From a bacterium (GTDB taxonomy: Bacteria; Patescibacteriota; Dojkabacteria; SC72; JAFGCJ01), in the NCBI GenBank assembly GCA_043816465.1, contig JBDRHV010000058.1, positions 1-27,186 of the forward strand: a stretch of 27,186 nt of DNA, written 5' to 3'. Under the pieces are notes generated by a model. That model saw only the letters and a program-made list of their open reading frames with translations, did no database searches and was not told where the DNA came from. The number at the start of each line of letters is the position of its first letter. The stretch's first letter is position 1. Positions 1 through 27,186 of this stretch are shown piece after piece. The position numbers were made by a program, and so were the translations under genes.

Positions 1-1
1 G

Positions 2-499
2 AATACTGGAGATTATCCTTGGTACAACAGTGGTACTAGGGCAACCTATCTTGCAACATCAAATCCAAGAAGTCATAACAGTGATTTCTATAATCCAGAT
101 GGGTGGTCTAGCTTTTCGAGAGTTGTTACTCCGATAGAAGAAGTTGTAATGCCAGGTGAAAGTGCAACTTTTGAATTTGTAGGAAGAGCACCAGTTTTTC
201 CTGATACCTATACTGAAAAATTTGAACTAATAAGACTTCCCAAGAGTTGGGTCGAGGATACATTGGTAAGTATGACTGTAGTAATTTCCAAGGGAAATCT
301 TCAGCTCGTAGAAATAAAAGAAACTGGAACTGGATTCCTTACAGTCAGGGAGTGTGGACACCCAAATTGTAAACAGATAAGTGCTGTGGAAACAGGCTAT
401 ATAACAATACTTAAGTCAGAAAAAGTTGGGTGGTCTCAGATAGTGTACGACGGTGTAAATACAGGTTGGGTATTCGGTCAGTATGTAAAGAAGCTATAA
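2..499 (+). CDS. 5'-truncated putative surface protein: Ig-like (NBR1/FW-like) domain followed by a C-terminal bacterial SH3-like domain
   Basis: The frame is open from position 2 (NTGDYPWYNSG...), upstream of the track ATG at 149, to TAA 497-499. NTG..W and PGESATFEF look like an Ig-like beta sandwich; LTVR...GWSQI...GWVFGQYV matches the SH3b pattern. Confidence 0.6.
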   Translation, partial: NTGDYPWYNSGTRATYLATSNPRSHNSDFYNPDGWSSFSRVVTPIEEVVMPGESATFEFVGRAPVFPDTYTEKFELIRLPKSWVEDTLVSMTVVISKGNLQLVEIKETGTGFLTVRECGHPNCKQISAVETGYITILKSEKVGWSQIVYDGVNTGWVFGQYVKKL

Positions 500-506
500 T
501 CATCAA

Positions 507-2543
507 ATGTTAGACTCGCTAAATCAGCAGCAAAAAGAAGCTGTGCTTCATAAAAACGGTCCTCTTTTGATTTTTGCTGGTGCAGGCTCGGGAAAAACTC
601 GAGTGATAACCTTCCGTATTGCACGATTAATACTTGATAAAGTAGTACAGCCTGAGAATATTTTAGCTGTTACTTTCACCAGAAAAGCCGCTGGGGAGAT
701 GAAAGAGAGAGTTCAGAAGCTTCTTAAGGAAAGTTCAGAAAATTGGCACGGTAGACTTCCATTTATCGGTACTTTTCACTCTTTCGGTGCAAATTTTTTA
801 AGAAAAGAGGGAAGAATTGTTGGGCTACCATATGGGTTTTCGATATTTGATCCGGATGATGTTGTTCATCTGATTAAGCAGATAATGGATGAGAGAAATA
901 TCGATAAAAAACAGTTCAATCCCAACGTTATCTATACCCTTATTAGCTCCGCAAAAAACGAAAAGATTTCTCCTGAGGAATATCCGAATTTTGTCAGAGG
1001 ACCACTGGAAGATATTGTTGCAGAGATATATCCAGAATATGAAAAGAACTTGAGAAGTCAGAACGCTGTTGACTTTGATGATCTTCAGATTCTTCCTCTC
1101 AAAATTCTAGATGAAAACAAAGACATTAGGGAAAAATACCATAAAATGTACAAGTATGTATTGGTAGATGAGTACCAGGATACAAATATGATCCAGTACC
1201 AACTTATCAAACATCTTGTAAACGAAGATAAAAATATTTGTGTAGTAGGAGATGATGATCAGGGAATTTATTCTTGGAGAGGTGCCACGATAAAAAATAT
1301 TCTCAGCTTCGAAAAGGACTTTCCTGGAGCAAAAGTAATTAAGCTTGAGAAGAACTATCGTTCGACAAGGAATATTCTTCATGCTGCACATTCAGTAATC
1401 TCTCAAAATATTGAAAGAGCACAGAAAGATCTTTGGACAGATTCAGAACTTGGGGAAAAGATTGTACTTTACCAAGCGAGGGATGGCAGGGATGAAGCTG
1501 AATTTGTGGTAAGTAACATCATGGATATTCAAAGTAGTGGGGGAGGATTAAATGATATCGTAGTGCTTTACCGAACGAATGCACAATCAAGAGCTATTGA
1601 AGAAATTTTAATTAACAATGCTATCCCTTACAAATTAATTGGAGGGGTGAGATTTTACGAGAGAAGAGAAATTAAGGATATGCTTGCTTATCTTAGATTT
1701 CTTGCAAATCCTAAAGACGAGACTTCACTTGTGAGAATAATGAATGTTCCTACAAGAAAGATTGGGGAGAAGTCGCTCTCTGAAATGAAGTCATTTGCGA
1801 AAAAGTTTTCGGGTGGCAAATTCAAACTTGGAGAGTGTATGTTAATACTTTGGGCAGCAGAAAATAACGTGAAGAATATTGAAAAGTTTTTACCTGAATC
1901 AGTTGTTAAAAGTGATGTCATAGAAAATGCCAAGACTGATGACTCAAAAGATTTTTACGATAAATATAAGAAGGTGATAGATGTATTTGGTCAGCTTTAT
2001 GACATTTCGATAACGAGTGACGCTAGACATCTCATAGATGAAATCTTAGAACTGACGAAATATGAGACTTGGATAGACGATGGGACAGAGCAAGCTCAAT
2101 CGAGGAAAGAAAACCTCTATGAGTTGAAGGTTGTTGCAAACAGATATTCCAAGCTTGGACCTAAAGATTCAATGATGGAGTTTCTGTCGGACGTTGCACT
2201 TGTCGAGCAGGACAGCAAAGACGATGGTGGTCAGTATGGGGACGAGATGGTGACGCTAATGACCCTCCATTCCGCAAAGGGTTTGGAGTTTGAGATGGTA
2301 TTTATGATTGGTATGGAAGAGGGTCTATTTCCTCACATTCGATCTTTCACCAGTCCTTCAGAATTGGAAGAGGAAAGAAGACTTTGTTATGTGGGAATTA
2401 CAAGGGCGAAAAAGAGATTATTTCTTACCTATGCTGAGAATAGAAGTACGTACGGTGGATTTGGAGAAAGAATCCCATCCAGGTTTATTGCTGAGGTACC
2501 ACCAGATCTTGTGGATTTTTGTTCAAGTGATGGGGGATATTAA
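507..2543 (+). CDS. pcrA: ATP-dependent DNA helicase PcrA/UvrD (SF1A)
   Basis: LNQQQKEAV (Q motif), AGAGSGKT (Walker A), VDEYQD (Walker B), VGDDDQGIYSWRGA, NYRST, TLHSAKGLEF, EERRLCYVGITRA. Confidence 0.95.
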   Translation: MLDSLNQQQKEAVLHKNGPLLIFAGAGSGKTRVITFRIARLILDKVVQPENILAVTFTRKAAGEMKERVQKLLKESSENWHGRLPFIGTFHSFGANFLRKEGRIVGLPYGFSIFDPDDVVHLIKQIMDERNIDKKQFNPNVIYTLISSAKNEKISPEEYPNFVRGPLEDIVAEIYPEYEKNLRSQNAVDFDDLQILPLKILDENKDIREKYHKMYKYVLVDEYQDTNMIQYQLIKHLVNEDKNICVVGDDDQGIYSWRGATIKNILSFEKDFPGAKVIKLEKNYRSTRNILHAAHSVISQNIERAQKDLWTDSELGEKIVLYQARDGRDEAEFVVSNIMDIQSSGGGLNDIVVLYRTNAQSRAIEEILINNAIPYKLIGGVRFYERREIKDMLAYLRFLANPKDETSLVRIMNVPTRKIGEKSLSEMKSFAKKFSGGKFKLGECMLILWAAENNVKNIEKFLPESVVKSDVIENAKTDDSKDFYDKYKKVIDVFGQLYDISITSDARHLIDEILELTKYETWIDDGTEQAQSRKENLYELKVVANRYSKLGPKDSMMEFLSDVALVEQDSKDDGGQYGDEMVTLMTLHSAKGLEFEMVFMIGMEEGLFPHIRSFTSPSELEEERRLCYVGITRAKKRLFLTYAENRSTYGGFGERIPSRFIAEVPPDLVDFCSSDGGY

Positions 2544-3478
2544 TCCAGTACGTACACATCTACATAACTTCCATAACTGACTTTTCCATACCAGTCTTCT
2601 ATCTTATCAAAACCAAGATCGATTCTATTTCCTTTGACCGCTCCTCCAATATCTTCAGCGCGAGCGCTTCCATATCCTGGCACATACAGATGTGTGCCAA
2701 GTGGGATTACTGTAGGATCTACTGCTACCATCCCTTTTTCAAGGATTTTTCCTGTGTATGTGTGACCGGTACATCCTGTACAGTATCTGTCGTATGATGT
2801 TGCCCTCATTCCTTCTATTACCCTCCAGTATGTAATTTCTACTCCGCCGATTACAGTAGTTTTATAAACCTTCTTTGTCCCGATTGATACAATCTCGTTT
2901 TCTGAAGGCAACGTAATAATTTCATTAACCAATTTCTTTCCCATGAGAAGATCGTTGATATAAAGGTATTCATAAACCATTTTTTTCTGTCCAATTACCC
3001 CAGGTTTTGTGACACTCCTTACTCCCCATTCAAGGTTATCATCCTTCCTTTCTTCAGTTTCAAAAGAAATATACTCGTACTCTGTGTGGTTTTTTCTTAC
3101 AACTTCATCGACCCTTATTGAGGTGAAAACTCCCAGAATATAGTTTCCGTCTGGGTGTAGTTGGGTAATACTAGAAATTTCTATTCCAAAATCTCTGACT
3201 GCTTCCTCTACGGTATTAGAATATGTTATTCCTTTATACAGACTATCTTTATATCTAATCTCTACACTTTTGGGTTTGAAAATAGAGGTAGCTTTTGGCC
3301 TATTGGGAATCACATTTACTATTGTTACGTCATTCTCTATCCCTAGAACTCTTCCTTCTGTAGGGGATTGAGCAAGTGCAAATTTGGATAAACCACCTGA
3401 TGCAAGTAAGCTTAATCCAACAGCAGAAAATAGGGTAAAAACTCTTCTGAATAATCTTCCTTTTTGCTTCGAACCCAT
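2540..3478 (-). CDS. YabE-like exported cell-wall protein: signal/TM segment, DUF348-like repeat, G5 domain and C-terminal 3D (MltA-like) domain
   Basis: Hydrophobic N-terminus; G5-like EERKDDNLEWG..VTKPGVIG..K...EIVSIGTK; 3D signature RATSY...VAVDPTVIPLGT.LYVPGYG.ARAEDIGGAVKGNRIDL. Confidence 0.85.
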   Translation of the reverse strand: MGSKQKGRLFRRVFTLFSAVGLSLLASGGLSKFALAQSPTEGRVLGIENDVTIVNVIPNRPKATSIFKPKSVEIRYKDSLYKGITYSNTVEEAVRDFGIEISSITQLHPDGNYILGVFTSIRVDEVVRKNHTEYEYISFETEERKDDNLEWGVRSVTKPGVIGQKKMVYEYLYINDLLMGKKLVNEIITLPSENEIVSIGTKKVYKTTVIGGVEITYWRVIEGMRATSYDRYCTGCTGHTYTGKILEKGMVAVDPTVIPLGTHLYVPGYGSARAEDIGGAVKGNRIDLGFDKIEDWYGKVSYGSYVDVYVLD

Positions 3479-3517
3479 TGGGAAATGGGGAAAAATTAAG
3501 CCATTTTAGGCAAGCAC

Positions 3518-3546
3518 AGTATAATTAATCTGACTGGTTAATTCAA
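3518..3546 (-). promoter_or_regulatory. sigma70-type promoter for the G5/3D gene
   Basis: Minus strand TTGAAT (3541-3546), 17 nt spacer, TATACT (3518-3523), about 40 nt upstream of the ATG at 3478. Confidence 0.65.
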
Positions 3547-3561
3547 TTTTAGTGTAGAGCT

Positions 3562-3668
3562 TGGGACCCCGCTACCTTTTCAATATTGAATAATTTAATC
3601 TATTAATACAACCCATTATTTTTTTATACTATTTTTGTTATTTCAGCCGAGAAGGTAGCGGGGTCCCA
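3562..3668. repeat. Perfect 17-bp GC-rich inverted repeat with a 73-nt AT-rich spacer
   Basis: TGGGACCCCGCTACCTT (3562-3578) is the exact reverse complement of AAGGTAGCGGGGTCCCA (3652-3668). Confidence 0.95.
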
Positions 3669-3755
3669 CAATTATACCGACTCATTATTAGAATTTGTCG
3701 ACAATTGTGTGATTTGACATTAATTCCTTTATTTTTAATGATATAGATTAGCACG

Positions 3756-3761
3756 TATAAT
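3756..3761 (+). promoter_or_regulatory. Possible -10 box for the TPR gene (very short leader)
   Basis: Perfect TATAAT 11 nt upstream of ATG 3773. No well-spaced -35: TTGACA at 3714-3719 is too far from this box. Confidence 0.35.
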
Positions 3762-3772
3762 TCTACTGCCAT

Positions 3773-5242
3773 ATGAAAAATAAGAAAATCGTGAAGTACA
3801 TATTGATAGGACTAGGTGTTCTGACTGTTTTGGGTCTGATTTACTATTTTCTAATTTTTCTTCCTAATCAGAGCAATATAAAAGAAGCTTCAGTATTAAT
3901 AAATGAAGCAGAGGAATTCATTGAGAATGGAAATTATTTTTCTGCGGTAGAAAAGTATCAAGAAGCAAGTGAGATTGATGGTAGAAGTACAGATGCATAT
4001 GTAGGTCTTGCTGAGATATATCTCTTAAAGAATAGGCAAGATAATGCGATTGATATTCTTCAGATTGGAATTAACAAGGCAAGAAACTCGAGTAGGGTTA
4101 ATCAGGTACTTGGTAGGATTTATCTATCTGAAGGAGATTATAGTAAAGCAATATACTTTCTGAAAAAATCGGTGAGCAGTGACAAAAACAATGATGATGC
4201 AAAGTTTTTGCTGGCTCAAGCATATGTAGGGACTGGAGATTTAGATCAATCTGAGTCTGTGCTTGATGTTTCAGATAATGACAAAAACCTTTATGCCAAG
4301 GCAAAGCTATTGAATGCAATGCTCATTGGGGAAGATACCAAGCATGCAAAGGGATTGTTAGATGACATAAATAGTTCTGATTTGGATGATGAAGTTGCTG
4401 ATCAAGTGGAATTTTTTAACGAGGTTTTGGATTATATTGATTCTTTGGATGATGATATCAAGACGGATGTGTATGTATCGGTTATGATTTCTAGGGCTGC
4501 TTTGTATTCAGGATATCCTGATCTTGTGATAGGTCTTTTGAGTGAATATGTTGAGGAATATGACTTGTATTGGGAGCTCAATCTTTATCTAGGACATGCA
4601 TATTTACTCAAATACGATTATGAGAATGCACTTGTGTACTTATCACAGGCGTACCTTCTTGAAAGTGATTTATCAATAAGTGCAAGACTTTTAGCCAGGG
4701 CATATCTTGGAGATGATAATGTAAGCGATACAATAAAGTACTACGAAAAAGCAATAAATTTGGCTAAGAACCAAAACAAGGTAGATACTCGGCTTGAGTA
4801 TTTTGAAGTACTGATAGAAAAGGAACAATACGTAAGGGCGGAGGAGCAGTTAGATTTACTTCTATTGGTTGATGATATAGATACAGATACGCTTTTGATT
4901 CAATGGGGAGATTCTCTTCTTGATCGGGAACTGTATTCTCAGTTGGAGGAGAATATGGAGAAAATAAAAATAAACAATCTTGATGATGATTTGAAAGCAG
5001 AGTACTACTACCTTGAAGCGGGTGTGTCTTTGGGACAGGCCAGCTGGGATGATGCAACTGAAGCGATTGAAAAAGCGATTGAAATCGATGATAAGATGGC
5101 GAAATATCATCTACTTTATGGTAGAATCCTTTATCAGTCAGGTGTTGATATTCAGGCAAAAGTTGAGCTAGAGAGATCTGTAGAGTTAGACCTTGAGGGT
5201 GAGGTTTCTACAGAAGCTCAGAAAGTTTTGGACAGAATATAG
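3773..5242 (+). CDS. Membrane-anchored tetratricopeptide-repeat (TPR) protein
   Basis: Basic N-terminus plus TM helix (YILIGLGVLTVLGLIYYFLIFL); repeated TPR patterns (AYVGLAEIYL...A..ILQ.GI, LGRIYL..GDYSKAIYFLKKS, LGHAYL...DYENAL.YL..A); acidic composition. Confidence 0.85.
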   Translation: MKNKKIVKYILIGLGVLTVLGLIYYFLIFLPNQSNIKEASVLINEAEEFIENGNYFSAVEKYQEASEIDGRSTDAYVGLAEIYLLKNRQDNAIDILQIGINKARNSSRVNQVLGRIYLSEGDYSKAIYFLKKSVSSDKNNDDAKFLLAQAYVGTGDLDQSESVLDVSDNDKNLYAKAKLLNAMLIGEDTKHAKGLLDDINSSDLDDEVADQVEFFNEVLDYIDSLDDDIKTDVYVSVMISRAALYSGYPDLVIGLLSEYVEEYDLYWELNLYLGHAYLLKYDYENALVYLSQAYLLESDLSISARLLARAYLGDDNVSDTIKYYEKAINLAKNQNKVDTRLEYFEVLIEKEQYVRAEEQLDLLLLVDDIDTDTLLIQWGDSLLDRELYSQLEENMEKIKINNLDDDLKAEYYYLEAGVSLGQASWDDATEAIEKAIEIDDKMAKYHLLYGRILYQSGVDIQAKVELERSVELDLEGEVSTEAQKVLDRI

Positions 5243-5283
5243 AGAATTGTATATCAGGAAAGGAATATAATTCTATATATGTC

Positions 5284-5312
5284 TTGGCAGGATATGAAAG
5301 TTTGTATATAAT
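5284..5312 (+). promoter_or_regulatory. sigma70-type promoter for fusA
   Basis: TTGGCA (5284-5289), 17 nt spacer, TATAAT (5307-5312), 30 nt upstream of the ATG. Confidence 0.7.
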
Positions 5313-5342
5313 CCTCAAGTTTCATTTTTGAATTAAGTCATT

Positions 5343-7454
5343 ATGGCTAAAGGCGAAAACATAAAGTTCGATCTGGATAAAATCAGAAACATCGGAATTA
5401 TCGCTCATATAGATGCAGGAAAGACCACTACTACAGAGTCTGTCCTTTTTCATACAGGCAAAACTCACAAAATAGGAAATATTAATTCTGGTACTACCCA
5501 GATGGACTGGATGGAACAGGAGAGAGAAAGAGGCATAACTATTCAATCTGCAGCAACCACTTGTTATTGGACATTGGATGGAGTGAAATACAGAATAAAC
5601 ATTATTGATACCCCCGGTCACGTGGATTTTACAGCGGAGGTAGAGAGATCACTTAGGGTACTTGATGGTGCAGTCGTTATATTTGACGGAAAGATGGGAG
5701 TTGAGCCTCAATCTGAGACAGTTTGGAGACAGGCAGATAAGTATCATGTACCTAGAATCTGTTTTGTCAATAAGTTGAACCTTGTTGGTGGAGATTTTCA
5801 GATGGCTCTCGATTCAATCAGAGATAGATTGAACAAAAGGGCATATGTGGTACAGATTCCCTTAGGTTTTGAGAAAGGAATACATGGAATCATAGATATT
5901 GTTGAGAGAAAGGCTTTCCAATACGATCCCACAGGTACCGATGAAAAACTTGAGGAGATAGATGTTCCTGAGGAGTACAAAGAGAAGGTTGAATCATATA
6001 GAACTGAATTAATTGAGGGAATTGCGGAATATGATGATGATTTTATGCAGAAGTATCTTGATGGGGAGGAAGTTAGTGTAGAGGAGATTTGGAAGGTATT
6101 AAGGAAGGCAGTATTGAGCGGTCATTTCTTTCCGGTATCAGGTGGAGACTCAAGAAAAGGAAATGTCGTTCCCAAAATATTGGATCTTGTAGTTAGATTA
6201 CTTCCTTCACCTGCAGATATTACCGAGGTTGAAGGGATGGATGTTGATGATCCAGAGAAGAAGGTCAAGATTAAATGCTCAGATGATGAGCCATTTACAG
6301 GTCTTGTTTTCAAGATTGCTACAGACCCCCATATCGGAAGTCTTGCATATGTAAGAGTTTATTCTGGACAGCTTGGAGCAGGTACTTATGTAATAAACTC
6401 AACTAATGGAGTAAAGGAAAGAGTTGGAAGGCTGGTGCTTATGCATGCAAATGATAGAGAAGAGGTTGAAGGTGTAAGGACTGGTGATATAGCTGCAATT
6501 GTTGGTTTAAAGGCATCTACTACAGGAGATACTCTTTGTGATCCAAGTAGGCCATTACTTCTTGAAAAGATTCATTTCCCTGATCCTGTTGTGAATGTAG
6601 CAGTAGAGCCTAAATCTACTTCAGACCAGGAAAAGATGGGAGTTGCGCTTAAGAGGCTTGCGGATGAAGATCCTACATTCAAAGTTTCAGTAAATCAGGA
6701 GACTGGTCAGACCATTATCGCCGGAATGGGGGAGCTTCATCTTGAGATTATTGTTGACAGAATGAGGAGGGAATTCAATGTTGAGGCAAGTGTTGGTCAA
6801 CCTCAGGTAGCATACAAAGAGACAATCCAGTCTACAGTTGAAATTGAAGGTAAATACGTTCATCAGTCAGGTGGTCGAGGTCAGTATGGTCATTGTTGGC
6901 TTAGACTTGAGCCACAGAAAGCTGGTGATGGATTTCAGTTTGTGGATGAACTTAGAGGTGGGTCAATTCCAAAAGAGTATGTCCCTGCGATTAGAAAAGG
7001 AGTTGAAGAGGCTATGCTTTCTGGAGTTATTGCTGGATACCCTGTTGTTGATGTTAAGGTGGCTGTATACGATGGTTCTTATCATGATGTGGACTCATCC
7101 GAGGCTGCTTTTAAGATTGCGGGTGCTCAGGCATTCAGAGCTGGTGCTCAAAATGCCGATCCAGTAGTACTTGAGCCAATAATGGACGTTGAAGTTACAC
7201 TTCCAGAACAATACCTGGGTGACGTAACTGGTCATCTTAGTAGTAAAAGGGGTAGAATCGAGGGCACAGAGGTAAGAGGCGATCTTCAAGTAATTAAGGC
7301 AAAAGTACCTCTTGCAGAGTTGTTTGGATTCACAAATAATTTGAGATCCATGACCTCTGGAAGGGGAACACCAAATATTGAATTTTCGCATTATGACAAG
7401 GTTCCTAAGAATATTATGCAAGAGATGGCAATCAAATCTGGAGCCGAAGAGTAA
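5343..7454 (+). CDS. fusA: Elongation factor G
   Basis: AHIDAGKTT, ERERGITI, DTPGHVDF, GMGELHLEI, HQSGGRGQYGHC, DGSYHDVDSSEAAF, LEPIM; 703 aa. Confidence 0.98.
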   Translation: MAKGENIKFDLDKIRNIGIIAHIDAGKTTTTESVLFHTGKTHKIGNINSGTTQMDWMEQERERGITIQSAATTCYWTLDGVKYRINIIDTPGHVDFTAEVERSLRVLDGAVVIFDGKMGVEPQSETVWRQADKYHVPRICFVNKLNLVGGDFQMALDSIRDRLNKRAYVVQIPLGFEKGIHGIIDIVERKAFQYDPTGTDEKLEEIDVPEEYKEKVESYRTELIEGIAEYDDDFMQKYLDGEEVSVEEIWKVLRKAVLSGHFFPVSGGDSRKGNVVPKILDLVVRLLPSPADITEVEGMDVDDPEKKVKIKCSDDEPFTGLVFKIATDPHIGSLAYVRVYSGQLGAGTYVINSTNGVKERVGRLVLMHANDREEVEGVRTGDIAAIVGLKASTTGDTLCDPSRPLLLEKIHFPDPVVNVAVEPKSTSDQEKMGVALKRLADEDPTFKVSVNQETGQTIIAGMGELHLEIIVDRMRREFNVEASVGQPQVAYKETIQSTVEIEGKYVHQSGGRGQYGHCWLRLEPQKAGDGFQFVDELRGGSIPKEYVPAIRKGVEEAMLSGVIAGYPVVDVKVAVYDGSYHDVDSSEAAFKIAGAQAFRAGAQNADPVVLEPIMDVEVTLPEQYLGDVTGHLSSKRGRIEGTEVRGDLQVIKAKVPLAELFGFTNNLRSMTSGRGTPNIEFSHYDKVPKNIMQEMAIKSGAEE

Positions 7455-7483
7455 TAGCTGATAAGTTTGACTTAAAGGCTTTC

Positions 7484-7512
7484 TTGAAAGATATTATTGT
7501 TTTTGGTAATAT
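7484..7512 (+). promoter_or_regulatory. Internal promoter upstream of tuf
   Basis: TTGAAA (7484-7489), 17 nt spacer, extended -10 TG-G-TAATAT (7504-7512). Confidence 0.6.
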
Positions 7513-7563
7513 ACGCAGCGTCACAAAGAATTTATTAAATAATAATTTTTTAATATTAATAAA

Positions 7564-8736
7564 ATGGCAGAGACGAAATTTGATAGATCAAAGCCTCACT
7601 TAAATATTGGCACGATTGGCCATGTTGATCATGGAAAGACCACTTTAGTGAAAGGAATTTTGAAAACATTTGCTGGCGATGAAGCAGCTAAATGGATTGA
7701 AAAGCTTGATAAATCACCAGAGTCAAGATCAAAGAGTCTTACAATTTCTGTTGCACACGTAGAGTATTCAACAGATAACAGACATTATGCACATGTTGAT
7801 TGTCCAGGTCATAAAGACTATGTGAAGAATATGATTACAGGTGCTGCACAGATGGATGGTGCAATCTTGGTAGTCAGCTCAGCAGACGGTCCAATGCCTC
7901 AGTCAAAGGAGCATGTACTTCTTGCTAAGCAGGTTGGAGTTCCAAAGATTGTAGTATTCATCAACAAATTTGGTGATGCAGATGATGAGATTATCGAACT
8001 TATTAAGGCTGAAATTAAAGAGATTCTAAAGAAATATGAATACGATGAGAATTGTCCAATTATTGTAGGAGACGCTAAGGCTGCTGAAGATGGAAAACCA
8101 GAAGGAATTGAGTCAATAAAAGAACTTATGAAGGCAGTAGATGAATATATCCCATTGCCAGAAAGAGATATCGAAAAAGACTTCTTAATGCCAATTGAAG
8201 ACGTATTCTCAATCGAAGGAAGAGGTACCGTTGCTACAGGTAGAATTGAAAGAGGAAAGATAAAGGTTGGTGAGTCAGTCGATATTCTCGGATTGGGCAA
8301 AGACACAAAGTCTACTATCACAGGTGTTGAGATGTTCAATAAGACACTTGATGAAGGTATGGCAGGTGATAACGTTGGACTTCTTCTTCGAGGACTCAAG
8401 AGAGAAGATGTTGAAAGAGGTCAGTCTATTGTTAAGCCAGGTAGTACACAGATTCACACGGAATTTAAGGCTCAGGTATACGTATTAAATAAGGATGAAG
8501 GTGGAAGACATACACCATTTGTTAATGGTTATAAACCACAATTCTTCATCAGAATGGCAGATGTTACTGGTGAGGTAAATCTACCAGAAGGTACAGAGAT
8601 GGTTATGCCAGGTGATGATACAGAGTTCTCATGCAAGTTGATCGTTCCAGTCGTTGTAGAAAAGGGAATGAGATTTGCACTCAGAGAAGGTGGAATGACA
8701 GTTGGAGCCGGTATTGTTACCGAGATCATTAAGTAA
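7564..8736 (+). CDS. tuf: Elongation factor Tu (divergent)
   Basis: [88 protein letters not shown]. Confidence 0.98.
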
Positions 8737-8743
8737 ATGAAGT

Positions 8744-8769
8744 GGGAGAGAAATCTCCCCTTTGATTTT
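8744..8769 (+). terminator. Putative intrinsic terminator or attenuator after tuf
   Basis: Stem GGGAGA / TCTCCC with a GAAA (GNRA) tetraloop, followed by a T-rich tract (CTTTGATTTT). Confidence 0.6.
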
Positions 8770-8794
8770 AAGTAATTTTTAGCTCTTTATTGAA

Positions 8795-9106
8795 ATGGTA
8801 GGAAAAACACCAACAATTAGGGTAAAACTAAAGGGTTACGATTCTAGGGTTGTTGATCGCTCTGCTAAAAGTATAATAGAGACAGCCGTAAGAACTGGAG
8901 CAAAAGTCTCCGGTCCTATCCCTTTGCCTACTAGAATTCAACGTTATGCGGTCAATCGATCTCCTCATGTATACAAAAGATCGATGGAACATTTCGAGAT
9001 TAGGACCCATAAACGATTGATAGATATTCTTGAGCCTACGGCTCAGACAATTGACGCTCTACAGCATTTGCAGGTTCCTGCGGGTGTTGGAATTGAGATA
9101 ATGTAG
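8795..9106 (+). CDS. rpsJ: 30S ribosomal protein S10 (uS10)
   Basis: [47 protein letters not shown]. Confidence 0.97.
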
Positions 9107-9126
9107 TTTATCTTTCAGTTATATTG

Positions 9127-9157
9127 TGGTTTTGCTCCGCCATAGGCGGGTGGACCA
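9127..9157 (+). repeat. GC-rich intergenic hairpin containing a half-copy of the 30-bp palindromic element
   Basis: TGGTT..TCCGCC ATA GGCGGG..GACCA; 9136-9150 matches TCCGCC NNN GGCGGA apart from the last base. Confidence 0.6.
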
Positions 9158-9170
9158 TTTTGCTACTAAA

Positions 9171-9776
9171 ATGCAGAAATTAATAGGAATAAAAAAGGGA
9201 ATGACGAAAATGTATGATGGAGATAATATGGTCCCTGTTACTGTCGTTGAGTTACCAAAAAATGTTGTTTTTACAACTAACAAAGGTGAGAAAGGAAATC
9301 TCGTAAGAATCGGGATTTTGAAGAAAAAAAGAATGAATAAACCCGAGGAGGGTTTGTATAAGAAGGTTGGATTTGCACCAAAGAAAGCTTGGGACGTTTG
9401 GATGGAAGAGGAAATAGAACTGGGTACTGAATTTGGAGCAGAAACTTTATCAGTTGGGGATTTATTGATGATTACAGGTACTGGAAAAGGAAAAGGGTTT
9501 GCAGGTGTTGTTAAGAGGTATAAGTTTGCTGGTGGTCCAAAGACACATGGACAGTCAGATAGACTTAGGGCTGGAGGTTCAATTGGTGCAGGTACAGATC
9601 CTGGAAGAGTTATTCCTGGTAAAAAAATGCCTGGAAGAATGGGTGGAAAGACTATAACAACAATAAAGAGAAAAGTTATGGAAGTGGGATCAGATTATGT
9701 AGTTGTGAGTGGTTCACTTCCCGGAAGTAATGGATCATATTTGAAAATAGAGGTAACAAAGAAAAATGAAAGTTAA
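9171..9776 (+). CDS. rplC: 50S ribosomal protein L3 (uL3); start moved from the track GTG 9126 to ATG 9171
   Basis: LIGIKKGMT, VPVTV, GTGKGKGFAGVVKRY.F.GGP.THG, GSIGAGTDPGRV.PGKKMPGRMG. Confidence 0.96.
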   Translation: MQKLIGIKKGMTKMYDGDNMVPVTVVELPKNVVFTTNKGEKGNLVRIGILKKKRMNKPEEGLYKKVGFAPKKAWDVWMEEEIELGTEFGAETLSVGDLLMITGTGKGKGFAGVVKRYKFAGGPKTHGQSDRLRAGGSIGAGTDPGRVIPGKKMPGRMGGKTITTIKRKVMEVGSDYVVVSGSLPGSNGSYLKIEVTKKNES

Positions 9777-10404
9777 TACATACACCAAAACAGGAAATAA
9801 GTCAGAAAGTCAGATTGAGCTTGTAGATTCAATTTGGGCAGTACCAATGAATAAGGACCTTGTGGCACAGGTAATCAATGTGTTCTTGAACAATCAAAGA
9901 AAACATACCGCAACAGTGAAAACAAGAGGAGATGTGAGGGGTGGTGGTAAAAAGCCATGGAAGCAGAAACATACAGGAAGAGCTAGACATGGGTCAATCA
10001 GATCACCATTGTGGGTGGGTGGAGGAGTGACATTTGGTCCAACAGGGTATAAGAAAACACTAAAAATTCCTAAGAAGATGAGGGATTTATCCTTAAAATG
10101 TCTTCTTTCCGATAAGGTGAAGAATGAAGATGTTTTAGTGATTAATGAAATATCAACAGAAAAAGTAGTAAAAACTAAGGATATGCAGAATCTCCTTAAA
10201 AAACTCGGTATTGAAGGAAAAAAGGTTCTAATTGCATATGAAGGTGATGTTAAAGAGAAAGAAAATATTAGAAAAGGTTTTGGAAACATTAAAAATTCAG
10301 TGGTTTTAGATTCAAGAAATATTTGTTCTCATTCGATAATTAATTCAGACAAATTGGTAATTACAAAGAACGCAGTTAAAGAAATTGAGGAAAGATTGAA
10401 ATGA
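9766..10404 (+). CDS. rplD: 50S ribosomal protein L4 (uL4)
   Basis: TVKTRGDVRGGGKKPWKQKHTGRARHGSIRSPLWVGGGVTFGP. Confidence 0.97.
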   Translation: MKVNTYTKTGNKSESQIELVDSIWAVPMNKDLVAQVINVFLNNQRKHTATVKTRGDVRGGGKKPWKQKHTGRARHGSIRSPLWVGGGVTFGPTGYKKTLKIPKKMRDLSLKCLLSDKVKNEDVLVINEISTEKVVKTKDMQNLLKKLGIEGKKVLIAYEGDVKEKENIRKGFGNIKNSVVLDSRNICSHSIINSDKLVITKNAVKEIEERLK

Positions 10405-10688
10405 ATTCCAAAAGAATATTAATACAGCCAAATATTTCTGAAAAAAGTTATAGAGGTAGCGAGGTTGGTGTCTATACCTTTAGAGTAGTGAAAGAGGCTA
10501 AAAAGGATGACGTAAAAAGGGAAGTGGAGAGAAAATTTAAAGTTAAGGTGGAAAAGGTTAGGATGATCAATAAAAGAGGAAAGAAAGTAATTGATTGGAG
10601 AAGAAGAATCAGAAGCAATAGATCAGATTACAAACACGCTATTGTAACGCTAAAATCAGGAAATACAATTGATATATTTAAAGCATAA
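10401..10688 (+). CDS. rplW: 50S ribosomal protein L23 (uL23)
   Basis: P.ISEKS...YTFRV...A.K..VK..VE..F.VKVEKV...N..GK, YKHAIVTL; canonical operon position. Confidence 0.93.
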   Translation: MNSKRILIQPNISEKSYRGSEVGVYTFRVVKEAKKDDVKREVERKFKVKVEKVRMINKRGKKVIDWRRRIRSNRSDYKHAIVTLKSGNTIDIFKA

Positions 10689-10690
10689 AG

Positions 10691-11551
10691 ATGGCACTCA
10701 AAACATTTAAACCTACAACTAGTACTCGGAGACATACCGTACTTGAGGATAGAAGTAAACTATCAAAAGAGGGGCCTGTCAAATCATTGACCTTTGGAAA
10801 GAAAAGTACTAGTGGTAGAAATGTGCATGGTAGGATTACTGTTAGACATAGAGGTGGTGGGGTCAAAAGATTACTTAGAAAGATTGACCATAAAAAGGAT
10901 AAGTACGATGTATCAGGAACTGTCGAGAGAATGGAGTACAATCCAAATATATCTGCAAACATTGCTCTCATAAAGTATGTAGATGGTGAAAGAAGATATG
11001 TTCTTGCACCAAGAAGAATGAAAGTTGGAGATACTATTATCTCGGGAGAAAAAGTAGAACCAGAGTTGGGAAATACAATGATGATGAAGAATATCCCATC
11101 AGGTACTCCAGTTCATGATGTAGAGTTAAACGTTGGAAAAGGTGGGCAGCTTGGCAGATCTGCAGGTACTGCAATTATTGTGCAAGGACCTGATGCAACT
11201 GGAAGATATATGCAATTGAAAATGCCTTCAGGTGAAATCAGAATAGTTTTAAATACTTGTTATGCGACAGTTGGTCAAGTAGGGAACGAAGAGCATATGA
11301 ATGTGAAGATTGGAAAAGCCGGAAGAAAGAGAAGAATGGGTATAAGACCTACAGTTAGAGGAAAAGCAATGCATGCAGAACAGCATCCTCATGGAGGTGG
11401 TGAAGGAAAAGGTGTTATTAGAAGTGGTAGAAGTGGAGCAAAGGACAGTTGGGGACATAGAGTTGGAACTAAGACAAGAAAGAATAAGAGAACAAGAAGA
11501 TTTATTATTAAGAGGAAGACCACAAGAAGAGTTCCTAAGTCAAAGATTTAA
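10691..11551 (+). CDS. rplB: 50S ribosomal protein L2 (uL2)
   Basis: GRNVHGRITVRHRGGG, EYNPNISANIALIKY.DGE.RY, GIRPTVRG.AM...HPHGGGEG. Confidence 0.97.
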   Translation: MALKTFKPTTSTRRHTVLEDRSKLSKEGPVKSLTFGKKSTSGRNVHGRITVRHRGGGVKRLLRKIDHKKDKYDVSGTVERMEYNPNISANIALIKYVDGERRYVLAPRRMKVGDTIISGEKVEPELGNTMMMKNIPSGTPVHDVELNVGKGGQLGRSAGTAIIVQGPDATGRYMQLKMPSGEIRIVLNTCYATVGQVGNEEHMNVKIGKAGRKRRMGIRPTVRGKAMHAEQHPHGGGEGKGVIRSGRSGAKDSWGHRVGTKTRKNKRTRRFIIKRKTTRRVPKSKI

Positions 11552-11567
11552 TTATTAAGAAAAAGCC

Positions 11568-11873
11568 ATGGCAAGATCGCTTAAAAAAGGACCATATGTA
11601 GATGAAAATCTTATGGAAAAAGTAAATAAGGCAATTCAGACAGGAGATAGGTCTCCAATAAAAACATGGGCAAGAGCATCAATGATTGCGCCTGAGATGG
11701 TAGGTCTTACCATAGCAGTGCATAATGGGAAGGAGCATATCCCTGTTCTAGTTTCTGAATCTATGGTTGGTCATAGACTTGGGGAGTTTTCTTTGACAAG
11801 GAAATTTAAGGGTCATGCAAGGAAAGGTAAGATTTCTAAAGTATATGGTGGTGCCGGAAGATTCGAAGAATAA
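11568..11873 (+). CDS. rpsS: 30S ribosomal protein S19 (uS19)
   Basis: [51 protein letters not shown]. Confidence 0.97.
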
Positions 11874-11921
11874 CCCGTCTTCCCATGCACCAGAATCGGT
11901 ACATGGTTAGCCGAGGCAGGC
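11874..11921 (+). repeat. GC-rich nested hairpin in the rpsS-rplV spacer
   Basis: Inner stem CCATG.ACC / GGT.CATGG (11883-11906) inside an imperfect outer stem CC-GTCTT / GAGGC-A-GG. Confidence 0.5.
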
Positions 11922-11934
11922 CCAGATTAAATAT

Positions 11935-12357
11935 ATGAAAGAAAAAGTGAAAGATACAAATAAAAAAATACAAAAGAATACAGAAGTTGAGAAATCCGCC
12001 AAAGTTGGATCCGACTCTGTAGGAAGAAAGGTAATTGCACGTTACGGTGATGCAAACTCCTCTCCTCAAAAAATGAGACTCGTTGCAGCTCTAATAAGGA
12101 GAAAAGATGCAGTAGAAGCTGTTAATATACTGACATTCACAAGCAAGAAGGCAGCGAAAACTTTACTTAAAGTTCTGAAATCTGCAATCGCGAATGCCGA
12201 CAACAGATATAGCATAAGCCCAGAAAAGCTTGTCGTGTCTGGTGTAGATATTGGTGAGGGTGTAAAATTGCCCCGATTCAGATTTGCATCAAGAGGAAGA
12301 ATAAGCAAACTAATGAAGAGAAGATCGCTAATTAAAATTGAATTGACCGAAAAATAA
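11935..12357 (+). CDS. rplV: 50S ribosomal protein L22 (uL22) with a ~30-aa N-terminal extension
   Basis: ARY...SPQKMRLVA.LIR.K...EA..IL.F..KKAA..L.KVLKSA.ANA, RGR...L.KR.S.I.I; canonical position. Confidence 0.95.
   Translation: MKEKVKDTNKKIQKNTEVEKSAKVGSDSVGRKVIARYGDANSSPQKMRLVAALIRRKDAVEAVNILTFTSKKAAKTLLKVLKSAIANADNRYSISPEKLVVSGVDIGEGVKLPRFRFASRGRISKLMKRRSLIKIELTEK
11995..12024 (+). repeat. 30-bp palindromic element, in-frame copy in rplV (SAKVGSDSVG)
   Basis: TCCGCC AAA GTTGGA TCCGAC TCT GTAGGA, 25/30 identical to the consensus. Confidence 0.8.
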
Positions 12358-12358
12358 C

Positions 12359-13015
12359 ATGGGACAGAAAATAAGTGCAACAGCTATGAGACTAGGAATC
12401 AAAGGTACTTGGAAGTCTCTTTGGTATGCAAAAGGACAAAATTATACGGATCAGCTTCATCAGGATATCGCTATCCGTGAATACATGACAAAGAAACTAA
12501 GTTCTGCTGGTCTTGAAAAGGTTGAAATTAGTAGATCAATGAATGATGTTACTGTAAATGCATATGTTGCAAGACCTGGTGTTGCTATTGGAAGAGGTGG
12601 AAAAGGAATAGATGAAATCAAAAAAGAGTTAACAAAGAAGTACAAAGTACCTATTGAAATCAAGATAAACGAATTGAAGAAGGCTAATCTTTCAGCAAGA
12701 GTTATAGCAAGGTCAATCGCAGATGGAATTGAGAAAAGAATGGCACCAAAGAAATTGATGGAAACAGAAAAAGAAAAAGCAGTTCAGGCTGGGGCAAAGG
12801 GTGTAAAAATTATGATATCAGGAAGAATTGGTGGAAGTGATATTGCTCGATCTATCAAGGCGCAGGAGGGACCGGTTCCTCTACAGACATTGAGAGCTGA
12901 TATCGATTTTGCGGAAGAAGTAGCAGCTACGACAAATGCAGGTTTGTATGGAGTGAAGGTGTGGGTATACAGAGAAGATGAAAAAGAATCAGATAAATCA
13001 AATAGAAGCGAATAA
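12359..13015 (+). CDS. rpsC: 30S ribosomal protein S3 (uS3)
   Basis: MGQK....MRLGI...W.S.WY, ARPGVAIGRGG, GAKGVKI.ISGRIGG.DIARS, GPVPLQTLRADIDF, GVKVWVY. Confidence 0.97.
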   Translation: MGQKISATAMRLGIKGTWKSLWYAKGQNYTDQLHQDIAIREYMTKKLSSAGLEKVEISRSMNDVTVNAYVARPGVAIGRGGKGIDEIKKELTKKYKVPIEIKINELKKANLSARVIARSIADGIEKRMAPKKLMETEKEKAVQAGAKGVKIMISGRIGGSDIARSIKAQEGPVPLQTLRADIDFAEEVAATTNAGLYGVKVWVYREDEKESDKSNRSE

Positions 13016-13425
13016 TGCTAGAACCAAAAAACGCAAAATATAGAAAACAGTTTAGAGGAAAGATGAAAGGCATCTCTTTCGGAGCGAGTAAAATCGACTT
13101 TGGAGAGTATGGACTTCAATCAAAAGAGTGTGGTTGGGTGTCTGCTGGTCAAATTGAGGCAGCAAGAAGAGCAATTACTGGGAGTATAAAGAGAAAAGGA
13201 AAAATTTGGGTCAGGGTTTTTCCTGATAAACCAGTAACAAAAAAGCCTGCAGAAGTGAAAATGGGTTCTGGAAAAGGTGATATTGATAGGTATGTCGCGG
13301 TTGTTAGACCTGGAAGAATATTGTTCGAATTGGGTGGTGTAGAAGAGGACATTGCTAGAGAAGCGTTCAGATTGGCAGCACATAAACTGTCAGTAGAAAC
13401 TAGATTTTTGAAGAGGATGGACTAA
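13015..13425 (+). CDS. rplP: 50S ribosomal protein L16 (uL16)
   Basis: MLEPK..KYRKQFRG, QIEAARRAI, GKIWVRVFPDKPVTKKPAEV.MGSGKG, AFRLAAHKL. Confidence 0.97.
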   Translation: MLEPKNAKYRKQFRGKMKGISFGASKIDFGEYGLQSKECGWVSAGQIEAARRAITGSIKRKGKIWVRVFPDKPVTKKPAEVKMGSGKGDIDRYVAVVRPGRILFELGGVEEDIAREAFRLAAHKLSVETRFLKRMD

Positions 13426-13686
13426 ATGAATATTAAACAAATAAGAGAAAAGAAAATAGAAGAGCTATATAAACAAAGAACTGAAGTAAGAAGAAGATAC
13501 TCAGATGAATGTTTGGAGATGAGAATGGGAAAACTGAAAGATGTAAGAAAACCTAATAAGACAAGAAAAGAATTAGCTAGATTGGAATTTGTTATTGCAG
13601 AAAAAGCTTCACCAAAGGCGAGTTCGCCTAGGGTGAATAAAGATAAGTTGAGTAAAAAATCAAAAGATGGCAAAGCAAAGGCTTAA
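13426..13686 (+). CDS. rpmC: 50S ribosomal protein L29 (uL29) with a C-terminal extension
   Basis: IR.K..EEL........L..R.G.L......KTRKELAR...VI.EK; located between rplP and rpsQ. Confidence 0.9.
   Translation: MNIKQIREKKIEELYKQRTEVRRRYSDECLEMRMGKLKDVRKPNKTRKELARLEFVIAEKASPKASSPRVNKDKLSKKSKDGKAKA
13608..13637 (+). repeat. 30-bp palindromic element, copy in rpmC read in a different frame (SPKASSPRV)
   Basis: TTCACC AAA GGCGAG TTCGCC TAG GGTGAA, 21/30 identical to the consensus; outer 6-bp arms are perfectly complementary. Confidence 0.7.
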
Positions 13687-13930
13687 CGGAAAAGTAATAA
13701 GCAACAAAATGGAGAAAACAGTGGTAGTTGCGGTTGAAAGAAAAACTGCACATCCTAAGTATAAAAAGACAATTGTCAGAAGGAAAAGATATTTTGCACA
13801 TAGTGAAAACGATATTGAGATAGGAAAATCTGTTACAATCGAGCTCTCGAAGCCAATGTCAAAGCATAAGAGATGGAAGGTTATATTGGTGGAAAATGGA
13901 GAGAATAAAACTAAGTCTAAGAAGAAATAA
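13667..13930 (+). CDS. rpsQ: 30S ribosomal protein S17 (uS17)
   Basis: L.GKVISNKMEKTVVVAVER...HPKYKK...R.K.Y.AH, I..SKPMSK.KRW. Confidence 0.96.
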   Translation: MAKQRLNGKVISNKMEKTVVVAVERKTAHPKYKKTIVRRKRYFAHSENDIEIGKSVTIELSKPMSKHKRWKVILVENGENKTKSKKK

Positions 13931-13932
13931 CA

Positions 13933-14304
13933 ATGTTAAGAATAGGTGCGAGAGTAAAAATTACAGACAATACAGGAGGAAGAATAGGTAAAATCATTGG
14001 TGTACCTGGAAGTTCAAGGGAAAGGGTCGCAAAACTTGGAAGTGTAGTGAGGGTAAGTATTACAAAGGCAAACCCTTATGGTCTTGTAAAAGAGCATGGT
14101 AAGGAAAGAGCTGTTGTAGTAAGGACAAGAAAAGAATACAGGAGAAGAGATGGTTCATACATAAGATTTGATGATAATGCGGCTGTAGTACTTGGCTCAG
14201 ACGGAAAAACTCCAAAGGGTACAAGAGTGTTTGGTCCAATTGCTCGAGAGCTTAAGGAAAATGGTTACGATAAAATTGTTTCTTTAGCACCAGAAGTAAT
14301 ATGA
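13933..14304 (+). CDS. rplN: 50S ribosomal protein L14 (uL14)
   Basis: DNTGG, AVVVRTRKEYRR.DGSYIRFDDNAAV, PKGTRVFGPIARELK...Y.KIVSLAPEVI. Confidence 0.97.
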   Translation: MLRIGARVKITDNTGGRIGKIIGVPGSSRERVAKLGSVVRVSITKANPYGLVKEHGKERAVVVRTRKEYRRRDGSYIRFDDNAAVVLGSDGKTPKGTRVFGPIARELKENGYDKIVSLAPEVI

Positions 14305-14696
14305 AGATTAAAAAAGGAGATACAGTAAGAATAATGAAGGGTAAGGATGTTGGAAAACAAGGGAAAGTACTGAAGATCGTTTCGGGAGATAAAAGAGTTG
14401 TTGTAGAGGGAGTAAATGTTTTTAAAAAGCACATAAAGGGGGACGGTAAAAATAAGGAGTCTGCTATTGTAGATATTGTAAAACCAGTATCTATAGCAAA
14501 TGTCATGATTGTATGTAACTCCTGCGGAAAGGCATCAAGAGTAAGAATAAGTGTAGTAAAAGATAAACGAATCAGAATGTGTGTTAAATGTGATAAACCA
14601 ATGGATGTTGTTGCGAAAAAAGAGAAAAAAGAAGTCAAATCAGGTACAACAAAATCAAAAAAAGTAAATTCTAAAGCTAAAAAATCGAAGAAATAG
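14301..14696 (+). CDS. rplX: 50S ribosomal protein L24 (uL24) with a Lys-rich C-terminal tail
   Basis: MKIKKGDTVRIMKGKDVGKQGKV, V.VEGVN..KKH.K, ....SIANVMI.C..CGK.SRV. Confidence 0.96.
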   Translation: MKIKKGDTVRIMKGKDVGKQGKVLKIVSGDKRVVVEGVNVFKKHIKGDGKNKESAIVDIVKPVSIANVMIVCNSCGKASRVRISVVKDKRIRMCVKCDKPMDVVAKKEKKEVKSGTTKSKKVNSKAKKSKK

Positions 14697-14729
14697 ATCC
14701 TATCGTTCCTCTTTGAGGGACTCCAGGAT
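14697..14729 (+). repeat. GC-rich nested hairpin in the rplX-rplE spacer
   Basis: ATCCT-ATCG-TTCCTC TTT GAGGGA-CTCC-AGGAT: a 6-3-6 inner hairpin within a 5-bp outer stem. Confidence 0.5.
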
Positions 14730-14750
14730 GTACGAGAATAAACAATTACC

Positions 14751-15314
14751 ATGAAAGAATTACCAAGACTTAAAAAAGAATATGTAGAAAAGTACAGAGA
14801 TGAGCTGAAGAAAGAGCTTAAGCTAGACAATATTATGGAAGTTCCAATGTTTAATAAGATTGTCTTGAACGTTGGGATGGGAGAGGCTCTTGAAAACAAA
14901 GATGCAATTGAGGATATGACTAAGCAGTTTGAATTGATTACTGGACAAAAGCCTGTTGTAAAGAAAGCAAAAAAAGCTATTTCGGGATTCAAGATTAGAA
15001 AGGGTGAAGAGATTGGATTATCTGTCACTTTGAGAGGTGATAGGATGTGGCATTTTCTTGATAGATTGATAAATATTGCTTTTCCAAGGACAAAAGACTT
15101 TAGAGGAATGCCCGTAAGTTCTTTTGATGGTAGCGGTAACTATACAATTGGAATCAGGGAGCAAACATCTTTTCCAGAGATTGATCCAAACGAGATCACA
15201 AAACTTAGAGGTATGGAGATTACTATTGTTACATCAACAATTAATGATATTCATGCAAAAGCATTACTAGATAAATTTGGTTTTCCATTTAAGAAGGATG
15301 GCAAAGAAGTCTAA
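14751..15314 (+). CDS. rplE: 50S ribosomal protein L5 (uL5)
   Basis: NIMEVP...[17 protein letters not shown]...[44 protein letters not shown]. Confidence 0.97.
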
Positions 15315-15492
15315 AGTAGCACAACAAAAGAGGCTAAAACTGTACTCAAAGTACATAACAAGGAAGTACACAAGATGTATGAGATGTGGACGTCCAAGGG
15401 CTTATATGAGAAAATTCGGCCTGTGCAGAATTTGTTTTAGGCAATTAGCCCATAAGGGTGAGATTCCAGGTTTAGTTAAATCAAGCTGGTAA
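15298..15492 (+). CDS. rpsN: 30S ribosomal protein S14, zinc-binding (type Z); start moved to ATG 15298
   Basis: MAKKSK...[33 protein letters not shown] (four Cys). Confidence 0.96.
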
Positions 15493-15497
15493 AGTAT

Positions 15498-15872
15498 ATG
15501 GATACAGTGTCAAATGCGCTATCAAAAATTAAAAACGCAAGTATGGCTGGGAAAAAAGAGGTTCAGTTGAAAAAGAGCAACCAGGTCTCTAGTATTGCAA
15601 AGATTCTTAAAGAAGAAGGATTTATCGATGGATATTCTGAAAACGGTAATGTCATAGATGTTACTTTGGGATTCATCGGAAAGGAACCAAAGATAACTCA
15701 TTTTGAAAAGGTATCAAACCCGGGACAGAGATCATATATCTCTGTAAACAATTTGAGGCCTGTTCTAAATGGAAGAGGAATCGGGATTGTTAGCACATCA
15801 AAAGGTATTATGACGGTCGAGAGGGCAAAGGTGGAAAATATCGGAGGAGAATATATTTGTAAAATTTGGTAA
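15498..15872 (+). CDS. rpsH: 30S ribosomal protein S8 (uS8)
   Basis: MD.....L.KIKNA, IAKILKEEGFI, VSNPGQRSY, V.NGRGIGIVSTSKGIMT...A....IGGE.IC.IW. Confidence 0.96.
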   Translation: MDTVSNALSKIKNASMAGKKEVQLKKSNQVSSIAKILKEEGFIDGYSENGNVIDVTLGFIGKEPKITHFEKVSNPGQRSYISVNNLRPVLNGRGIGIVSTSKGIMTVERAKVENIGGEYICKIW

Positions 15873-15874
15873 AT

Positions 15875-16426
15875 ATGTCAAGAATTGGAATTCAACCAAT
15901 CAAAATTGAAGAAGGTGTAACGGTAGAGGTAGCTGATGATACAGTTAAAGTTAAGGGTCCCCTAGGGGAGCTTGAAAAGAGTTTACCAAGAAAAATTGAA
16001 GTCAAAGTAACAGGGGGTGAAGTTATTGTTGAAAGAAAAGGTGAGACAAAGCAGGACAAATCGAATCATGGAACAATTAGATCAATAATCTCGAATATGA
16101 TAAATGGTGTAAAAGAAGGTTATAAAAAAGAGTTGGAGCTAGTAGGAATGGGGTATAGAGCTGAAATGCAGGGAAGAGATTTAGTTATGTATATTGGGTG
16201 GAATCATCCAGTAAAAGTGTCCCCACCAGAAGATATTACTATTGAGGTCAAAGACCAGTCTTTTGTAGAAATTTCTGGCGCAGATAAACAAAAAGTTGGC
16301 CTTTGGGCTGCAAATATTAGGAAGATTAGAAAACCTGAACCTTACAAAGGAAAAGGAATTAAATACGTTGAAGAGATAGTTAGAAGAAAGACAAGTAAGT
16401 CTGTTAAGGAGGAATCAAATGCTTAA
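15875..16426 (+). CDS. rplF: 50S ribosomal protein L6 (uL6); start at ATG 15875
   Basis: MSRIGIQPI.I..GV, VKGPLGEL, HGTIRS.I.NMI.GV..GY.K.LELVG.GYRA, IRK.RKPEPYKGKGI.Y. Confidence 0.97.
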   Translation: MSRIGIQPIKIEEGVTVEVADDTVKVKGPLGELEKSLPRKIEVKVTGGEVIVERKGETKQDKSNHGTIRSIISNMINGVKEGYKKELELVGMGYRAEMQGRDLVMYIGWNHPVKVSPPEDITIEVKDQSFVEISGADKQKVGLWAANIRKIRKPEPYKGKGIKYVEEIVRRKTSKSVKEESNA

Positions 16427-16772
16427 AACAAGAAGAGAAAAAAGACAAAGAAGAAAATTGCATGTAAGGAAAAACCTTTCTGGTACAAAGGATATTCCAA
16501 GAATAAATGTATTCAGAAGCAATAGGTTTATCTATGTGCAGGCGGTAGATGATGAAGCCGGTAAATCGATGTGGGGTATGGGTTCAATGAAAATCAAGTC
16601 AGCAAAGGCAGATAAGCCAGTGGAAGTGGCTGCAAAGTTGGGAGAAGAATTCTCGACAATATTAAAGAAAAACAAGATTGAAAGAGCGGTGTTTGATAGA
16701 TCTGGTTATAAGTATCATGGGAGAGTTAAGGCTCTAGCGGATGGAATCAGAAAAGGTGGAATTAATTTATAA
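16419..16772 (+). CDS. rplR: 50S ribosomal protein L18 (uL18)
   Basis: R.RR..HVRK.L.GT...PRINVFRSN..IY.Q..DD, VFDRSGYKYHGRVKALADG.R.GG..L. Confidence 0.97.
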   Translation: MLKTRREKRQRRKLHVRKNLSGTKDIPRINVFRSNRFIYVQAVDDEAGKSMWGMGSMKIKSAKADKPVEVAAKLGEEFSTILKKNKIERAVFDRSGYKYHGRVKALADGIRKGGINL

Positions 16773-16783
16773 AAATTTATTAA

Positions 16784-17344
16784 GTGGAGAGAGATTTTAT
16801 AGAAAGACCAATAGAAGATTTTGATAAAAGGGTTGTATCTGTAAGAAGAGTTGCCAAGGTTAGAGCAGGCTCAAAAAGACTTAGGTTTAGCGCTCTTGTT
16901 ATAGCCGGAAATAAAAAAGGAAAACTAGGAATCGGACTTGGAAGAGGTCAGGATACAAGAAGTGCAATAGAGAAAGGGTTTAAATATGCAAAATCTCATT
17001 CTGTGAGGGTTGAAATTACTGGAGATACTATTCCACACGAGGTGGTGAATAAGTTCCGAGCAGCTAAGTTGATTTTGAAACCTGCTGGGCCAGGTACGGG
17101 TCTTATTGCAAGCTCTTCTGTAAGGGCAGTACTTGAACTTGCAGGTCTTAAGAATGTACTTTCAAAACAGTTAGGTGCATCAAACGAAGTGACAAATGCA
17201 TATTGTGCATTTGAGTCCTTGAAATTATTAAGAAGAGACAGAGTTTTACAGAGAAGAGCAAGGATAACAAGAGATACAAAAAAGAGTAATACTTCAAAAT
17301 TAAGTAAAGATGAAGCTAAACGAAATACCACAAAGAAAAAATAG
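16784..17344 (+). CDS. rpsE: 30S ribosomal protein S5 (uS5), GTG start, Lys-rich C-terminal tail
   Basis: VRRVAKV..G.KRLRFSALV..GN..G..G.G.G, TIPHEV..KF.AA.L.LKPA.PGTG.IA...VRAVLELAG. Confidence 0.96.
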   Translation: MERDFIERPIEDFDKRVVSVRRVAKVRAGSKRLRFSALVIAGNKKGKLGIGLGRGQDTRSAIEKGFKYAKSHSVRVEITGDTIPHEVVNKFRAAKLILKPAGPGTGLIASSSVRAVLELAGLKNVLSKQLGASNEVTNAYCAFESLKLLRRDRVLQRRARITRDTKKSNTSKLSKDEAKRNTTKKK

Positions 17345-17747
17345 AATAATGAAAGCAAAGAGAATTGGTAGAGGATATGGATCCGGGAAAGGTGGTCATA
17401 CCGTTGGAAAGGGTCAGAAAGGACAGAAATCAAGATCAGGTGGAAAGACAAAACTTGGTTTTGAAGGAGGAAAAGTACCTTTGTTCAGAAAATTACCAAA
17501 ATTCAGAGGATTTAGGAATCCAACCAGGGTTGAATATCAGGTGATAAACTTTGCTGATTTGGAAAAGAACTTCAAAATAGGAGAAGAAGTATCAGTGAAG
17601 ATCTTGAGAGAAAAGGGTATGATTAGGAAGAAGACAAAGGATGTAAAAATTCTTGGTAAGGGTAAATTAACAAAGAAATTGAAGTTTAAAGACGTAAAGA
17701 TATCTGCAAAGGCAAATATAGAGGTCGAGAAGTTAAATAAGAAGTAG
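17310..17747 (+). CDS. rplO: 50S ribosomal protein L15 (uL15)
   Basis: MKLNE, KRIGRGYGSGKGGHT.GKGQKGQKSRSG, GFEGG..PL.RKLPK.RGF, VKILGKG.L. Confidence 0.97.
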   Translation: MKLNEIPQRKNRIMKAKRIGRGYGSGKGGHTVGKGQKGQKSRSGGKTKLGFEGGKVPLFRKLPKFRGFRNPTRVEYQVINFADLEKNFKIGEEVSVKILREKGMIRKKTKDVKILGKGKLTKKLKFKDVKISAKANIEVEKLNKK

Positions 17748-17751
17748 TTTT

Positions 17752-19029
17752 ATGGCAAGTCTGACTGAGATCAGAAATAAATTAAGTCAGATAGTTAAGA
17801 ATAAGGAGATAAGGGATAAGGTTCTATTCTCTCTGATGATCCTTGTTGTTTTCAGGTTTATGGCTTCAGTTCCAGTGCCAGGTCTTCCTGAAAATGCTCT
17901 TACAAGATTTTTTGGAGATAGCGGTTTTGGTGAAGTTCTTACTTTGGTATCTGGTGGAGTACTCGAAAATGCAACTATTGTAGCTATTGGTTTGGGTCCT
18001 TATATCAATGCTTCTATCATATTTCAATTATTAGGCTCGGTTATTCCTAAGATTGAGGAGCTTCAAAAAGAAGGAGAGCAAGGAAGAAGAGTTATCAGTA
18101 TGTACACAAGACTTCTTTCTGTCCCTTTGTCAGTTCTTCAGTCATTTGTTATATATTCAGTGCTTCAGCAGTATGGGATAATGGATAAACTGGTGGGTTG
18201 GGATCTTGTAAATCTTATTGCAACACTATCTTCAGGTGCAGTCATAATGATGTGGATGGGTGAGTTGATATCTGATATGGGAGTGGGGAACGGGTCTTCC
18301 TTCCTTATTATGGCAGGTATTTTGGCAGGTATTCCCGGTAGCTTAAAGACTAATCTCGATATTGTTGACTCTAGAAGCAATTGGATTTTACTTTTTGCAT
18401 CTCTCATACTTGTTCTAGTCATTGTGATTGTAAATGTGGCAGAGAGAAAGGTCAAAATTCAATATGCCAGAAGAGTGAGGTCAACAGGTGCGTCGGCAGA
18501 AAGCTTTATTCCATTGAAGATAAATCAGTCTGGAGTAATGCCAGTTATCTTTGCACTTTCGATGTTATCTTTCCCTCAGCTAATCGGAAAATTATTGGTT
18601 GGTGATAAGATACCGGAATTCATTAAAAATACATCAAATTGGTTGGTAACTCAGCTCAACGAACCTACCATATACAACGCAATGCTTGCAGTAATGATAA
18701 TCTTTTTCTCCATTTTTTACACTTTTGTTGTATTTAATCCTGTTAATATTGCAGAAAATCTACAAAAGCAGGGGGCATTTATCCCTGGAATTCGTCCAGG
18801 GAAAGAGACAGAGAGGTACATCTCGAAAGCCGCTCTAAGATTGAGTATATTTGGATCGGTATTTTTGGCTGTTATTGCTATTCTTCCTACGATTGCGCAG
18901 AATTTAGGCCTTATTTCAAGTTCTATAATCAGTGGTACCGGATTACTTATTGTTATTGGGGTTTTGTTGGATTCAAAGAGACAAATTGAATCTCTAATTG
19001 TCACAAGAAGTTATGAAAGCTATCTGTAA
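17752..19029 (+). CDS. secY: Preprotein translocase subunit SecY
   Basis: About ten hydrophobic segments; IVAIGLGPYINASIIFQLL, GE.GRR.I..YTR, GVGNG.S.LI.AGI, LK.NQSGVMPVIFA, GAFIPGIRPG.ET..Y, GTGLLIVIGV.LD. Confidence 0.97.
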   Translation: MASLTEIRNKLSQIVKNKEIRDKVLFSLMILVVFRFMASVPVPGLPENALTRFFGDSGFGEVLTLVSGGVLENATIVAIGLGPYINASIIFQLLGSVIPKIEELQKEGEQGRRVISMYTRLLSVPLSVLQSFVIYSVLQQYGIMDKLVGWDLVNLIATLSSGAVIMMWMGELISDMGVGNGSSFLIMAGILAGIPGSLKTNLDIVDSRSNWILLFASLILVLVIVIVNVAERKVKIQYARRVRSTGASAESFIPLKINQSGVMPVIFALSMLSFPQLIGKLLVGDKIPEFIKNTSNWLVTQLNEPTIYNAMLAVMIIFFSIFYTFVVFNPVNIAENLQKQGAFIPGIRPGKETERYISKAALRLSIFGSVFLAVIAILPTIAQNLGLISSSIISGTGLLIVIGVLLDSKRQIESLIVTRSYESYL

Positions 19030-19690
19030 AAAAATCCCTAGAACACTACTTTTCCTCGGTTTAGCTGGGTCTGGAAAGAGTACTCAAGCAGATTTGATAT
19101 GTAATCCTTGTGAGGGTGAAAATATTTCTACTGGTGATCTTGCTAGAAATGAAAGGAAGAATAAAACCAAGCTTGGGAAAATGGCTGATAAATATATGGA
19201 AAAAGGACTTCTTATTCCTGATAAGGTTATCCATAAGATATTGAGAGCTCAACTCACAAAATTTAACCGGAAAAAACTTTGGGCGTTTACAGGGACAGTA
19301 AGAACAACAAACCAAATACCTATGTTCGATGAAACATTGGCTGTATTTAATCGTGAACTTGATAAAGTTGTTTTTCTTGAATTGACTGATGAGTCAATTA
19401 TTAACAGGCTTTCTAAGAGAAGGTTCTGTCCAAAATGTAATACTAATTACCATCCAGATTATAAGAAGAGTAAAAAAGATGGAATTTGTGATAAAGATGA
19501 AGAAAAATTAATTCAAAGGGAAGATGATAAGCCCGATATTATAAGAACTAGAATCGAAGTTGAGAGAAAGGTTATAGAGCCTGTTCTTTCAGAATATGAA
19601 AGAAGGGGTATATTACTAAGAATCAACGGAGAACCATCGATTGAGGAAATCCATAAAGTATTAGTAAAAAGGCTGGCAGATGAAGGTTAA
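19013..19690 (+). CDS. adk: Adenylate kinase (Zn-type LID), divergent; likely start ATG 19013
   Basis: P-loop GLAGSGKST, ISTGDLAR, G.LIPD, LID RR.CPKC...YH.......G.CDKD...L.QREDD; located directly after secY. Confidence 0.9.
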   Translation: MKAICKKIPRTLLFLGLAGSGKSTQADLICNPCEGENISTGDLARNERKNKTKLGKMADKYMEKGLLIPDKVIHKILRAQLTKFNRKKLWAFTGTVRTTNQIPMFDETLAVFNRELDKVVFLELTDESIINRLSKRRFCPKCNTNYHPDYKKSKKDGICDKDEEKLIQREDDKPDIIRTRIEVERKVIEPVLSEYERRGILLRINGEPSIEEIHKVLVKRLADEG

Positions 19691-20417
19691 AGAGAGAGTA
19701 GAAAAGATGACTGAGGGCGGAAAAATCATTGTTGAGATAATGAAAGAGATTATTTCTCACGTAGAGCCCGGTGTGACCACCCTTCAACTCGATAGACTCT
19801 CAGAGTCGTTATGCTCCAAATATGGCGTAAAACCAGCATTTAAGGGGTATGAGGGCTTTCCAAACACCCTCTGTGTTGGTCCAAACGATACAGTTGTTCA
19901 TGGTATTCCAGATGATATTCCTCTTGAGGAAGGAGATATTTTAAGCCTGGATGTGGGAATTGTCTACAAAAAGGTTTATTTGGATATGGCAAGGACAGTG
20001 GGGGTGGGAAAGGTGTCAAAACAAGCAGAAAAATTCATGGAAGTATGTGAATTAGCGTTAAAAAAAGCCTGTTCTGTGGCCGTTCCAGGAAATCGGGTGG
20101 GAGATATTAGCTTTGAGATTCAATCTTATGCAGAAAGTCATGGATATTCTGTTGTGAGAGAGATGGTAGGTCATAGTGTGGGTGAGAGACTTCATGAAGA
20201 GCCAATGATACCGGGAGTTGGTAGTCCAAATACAGGGGAACTGCTATATGATGGGCAGACTATAGCAATAGAAGCTATTTTTAATATGGGTGGTCCAGAG
20301 ATCTCAATATCTAGGAAAGACGGCTGGACAAGTAAAACCAAAGATGGTAGTCTCTCAGCTCTGTTCGAAAATACGGTAGTTGTGGCTGAAGAACCGAAGA
20401 TTTTAACCCTTTTATAA
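19680..20417 (+). CDS. map: Methionine aminopeptidase, type I
   Basis: PGVTT..LD, PAFKGY.GFP...C...ND.VVHGIP, GDI.SLDVG....Y.DMART, GHSVG..LHEEP, AIE, SALFENT. Confidence 0.95.
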   Translation: MKVKERVEKMTEGGKIIVEIMKEIISHVEPGVTTLQLDRLSESLCSKYGVKPAFKGYEGFPNTLCVGPNDTVVHGIPDDIPLEEGDILSLDVGIVYKKVYLDMARTVGVGKVSKQAEKFMEVCELALKKACSVAVPGNRVGDISFEIQSYAESHGYSVVREMVGHSVGERLHEEPMIPGVGSPNTGELLYDGQTIAIEAIFNMGGPEISISRKDGWTSKTKDGSLSALFENTVVVAEEPKILTLL

Positions 20418-20446
20418 TTGCATAATCAACGTCTGTTTGTTATAAT
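20418..20446 (+). promoter_or_regulatory. sigma70-type promoter for the infA-rpmJ-alpha cluster
   Basis: TTGCAT (20418-20423), 17 nt spacer, extended -10 TG-T-TATAAT (20438-20446). Confidence 0.75.
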
Positions 20447-20482
20447 GCGCCGTGCTAATAGGGTATTTTGTTATTTCTACAT

Positions 20483-20728
20483 ATGGATCAGAATAATCCT
20501 GATCAAAGTAATAAAAAGTTTGAAGTTGAAGGTGTTGTGGAGGAATGCCTTCCTAATGCTAAATTTAACATCAGCATTGAGGTTGGAGAGAAAACACACA
20601 ACATTCAGGGTCATCTTTCGGGAAAAATGAGGATGAATTACATCAGAATCATGAAAGGTGATAAGGTAAAGGTGGAAATTAGCCCTTACGATCCAACAAA
20701 AGGTCGTATTACATATAGATATAAGTAA
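20483..20728 (+). CDS. infA: Translation initiation factor IF-1; likely start ATG 20483
   Basis: [50 protein letters not shown]. Confidence 0.96.
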
Positions 20729-20736
20729 AAACTCAG

Positions 20737-20850
20737 ATGAAAGTTAGAGCTTCAGTAAAAAAAAGATGTGAGCACTGTTATGTCGTAAGAAGAAAAAGTA
20801 GGATCTACGTTTACTGTAAGAAAAATCCTAAACATAAACAAAGACAGTAA
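20737..20850 (+). CDS. rpmJ: 50S ribosomal protein L36 (bL36), Zn-ribbon form; not in the ORF track
   Basis: Translated by hand: [37 protein letters not shown] (37 aa). Confidence 0.97.
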
Positions 20851-20872
20851 TATAACATTTTAAGTTATTGAA

Positions 20873-21253
20873 TTGGCAAGGTTCGTAGGAGTAGAAATAC
20901 CAGATGAAAAGAAAGTGAAAGTCTCATTGACCTACATTCATGGTATTGGAGATTCAACTTCTCTCGAAATATTAAAAAGGGCAACAGTTGATCCAGAAAA
21001 AAGACTAAAGGAAATAACTGGTGCAGAAGAGACTAGATTGAGGGAAATATTAGAGAAGATGACTCTTGAAGGTGAACTTAGGCAAACAAAGTTTAGAAAT
21101 ATAAAGAGACTTCAGGATATTAAGAGTTACAGGGGAATAAGGCATAAGGTCGGACTTCCTGTGAGAGGTCAAAGGACAAGACACAATGCACATACAAGGA
21201 AGGGAAAGAACCAGCCGGTAGGTGGACTTAAGAGAATTCTTGAAAAGACTTAA
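20873..21253 (+). CDS. rpsM: 30S ribosomal protein S13 (uS13), TTG start
   Basis: ARFVGVEIP..K.V..SLTYIHGIG, LEGELR......NIKRL.DI.SYRG.RH..GLPVRGQRTR.NA.TRKG. Confidence 0.97.
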   Translation: MARFVGVEIPDEKKVKVSLTYIHGIGDSTSLEILKRATVDPEKRLKEITGAEETRLREILEKMTLEGELRQTKFRNIKRLQDIKSYRGIRHKVGLPVRGQRTRHNAHTRKGKNQPVGGLKRILEKT

Positions 21254-21279
21254 AATATATCTAGATATATCTTTTACAG

Positions 21280-21741
21280 ATGGCTAAAAAAACAGAAAAA
21301 TCAAAATCAAAGATTGAGAATCCAGCCAAAGGCGAATCCGCCTCTGACGAAAAGAAGGTGGTAAAACCCATTAAGAAGTCGAAATCCAAGAAAAATTCTC
21401 CTCAGTGCAATGTATTTGTAGATGCAAGTTTCAACAACACAATTGTTACTATCACAGATCCCGAAGGTAACACGTTATCCTCTAGCTCTGCTGGAGTGGT
21501 AGGATTTAGGGGTGCAAAGAAAAGCACAGCATTTGCTGCAACAAAAGCAGCACAGGATGCGGTAAATAAAGCTATGAAATATGGAATTCAAGAAGCTAAG
21601 GTATATATCAAAGGTCCAGGATCTGGTAGAAATGCTGCTGTGAAGGGTTTGGATTCTTCTGGATTAAGAATATCTTTACTTTCGGATATTACTTCTCTTC
21701 CATTCAACGGTTGCAGACCAAGGAAGAAACCAAGAAATTAG
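21280..21741 (+). CDS. rpsK: 30S ribosomal protein S11 (uS11) with an extended N-terminus
   Basis: ASFNNTIVTITDP.GN.LS.SSAG.VGFRG.KKST.FAA..AA, KGPGSGR.AA, D.T..P.NGCRP.K. Confidence 0.97.
   Translation: MAKKTEKSKSKIENPAKGESASDEKKVVKPIKKSKSKKNSPQCNVFVDASFNNTIVTITDPEGNTLSSSSAGVVGFRGAKKSTAFAATKAAQDAVNKAMKYGIQEAKVYIKGPGSGRNAAVKGLDSSGLRISLLSDITSLPFNGCRPRKKPRN
21322..21351 (+). repeat. 30-bp palindromic element, in-frame copy in rpsK (PAKGESASDE)
   Basis: CCAGCC AAA GGCGAA TCCGCC TCT GACGAA, 25/30 identical to the consensus. Confidence 0.8.
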
Positions 21742-21758
21742 ATTTTACTAGTATATTT

Positions 21759-22359
21759 ATGTCTAGAATTACTGAGGATAAATGCAAATTGTGTAGAAGA
21801 GAACAGATGAAACTTTACCTTAAAGGGGAGAAGTGTTATACGGATAAGTGTCCTGTTACCCGAAGGCAAAATCTTCCTGGTAAAACCTCATTTTTTCATT
21901 CTAGACTTTCAAATTATGGAATTCAGCTTCGAGAAAAACAGAAAGTTAAAAGAGTTTATGGTCTAAACGAAACCCAAATGAAGAATATTTATAATGAAGC
22001 TTCTTCATCTGGTGGTGATAAAGGACTAAAAATTCTTCAGCTTCTCGAACTTAGACTTGATAATGTGGCACATCTTTTGGGGCTTGCTCCTTCAAGATCT
22101 GCAGCTAGACAACTTGTAAATCATGGGAAGGTATTAGTAAATGGGAAAAAATTAGATATTGCTTCATATCGTGTCTCTGTCGGGGATAAAATTGAGCTTA
22201 AGGAAATGGACAAAAAAATCTCCTATTCCTTCACACATCAAGACACCTGCATGGCTCAAAAGGTCAGCAAAAGGTGGAGAAGTAGTAGAGATTCCAGACA
22301 GAAATATGATGGATGAAGAAATAAAAGAGAACCTAATTATTGAGTTCTATTCTAAGTAA
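21759..22359 (+). CDS. rpsD: 30S ribosomal protein S4 (uS4), split by a +1 frameshift near the A7 run at 22212-22218
   Basis: First frame: CKLCRRE..KLYLKG.KC, YG.QLREKQKVKR.YG, LE.RLDNV...G.A.SR..ARQLV.HG...VNG...DI.SY.V. Shifted frame: P.WL...P.R.......I.E.LI.EFYSK*. Removing one base gives 199 aa. Confidence 0.93.
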
Positions 22360-22379
22360 TAATTTTTTATAAAAAGAAG

Positions 22380-23321
22380 ATGATAGATTTTTCAGACCTA
22401 AATGTGGAAGTAGTTGAGAATGATGGAAGTAAGGGAGTATTCAAGATTGGACCTTTACCAAAAGGCTTTGGTAATACACTTGCAAACTCTTTAAGAAGAG
22501 TACTTCTTTCATCTCTGGAAGGATCGGGTGTTACAAGTATTAAGATTTCTGGGGTTGATCATGAATACAGCACAATCGAAGGAGTCAAGGAGACCGTAAT
22601 TGAGATTCTTTTGAATCTTAAGAATGTCAGATTTCAGTGTGATAGCAATGATCCTCAGATAGTCAAGGTGTCCGTAAAGGGACCTGCAGATGTCAAAGCT
22701 GGAGATTTCGATGTTACCGAATCTGTAATAGTAATGAATCCTAAGGCTGTAGTTGCAACCGTTACAGGAAAAGGCACAAAGTTTGATATGGAGATGACGG
22801 TTGAAAGAGGAATTGGCTACCAGCTTGGTGATGAAGAGGTGAGATCTGAAGTAGGTAGGCTTCCTGTAGATACAAAGTTTAGTCCTGTGGAGAGGGTAAT
22901 GTACAAAGTTGATGAAGCCAGAAAAGGTGGAAGGATCGATTTTGATCTTATCACTATTTCAGTTTTCACTGACGGTTCTATTGATCCAAAGGATGCGATT
23001 ATTAAATCTTCAAATATTCTTATGGATTTGACCGAGAGGGTTGTCGCTATTTCAGGAGGCAAGGCTGAGGTAAAGAAAGAGAAATCTAACAAAAAGAAGA
23101 AATCAGCGGATAAGTCTAAAGAGGAAGGAAAGGTATTGATTGGAGATATAGAACTTTCGACAAGGACAAAATCAGCTTTAGTAAATGCAGGAATCGATAC
23201 GGTGGAAAATTTGACTTCAAAGACAGAAGATGAAGTTAAAGATATCAAAGGTTTTGGAACGAAAGCTTTTGACGAGGTGACAGACTATCTTAAATCTAAT
23301 AAGTTGGAGCTAAAGAAATAG
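22380..23321 (+). CDS. rpoA: RNA polymerase subunit alpha
   Basis: PL.KGFGNTL.NSLRRVLLSSL.G..VT.IKI.GV.HEYSTI.GVKE.V.EI.LNLK, VERG.GY, D..FSPV.RV, L..R...AL..AGI......L, I.GFG.K...E. Confidence 0.97.
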   Translation: MIDFSDLNVEVVENDGSKGVFKIGPLPKGFGNTLANSLRRVLLSSLEGSGVTSIKISGVDHEYSTIEGVKETVIEILLNLKNVRFQCDSNDPQIVKVSVKGPADVKAGDFDVTESVIVMNPKAVVATVTGKGTKFDMEMTVERGIGYQLGDEEVRSEVGRLPVDTKFSPVERVMYKVDEARKGGRIDFDLITISVFTDGSIDPKDAIIKSSNILMDLTERVVAISGGKAEVKKEKSNKKKKSADKSKEEGKVLIGDIELSTRTKSALVNAGIDTVENLTSKTEDEVKDIKGFGTKAFDEVTDYLKSNKLELKK

Positions 23322-23327
23322 TACAAG

Positions 23328-23981
23328 ATGAGAAAGATGGTAAAGAAACAAAAGTTAAACGTGAAAACTTCTCATAGTGGATTGATGCTTAGAAATCTTT
23401 TCGAGTCACTTCTCACATATGGAAAAGTTGAGACAACTCAGAGTAAAGCAAAAATCCTAAGAAGTTATACAGATGTAAAACTCAATAGCATTCTAAATTC
23501 AAAAGCAGATAAGGTTGATAATTCTATTGTTAAAAAGCTAGGATCTGTAAGGGAGGCGGAAAAGGTAATGAAATTTGTATTATTTCTTAGAAAGCAAGGA
23601 AAAGAAACAAACTCTGGTTTCACTACTATGGTAAGGACGAAATATAGAGTGGGTGACAATTCGTTGATGATTGAGGTAAGACTTTTTGGTTTTGACGATT
23701 TCTTGAAAGCTCAGAAACCACTCAAGAAAGCTACAACAAAAGTCAAAAAGGAAGAAAAGAAAATAGTTAAGTCCGCCAAAGGCGGATCTGCCTATGGCAG
23801 AAAGGCTCAAAAGAAAGACAGAACAGTTGTACCAAAGAAAGAGTCCAAAGCTCCTGAGATAAAAGAGCACGAAAAAGAAGAAGGATTTTTCACAAAGTTG
23901 GGTGAAAGATTTTTGGGAAGAAAATCTGCAGGTCCTGTGATTGAAAGAAAAGGAAGAGCAAGCTCAAGATCTGGAATATAA
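23328..23981 (+). CDS. rplQ: 50S ribosomal protein L17 (bL17) with a ~95-aa C-terminal extension
   Basis: KL....SH...MLRNL..SL..YGKVETT..KAK.LR, SGFT...R...R.GDN..M..V.L; canonical position after rpoA. Confidence 0.92.
   Translation: MRKMVKKQKLNVKTSHSGLMLRNLFESLLTYGKVETTQSKAKILRSYTDVKLNSILNSKADKVDNSIVKKLGSVREAEKVMKFVLFLRKQGKETNSGFTTMVRTKYRVGDNSLMIEVRLFGFDDFLKAQKPLKKATTKVKKEEKKIVKSAKGGSAYGRKAQKKDRTVVPKKESKAPEIKEHEKEEGFFTKLGERFLGRKSAGPVIERKGRASSRSGI
23772..23801 (+). repeat. 30-bp palindromic element, best-conserved in-frame copy in rplQ (SAKGGSAYGR)
   Basis: TCCGCC AAA GGCGGA TCTGCC TAT GGCAGA: two perfect tandem 6-3-6 hairpins, 27/30 identical to the consensus. Confidence 0.9.
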
Positions 23982-23997
23982 AATTTTTTATTAATTA

Positions 23998-24429
23998 ATG
24001 AAGACTACTTGGCCAAAACAAAGTGAAATAAAAAGAGACTGGTATCTGGTAGATGTAAGTGGAGTTATTCTTGGAAGAGCAGCGACAAATGTTGCCTCCC
24101 TTTTGATAGGAAAGGGCAAGATTGAAAAGGTATCAAACTACGACTGTGGTGACTTTGTAATTGTTTTGAATTCAGACAAAATCAAGGTGACCGGCAAGAA
24201 ACTTCAGGATAAAATGTATTATAGGCACACTGGATTTGCGAAAGGCTTAAGACAAGAGAATCTTTCAGATCTATTAAAAAGAGATTCAAGAAAGGTATTT
24301 ACCTTTGCTGTAAAAAATATGTTACCAAACAACAAACTTAGAGATACTATGATTACAAGGTTGTACATATATAAGGATGGAAATCATCCTCATGAGGCTC
24401 AGAAGCCTACTGAAATTAAGTTGAAGTAA
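23998..24429 (+). CDS. rplM: 50S ribosomal protein L13 (uL13)
   Basis: R.WYLVD..G.ILGR.AT.VA.LL.GK.K, D.GDFVIVLN.DKI.VTG.K...K.YY.HTG..GL, AV..MLP.N.L. Confidence 0.97.
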   Translation: MKTTWPKQSEIKRDWYLVDVSGVILGRAATNVASLLIGKGKIEKVSNYDCGDFVIVLNSDKIKVTGKKLQDKMYYRHTGFAKGLRQENLSDLLKRDSRKVFTFAVKNMLPNNKLRDTMITRLYIYKDGNHPHEAQKPTEIKLK

Positions 24430-24436
24430 TAATAAA

Positions 24437-24841
24437 GTGGCAGATAAAACTAAAAAAAAATATTGGGAAGGAATAGGAAGGAGAAAAACTTCTTCTGCTA
24501 GAGTCAGAATATATGAAGGGTCGACATCTTCTACTGTCAACGGCAAACCGTTGGAGGTGTTGTATCCAGAAGAGATTGATCAGGACGTTGTACTCAAACC
24601 TTTCGTTGTTACCGGAACAAAGTCAAAGATGTATTTTACTGCAAAGGTCAAAGGTGGTGGCAAATCTGGACAGAGGGATTCAATTTCCCTAGGAATTGCC
24701 AGAGCTTTGGCAAAGATCAGTGAATCAAACTCTATTTCTCTTAAAAAAGAGAGCCTTCTTACAAGAGATCCTAGAGAGGTACAAAGAAAGAAATACTCCT
24801 TCGTTAAATCAAGGAAGAAGCCACAGTTCTCAAAGAGATAG
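24437..24841 (+). CDS. rpsI: 30S ribosomal protein S9 (uS9), GTG start
   Basis: G.GRRK.S.ARV....G......NG, V.GGG.SGQ..SI.LGIARAL, LLTRDPR.V.RKKY...K.RK.PQFSKR. Confidence 0.97.
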   Translation: MADKTKKKYWEGIGRRKTSSARVRIYEGSTSSTVNGKPLEVLYPEEIDQDVVLKPFVVTGTKSKMYFTAKVKGGGKSGQRDSISLGIARALAKISESNSISLKKESLLTRDPREVQRKKYSFVKSRKKPQFSKR

Positions 24842-24873
24842 CCTTTTTTCAATATTAATTCGATATTTTTTCG

Positions 24874-24882
24874 TGGTATAAT
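24874..24882 (+). promoter_or_regulatory. Extended -10 promoter of rnpB
   Basis: TG-G-TATAAT ending 4 nt before the first P1 nucleotide. Confidence 0.7.
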
Positions 24883-24886
24883 CCTT

Positions 24887-25265
24887 GCTGGACTAAGTAT
24901 TACAGATGATCGCCATGAACCTTACGTGGTTCATGGAGGAAAGTCCGGACTCCATGTTGCTCCGACTAATCGGAGTAGGTGCCTGTGAAAGCAGGAAGGG
25001 AGTGATCTTTTGGATAAAAGGGCAACAGAAAGCAAACCTCCGCCTTTGGCGGAAAGGGTGAAAAGGTGGTGTAAGAGACCACCGGCTCTGACAGTAATGA
25101 AAGAGTGCGTGGTAACCCCCACTTGGAGCAAGGCCTAGTGCCGCATCCTACGTCGCGCTCACTTTGTATATTTGAGTTCGACTGTGGATCCGTTTTCACT
25201 TCGGTGAATGCGGGAGATAGATGGTCATCTAAACAGAATTCGGCTTATGTGGTGCTTAGTCCAGC
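24887..25265 (+). ncRNA. rnpB: RNase P RNA, bacterial type A (379 nt)
   Basis: 17-bp P1 (GCTGGACTAAGTATTAC / GTGGTGCTTAGTCCAGC, with GU pairs); GAGGAAAGTCCGG and ACAGAATTCGGCTTA (P4); GCAACAGAAAGCAAACC; AAGGGTGAAA; P13 GGTGGT-GTAAGAG-ACCACC; GGAGCAAGGCC. Confidence 0.97.
25039..25053 (+). repeat. Half-copy of the palindromic element forming RNase P helix P12
   Basis: TCCGCC TTT GGCGGA is the exact reverse complement of 23772-23786. Confidence 0.55.
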
Positions 25266-25432
25266 TGAATGGATTTACCTTTGTTTCTCAAATGATAATT
25301 TTGTTCTAGTAGAAGGGTTAATACAGGTTAAGCCTGAAGATTATCTTATACTCATAGGATAAACCCCGTGTTCAAAAACACCCTTCTTAGCAAAGTGTAC
25401 ATTTATGCTTTTGTAAGGATAAAATAACGAGG

Positions 25433-26368
25433 TTAAACCTTTTCTCTAAATCCCTTAAAAAAATCTTCTCCAGACATCTGGTTTTTTCCCTCCAGTTGTA
25501 CTGTGATAAGTCGGAGTTTTTTTTCAGGGTTATTAGTTGCAACCACAGGAATACTTTCAATTTCAGTTATTTCTCCCGGTTTTAAATCGGAGTTAGATTC
25601 TACCAATTCTGCTTCAAATATTTTTAGTCTTTTACTATTTACTTCCGTCCATGCAACTGGCCAAGATGAGAGTGCTCTTATCTTTCGTTCAATCTCTTCA
25701 GGCTCTTCAACTTCCCAATTGATTTTCGCAGCCTCCTTCGACATATCTTTCAAATAGCAGTAAGTAGCATTCGACTTCTCCTGAGTTTGAGGTTCAATCT
25801 CTCCATCGATCCAATCAGGAAGTATCTTCATAAGTAGATCGTGTCCAAGGGGTACAAGTTTTTCCTTCAGAGTTTCAGTGGTCTCATCGTCCGAGATTTC
25901 AACTTCCCTTTGTGATAAAATTGGTCCCACATCCATTTTTTCTTCCATGACCTGTATCGTTACTCCTGTTTTTTTATTTCCTCTCATGATTGCTGCCTGT
26001 ACTGGGCATGCGCCTCTCAATTCAGGGAGAAGTGAATAGTGGATATTTAGGCATTTATACTTTGGATATTCAAGTACTATTTTAGGAATAAATTCTCCAA
26101 AAGCAATGCATATAATTAATTTTGGTTTAGTTTCTTCCAAGATTTTCTTGTATTTCTCCTTGTCTCCATTTGGTTCAAATATCTCAATACCAAGCTCGAG
26201 TGCAGTACTTTTGATTTCGGTAGGTGTTAATTCCTGCTTTCTTCCTGAAGGTTTATCTGGTTGAGTAATCACTCCTGTAATTTTGTATTTATCGCTCAGA
26301 TGAAGGGTTTTAAGGATTTCTTTTCCTTCGTATGATGATCCTATGAAAACTGTATTAACTGGTTTCAT
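25433..26368 (-). CDS. fmt: Methionyl-tRNA formyltransferase
   Basis: VITQPDKPSGR...L.P..IK..A, AFGEFIP...L..PKY.C.NIHYSLLP..RGA.P.Q.AI..G...TGVTI..M...MD.GPI. Confidence 0.95.
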   Translation of the reverse strand: MKPVNTVFIGSSYEGKEILKTLHLSDKYKITGVITQPDKPSGRKQELTPTEIKSTALELGIEIFEPNGDKEKYKKILEETKPKLIICIAFGEFIPKIVLEYPKYKCLNIHYSLLPELRGACPVQAAIMRGNKKTGVTIQVMEEKMDVGPILSQREVEISDDETTETLKEKLVPLGHDLLMKILPDWIDGEIEPQTQEKSNATYCYLKDMSKEAAKINWEVEEPEEIERKIRALSSWPVAWTEVNSKRLKIFEAELVESNSDLKPGEITEIESIPVVATNNPEKKLRLITVQLEGKNQMSGEDFFKGFREKV

Positions 26369-26392
26369 TACTTTTTAATTTTTAAATTACGA

Positions 26393-26398
26393 TATAAT
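26393..26398 (+). promoter_or_regulatory. Possible -10 box for queA
   Basis: Perfect TATAAT about 40 nt upstream of the ATG; no convincing -35. Confidence 0.35.
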
Positions 26399-26439
26399 CT
26401 CTATGTTAACGCTGAAATTTTACATTATTGTAAGAATTA

Positions 26440-27186
26440 ATGAAAACGGAACTGTTTGATTATGATTTACCAAAAGAATTGATTGCACAAAATCCTCCCA
26501 AGAAAAGGGGCACTACCAACTTGTTGGTGTTGAACAAGGGAACTGGAGATATGGAACATCGAAAATACTTTGATATTCCAAGCTATATTAAAGAGGGTGA
26601 TGTTGTAGTTCTTAATAAAACTAAAGTTGTAAAGGCTAGGATTTTTCCAGTAGTAGAAAGGACAGGAAAAACCGTTGAGCTGTTATTTCTTGATAAGATA
26701 GGTAGAAATAGATGGCACTGTTTAATCGGTAGAGCGAAGGATGTAGTTATTGGTGACAAATTGGTATTGAATGAGTTTACAGTTACTATTATAGATCGAG
26801 AGGATAACGATCCCGGTTTTATAGTAGAAGTTGAAAACAGTAATGAACTAATGGAGAAGTATGGTCATGTCCCTCTTCCTCCTTACATAAAAAGAGAGGA
26901 TAATTTTGATGATAGACAAAGGTACAATACTGTGTTTGCTGAAAACGATGGGTCTGTTGCAGCTCCAACCGCAAGTTTAAACCTGACGGAGGAGATTATT
27001 GATAAAATAAAAAAGGCAGGTGCAAGTATTTGTTATGTGGATTTGACGGTTGGGTGGGGGACTTTTGCGCCTTTGAATACTGAGAGTATTGAAGATTTTC
27101 ATATTCATGGGGAATATGTTGAGGTTGGAAAAGAGACAGTTGACATGGTAAATAGCTGCAAAGGTAGGGTATGGGCTTTCGGAACT
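26440..27186 (+). CDS. queA: S-adenosylmethionine:tRNA ribosyltransferase-isomerase QueA (3'-truncated; not in the ORF track)
   Basis: Translated by hand, open to the window end: MKTELFDYDLPKELIAQNP, GDVVVLN.TKV..AR, YGHVPLPPYIKR, RYNTVFA...GSVAAPTA, VGWGTF.P. Confidence 0.93.
   Translation, partial: MKTELFDYDLPKELIAQNPPKKRGTTNLLVLNKGTGDMEHRKYFDIPSYIKEGDVVVLNKTKVVKARIFPVVERTGKTVELLFLDKIGRNRWHCLIGRAKDVVIGDKLVLNEFTVTIIDREDNDPGFIVEVENSNELMEKYGHVPLPPYIKREDNFDDRQRYNTVFAENDGSVAAPTASLNLTEEIIDKIKKAGASICYVDLTVGWGTFAPLNTESIEDFHIHGEYVEVGKETVDMVNSCKGRVWAFGT

Follow-up and report, generated by a model that had tools for sequence, protein, structure and literature searches.

Replacement of guanine-reading residues in the elongation factors G and Tu of Dojkabacteria

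RESULTS

The fusA and tuf genes

The window (the whole stretch of DNA analysed here, a contig of 27 186 nucleotides, JBDRHV010000058.1, from a Dojkabacteria genome) carries the genes for elongation factors G (fusA, 5343-7454) and Tu (tuf, 7564-8736), both on the forward strand, as are all features described below. They are intact frames at the head of a ribosomal-protein operon, open under translation table 11, and the codons at issue (AAC, GGT and GAC) are ordinary sense codons. The 703-aa EF-G belongs at full length to the NCBIfam equivalog TIGR00484 (1020.4 bits; cut-off 659.4) and matches Thermus thermophilus EF-G (PDB 1DAR) over residues 6-697 with a phmmer E-value of 1.3e-254. The 390-aa EF-Tu belongs to the equivalog TIGR00485 (618.1 bits; cut-off 522.4), has the three-domain architecture PF00009, PF03144 and PF03143, and matches PDB 6I8R (phmmer E-value 1.5e-170). 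Each is the sole copy in its genome.

The initial annotation described the P-loop, DxxG and catalytic His as intact in both factors, and they are. In EF-G, the G1 motif or P-loop is AHIDAGKT (A21-T28, 5403-5426), canonical in the alignment to 1DAR, and G3 with its catalytic His is DTPGH (D89-H93, 5607-5621), likewise canonical and invariant in alignment A2 of 27 variant EF-Gs. In EF-Tu, the canonical P-loop is GHVDHGKT (G19-T26, 7618-7641) and G3 with its catalytic His is DCPGH (D79-H83, 7798-7812). The EF-Tu switch I segment (S54-S62, 7723-7749) keeps the Mg-binding Thr60, which is invariant in the EF-Tu alignment A1. Outside G4 and G5, two further substitutions were seen in EF-Tu: RGITI of switch I has become KSLTI, and a Lys replaces the Ala that follows the catalytic His (GHADY to GHKDY).

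G4 and G5 motifs

It is at G4 and G5 that both proteins depart from the canon. The G4 motif of EF-G is NKLN rather than NKxD (N143-N146, 5769-5780; codons aat aag ttg aac), with Asn in place of the base-reading Asp. Its G5 motif is GGDSR rather than GSAL (G267-R271, 6141-6155), with Ser replaced by Asp and Leu by Arg; G267 occupies 6141-6143, and gga gac tca aga encode G268, D269, S270 and R271 (6144-6155). These motifs align exactly onto NKMD and GSAL of 1DAR. Across alignment A2 residues N143, K144, G268 and R271 are invariant and N146 and D269 nearly so, and most relatives have a one-residue deletion after the G5 motif.

In EF-Tu, G4 is NKFGD rather than NKCDM (N134-D138, 7963-7977): aac aaa ttt ggt encode N134, K135, F136 and G137 (7963-7974), followed by gat for D138, so that a Gly takes the place of the Asp and the next residue is an Asp. 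G5 is GDAK rather than GSAL (G169-K172, 8068-8079; gga gac gct aag for G169, D170, A171 and K172), again with Asp at the Ser position. NKFG and GDAK align exactly onto NKCD and GSAL of 6I8R (phmmer), and alignment A1 shows no variation at N134 and F136 and next to none at G137. The initial annotation had read NKLN and GDSR in EF-G and NKFG, with the Asp next, and GDAK in EF-Tu; direct reading of the codons and the two structure-anchored alignments confirm all four. Thus EF-G lacks the canonical pair of NKxD and GSAL despite its equivalog-level orthology, and EF-Tu, which retains the P-loop, the switch I Thr, DxxG and the catalytic His, lacks NKxD and SAL, a motif-level departure in an otherwise orthologous protein.

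The variant proteins as the working factors

Only three genes with a GTP_EFTU domain were found in this genome, those for EF-G, EF-Tu and IF2; EF-Ts is also encoded, on another contig (C24). The assembly is a fragmented metagenome-assembled genome (MAG) of 163 contigs, 87% complete, which leaves some room for the objection that the genes in the window are an assembly or sequencing artefact, decaying genes or specialised paralogues, with canonical copies elsewhere; in one relative (G002) a 1.5-kb contig does carry a further EF-Tu, which is canonical. The intact frames at the operon head and the scores above both equivalog cut-offs speak against this objection, as does the finding of the same states in more than 100 independent assemblies. 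The initial annotation had raised the possibility of canonical fusA or tuf genes doing the main work from elsewhere, but no second copy of either gene was found in this 87% complete genome or in closed relatives. One of these (G054), a single contig that is 99% complete, has only EF-G, EF-Tu, IF2 and LepA, with both EF-G and EF-Tu variant. Among the 120 closest EF-Tu homologues, 118 show the same G4 and G5 states, from many independent assemblies; together with dozens of related genomes this means that the states reflect neither chance nor assembly error, and it bears out the earlier suggestion of a lineage-wide trait. We consider the objection effectively refuted and its residual probability very small: EF-G and EF-Tu here are the working factors of the cell, with a purine pocket that appears rewired and not lost.

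Coupled replacement in EF-G

In the EF-G swap the G4 Asp is lost and the G5 Ser is replaced by Asp, usually with the Leu to Arg change and the one-residue deletion as well. The swap is also found in Saccharibacteria, WWE3 and other CPR. In an EF-G tree built with the G4 and G5 columns masked, the 76 rows divide into 61 variant and 15 canonical with no discordance between G4 and G5, and the G5 Arg is present in 60 of the 61 variant rows. All 71 further NKxN EF-Gs taken from GTDB species genomes have x-G-D-x-R. The G4 and G5 traits each change four times on the tree, amounting to about four joint switches; well-supported branches yield three independent pairs, all concordant (sign test, p = 0.25). 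One family (f17) has made an independent, minimal swap, NKL[AS] with CGDALSNKG, in six of its seven genomes. A pattern scan of 301 genomes of the phylum, whose hits were mostly noise with control counts similar, gave no EF-G combining NKxD with GDxR; its single candidate proved canonical on inspection. The G4/G5 coupling in EF-G is strict, with repeated switches, on few independent evolutionary events.

Stepwise replacement in EF-Tu

The EF-Tu change is narrower, stepwise and variable. Saccharibacteria, WWE3 and others combine a variant EF-G with a canonical EF-Tu. Sister families show an intermediate EF-Tu state, N[IVMLR]F[DE] with G[SN]AL, in which the Lys is lost and the Asp kept. Within the clade, G4 position 2 can be K, T, D, L, V or R, position 4 G, P or K, and position 5 D, E, A, G, T or Q; the G5 position is D, N or S. 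Throughout this variation every one of 182 EF-Tu sequences keeps at least one Asp, Glu or Asn beside the base. The 47 that retain the G5 Ser all place an Asp or Glu at position 2, 4 or 5 of G4 (an NDFG variant is paired with GSAL), and the eight that lack an acid at these positions all have Asp or Asn at G5; a few sequences have Asn only and no carboxylate near the base. There are four independent pairs, in most of which the G5 state is the same, leaving the sign test without power. The two changes differ in age and breadth, that of EF-G being far older and more widespread and that of EF-Tu a later stepwise series, so that the 'parallel' remodelling proposed initially holds in that both factors are altered, but not in its timing or extent.

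A separate EF-Tu search used representatives of 50%-identity clusters, which merge variant with canonical sequences. Most of the 150 representatives listed were canonical; a few were oddities, with NVKY, NDKT or NKIE.

Other GTPases and guanine-nucleotide metabolism

In 16 genomes IF2, LepA and BipA keep a G4 of the form [NTS]KxD, and the two scored for G5, IF2 and LepA, keep the form S[AG]K there. Weak SRP54 matches in our genome were Lon and PilT, and one in a relative (G214) was a Mur ligase. CPR have few ribosome-biogenesis GTPases (PMC12641178). A RelA/SpoT homologue is present.

Nucleoside diphosphate kinase (NDK) and guanylate kinase are patchy across the class, and neither tracks the EF-G or EF-Tu states. 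We found no guanylate kinase in our genome or in G054 and G071, both closed, and it turned up in just 41 of the 151 genomes covered in the class; nor did we find NDK in our genome or in families f1, f3 and f4. Family f2 has variant factors with NDK in 37 of its 45 genomes, and the canonical families f8 and f20 are mostly without guanylate kinase. We therefore rejected these enzymes as a discriminating metabolic correlate. The canonical motifs of IF2, LepA and BipA, the RelA/SpoT homologue and EF-Ts indicate that these cells still require a guanine-nucleotide pool.

DISCUSSION

Proposed relocation of the base-reading carboxylate

In canonical GTPases, as seen in Ras and EF-Tu structures, guanine N1-H and N2-H2 donate hydrogen bonds to the G4 Asp; the G5 Ser lies directly beside this Asp, and the G5 Leu packs against the face of the purine. 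A somewhat probable account of the replacements, and the one towards which we lean, is that the base-reading carboxylate has been relocated in a compensated manner and that both factors still use GTP. In EF-G the Asp/Ser pair has become Asn/Asp, which would shift the charge across the G4-G5 contact, and the invariant Arg stands in place of the Leu. In EF-Tu the Gly at the G4 Asp position would make room for the Asp at the G5 Ser position, and a second acid stands one residue past the Gly. The G5 carboxylate would then read the same guanine edge, and both factors would keep a GTP/GDP cycle, probably with altered affinity and exchange kinetics, the affinity likely being weaker. The pocket geometry, the nucleotide used and the kinetic consequence are what we infer from the sequences. 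AlphaFold2 models of the G domains (EF-Tu 1-205 and EF-G 1-305) have pLDDT values of about 90 or more near G4 and G5. In surveyed PDB complexes, guanine can be read by an Asp or Glu outside NKxD (PMC11594714).

The initial annotation had already suggested such a relocation as one of several options. The covariation argues for it (no discordant EF-G among the 76 or the 71, about four joint switches, and an acceptor always kept in EF-Tu). Two considerations weigh on the other side: a neutral compensated swap leaves unexplained why the change is limited to the two high-flux elongation factors, and the SpoIVA and engineered Era precedent, the closest from experiment, in which a G5 acid was gained as the G4 Asp was lost and ATP preference resulted, counts against it. 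Moreover, the variability of the EF-Tu pocket and the Asn-only sequences look more like relaxed than precise guanine reading, and the independent evolutionary events behind the covariation are few.

Alternative explanations

These same considerations lend some weight to the possibility, which we regard as unlikely though to be taken seriously, that EF-G and EF-Tu accept ATP or any purine NTP with IF2, LepA and BipA staying on GTP; by the same tentative account the two high-flux elongation steps would be fed straight from the ATP pool. Adenine N1 could receive a hydrogen bond from the G4 Asn amide, and its N6-H2 could give one to the G5 Asp. It is precisely the two GTPases of highest flux that have lost the universal specificity determinant, with IF2, LepA and BipA canonical; the residues of the EF-Tu pocket vary widely; guanine-nucleotide metabolism is thin, given the scarcity of guanylate kinase in the class and the absence of NDK from f1, f3 and f4. 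SpoIVA, with NSxR and a G5 SxE, prefers ATP, and Era engineered to NSxR and SAE hydrolysed ATP and not GTP (PMC7952092), although the SpoIVA acid lies at a different G5 position (two past the Ser). Set against this are the failure of NDK and guanylate kinase to track the variant states (f2 versus f8 and f20), the carboxylate or amide acceptor always kept beside the base, as guanine reading requires, and the low prior for ATP-driven core translation factors. In Saccharibacteria the canonical EF-Tu means that elongation still runs on GTP at least at the EF-Tu step. That ATP or any purine NTP, and not specifically GTP, drives elongation in Dojkabacteria (through both factors) and, through EF-G only, translocation in Saccharibacteria, WWE3 and other CPR is to us a rather doubtful proposition. 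The altered or relaxed nucleotide use put forward initially thus retains its precedent in SpoIVA and Era, but the metabolic genes do not follow it and IF2, LepA and BipA stay GTP-type.

An improbable further explanation is that GTP is kept and the surface of the pocket has been altered to evade an agent that targets it, for example an alarmone, a nucleotide-analogue toxin or an effector from a host or phage. The restriction of the change to EF-G and EF-Tu, its independent recurrence and the RelA/SpoT homologue would suit such evasion, as would the life of these CPR organisms, which are thought to be episymbiotic and exposed to host products. However, ppGpp carries the same base as GTP and GDP, so changed base readers should be unable to distinguish it, which also makes the ppGpp insensitivity raised in the initial annotation unlikely. 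IF2, a classical ppGpp target, is unchanged, we know of no candidate effector, and a linked gene was looked for in the window and none was seen.

Significance

The Asp of NKxD is treated as an invariant GTPase signature, and few known proteins are as conserved as EF-Tu and EF-G; yet a large bacterial radiation has replaced this guanine determinant repeatedly, always with the same partner change. A full-text literature search found no report of altered G4 or G5 motifs in CPR elongation factors, nor of the FeoB-like EF-Tu state discussed below. Motif-based annotation would flag the variant EF-G and EF-Tu as non-GTPases. The EF-G change extends to human oral Saccharibacteria, which are cultivable and genetically tractable, and the sister families, with their stepwise EF-Tu series, offer a ready-made evolutionary trajectory. 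Should relocation of the carboxylate be true, it would be a natural alternative way of reading guanine, useful for GTPase engineering, orthogonal translation systems and motif-based annotation; should ATP be read instead, the energy currency of elongation would have changed, the first natural departure from GTP in core translational GTPases.

Comparison with known systems

Canonical EF-Tu and EF-G (TIGR00485 and TIGR00484; 6I8R/1EFC and 1DAR/2BM0) share with the variant factors their domains, P-loop, switch I Thr, DxxGH and operon position, and differ in that the G4 Asp is here Asn (EF-G) or Gly (EF-Tu) and the G5 Ser is Asp. FeoB-type and certain other GTPases have degenerate G4 and G5 motifs (NxxD without the Lys, and a weak G5) and fast GDP release; the intermediate EF-Tu of the sister families is likewise without the Lys and with the Asp, although the families are otherwise different.

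XTP does not belong to the normal nucleotides of the cell, so that its use, another option of the initial annotation, is implausible. EF-Tu D138N and Ras D119N, cited in PMC7952092, are the classic engineered switch from GTP to XTP, and EF-G here has the identical Asp to Asn change at the same G4 position. Those mutants lack a new G5 Asp, whereas the replacement here is natural, lineage-fixed and always accompanied by the G5 Asp. It is therefore not of their type, an Asn in an otherwise canonical pocket: the EF-G G5 is D-x-R, and the EF-Tu G4 has Gly.

SpoIVA and the engineered Era-ATPase, both TRAFAC proteins (PMC7952092), have likewise lost the G4 Asp and gained an acid in the G5 loop. The resemblance is in principle only. 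SpoIVA is a cytoskeletal ATPase and not ribosome-dependent; it has lost the Lys as well (NSxR) and carries its acid two residues past the G5 Ser (SxE), whereas EF-G and the EF-Tu described here keep the Lys and place the acid at the Ser position itself.

The variant EF-G and EF-Tu as working copies

The window, contig C58 of a 751-kb assembly (163 contigs, 87% complete), carries fusA at 5343-7454 (+; EF-G, NCBI equivalog, 1020.4 bits, cut-off 659.4) and tuf at 7564-8736 (+; EF-Tu, NCBI equivalog, 618.1 bits, cut-off 522.4), with rpsJ, rplC, rplD and then the remaining ribosomal-protein operon downstream. The names carried by its closest EF-Tu homologues identify the bacterium as a Candidatus Dojkabacteria (WS6) member of the CPR/Patescibacteria. 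The DNA reads NKLN at G4 of EF-G (5769-5780, +) and (G)GDSR at its G5 (6141/6144-6155, +); EF-Tu has NKFG (7963-7974, +), then Asp, and GDAK (8068-8079, +). These motifs align exactly with NKMD/GSAL of Thermus thermophilus EF-G and NKCD/GSAL of EF-Tu, both of solved structure, confirming the G4 and G5 states reported in the initial annotation. We call such altered motifs variant, as against canonical NKxD with GSAL. The P-loops, the Thr of switch I and DxxGH remain unaltered, and KSLTI replaces RGITI in switch I of EF-Tu. The initial annotation had allowed that canonical fusA or tuf copies elsewhere might do the main work. This genome has three GTP_EFTU-domain genes in all, those for EF-G, EF-Tu and IF2, as well as EF-Ts, and the related genome G054 (single contig, 99% complete) has only LepA, EF-G, EF-Tu and IF2 of this kind, its EF-G and EF-Tu being of the same variant type as ours. 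Neither genome has a canonical fusA or tuf, and the window EF-G and EF-Tu are the working copies.

The stretch at 3773-5242 (+), directly upstream of fusA, encodes a protein of 489 aa that has a membrane helix at its N terminus and also TPR-like repeats. The genes usually found upstream of fusA are rpsL-rpsG; since this protein occupies their place, the str operon is split in this genome.

Two coupled states of EF-G

Within the GTDB class, EF-G occurs either as NKLD with [AG]G[SA][SA]LKNKG (canonical) or as NK[LI]N with GGD[SAGT]R, one residue being deleted (variant). Scanning GTDB species genomes with a DNA pattern of NKxN-x-[LIVMF]-GG[DN]F gave at least 116 loci; among the matches listed, a loose filter left at least 93 EF-Gs and a stricter one (VPR[IMLV] before G4) at least 77. 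The majority of the strict set (at least 46) are labelled Saccharibacteria, Saccharimonadia or Nanosyncoccus, the others Dojkabacteria/WS6 (at least 8), WWE3 (at least 4), other CPR (at least 7) or other/unspecific (at least 12). All 71 strict EF-Gs with G5 covered among the matches listed have x-G-D-x-R there. When 27 variant G domains are aligned, N143, K144, G268 and R271 never vary, and N146 and D269 hardly do.

A maximum-likelihood tree was built from 76 EF-G sequences after removal of the columns for G4 and G5. Loss of the G4 Asp together with Asp or Asn at G5 characterizes 61 of these, the other 15 are canonical, and none is discordant. Each trait (G4 loss; G5 gain) requires four changes on this tree; all three independent contrasts on well-supported branches were concordant, a count too small for significance (p = 0.25). 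When 301 genomes of the phylum were scanned for the pattern of discordant EF-G (NKxD with GDxR), only noise came back, and the single EF-G candidate was rejected as canonical. In family f17 six of seven genomes have NKL[AS] with CGDALSNKG, alongside canonical EF-Tu. This bare swap, with neither Arg nor deletion, is an independent event, and an especially telling one among the coupled switches. Across these sequences EF-G falls into two discrete states in which G4 and G5 are strictly coupled and which have been switched repeatedly.

The same DNA pattern also matches a recurrent FWLNKLNxFGG[DN]F in large non-EF-G proteins (500-1850 aa) of Pyrinomonadaceae, Chloracidobacterium and other Acidobacteriota (L172, L177, L190, L205, L234, L269, L280, L281, L285 and L287 among the matches listed). 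This motif is a conserved feature of a different family.

A stepwise series in EF-Tu

Within the class, canonical EF-Tu (NK[VCI]D, GSAL, GHADY and RGITI) is kept in families f8, f14, f17 and f20, which form one clade; N-x-F and GH[KRS]DY are common to all remaining families. Most of the latter have N[IVMLR]F[DE] with G[SN]AL, so that Lys is lost and Asp kept, and in several of these switch I, too, is rewritten and longer (IAKGG..R...KIVTVA). In f10, f11, f13, f16, f19 and part of f12 (loci L069-L074, L076-L082, L087-L088 and L094-L096) this segment is IAKGG[VI].R(..)KIVTVA as against IDKAPEEKARGITI, the Mg-binding Thr alone being kept, and it goes with N[VIMR]F[DE] at G4, again with Lys lost. 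The window's order (f1-f4), f5 and f12 have N[KTDLV]FG, then mostly Asp or Glu; G5 is mostly G/V/I-D-A-L/K/F in f1-f5, and the two f12 sequences have GSAL and GNSY. G4 in the 120 closest homologues is NKFG (71), NTFG (32), NDFG (9) or other (8), with Asp at G5 in 105.

Over 182 EF-Tu sequences, all 47 with Ser at G5 have an acid (Asp or Glu) at position 2, 4 or 5 of G4 (NDFG pairs with GSAL), and all eight without an acid at those positions have Asp or Asn at G5; the rule of at least one acceptor is exceptionless. Loss of the position-4 acid requires about six changes on the EF-Tu tree, and the paired test is without power.

Genome G002 (f6) has two EF-Tu genes, one variant (L115; NVFDA with GNAL) and one canonical (L108; NKVD with GHMDY). 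The latter, on the 1.5-kb contig C44, groups within the canonical clade and may be contamination (estimated at 2%) or a true second copy.

Relation of the two changes and other GTPases

Outside Dojkabacteria, the tuf adjoining a variant fusA encodes fully canonical EF-Tu among the matches listed (at least two loci labelled Saccharibacteria and at least two WWE3, the others being labelled unspecifically); the EF-G change is thus older and wider. The EF-Tu change is the later one, stepwise and still variable. Parallel remodelling of both factors, as initially annotated, is confined to the Dojkabacteria-type lineages. The G4/G5 covariation across CPR that the annotation proposed looking for is present in EF-G, and of the translational GTPases only EF-G and EF-Tu are altered. 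Among all translational GTPases extracted from 16 genomes (15 families of the class), IF2 has [NT]KxD with VS[AG]K at G5 in every case, LepA [NS]KxD with S[AG]K, and BipA NKID, also in genomes that have variant forms of EF-G and EF-Tu. A RelA/SpoT homologue was found in our genome (about 500 aa, contig C150) and four relatives; together with the canonical IF2, LepA and BipA it indicates that guanine nucleotides are still in the cell's economy. Full-text literature searches found no description of altered G4/G5 in CPR EF-G or EF-Tu.

Nucleotide metabolism and SRP

A search for guanylate kinase (PF00625) matched only 41 of 151 genomes from the class, with no match in G054 or G071, which are closed. 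No NDK was detected in our genome or in families f1, f3, f4 and f6, and no Obg (PF01018) in our genome. Presence of NDK or guanylate kinase shows no correlation with the variant states.

Profile searches also detected no Ffh or FtsY in our genome and about 160 Patescibacteria genomes. SRP54 (PF00448) had no real match in our genome, 61 genomes of the class and 81 of the phylum, weak matches being rejected as Lon, PilT and a Mur ligase; SRP_SPB had no match in 21 relatives, nor small SRP RNA (RF00169) in five genomes, four of them single-contig, and our genome lacks the DTAGR and TKxDG..RGG motifs. Both protein families matched in 14/14 control genomes and SRP RNA in 12/14. Either the SRP pathway has really been lost, or the search has a blind spot.

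Reading the guanine base

The main rival explanation, that the variant factors use ATP or have relaxed nucleotide specificity, strikes us as rather doubtful. The sole experimental precedent for loss of the G4 Asp with gain of a G5 acid, in SpoIVA and engineered Era, gave ATP preference (PMC7952092), and the confinement of the change to two high-flux factors and the unusual variability of the EF-Tu pocket would fit. However, an acceptor near the base is retained in all cases, canonical EF-Tu accompanies variant EF-G in genomes such as those with Saccharibacteria and WWE3 labels (among the matches listed), and NDK and guanylate kinase genes do not track the trait. Evasion of ppGpp is unlikely, because its base is the same guanine.

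The simplest reading of the coupled exchange across the G4/G5 contact, and one we lean towards as somewhat probable, is that the guanine-edge acceptor was relocated. The G5 acceptor would read the guanine edge in place of the lost G4 Asp, and in EF-G the Arg may contribute stacking or help to position the Asp. Nucleotides would be expected to bind more weakly and exchange faster, as a by-product or possibly a selected effect. Repeated, always-paired switches and the EF-Tu acceptor rule are the pattern that such epistasis would predict. Relocation draws, besides the strict coupling, on known contacts. The G5 Ser side chain packs against the G4 Asp, as Ser145 does against Asp119 in Ras. The G4 Asp makes a bidentate contact to guanine N1-H and N2-H2, while O6 is read by the G5 Ala backbone NH (PMC11594714), and replacement of that Asp by Asn is cited in PMC7952092 as turning Ras and EF-Tu to XTP.

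Follow-up and report, generated by a model that had tools for sequence, protein, structure and literature searches.

The window analysed here, the 27,186-nt stretch formed by positions 1 to 27,186 of contig JBDRHV010000058.1 from a Patescibacteria metagenome-assembled genome (GCA_043816465.1), carries four GC-rich 30-mers within ribosomal protein genes. All four were found at the coordinates and with the match scores given in the initial annotation (5, 9, 5 and 3 mismatches to its consensus, in the order below), and they share one orientation, as had been claimed, since all lie on the + strand, which is also the strand of their host genes:

11995..12024, + strand: rplV copy, 25/30 but with broken stems, in the N-terminal extension of L22 (rplV 11935-12357)
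13608..13637, + strand: rpmC copy, 21/30, old, in the C-terminal tail of L29 (rpmC 13426-13686)
21322..21351, + strand: rpsK copy, 25/30, in the N-terminal extension of S11 (rpsK 21280-21741)
23772..23801, + strand: rplQ copy, 27/30, the best preserved, in the C-terminal Lys-rich tail of L17 (rplQ 23328-23981)

The element is 30 bp long and has the consensus TCCGCC-AAA-GGCGGA TCCGCC-TCT-GGCGGA, which forms two tandem hairpins, each with a 6-bp stem and a 3-nt loop. Direct reading confirmed that this consensus lacks stop codons in all six frames and that the three forward translations reported earlier are correct. A covariance model trained on 48 copies, all from outside the window, recovered the four window copies at full length and at their exact coordinates, with window-level E-values of 2.4e-9 for rplQ (52.3 bits), 3.6e-4 for rpsK (26.6 bits), 0.036 for rpmC (16.6 bits) and 0.1 for rplV (14.3 bits). 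No 30-mer within 3 mismatches appeared in 100 shuffles of the window. Sequence by itself makes the rplQ and rpsK copies significant and leaves the other two marginal; these are rescued by the relatives, which show an exact presence or absence of 10 codons at the rpmC site and, in rplV, decayed forms at the corresponding position.

The four copies are insertions of different ages. The rplQ copy reads in phase 0 as SAKGGSAYGR, retains its two hairpins in intact form, with compensation in the stem of the second (TCTGCC/GGCAGA), and folds as DNA into the two tandem hairpins with z=-5.2; it is missing from the five nearest L17 homologues and from L210, in a tail that also contains other indels. The rpsK copy (PAKGESASDE in phase 0) has hairpins that are eroded in part, and the relative L210, whose S11 is 87% identical, lacks exactly 10 codons at this site. 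Reading as (A)SPKASSPRV, the rpmC copy uses the PPKADPPLA frame and differs in phase from the other three. Indel alignment places its inserted block at 13606-13635; exactly 10 codons are missing there in G001 and G003 and 9 in G002, and the L212 organism still has a block of 10 codons there, in decayed form. The rplV copy, SAKVGSDSVG in phase 0, is the oldest and most decayed of the four and folds no better than shuffled sequence. At this site its relatives have decayed counterparts, KTSKGGSSPDGK (L211) and KKGPSSGGK (L212), which identifies it as an inherited old insertion.

The genome-wide scan that the initial annotation had proposed returned about 13 full copies in the 751-kb host genome, one of them perfect (C35:3903). 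They are mostly intragenic, in genes for VirB4/TraG, SSB, a nucleotidyltransferase, FtsH, a sortase, an ATP-grasp protein, LeuRS, S2 and SMC. The LeuRS and ATP-grasp genes have 10 extra codons compared with 9-10 relatives, and the ATP-grasp insert position is gapped in 47 of 49 homologues. At the ATP-grasp junction the host reads CAA AAA, the 30 nt and then AAT GAA, versus CAA AAA AAT GAA in G001, with no target-site duplication. Of the two things to be looked for in an alignment of orthologues, empty sites differing by exactly 30 nt were found and a target-site duplication was not. The element is shown to sit at unrelated loci and to arrive as exactly 30 nt (10 codons) without target-site duplication. 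The view that we are dealing with a dispersed DNA element and not with protein convergence is borne out by the further genomic copies and by these filled and empty sites.

Common DNA ancestry, which had been inferred from shared synonymous positions, is further supported by compensatory stem changes that alter the amino acids. In the tandem-hairpin fold 96.8% of cells are paired, and 39 double-sided changes were counted as against 8.6+-2.5 in shuffles (0/500); the nested fold, a single long hairpin, did no better than shuffles. The substitutions show that compensation maintains the pair of hairpins even at the cost of changes in the encoded amino acids. Each genome tends toward its own variant, and across distant phyla the stems are kept letter for letter while the loops vary. 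The flank logo of 81 copies shows TT before TCCGCC and AAA after GGCGGA, with the 5' TT bias found in other phyla; in the present genome the flanks are AAA and AA, A/G-rich on the 5' side. Neither the consensus nor the logo contains a GTAG or CGTC tag. Direct repeats of at least 6 nt flank 5 of the 81 copies, at least two of which (L075, L135) stand by eye in tandem-repeat contexts. Several element copies are located within short tandem repeats.

Among 401 sampled genomes of the phylum the element was detected in 44 (11%), patchily and with 1-19 strand hits per genome, and in none when the sequence was reversed. A cross-phylum search gave more than 113 matches in many phyla, so that the element is not specific to the lineage. 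Identical 30-mers occur in unrelated genes, non-coding DNA and tRNA. Positions include a tRNA D-loop and tRNA fragments, and in an Omnitrophota MAG a tRNA-Val is restored once the 30-mer is removed. Nine identical copies in G220 are carried on a larger repeat of about 130 nt, and not every copy therefore represents an independent insertion. These matches show a family with a patchy distribution in Patescibacteria and in many further phyla.

Counting as securely intragenic the copies inside ORFs of at least 200 aa (43/130), 38 of the 43 were in phase 0. Contrary to the expectation that insertion would be tolerated in any phase, this applied to 29 of the 31 copies with six open frames (p=3e-12), and all 23 copies with asymmetric loops had AAA..TCT on the coding strand. 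The phase-0 peptide is S-A-K/R-G-G-S-A-S-G-G, and the element encodes a Gly/Ser/Ala peptide whichever way round it lies. In the AlphaFold model of an insert-bearing protein (mean pLDDT 86.5) the insert forms a coil between strands, with residues 95-100 at pLDDT <50; intragenic inserts occupy tails or a loop predicted to be disordered. The insert would be translated, and selection would keep only insertions that yield a Gly/Ser/Ala loop. Such survival would explain both the phase bias and the exclusion of GGC-TGA variants from phase-0 coding positions. The strict open frame together with the phase bias points to read-through translation, unlike the byps that ribosomes skip. The palindromic codon layout may, by yielding a harmless Gly/Ser/Ala loop in both orientations, allow residence in essential genes, ribosomal proteins and tRNA loops.

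A close parallel in coding sequence, already suggested in the initial annotation for an element that colonises coding sequences, is provided by the Rickettsia palindromic elements (RPEs), ten families of about 150 bp inserted in-frame into unrelated genes, whose conserved peptide is compatible with protein fold and function and which have no transposase of their own (PMC10969869). Like RPEs, the present element lies in-frame in many unrelated, often essential genes and encodes a conserved peptide. It is set apart by description, since RPEs are restricted to the genus Rickettsia and are far longer, whereas the 30-bp double hairpin occurs in many phyla and its host here belongs to the Patescibacteria, with Candidatus Dojkabacteria as the nearest named homologues. 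We very probably have before us a real family of mobile, in-frame double-hairpin elements. No published description of the 30-bp element was found in the literature.

A second parallel concerns the enzyme. Ssn nucleases, small single-domain GIY-YIG proteins of subfamily cd10448, cut ssDNA beside a cognate hairpin, a repeat with a loop of 3 nt that is found on either flank of their genes (PMC11893778, Chenal et al. 2025). These SRM repeats flank the nuclease gene in 71% of homologues and number in the hundreds, lying around genes; Patescibacteria and tRNA are not mentioned in the paper, which describes no in-frame intragenic copies (PMC11893778). Both repeats are short, GC-rich and dispersed, have 3-nt loops and occur in association with small GIY-YIG genes of a single domain. 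The arrangement of SRMs, with repeats around the gene, is IS-like, and their nuclease works on the hairpin in single-stranded DNA. Unlike SRMs, the present element is a double hairpin with few, mostly intragenic copies, and the published search pattern (HGTCWY...) needs a GTC that is absent from both strands of our consensus.

The host genome has three ORFs of about 100 aa that match PF01541, for which NCBIfam and PDB offered no specific family. Small GIY-YIG genes were present in 42 of 44 element-positive and 242 of 357 element-negative genomes (Fisher p=2e-5, odds ratio 10), in counts that, like those for Y1 genes below, were read by hand over related genomes that are not independent. The two positive genomes with no small GIY-YIG match are G044 and G053. 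As 68% of element-negative genomes also have the family, the co-occurrence looks necessary-like and not sufficient. Among 80 copies from the cross-phylum set, five have a small GIY-YIG ORF no more than 67 nt away (binomial p=3e-5), and a full copy lies within 1.5 kb in 3 of 15 nuclease loci, none of them tightly flanked. In the host genome 6-3-6 hairpins, TCCGCCagaGGCGGA among them, stand on both sides of the C3 nuclease gene, and the C137 gene has a single 6-3-6 hairpin 17 nt upstream.

The initial annotation had named mobilisation by an HUH/RAYT-type enzyme as a possibility, and a REP/REPIN-like doublet moved in trans as ssDNA by a RAYT/IS200-type Y1 transposase would account for several features. 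REPs and REPINs are 20-40-bp GC-rich palindrome doublets that form one long hairpin or a two-hairpin clover, the proposed RAYT substrate (PMC3116915); our two 15-nt hairpins in tandem resemble them, and covariation supports the clover form. Hairpin ends and absence of target duplication recall IS200/IS605, the genome contains four Y1_Tnp matches (best NCBIfam match REP-associated tyrosine transposase, 55-67 bits), and Y1 is commoner in element-positive genomes (29/44 vs 152/357, p=0.003). However, the Y1 scores fall under the 80-bit family cut-off, and none of the four Y1 genes is flanked by the motif, has an element within 1.2 kb, shares a contig with one or has a shared flanking repeat, whereas RAYT genes characteristically adjoin their REPs (PMC3116915). 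Two genomes with 9 and 14 element strand hits (G380 and G405) have no Y1 match, and in the sister family f3 Y1 occurs in 15 of 19 genomes and the element in none. REPs are extragenic by definition and carry GTAG or CGTC tags (PMC3733652), in contrast to the untagged intragenic copies described here. IS200/IS605-derived hairpin elements insert 3' of a fixed tetra- or pentanucleotide; the 5' flank of our element shows a TT bias elsewhere and is A/G-rich here. The link to RAYT is weak, with modest co-occurrence, and this explanation is unlikely. The small GIY-YIG genes track the element better than RAYT does; G405 and G380, rich in the element and devoid of Y1 matches, have 8 and 4 such ORFs. We tentatively consider the small GIY-YIG nuclease as the element's partner, at slightly less than even odds.

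Our best explanation as a whole, to which we assign a probability of roughly 75%, is a 30-bp two-hairpin mobile mini-element, probably translated in place and perhaps spread by GIY-YIG activity. The hairpin in ssDNA would be recognised by a small stand-alone Ssn-type nuclease encoded elsewhere in the genome, and cutting followed by repair or copying would spread the element in a homing- or IS-like manner. Conservation of stem sequence and structure across phyla and the link to Ssn-like genes would also fit a host-serving cis-element whose hairpins are kept for a host factor or as mRNA structure, for instance a nuclease recognition site with an influence on recombination or the uptake of DNA, of the kind proposed in Neisseria, where NTS/SsnA modulates transformation (PMC11893778). 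Low copy number, patchy presence and positions scattered over unrelated proteins and tRNA sequences make this quite improbable, and the decay of old copies (rplV, rpmC) in sequence and fold speaks against selection acting on single copies. A spread that needs no dedicated enzyme, through hairpin-induced replication stalling and template switching between A/T-rich microhomologies together with recombination following DNA uptake, would agree with the A/T-rich flanks, the missing target duplication and the copies in tandem repeats; it leaves the letter-for-letter stems and the adjacency to GIY-YIG genes unexplained and is very unlikely. Convergence on a Gly/Ser/Ala-rich linker or chance resemblance, for which one might cite the two marginal window copies and the simple composition of Lys-rich tails, is refuted by the identical 30-mers, compensatory changes that override the peptide, exact 30-nt indels and the reversed control, and deserves practically no credence.

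If the mobile mini-element is real, essential genes of the smallest bacterial genomes, among them those for ribosomal proteins, aminoacyl-tRNA synthetases and tRNAs, are remodelled by a 30-bp unit common to at least 12 phyla. In-frame selfish DNA as known from Rickettsia would come to include an element that is far smaller and has far more kinds of host, Ssn-type single-strand nucleases would gain a natural substrate outside Proteobacteria, and a class of unusual Gly/Ser/Ala inserts of 10 residues, met in proteins of metagenome-assembled genomes, would be explained. Filled and empty sites could serve to date lineages, and the nuclease-hairpin pair may be of use as an ssDNA tool, as is proposed for the Ssn enzymes themselves (PMC11893778). 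It is conceivable, though we would not bet on it, that a large clade of Ssn-like miniature GIY-YIG ssDNA nucleases has the double hairpin as its cognate site; this phylum-crossing "homing hairpin" would then rank among the smallest mobile DNA units known.

MITEs, which are IS-derived and of DDE type, are flanked by a target-site duplication, of which the ATP-grasp junction of the present element shows none. Fungal mitochondrial GC clusters, double-hairpin elements and byps are GC-rich hairpins spreading in AT-rich genomes, also within coding and RNA genes; they differ in being organellar and of other sequence. The small dispersed repeats (SDRs; Elhai et al. 2008), reported from Nostocaceae alone, are likewise very small, about 20 bp, and possibly mobile (PMC2884548, PMC5861425).

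All four 30-nt double hairpins reported by the initial annotation are present on the plus strand and within ribosomal protein genes, with the following mismatches to its consensus (two 6-3-6 hairpins of stem TCCGCC/GGCGGA with loops AAA and TCT), which direct reading confirmed to be free of stop codons in all six frames:

11935-12357, plus strand: L22 gene (rplV; PF00237), element at 11995-12024, 5 mismatches
13426-13686, plus strand: L29 gene (rpmC), element at 13608-13637, 9 mismatches
21280-21741, plus strand: S11 gene (rpsK), element at 21322-21351, 5 mismatches
23328-23981, plus strand: L17 gene (rplQ; PF01196), element at 23772-23801, 3 mismatches

Since this consensus had been derived from the same four copies, they were re-scored with models blind to them. 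An HMM built from external copies gave genome-wide E values of 3e-9 (rplQ), 9e-5 (rpsK), 1.5 (rpmC) and 6.5 (rplV), and a covariance model trained on 48 copies, none from the window, recovered all four at full length and at exactly these coordinates, with 52.3, 26.6, 16.6 and 14.3 bits and window-level E values of 2.4e-9, 3.6e-4, 0.036 and 0.1, respectively. The rplQ and rpsK copies are therefore secure by sequence alone, while those in rpmC and rplV are marginal. An enrichment of the element in the ribosomal protein operon was rejected, as the two strong copies give p = 0.08 (not significant) and p = 0.002 is reached only when the two weak ones are added.

The element family is real and statistically secure. 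In the host assembly (751 kb in 163 contigs), whose closest named protein homologues belong to Candidatus Dojkabacteria and other Patescibacteria, the genome-wide search gave a total of about 13 full copies and one perfect consensus copy (contig C35, position 3903). Among the host genes are those for a VirB4/TraG ATPase, SSB, a nucleotidyltransferase, FtsH, a sortase, an ATP-grasp enzyme, LeuRS, S2 and SMC. A contig end coincides with or is close to two of the copies (C48:3296-3325, on a contig of 3326 nt, and C35:115), which suggests that assembly breaks are partly due to the repeat; additional degenerate copies stand at 2915-2967 in the C48 sortase gene.

The expected empty sites were also found. 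LeuRS and the ATP-grasp enzyme each carry exactly ten extra codons compared with all 9-10 relatives examined, including G001, a relative with 77-82% identity. At the ATP-grasp site G001 reads CAA AAA|AAT GAA and our genome is identical apart from 30 nt at the junction, so that any target-site duplication could be one base at most. Target-site duplication was rejected: direct repeats of at least 6 nt flank 5 of 81 copies, at least two of which (loci L075 and L135, judged by eye) stand in tandem-repeat contexts, and the clean junction has none. The ten residues are fully gapped in 47 of 49 further ATP-grasp homologues. In an AlphaFold model (mean pLDDT 86.5) the insert, residues 92-101, is predicted to form a coil between two strands, and residues 95-100 are one of only two segments with pLDDT below 50. 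One homologue, P0022, has a different insert of about 14 residues (GSYGSRSASSRKED) in almost the same loop, which may be a repeated landing site. A search of metagenome contigs for closer relatives found none.

The copies in the window are in different states. For rpsK, the S11 gene of a relative (Logan contig L210, 87% identical) lacks exactly ten codons, its junction AAG ATT GAA|GTA AAA AAG corresponding to AAG ATT GAG plus 30 nt in the window. In rpmC, exactly ten codons are missing in the relatives G001 and G003 and nine in G002 (AEK|ASPKASSPRV|NKDKL in the window, NEK|QKDKL without the block), and a decayed ten-codon block occupies the same position in the organism of locus L212; this copy is read in a phase different from that of the other three. 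For rplV, no clean empty site was found among the relatives compared, and the fold of this copy is no better than that of shuffled sequence. Decayed versions stand at the same N-terminal position in relatives with 67-70% identical L22 (K-TSKGGSSPDG-KRK in L211, KKGPSSGG-KR in L212), and on this comparison the rplV copy is an old insertion inherited by several lineages. The best-preserved copy is that of rplQ. None of the five nearest L17 homologues has this segment, nor does L210; because other indels affect the L17 tail, the gap does not amount to exactly ten codons. The four copies thus form an age series.

It had been proposed that insertion would be tolerated in any phase. The analysis of 130 distinct copies from this genome, its relatives and other phyla points elsewhere: 43 lie securely within ORFs of at least 200 aa, 38 of them in phase 0 (reading SAKGGSASGG), and among the 31 of these copies whose own sequence is open in all six frames, 29 are in phase 0 (p = 3e-12 against one third). 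The 23 whose loops are asymmetric all have AAA...TCT (Lys...Ser) in the coding direction and none AGA...TTT (Arg...Phe). The phase-0 excess and this uniform orientation show the proposal to be wrong in practice. Variants with GGC TGA, which phase 0 would read as a stop, nearly all lie either beyond long ORFs or in one of the other phases. For the multi-copy genomes G405 and G380, each of the 11 copies examined falls in a long ORF, with phase 0 and the same strand. There are two readings: selection retains the Gly/Ser/Ala frame alone, or insertion is also strand-specific. We infer that the insert is translated and that selection acts on the translated product.

Variant copies preserve the stems through paired changes that alter the encoded protein, for example TCT GCC...GGC AGA, which turns G into R, and CCA GCC...GGC TGG, which turns S into P and G into W; others are TCG GCC...GGC CGA and CTC GCC...GGC GAG. 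Across 47 distinct copies, 96.8% of the cells of the tandem two-hairpin fold are paired, pairing falls to 20-45% in slid controls, and double-sided changes occur in 39 cells compared with 8.6 ± 2.5 after shuffling (none of 500 shuffles reached 39). Part of this covariation stems from positions 1-3 and 28-30, which the search pattern had left free, so that the search did not impose that part. A nested long hairpin, in which the outer arms pair with each other and the inner arms likewise, is the minimum-energy fold of the perfect consensus; it was rejected, its covariation being no better than that of shuffles.

The element (at most 3 mismatches) was found in this genome and in one of 40 close relatives. 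An even sample of the phylum contained it in 44 of 401 genomes, with 1-19 strand hits in each, compared with none of the 401 for a reversed-sequence control. Scanning one genome per GTDB species with a 24-nt degenerate pattern yielded more than 113 stretches among the matches listed, where we estimate that about 0.5 would be expected by chance. The matches listed include many CPR classes, Omnitrophota, Ignavibacteriota, Elusimicrobia, Planctomycetota, Verrucomicrobiota, Zixibacteria, KSB1, Bacteroidota and others; two from Ignavibacteriota are on long-read contigs of 1.6 Mb. Genomes tend to have a variant of their own, such as the TCC loop in G405 or TCAGCC in hairpin 1 of G103 and G345, which points to amplification within each genome; the hairpin variants include TCCGCC, TCAGCC, CCAGCC and CCCGCC types. 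The flanks in other phyla are TT on the 5' side and AAA on the 3' side, and the 5' flank in this genome is A/G-rich. Targeting of hairpin loops was rejected as a general rule: some copies have mutually pairing flanks, yet pairing across 81 copies scored 3.9 of 12, no better than the 3.8 for shuffled partners. A phage or plasmid vector was likewise rejected, since matches were limited to 2 of 2.9 million viral contigs, with none in cultured phages or plasmids. The copies of three Ignavibacteria loci (L076, L092, L143) occupy what seems to be one shared loop, F|SAKGGSASGG|N/D...SSG(I/V)Y, close to the C-terminal end of large proteins, perhaps within a type IX secretion sorting domain; they could reflect either recurrent insertion or spread via duplication of the domain.

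Two kinds of enzyme were considered for the mobilization of the element. The initial annotation had suggested possible mobilization by an HUH/RAYT-type enzyme, and the genome has four Y1_Tnp matches, the best NCBIfam hit being REP-associated tyrosine transposase, below its cut-off; one of these genes (C53:8019-8345) contains an in-frame TAG and is so probably a pseudogene. A RAYT-like gene is also located at C29:109-552. No element lies within 1.2 kb of any of the four and their flanks share no repeat, on which grounds RAYT adjacency was rejected. Y1 matches occur in 29 of 44 element-positive and 152 of 357 element-negative genomes (p = 0.003), counts read by hand from tables of related, not independent, genomes. 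Two multi-copy genomes have no Y1 match at all, and in family f3 Y1 is found in 15 of 19 genomes, the small nuclease discussed below in one and the element in none.

Small GIY-YIG nucleases are the other candidate. This genome has three matching ORFs of about 100 aa, G405 has eight and G380 four; small GIY-YIG genes of this genome lie at C49:1227-1520 and C3:731-1036. Such an ORF is present in 9 of 80 cross-phylum loci, and at five of these no more than 67 nt separate it from the element (p = 3e-5, against a generous null); four of these five adjacent copies are those flanked by tRNA fragments. The small-nuclease profile matched 42 of 44 element-positive genomes, with about 5 copies per genome, and 242 of 357 negative ones, with about 2.3 per genome, an odds ratio of 10 (p = 2e-5) from hand-read counts in genomes that are related and not independent. 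Hairpins of the 6-3-6 type stand on both sides of the C3 nuclease gene, one of them matching a half-element exactly, and the nuclease gene on contig C137 has a 6-3-6 hairpin 17 nt upstream. Against the link, the family is common anyway, as its frequency in element-negative genomes indicates, a full element copy lies within 1.5 kb at only 3 of 15 nuclease loci, and the element is without the GTC tag of the published SRM pattern.

A second repeat family in this genome has a variable, covarying 6-3-6 hairpin (stems TCCGCC/GGCGGA, TTTGCC/GGCAAA, TCCACC/GGTGGA) set between the conserved flanks GATAGATTCTAC...ATAGAAATAC; its copies bracket the nuclease gene on C3 and lie at the following positions:

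Contig C3: 468, 620, 1159, 1207, 2569, 4410
Contig C108: 1743, 1834
Contig C119: 3502

At one Omnitrophota locus (L083) the element lies at 608-637, between CAGTT and GGTT, directly downstream of a small GIY-YIG ORF. ARAGORN calls a tRNA only after removal of the 30-mer, which restores a complete tRNA-Val(GAC), so that this copy sits in the D-loop. Several other copies adjoin partial tRNA 5' fragments, and L144 has filled and empty versions of the same 25 nt side by side. Insertion into tRNA genes as a general habit was rejected, because only L083 yields an intact tRNA.

Like the Rickettsia palindromic elements (PMC10969869), the present element is in-frame, tolerated and, by deduction here, translated; it differs from them in being one-fifth the size, in its unrelated layout and in not being confined to one lineage. 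It resembles a REP doublet (PMC3116915) in appearance, but differs in its intragenic position, its lack of the REP tag and its lack of RAYT flanks. Its candidate enzymology resembles the Ssn/NTS system of small GIY-YIG ssDNA nucleases with hairpin repeats (PMC11893778), a report with no mention of Patescibacteria or tRNA and no description of in-frame intragenic copies. The annotation was right about the kind of element (mobile, in-frame and like the Rickettsia elements) and probably wrong about the enzyme. No description of the motif or its peptides was found in the literature searched, and the element appears to be unpublished. Functionally analogous elements exist in another compartment, among them the GC clusters, double-hairpin elements and byps of fungal mitochondria.

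A caution on amplification within genomes comes from the Patescibacteria genome G220, where nine identical copies make up the core of a longer, structured repeat (about 130 nt), with which they probably multiplied together. In this repeat (L181-L189 of G220, and L102), found at least nine times in that genome, TTGTAGCGG and CCGCTACAA form the outer stem, the double hairpin caps an arm of CTAGGCTT/AAGCCTAG, and CGCGGG/CCCGC makes a third hairpin; neither the repeat nor the element matched Rfam.

Similar single hairpins also occur in the window:

9136-9154: hairpin CTCCGCC-ATA-GGCGGG between rpsJ and rplC (model E about 0.04-0.1)
24894-25262, plus strand: RNase P RNA class A gene (168 bits)
25037-25057: native RNase P helix CC-TCCGCC-TTT-GGCGGA-AAGG, aligned to the Rfam consensus helix

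The 15-nt half-unit at 25039 was rejected as an element copy, being this native helix; half-units are therefore unreliable and were left out of the counts. The hairpin at 9136-9154 may be either half of an element or simply a leader hairpin, and the RNase P helix, the same as a half-element, is possibly a hint to the origin of the hairpin sequence.
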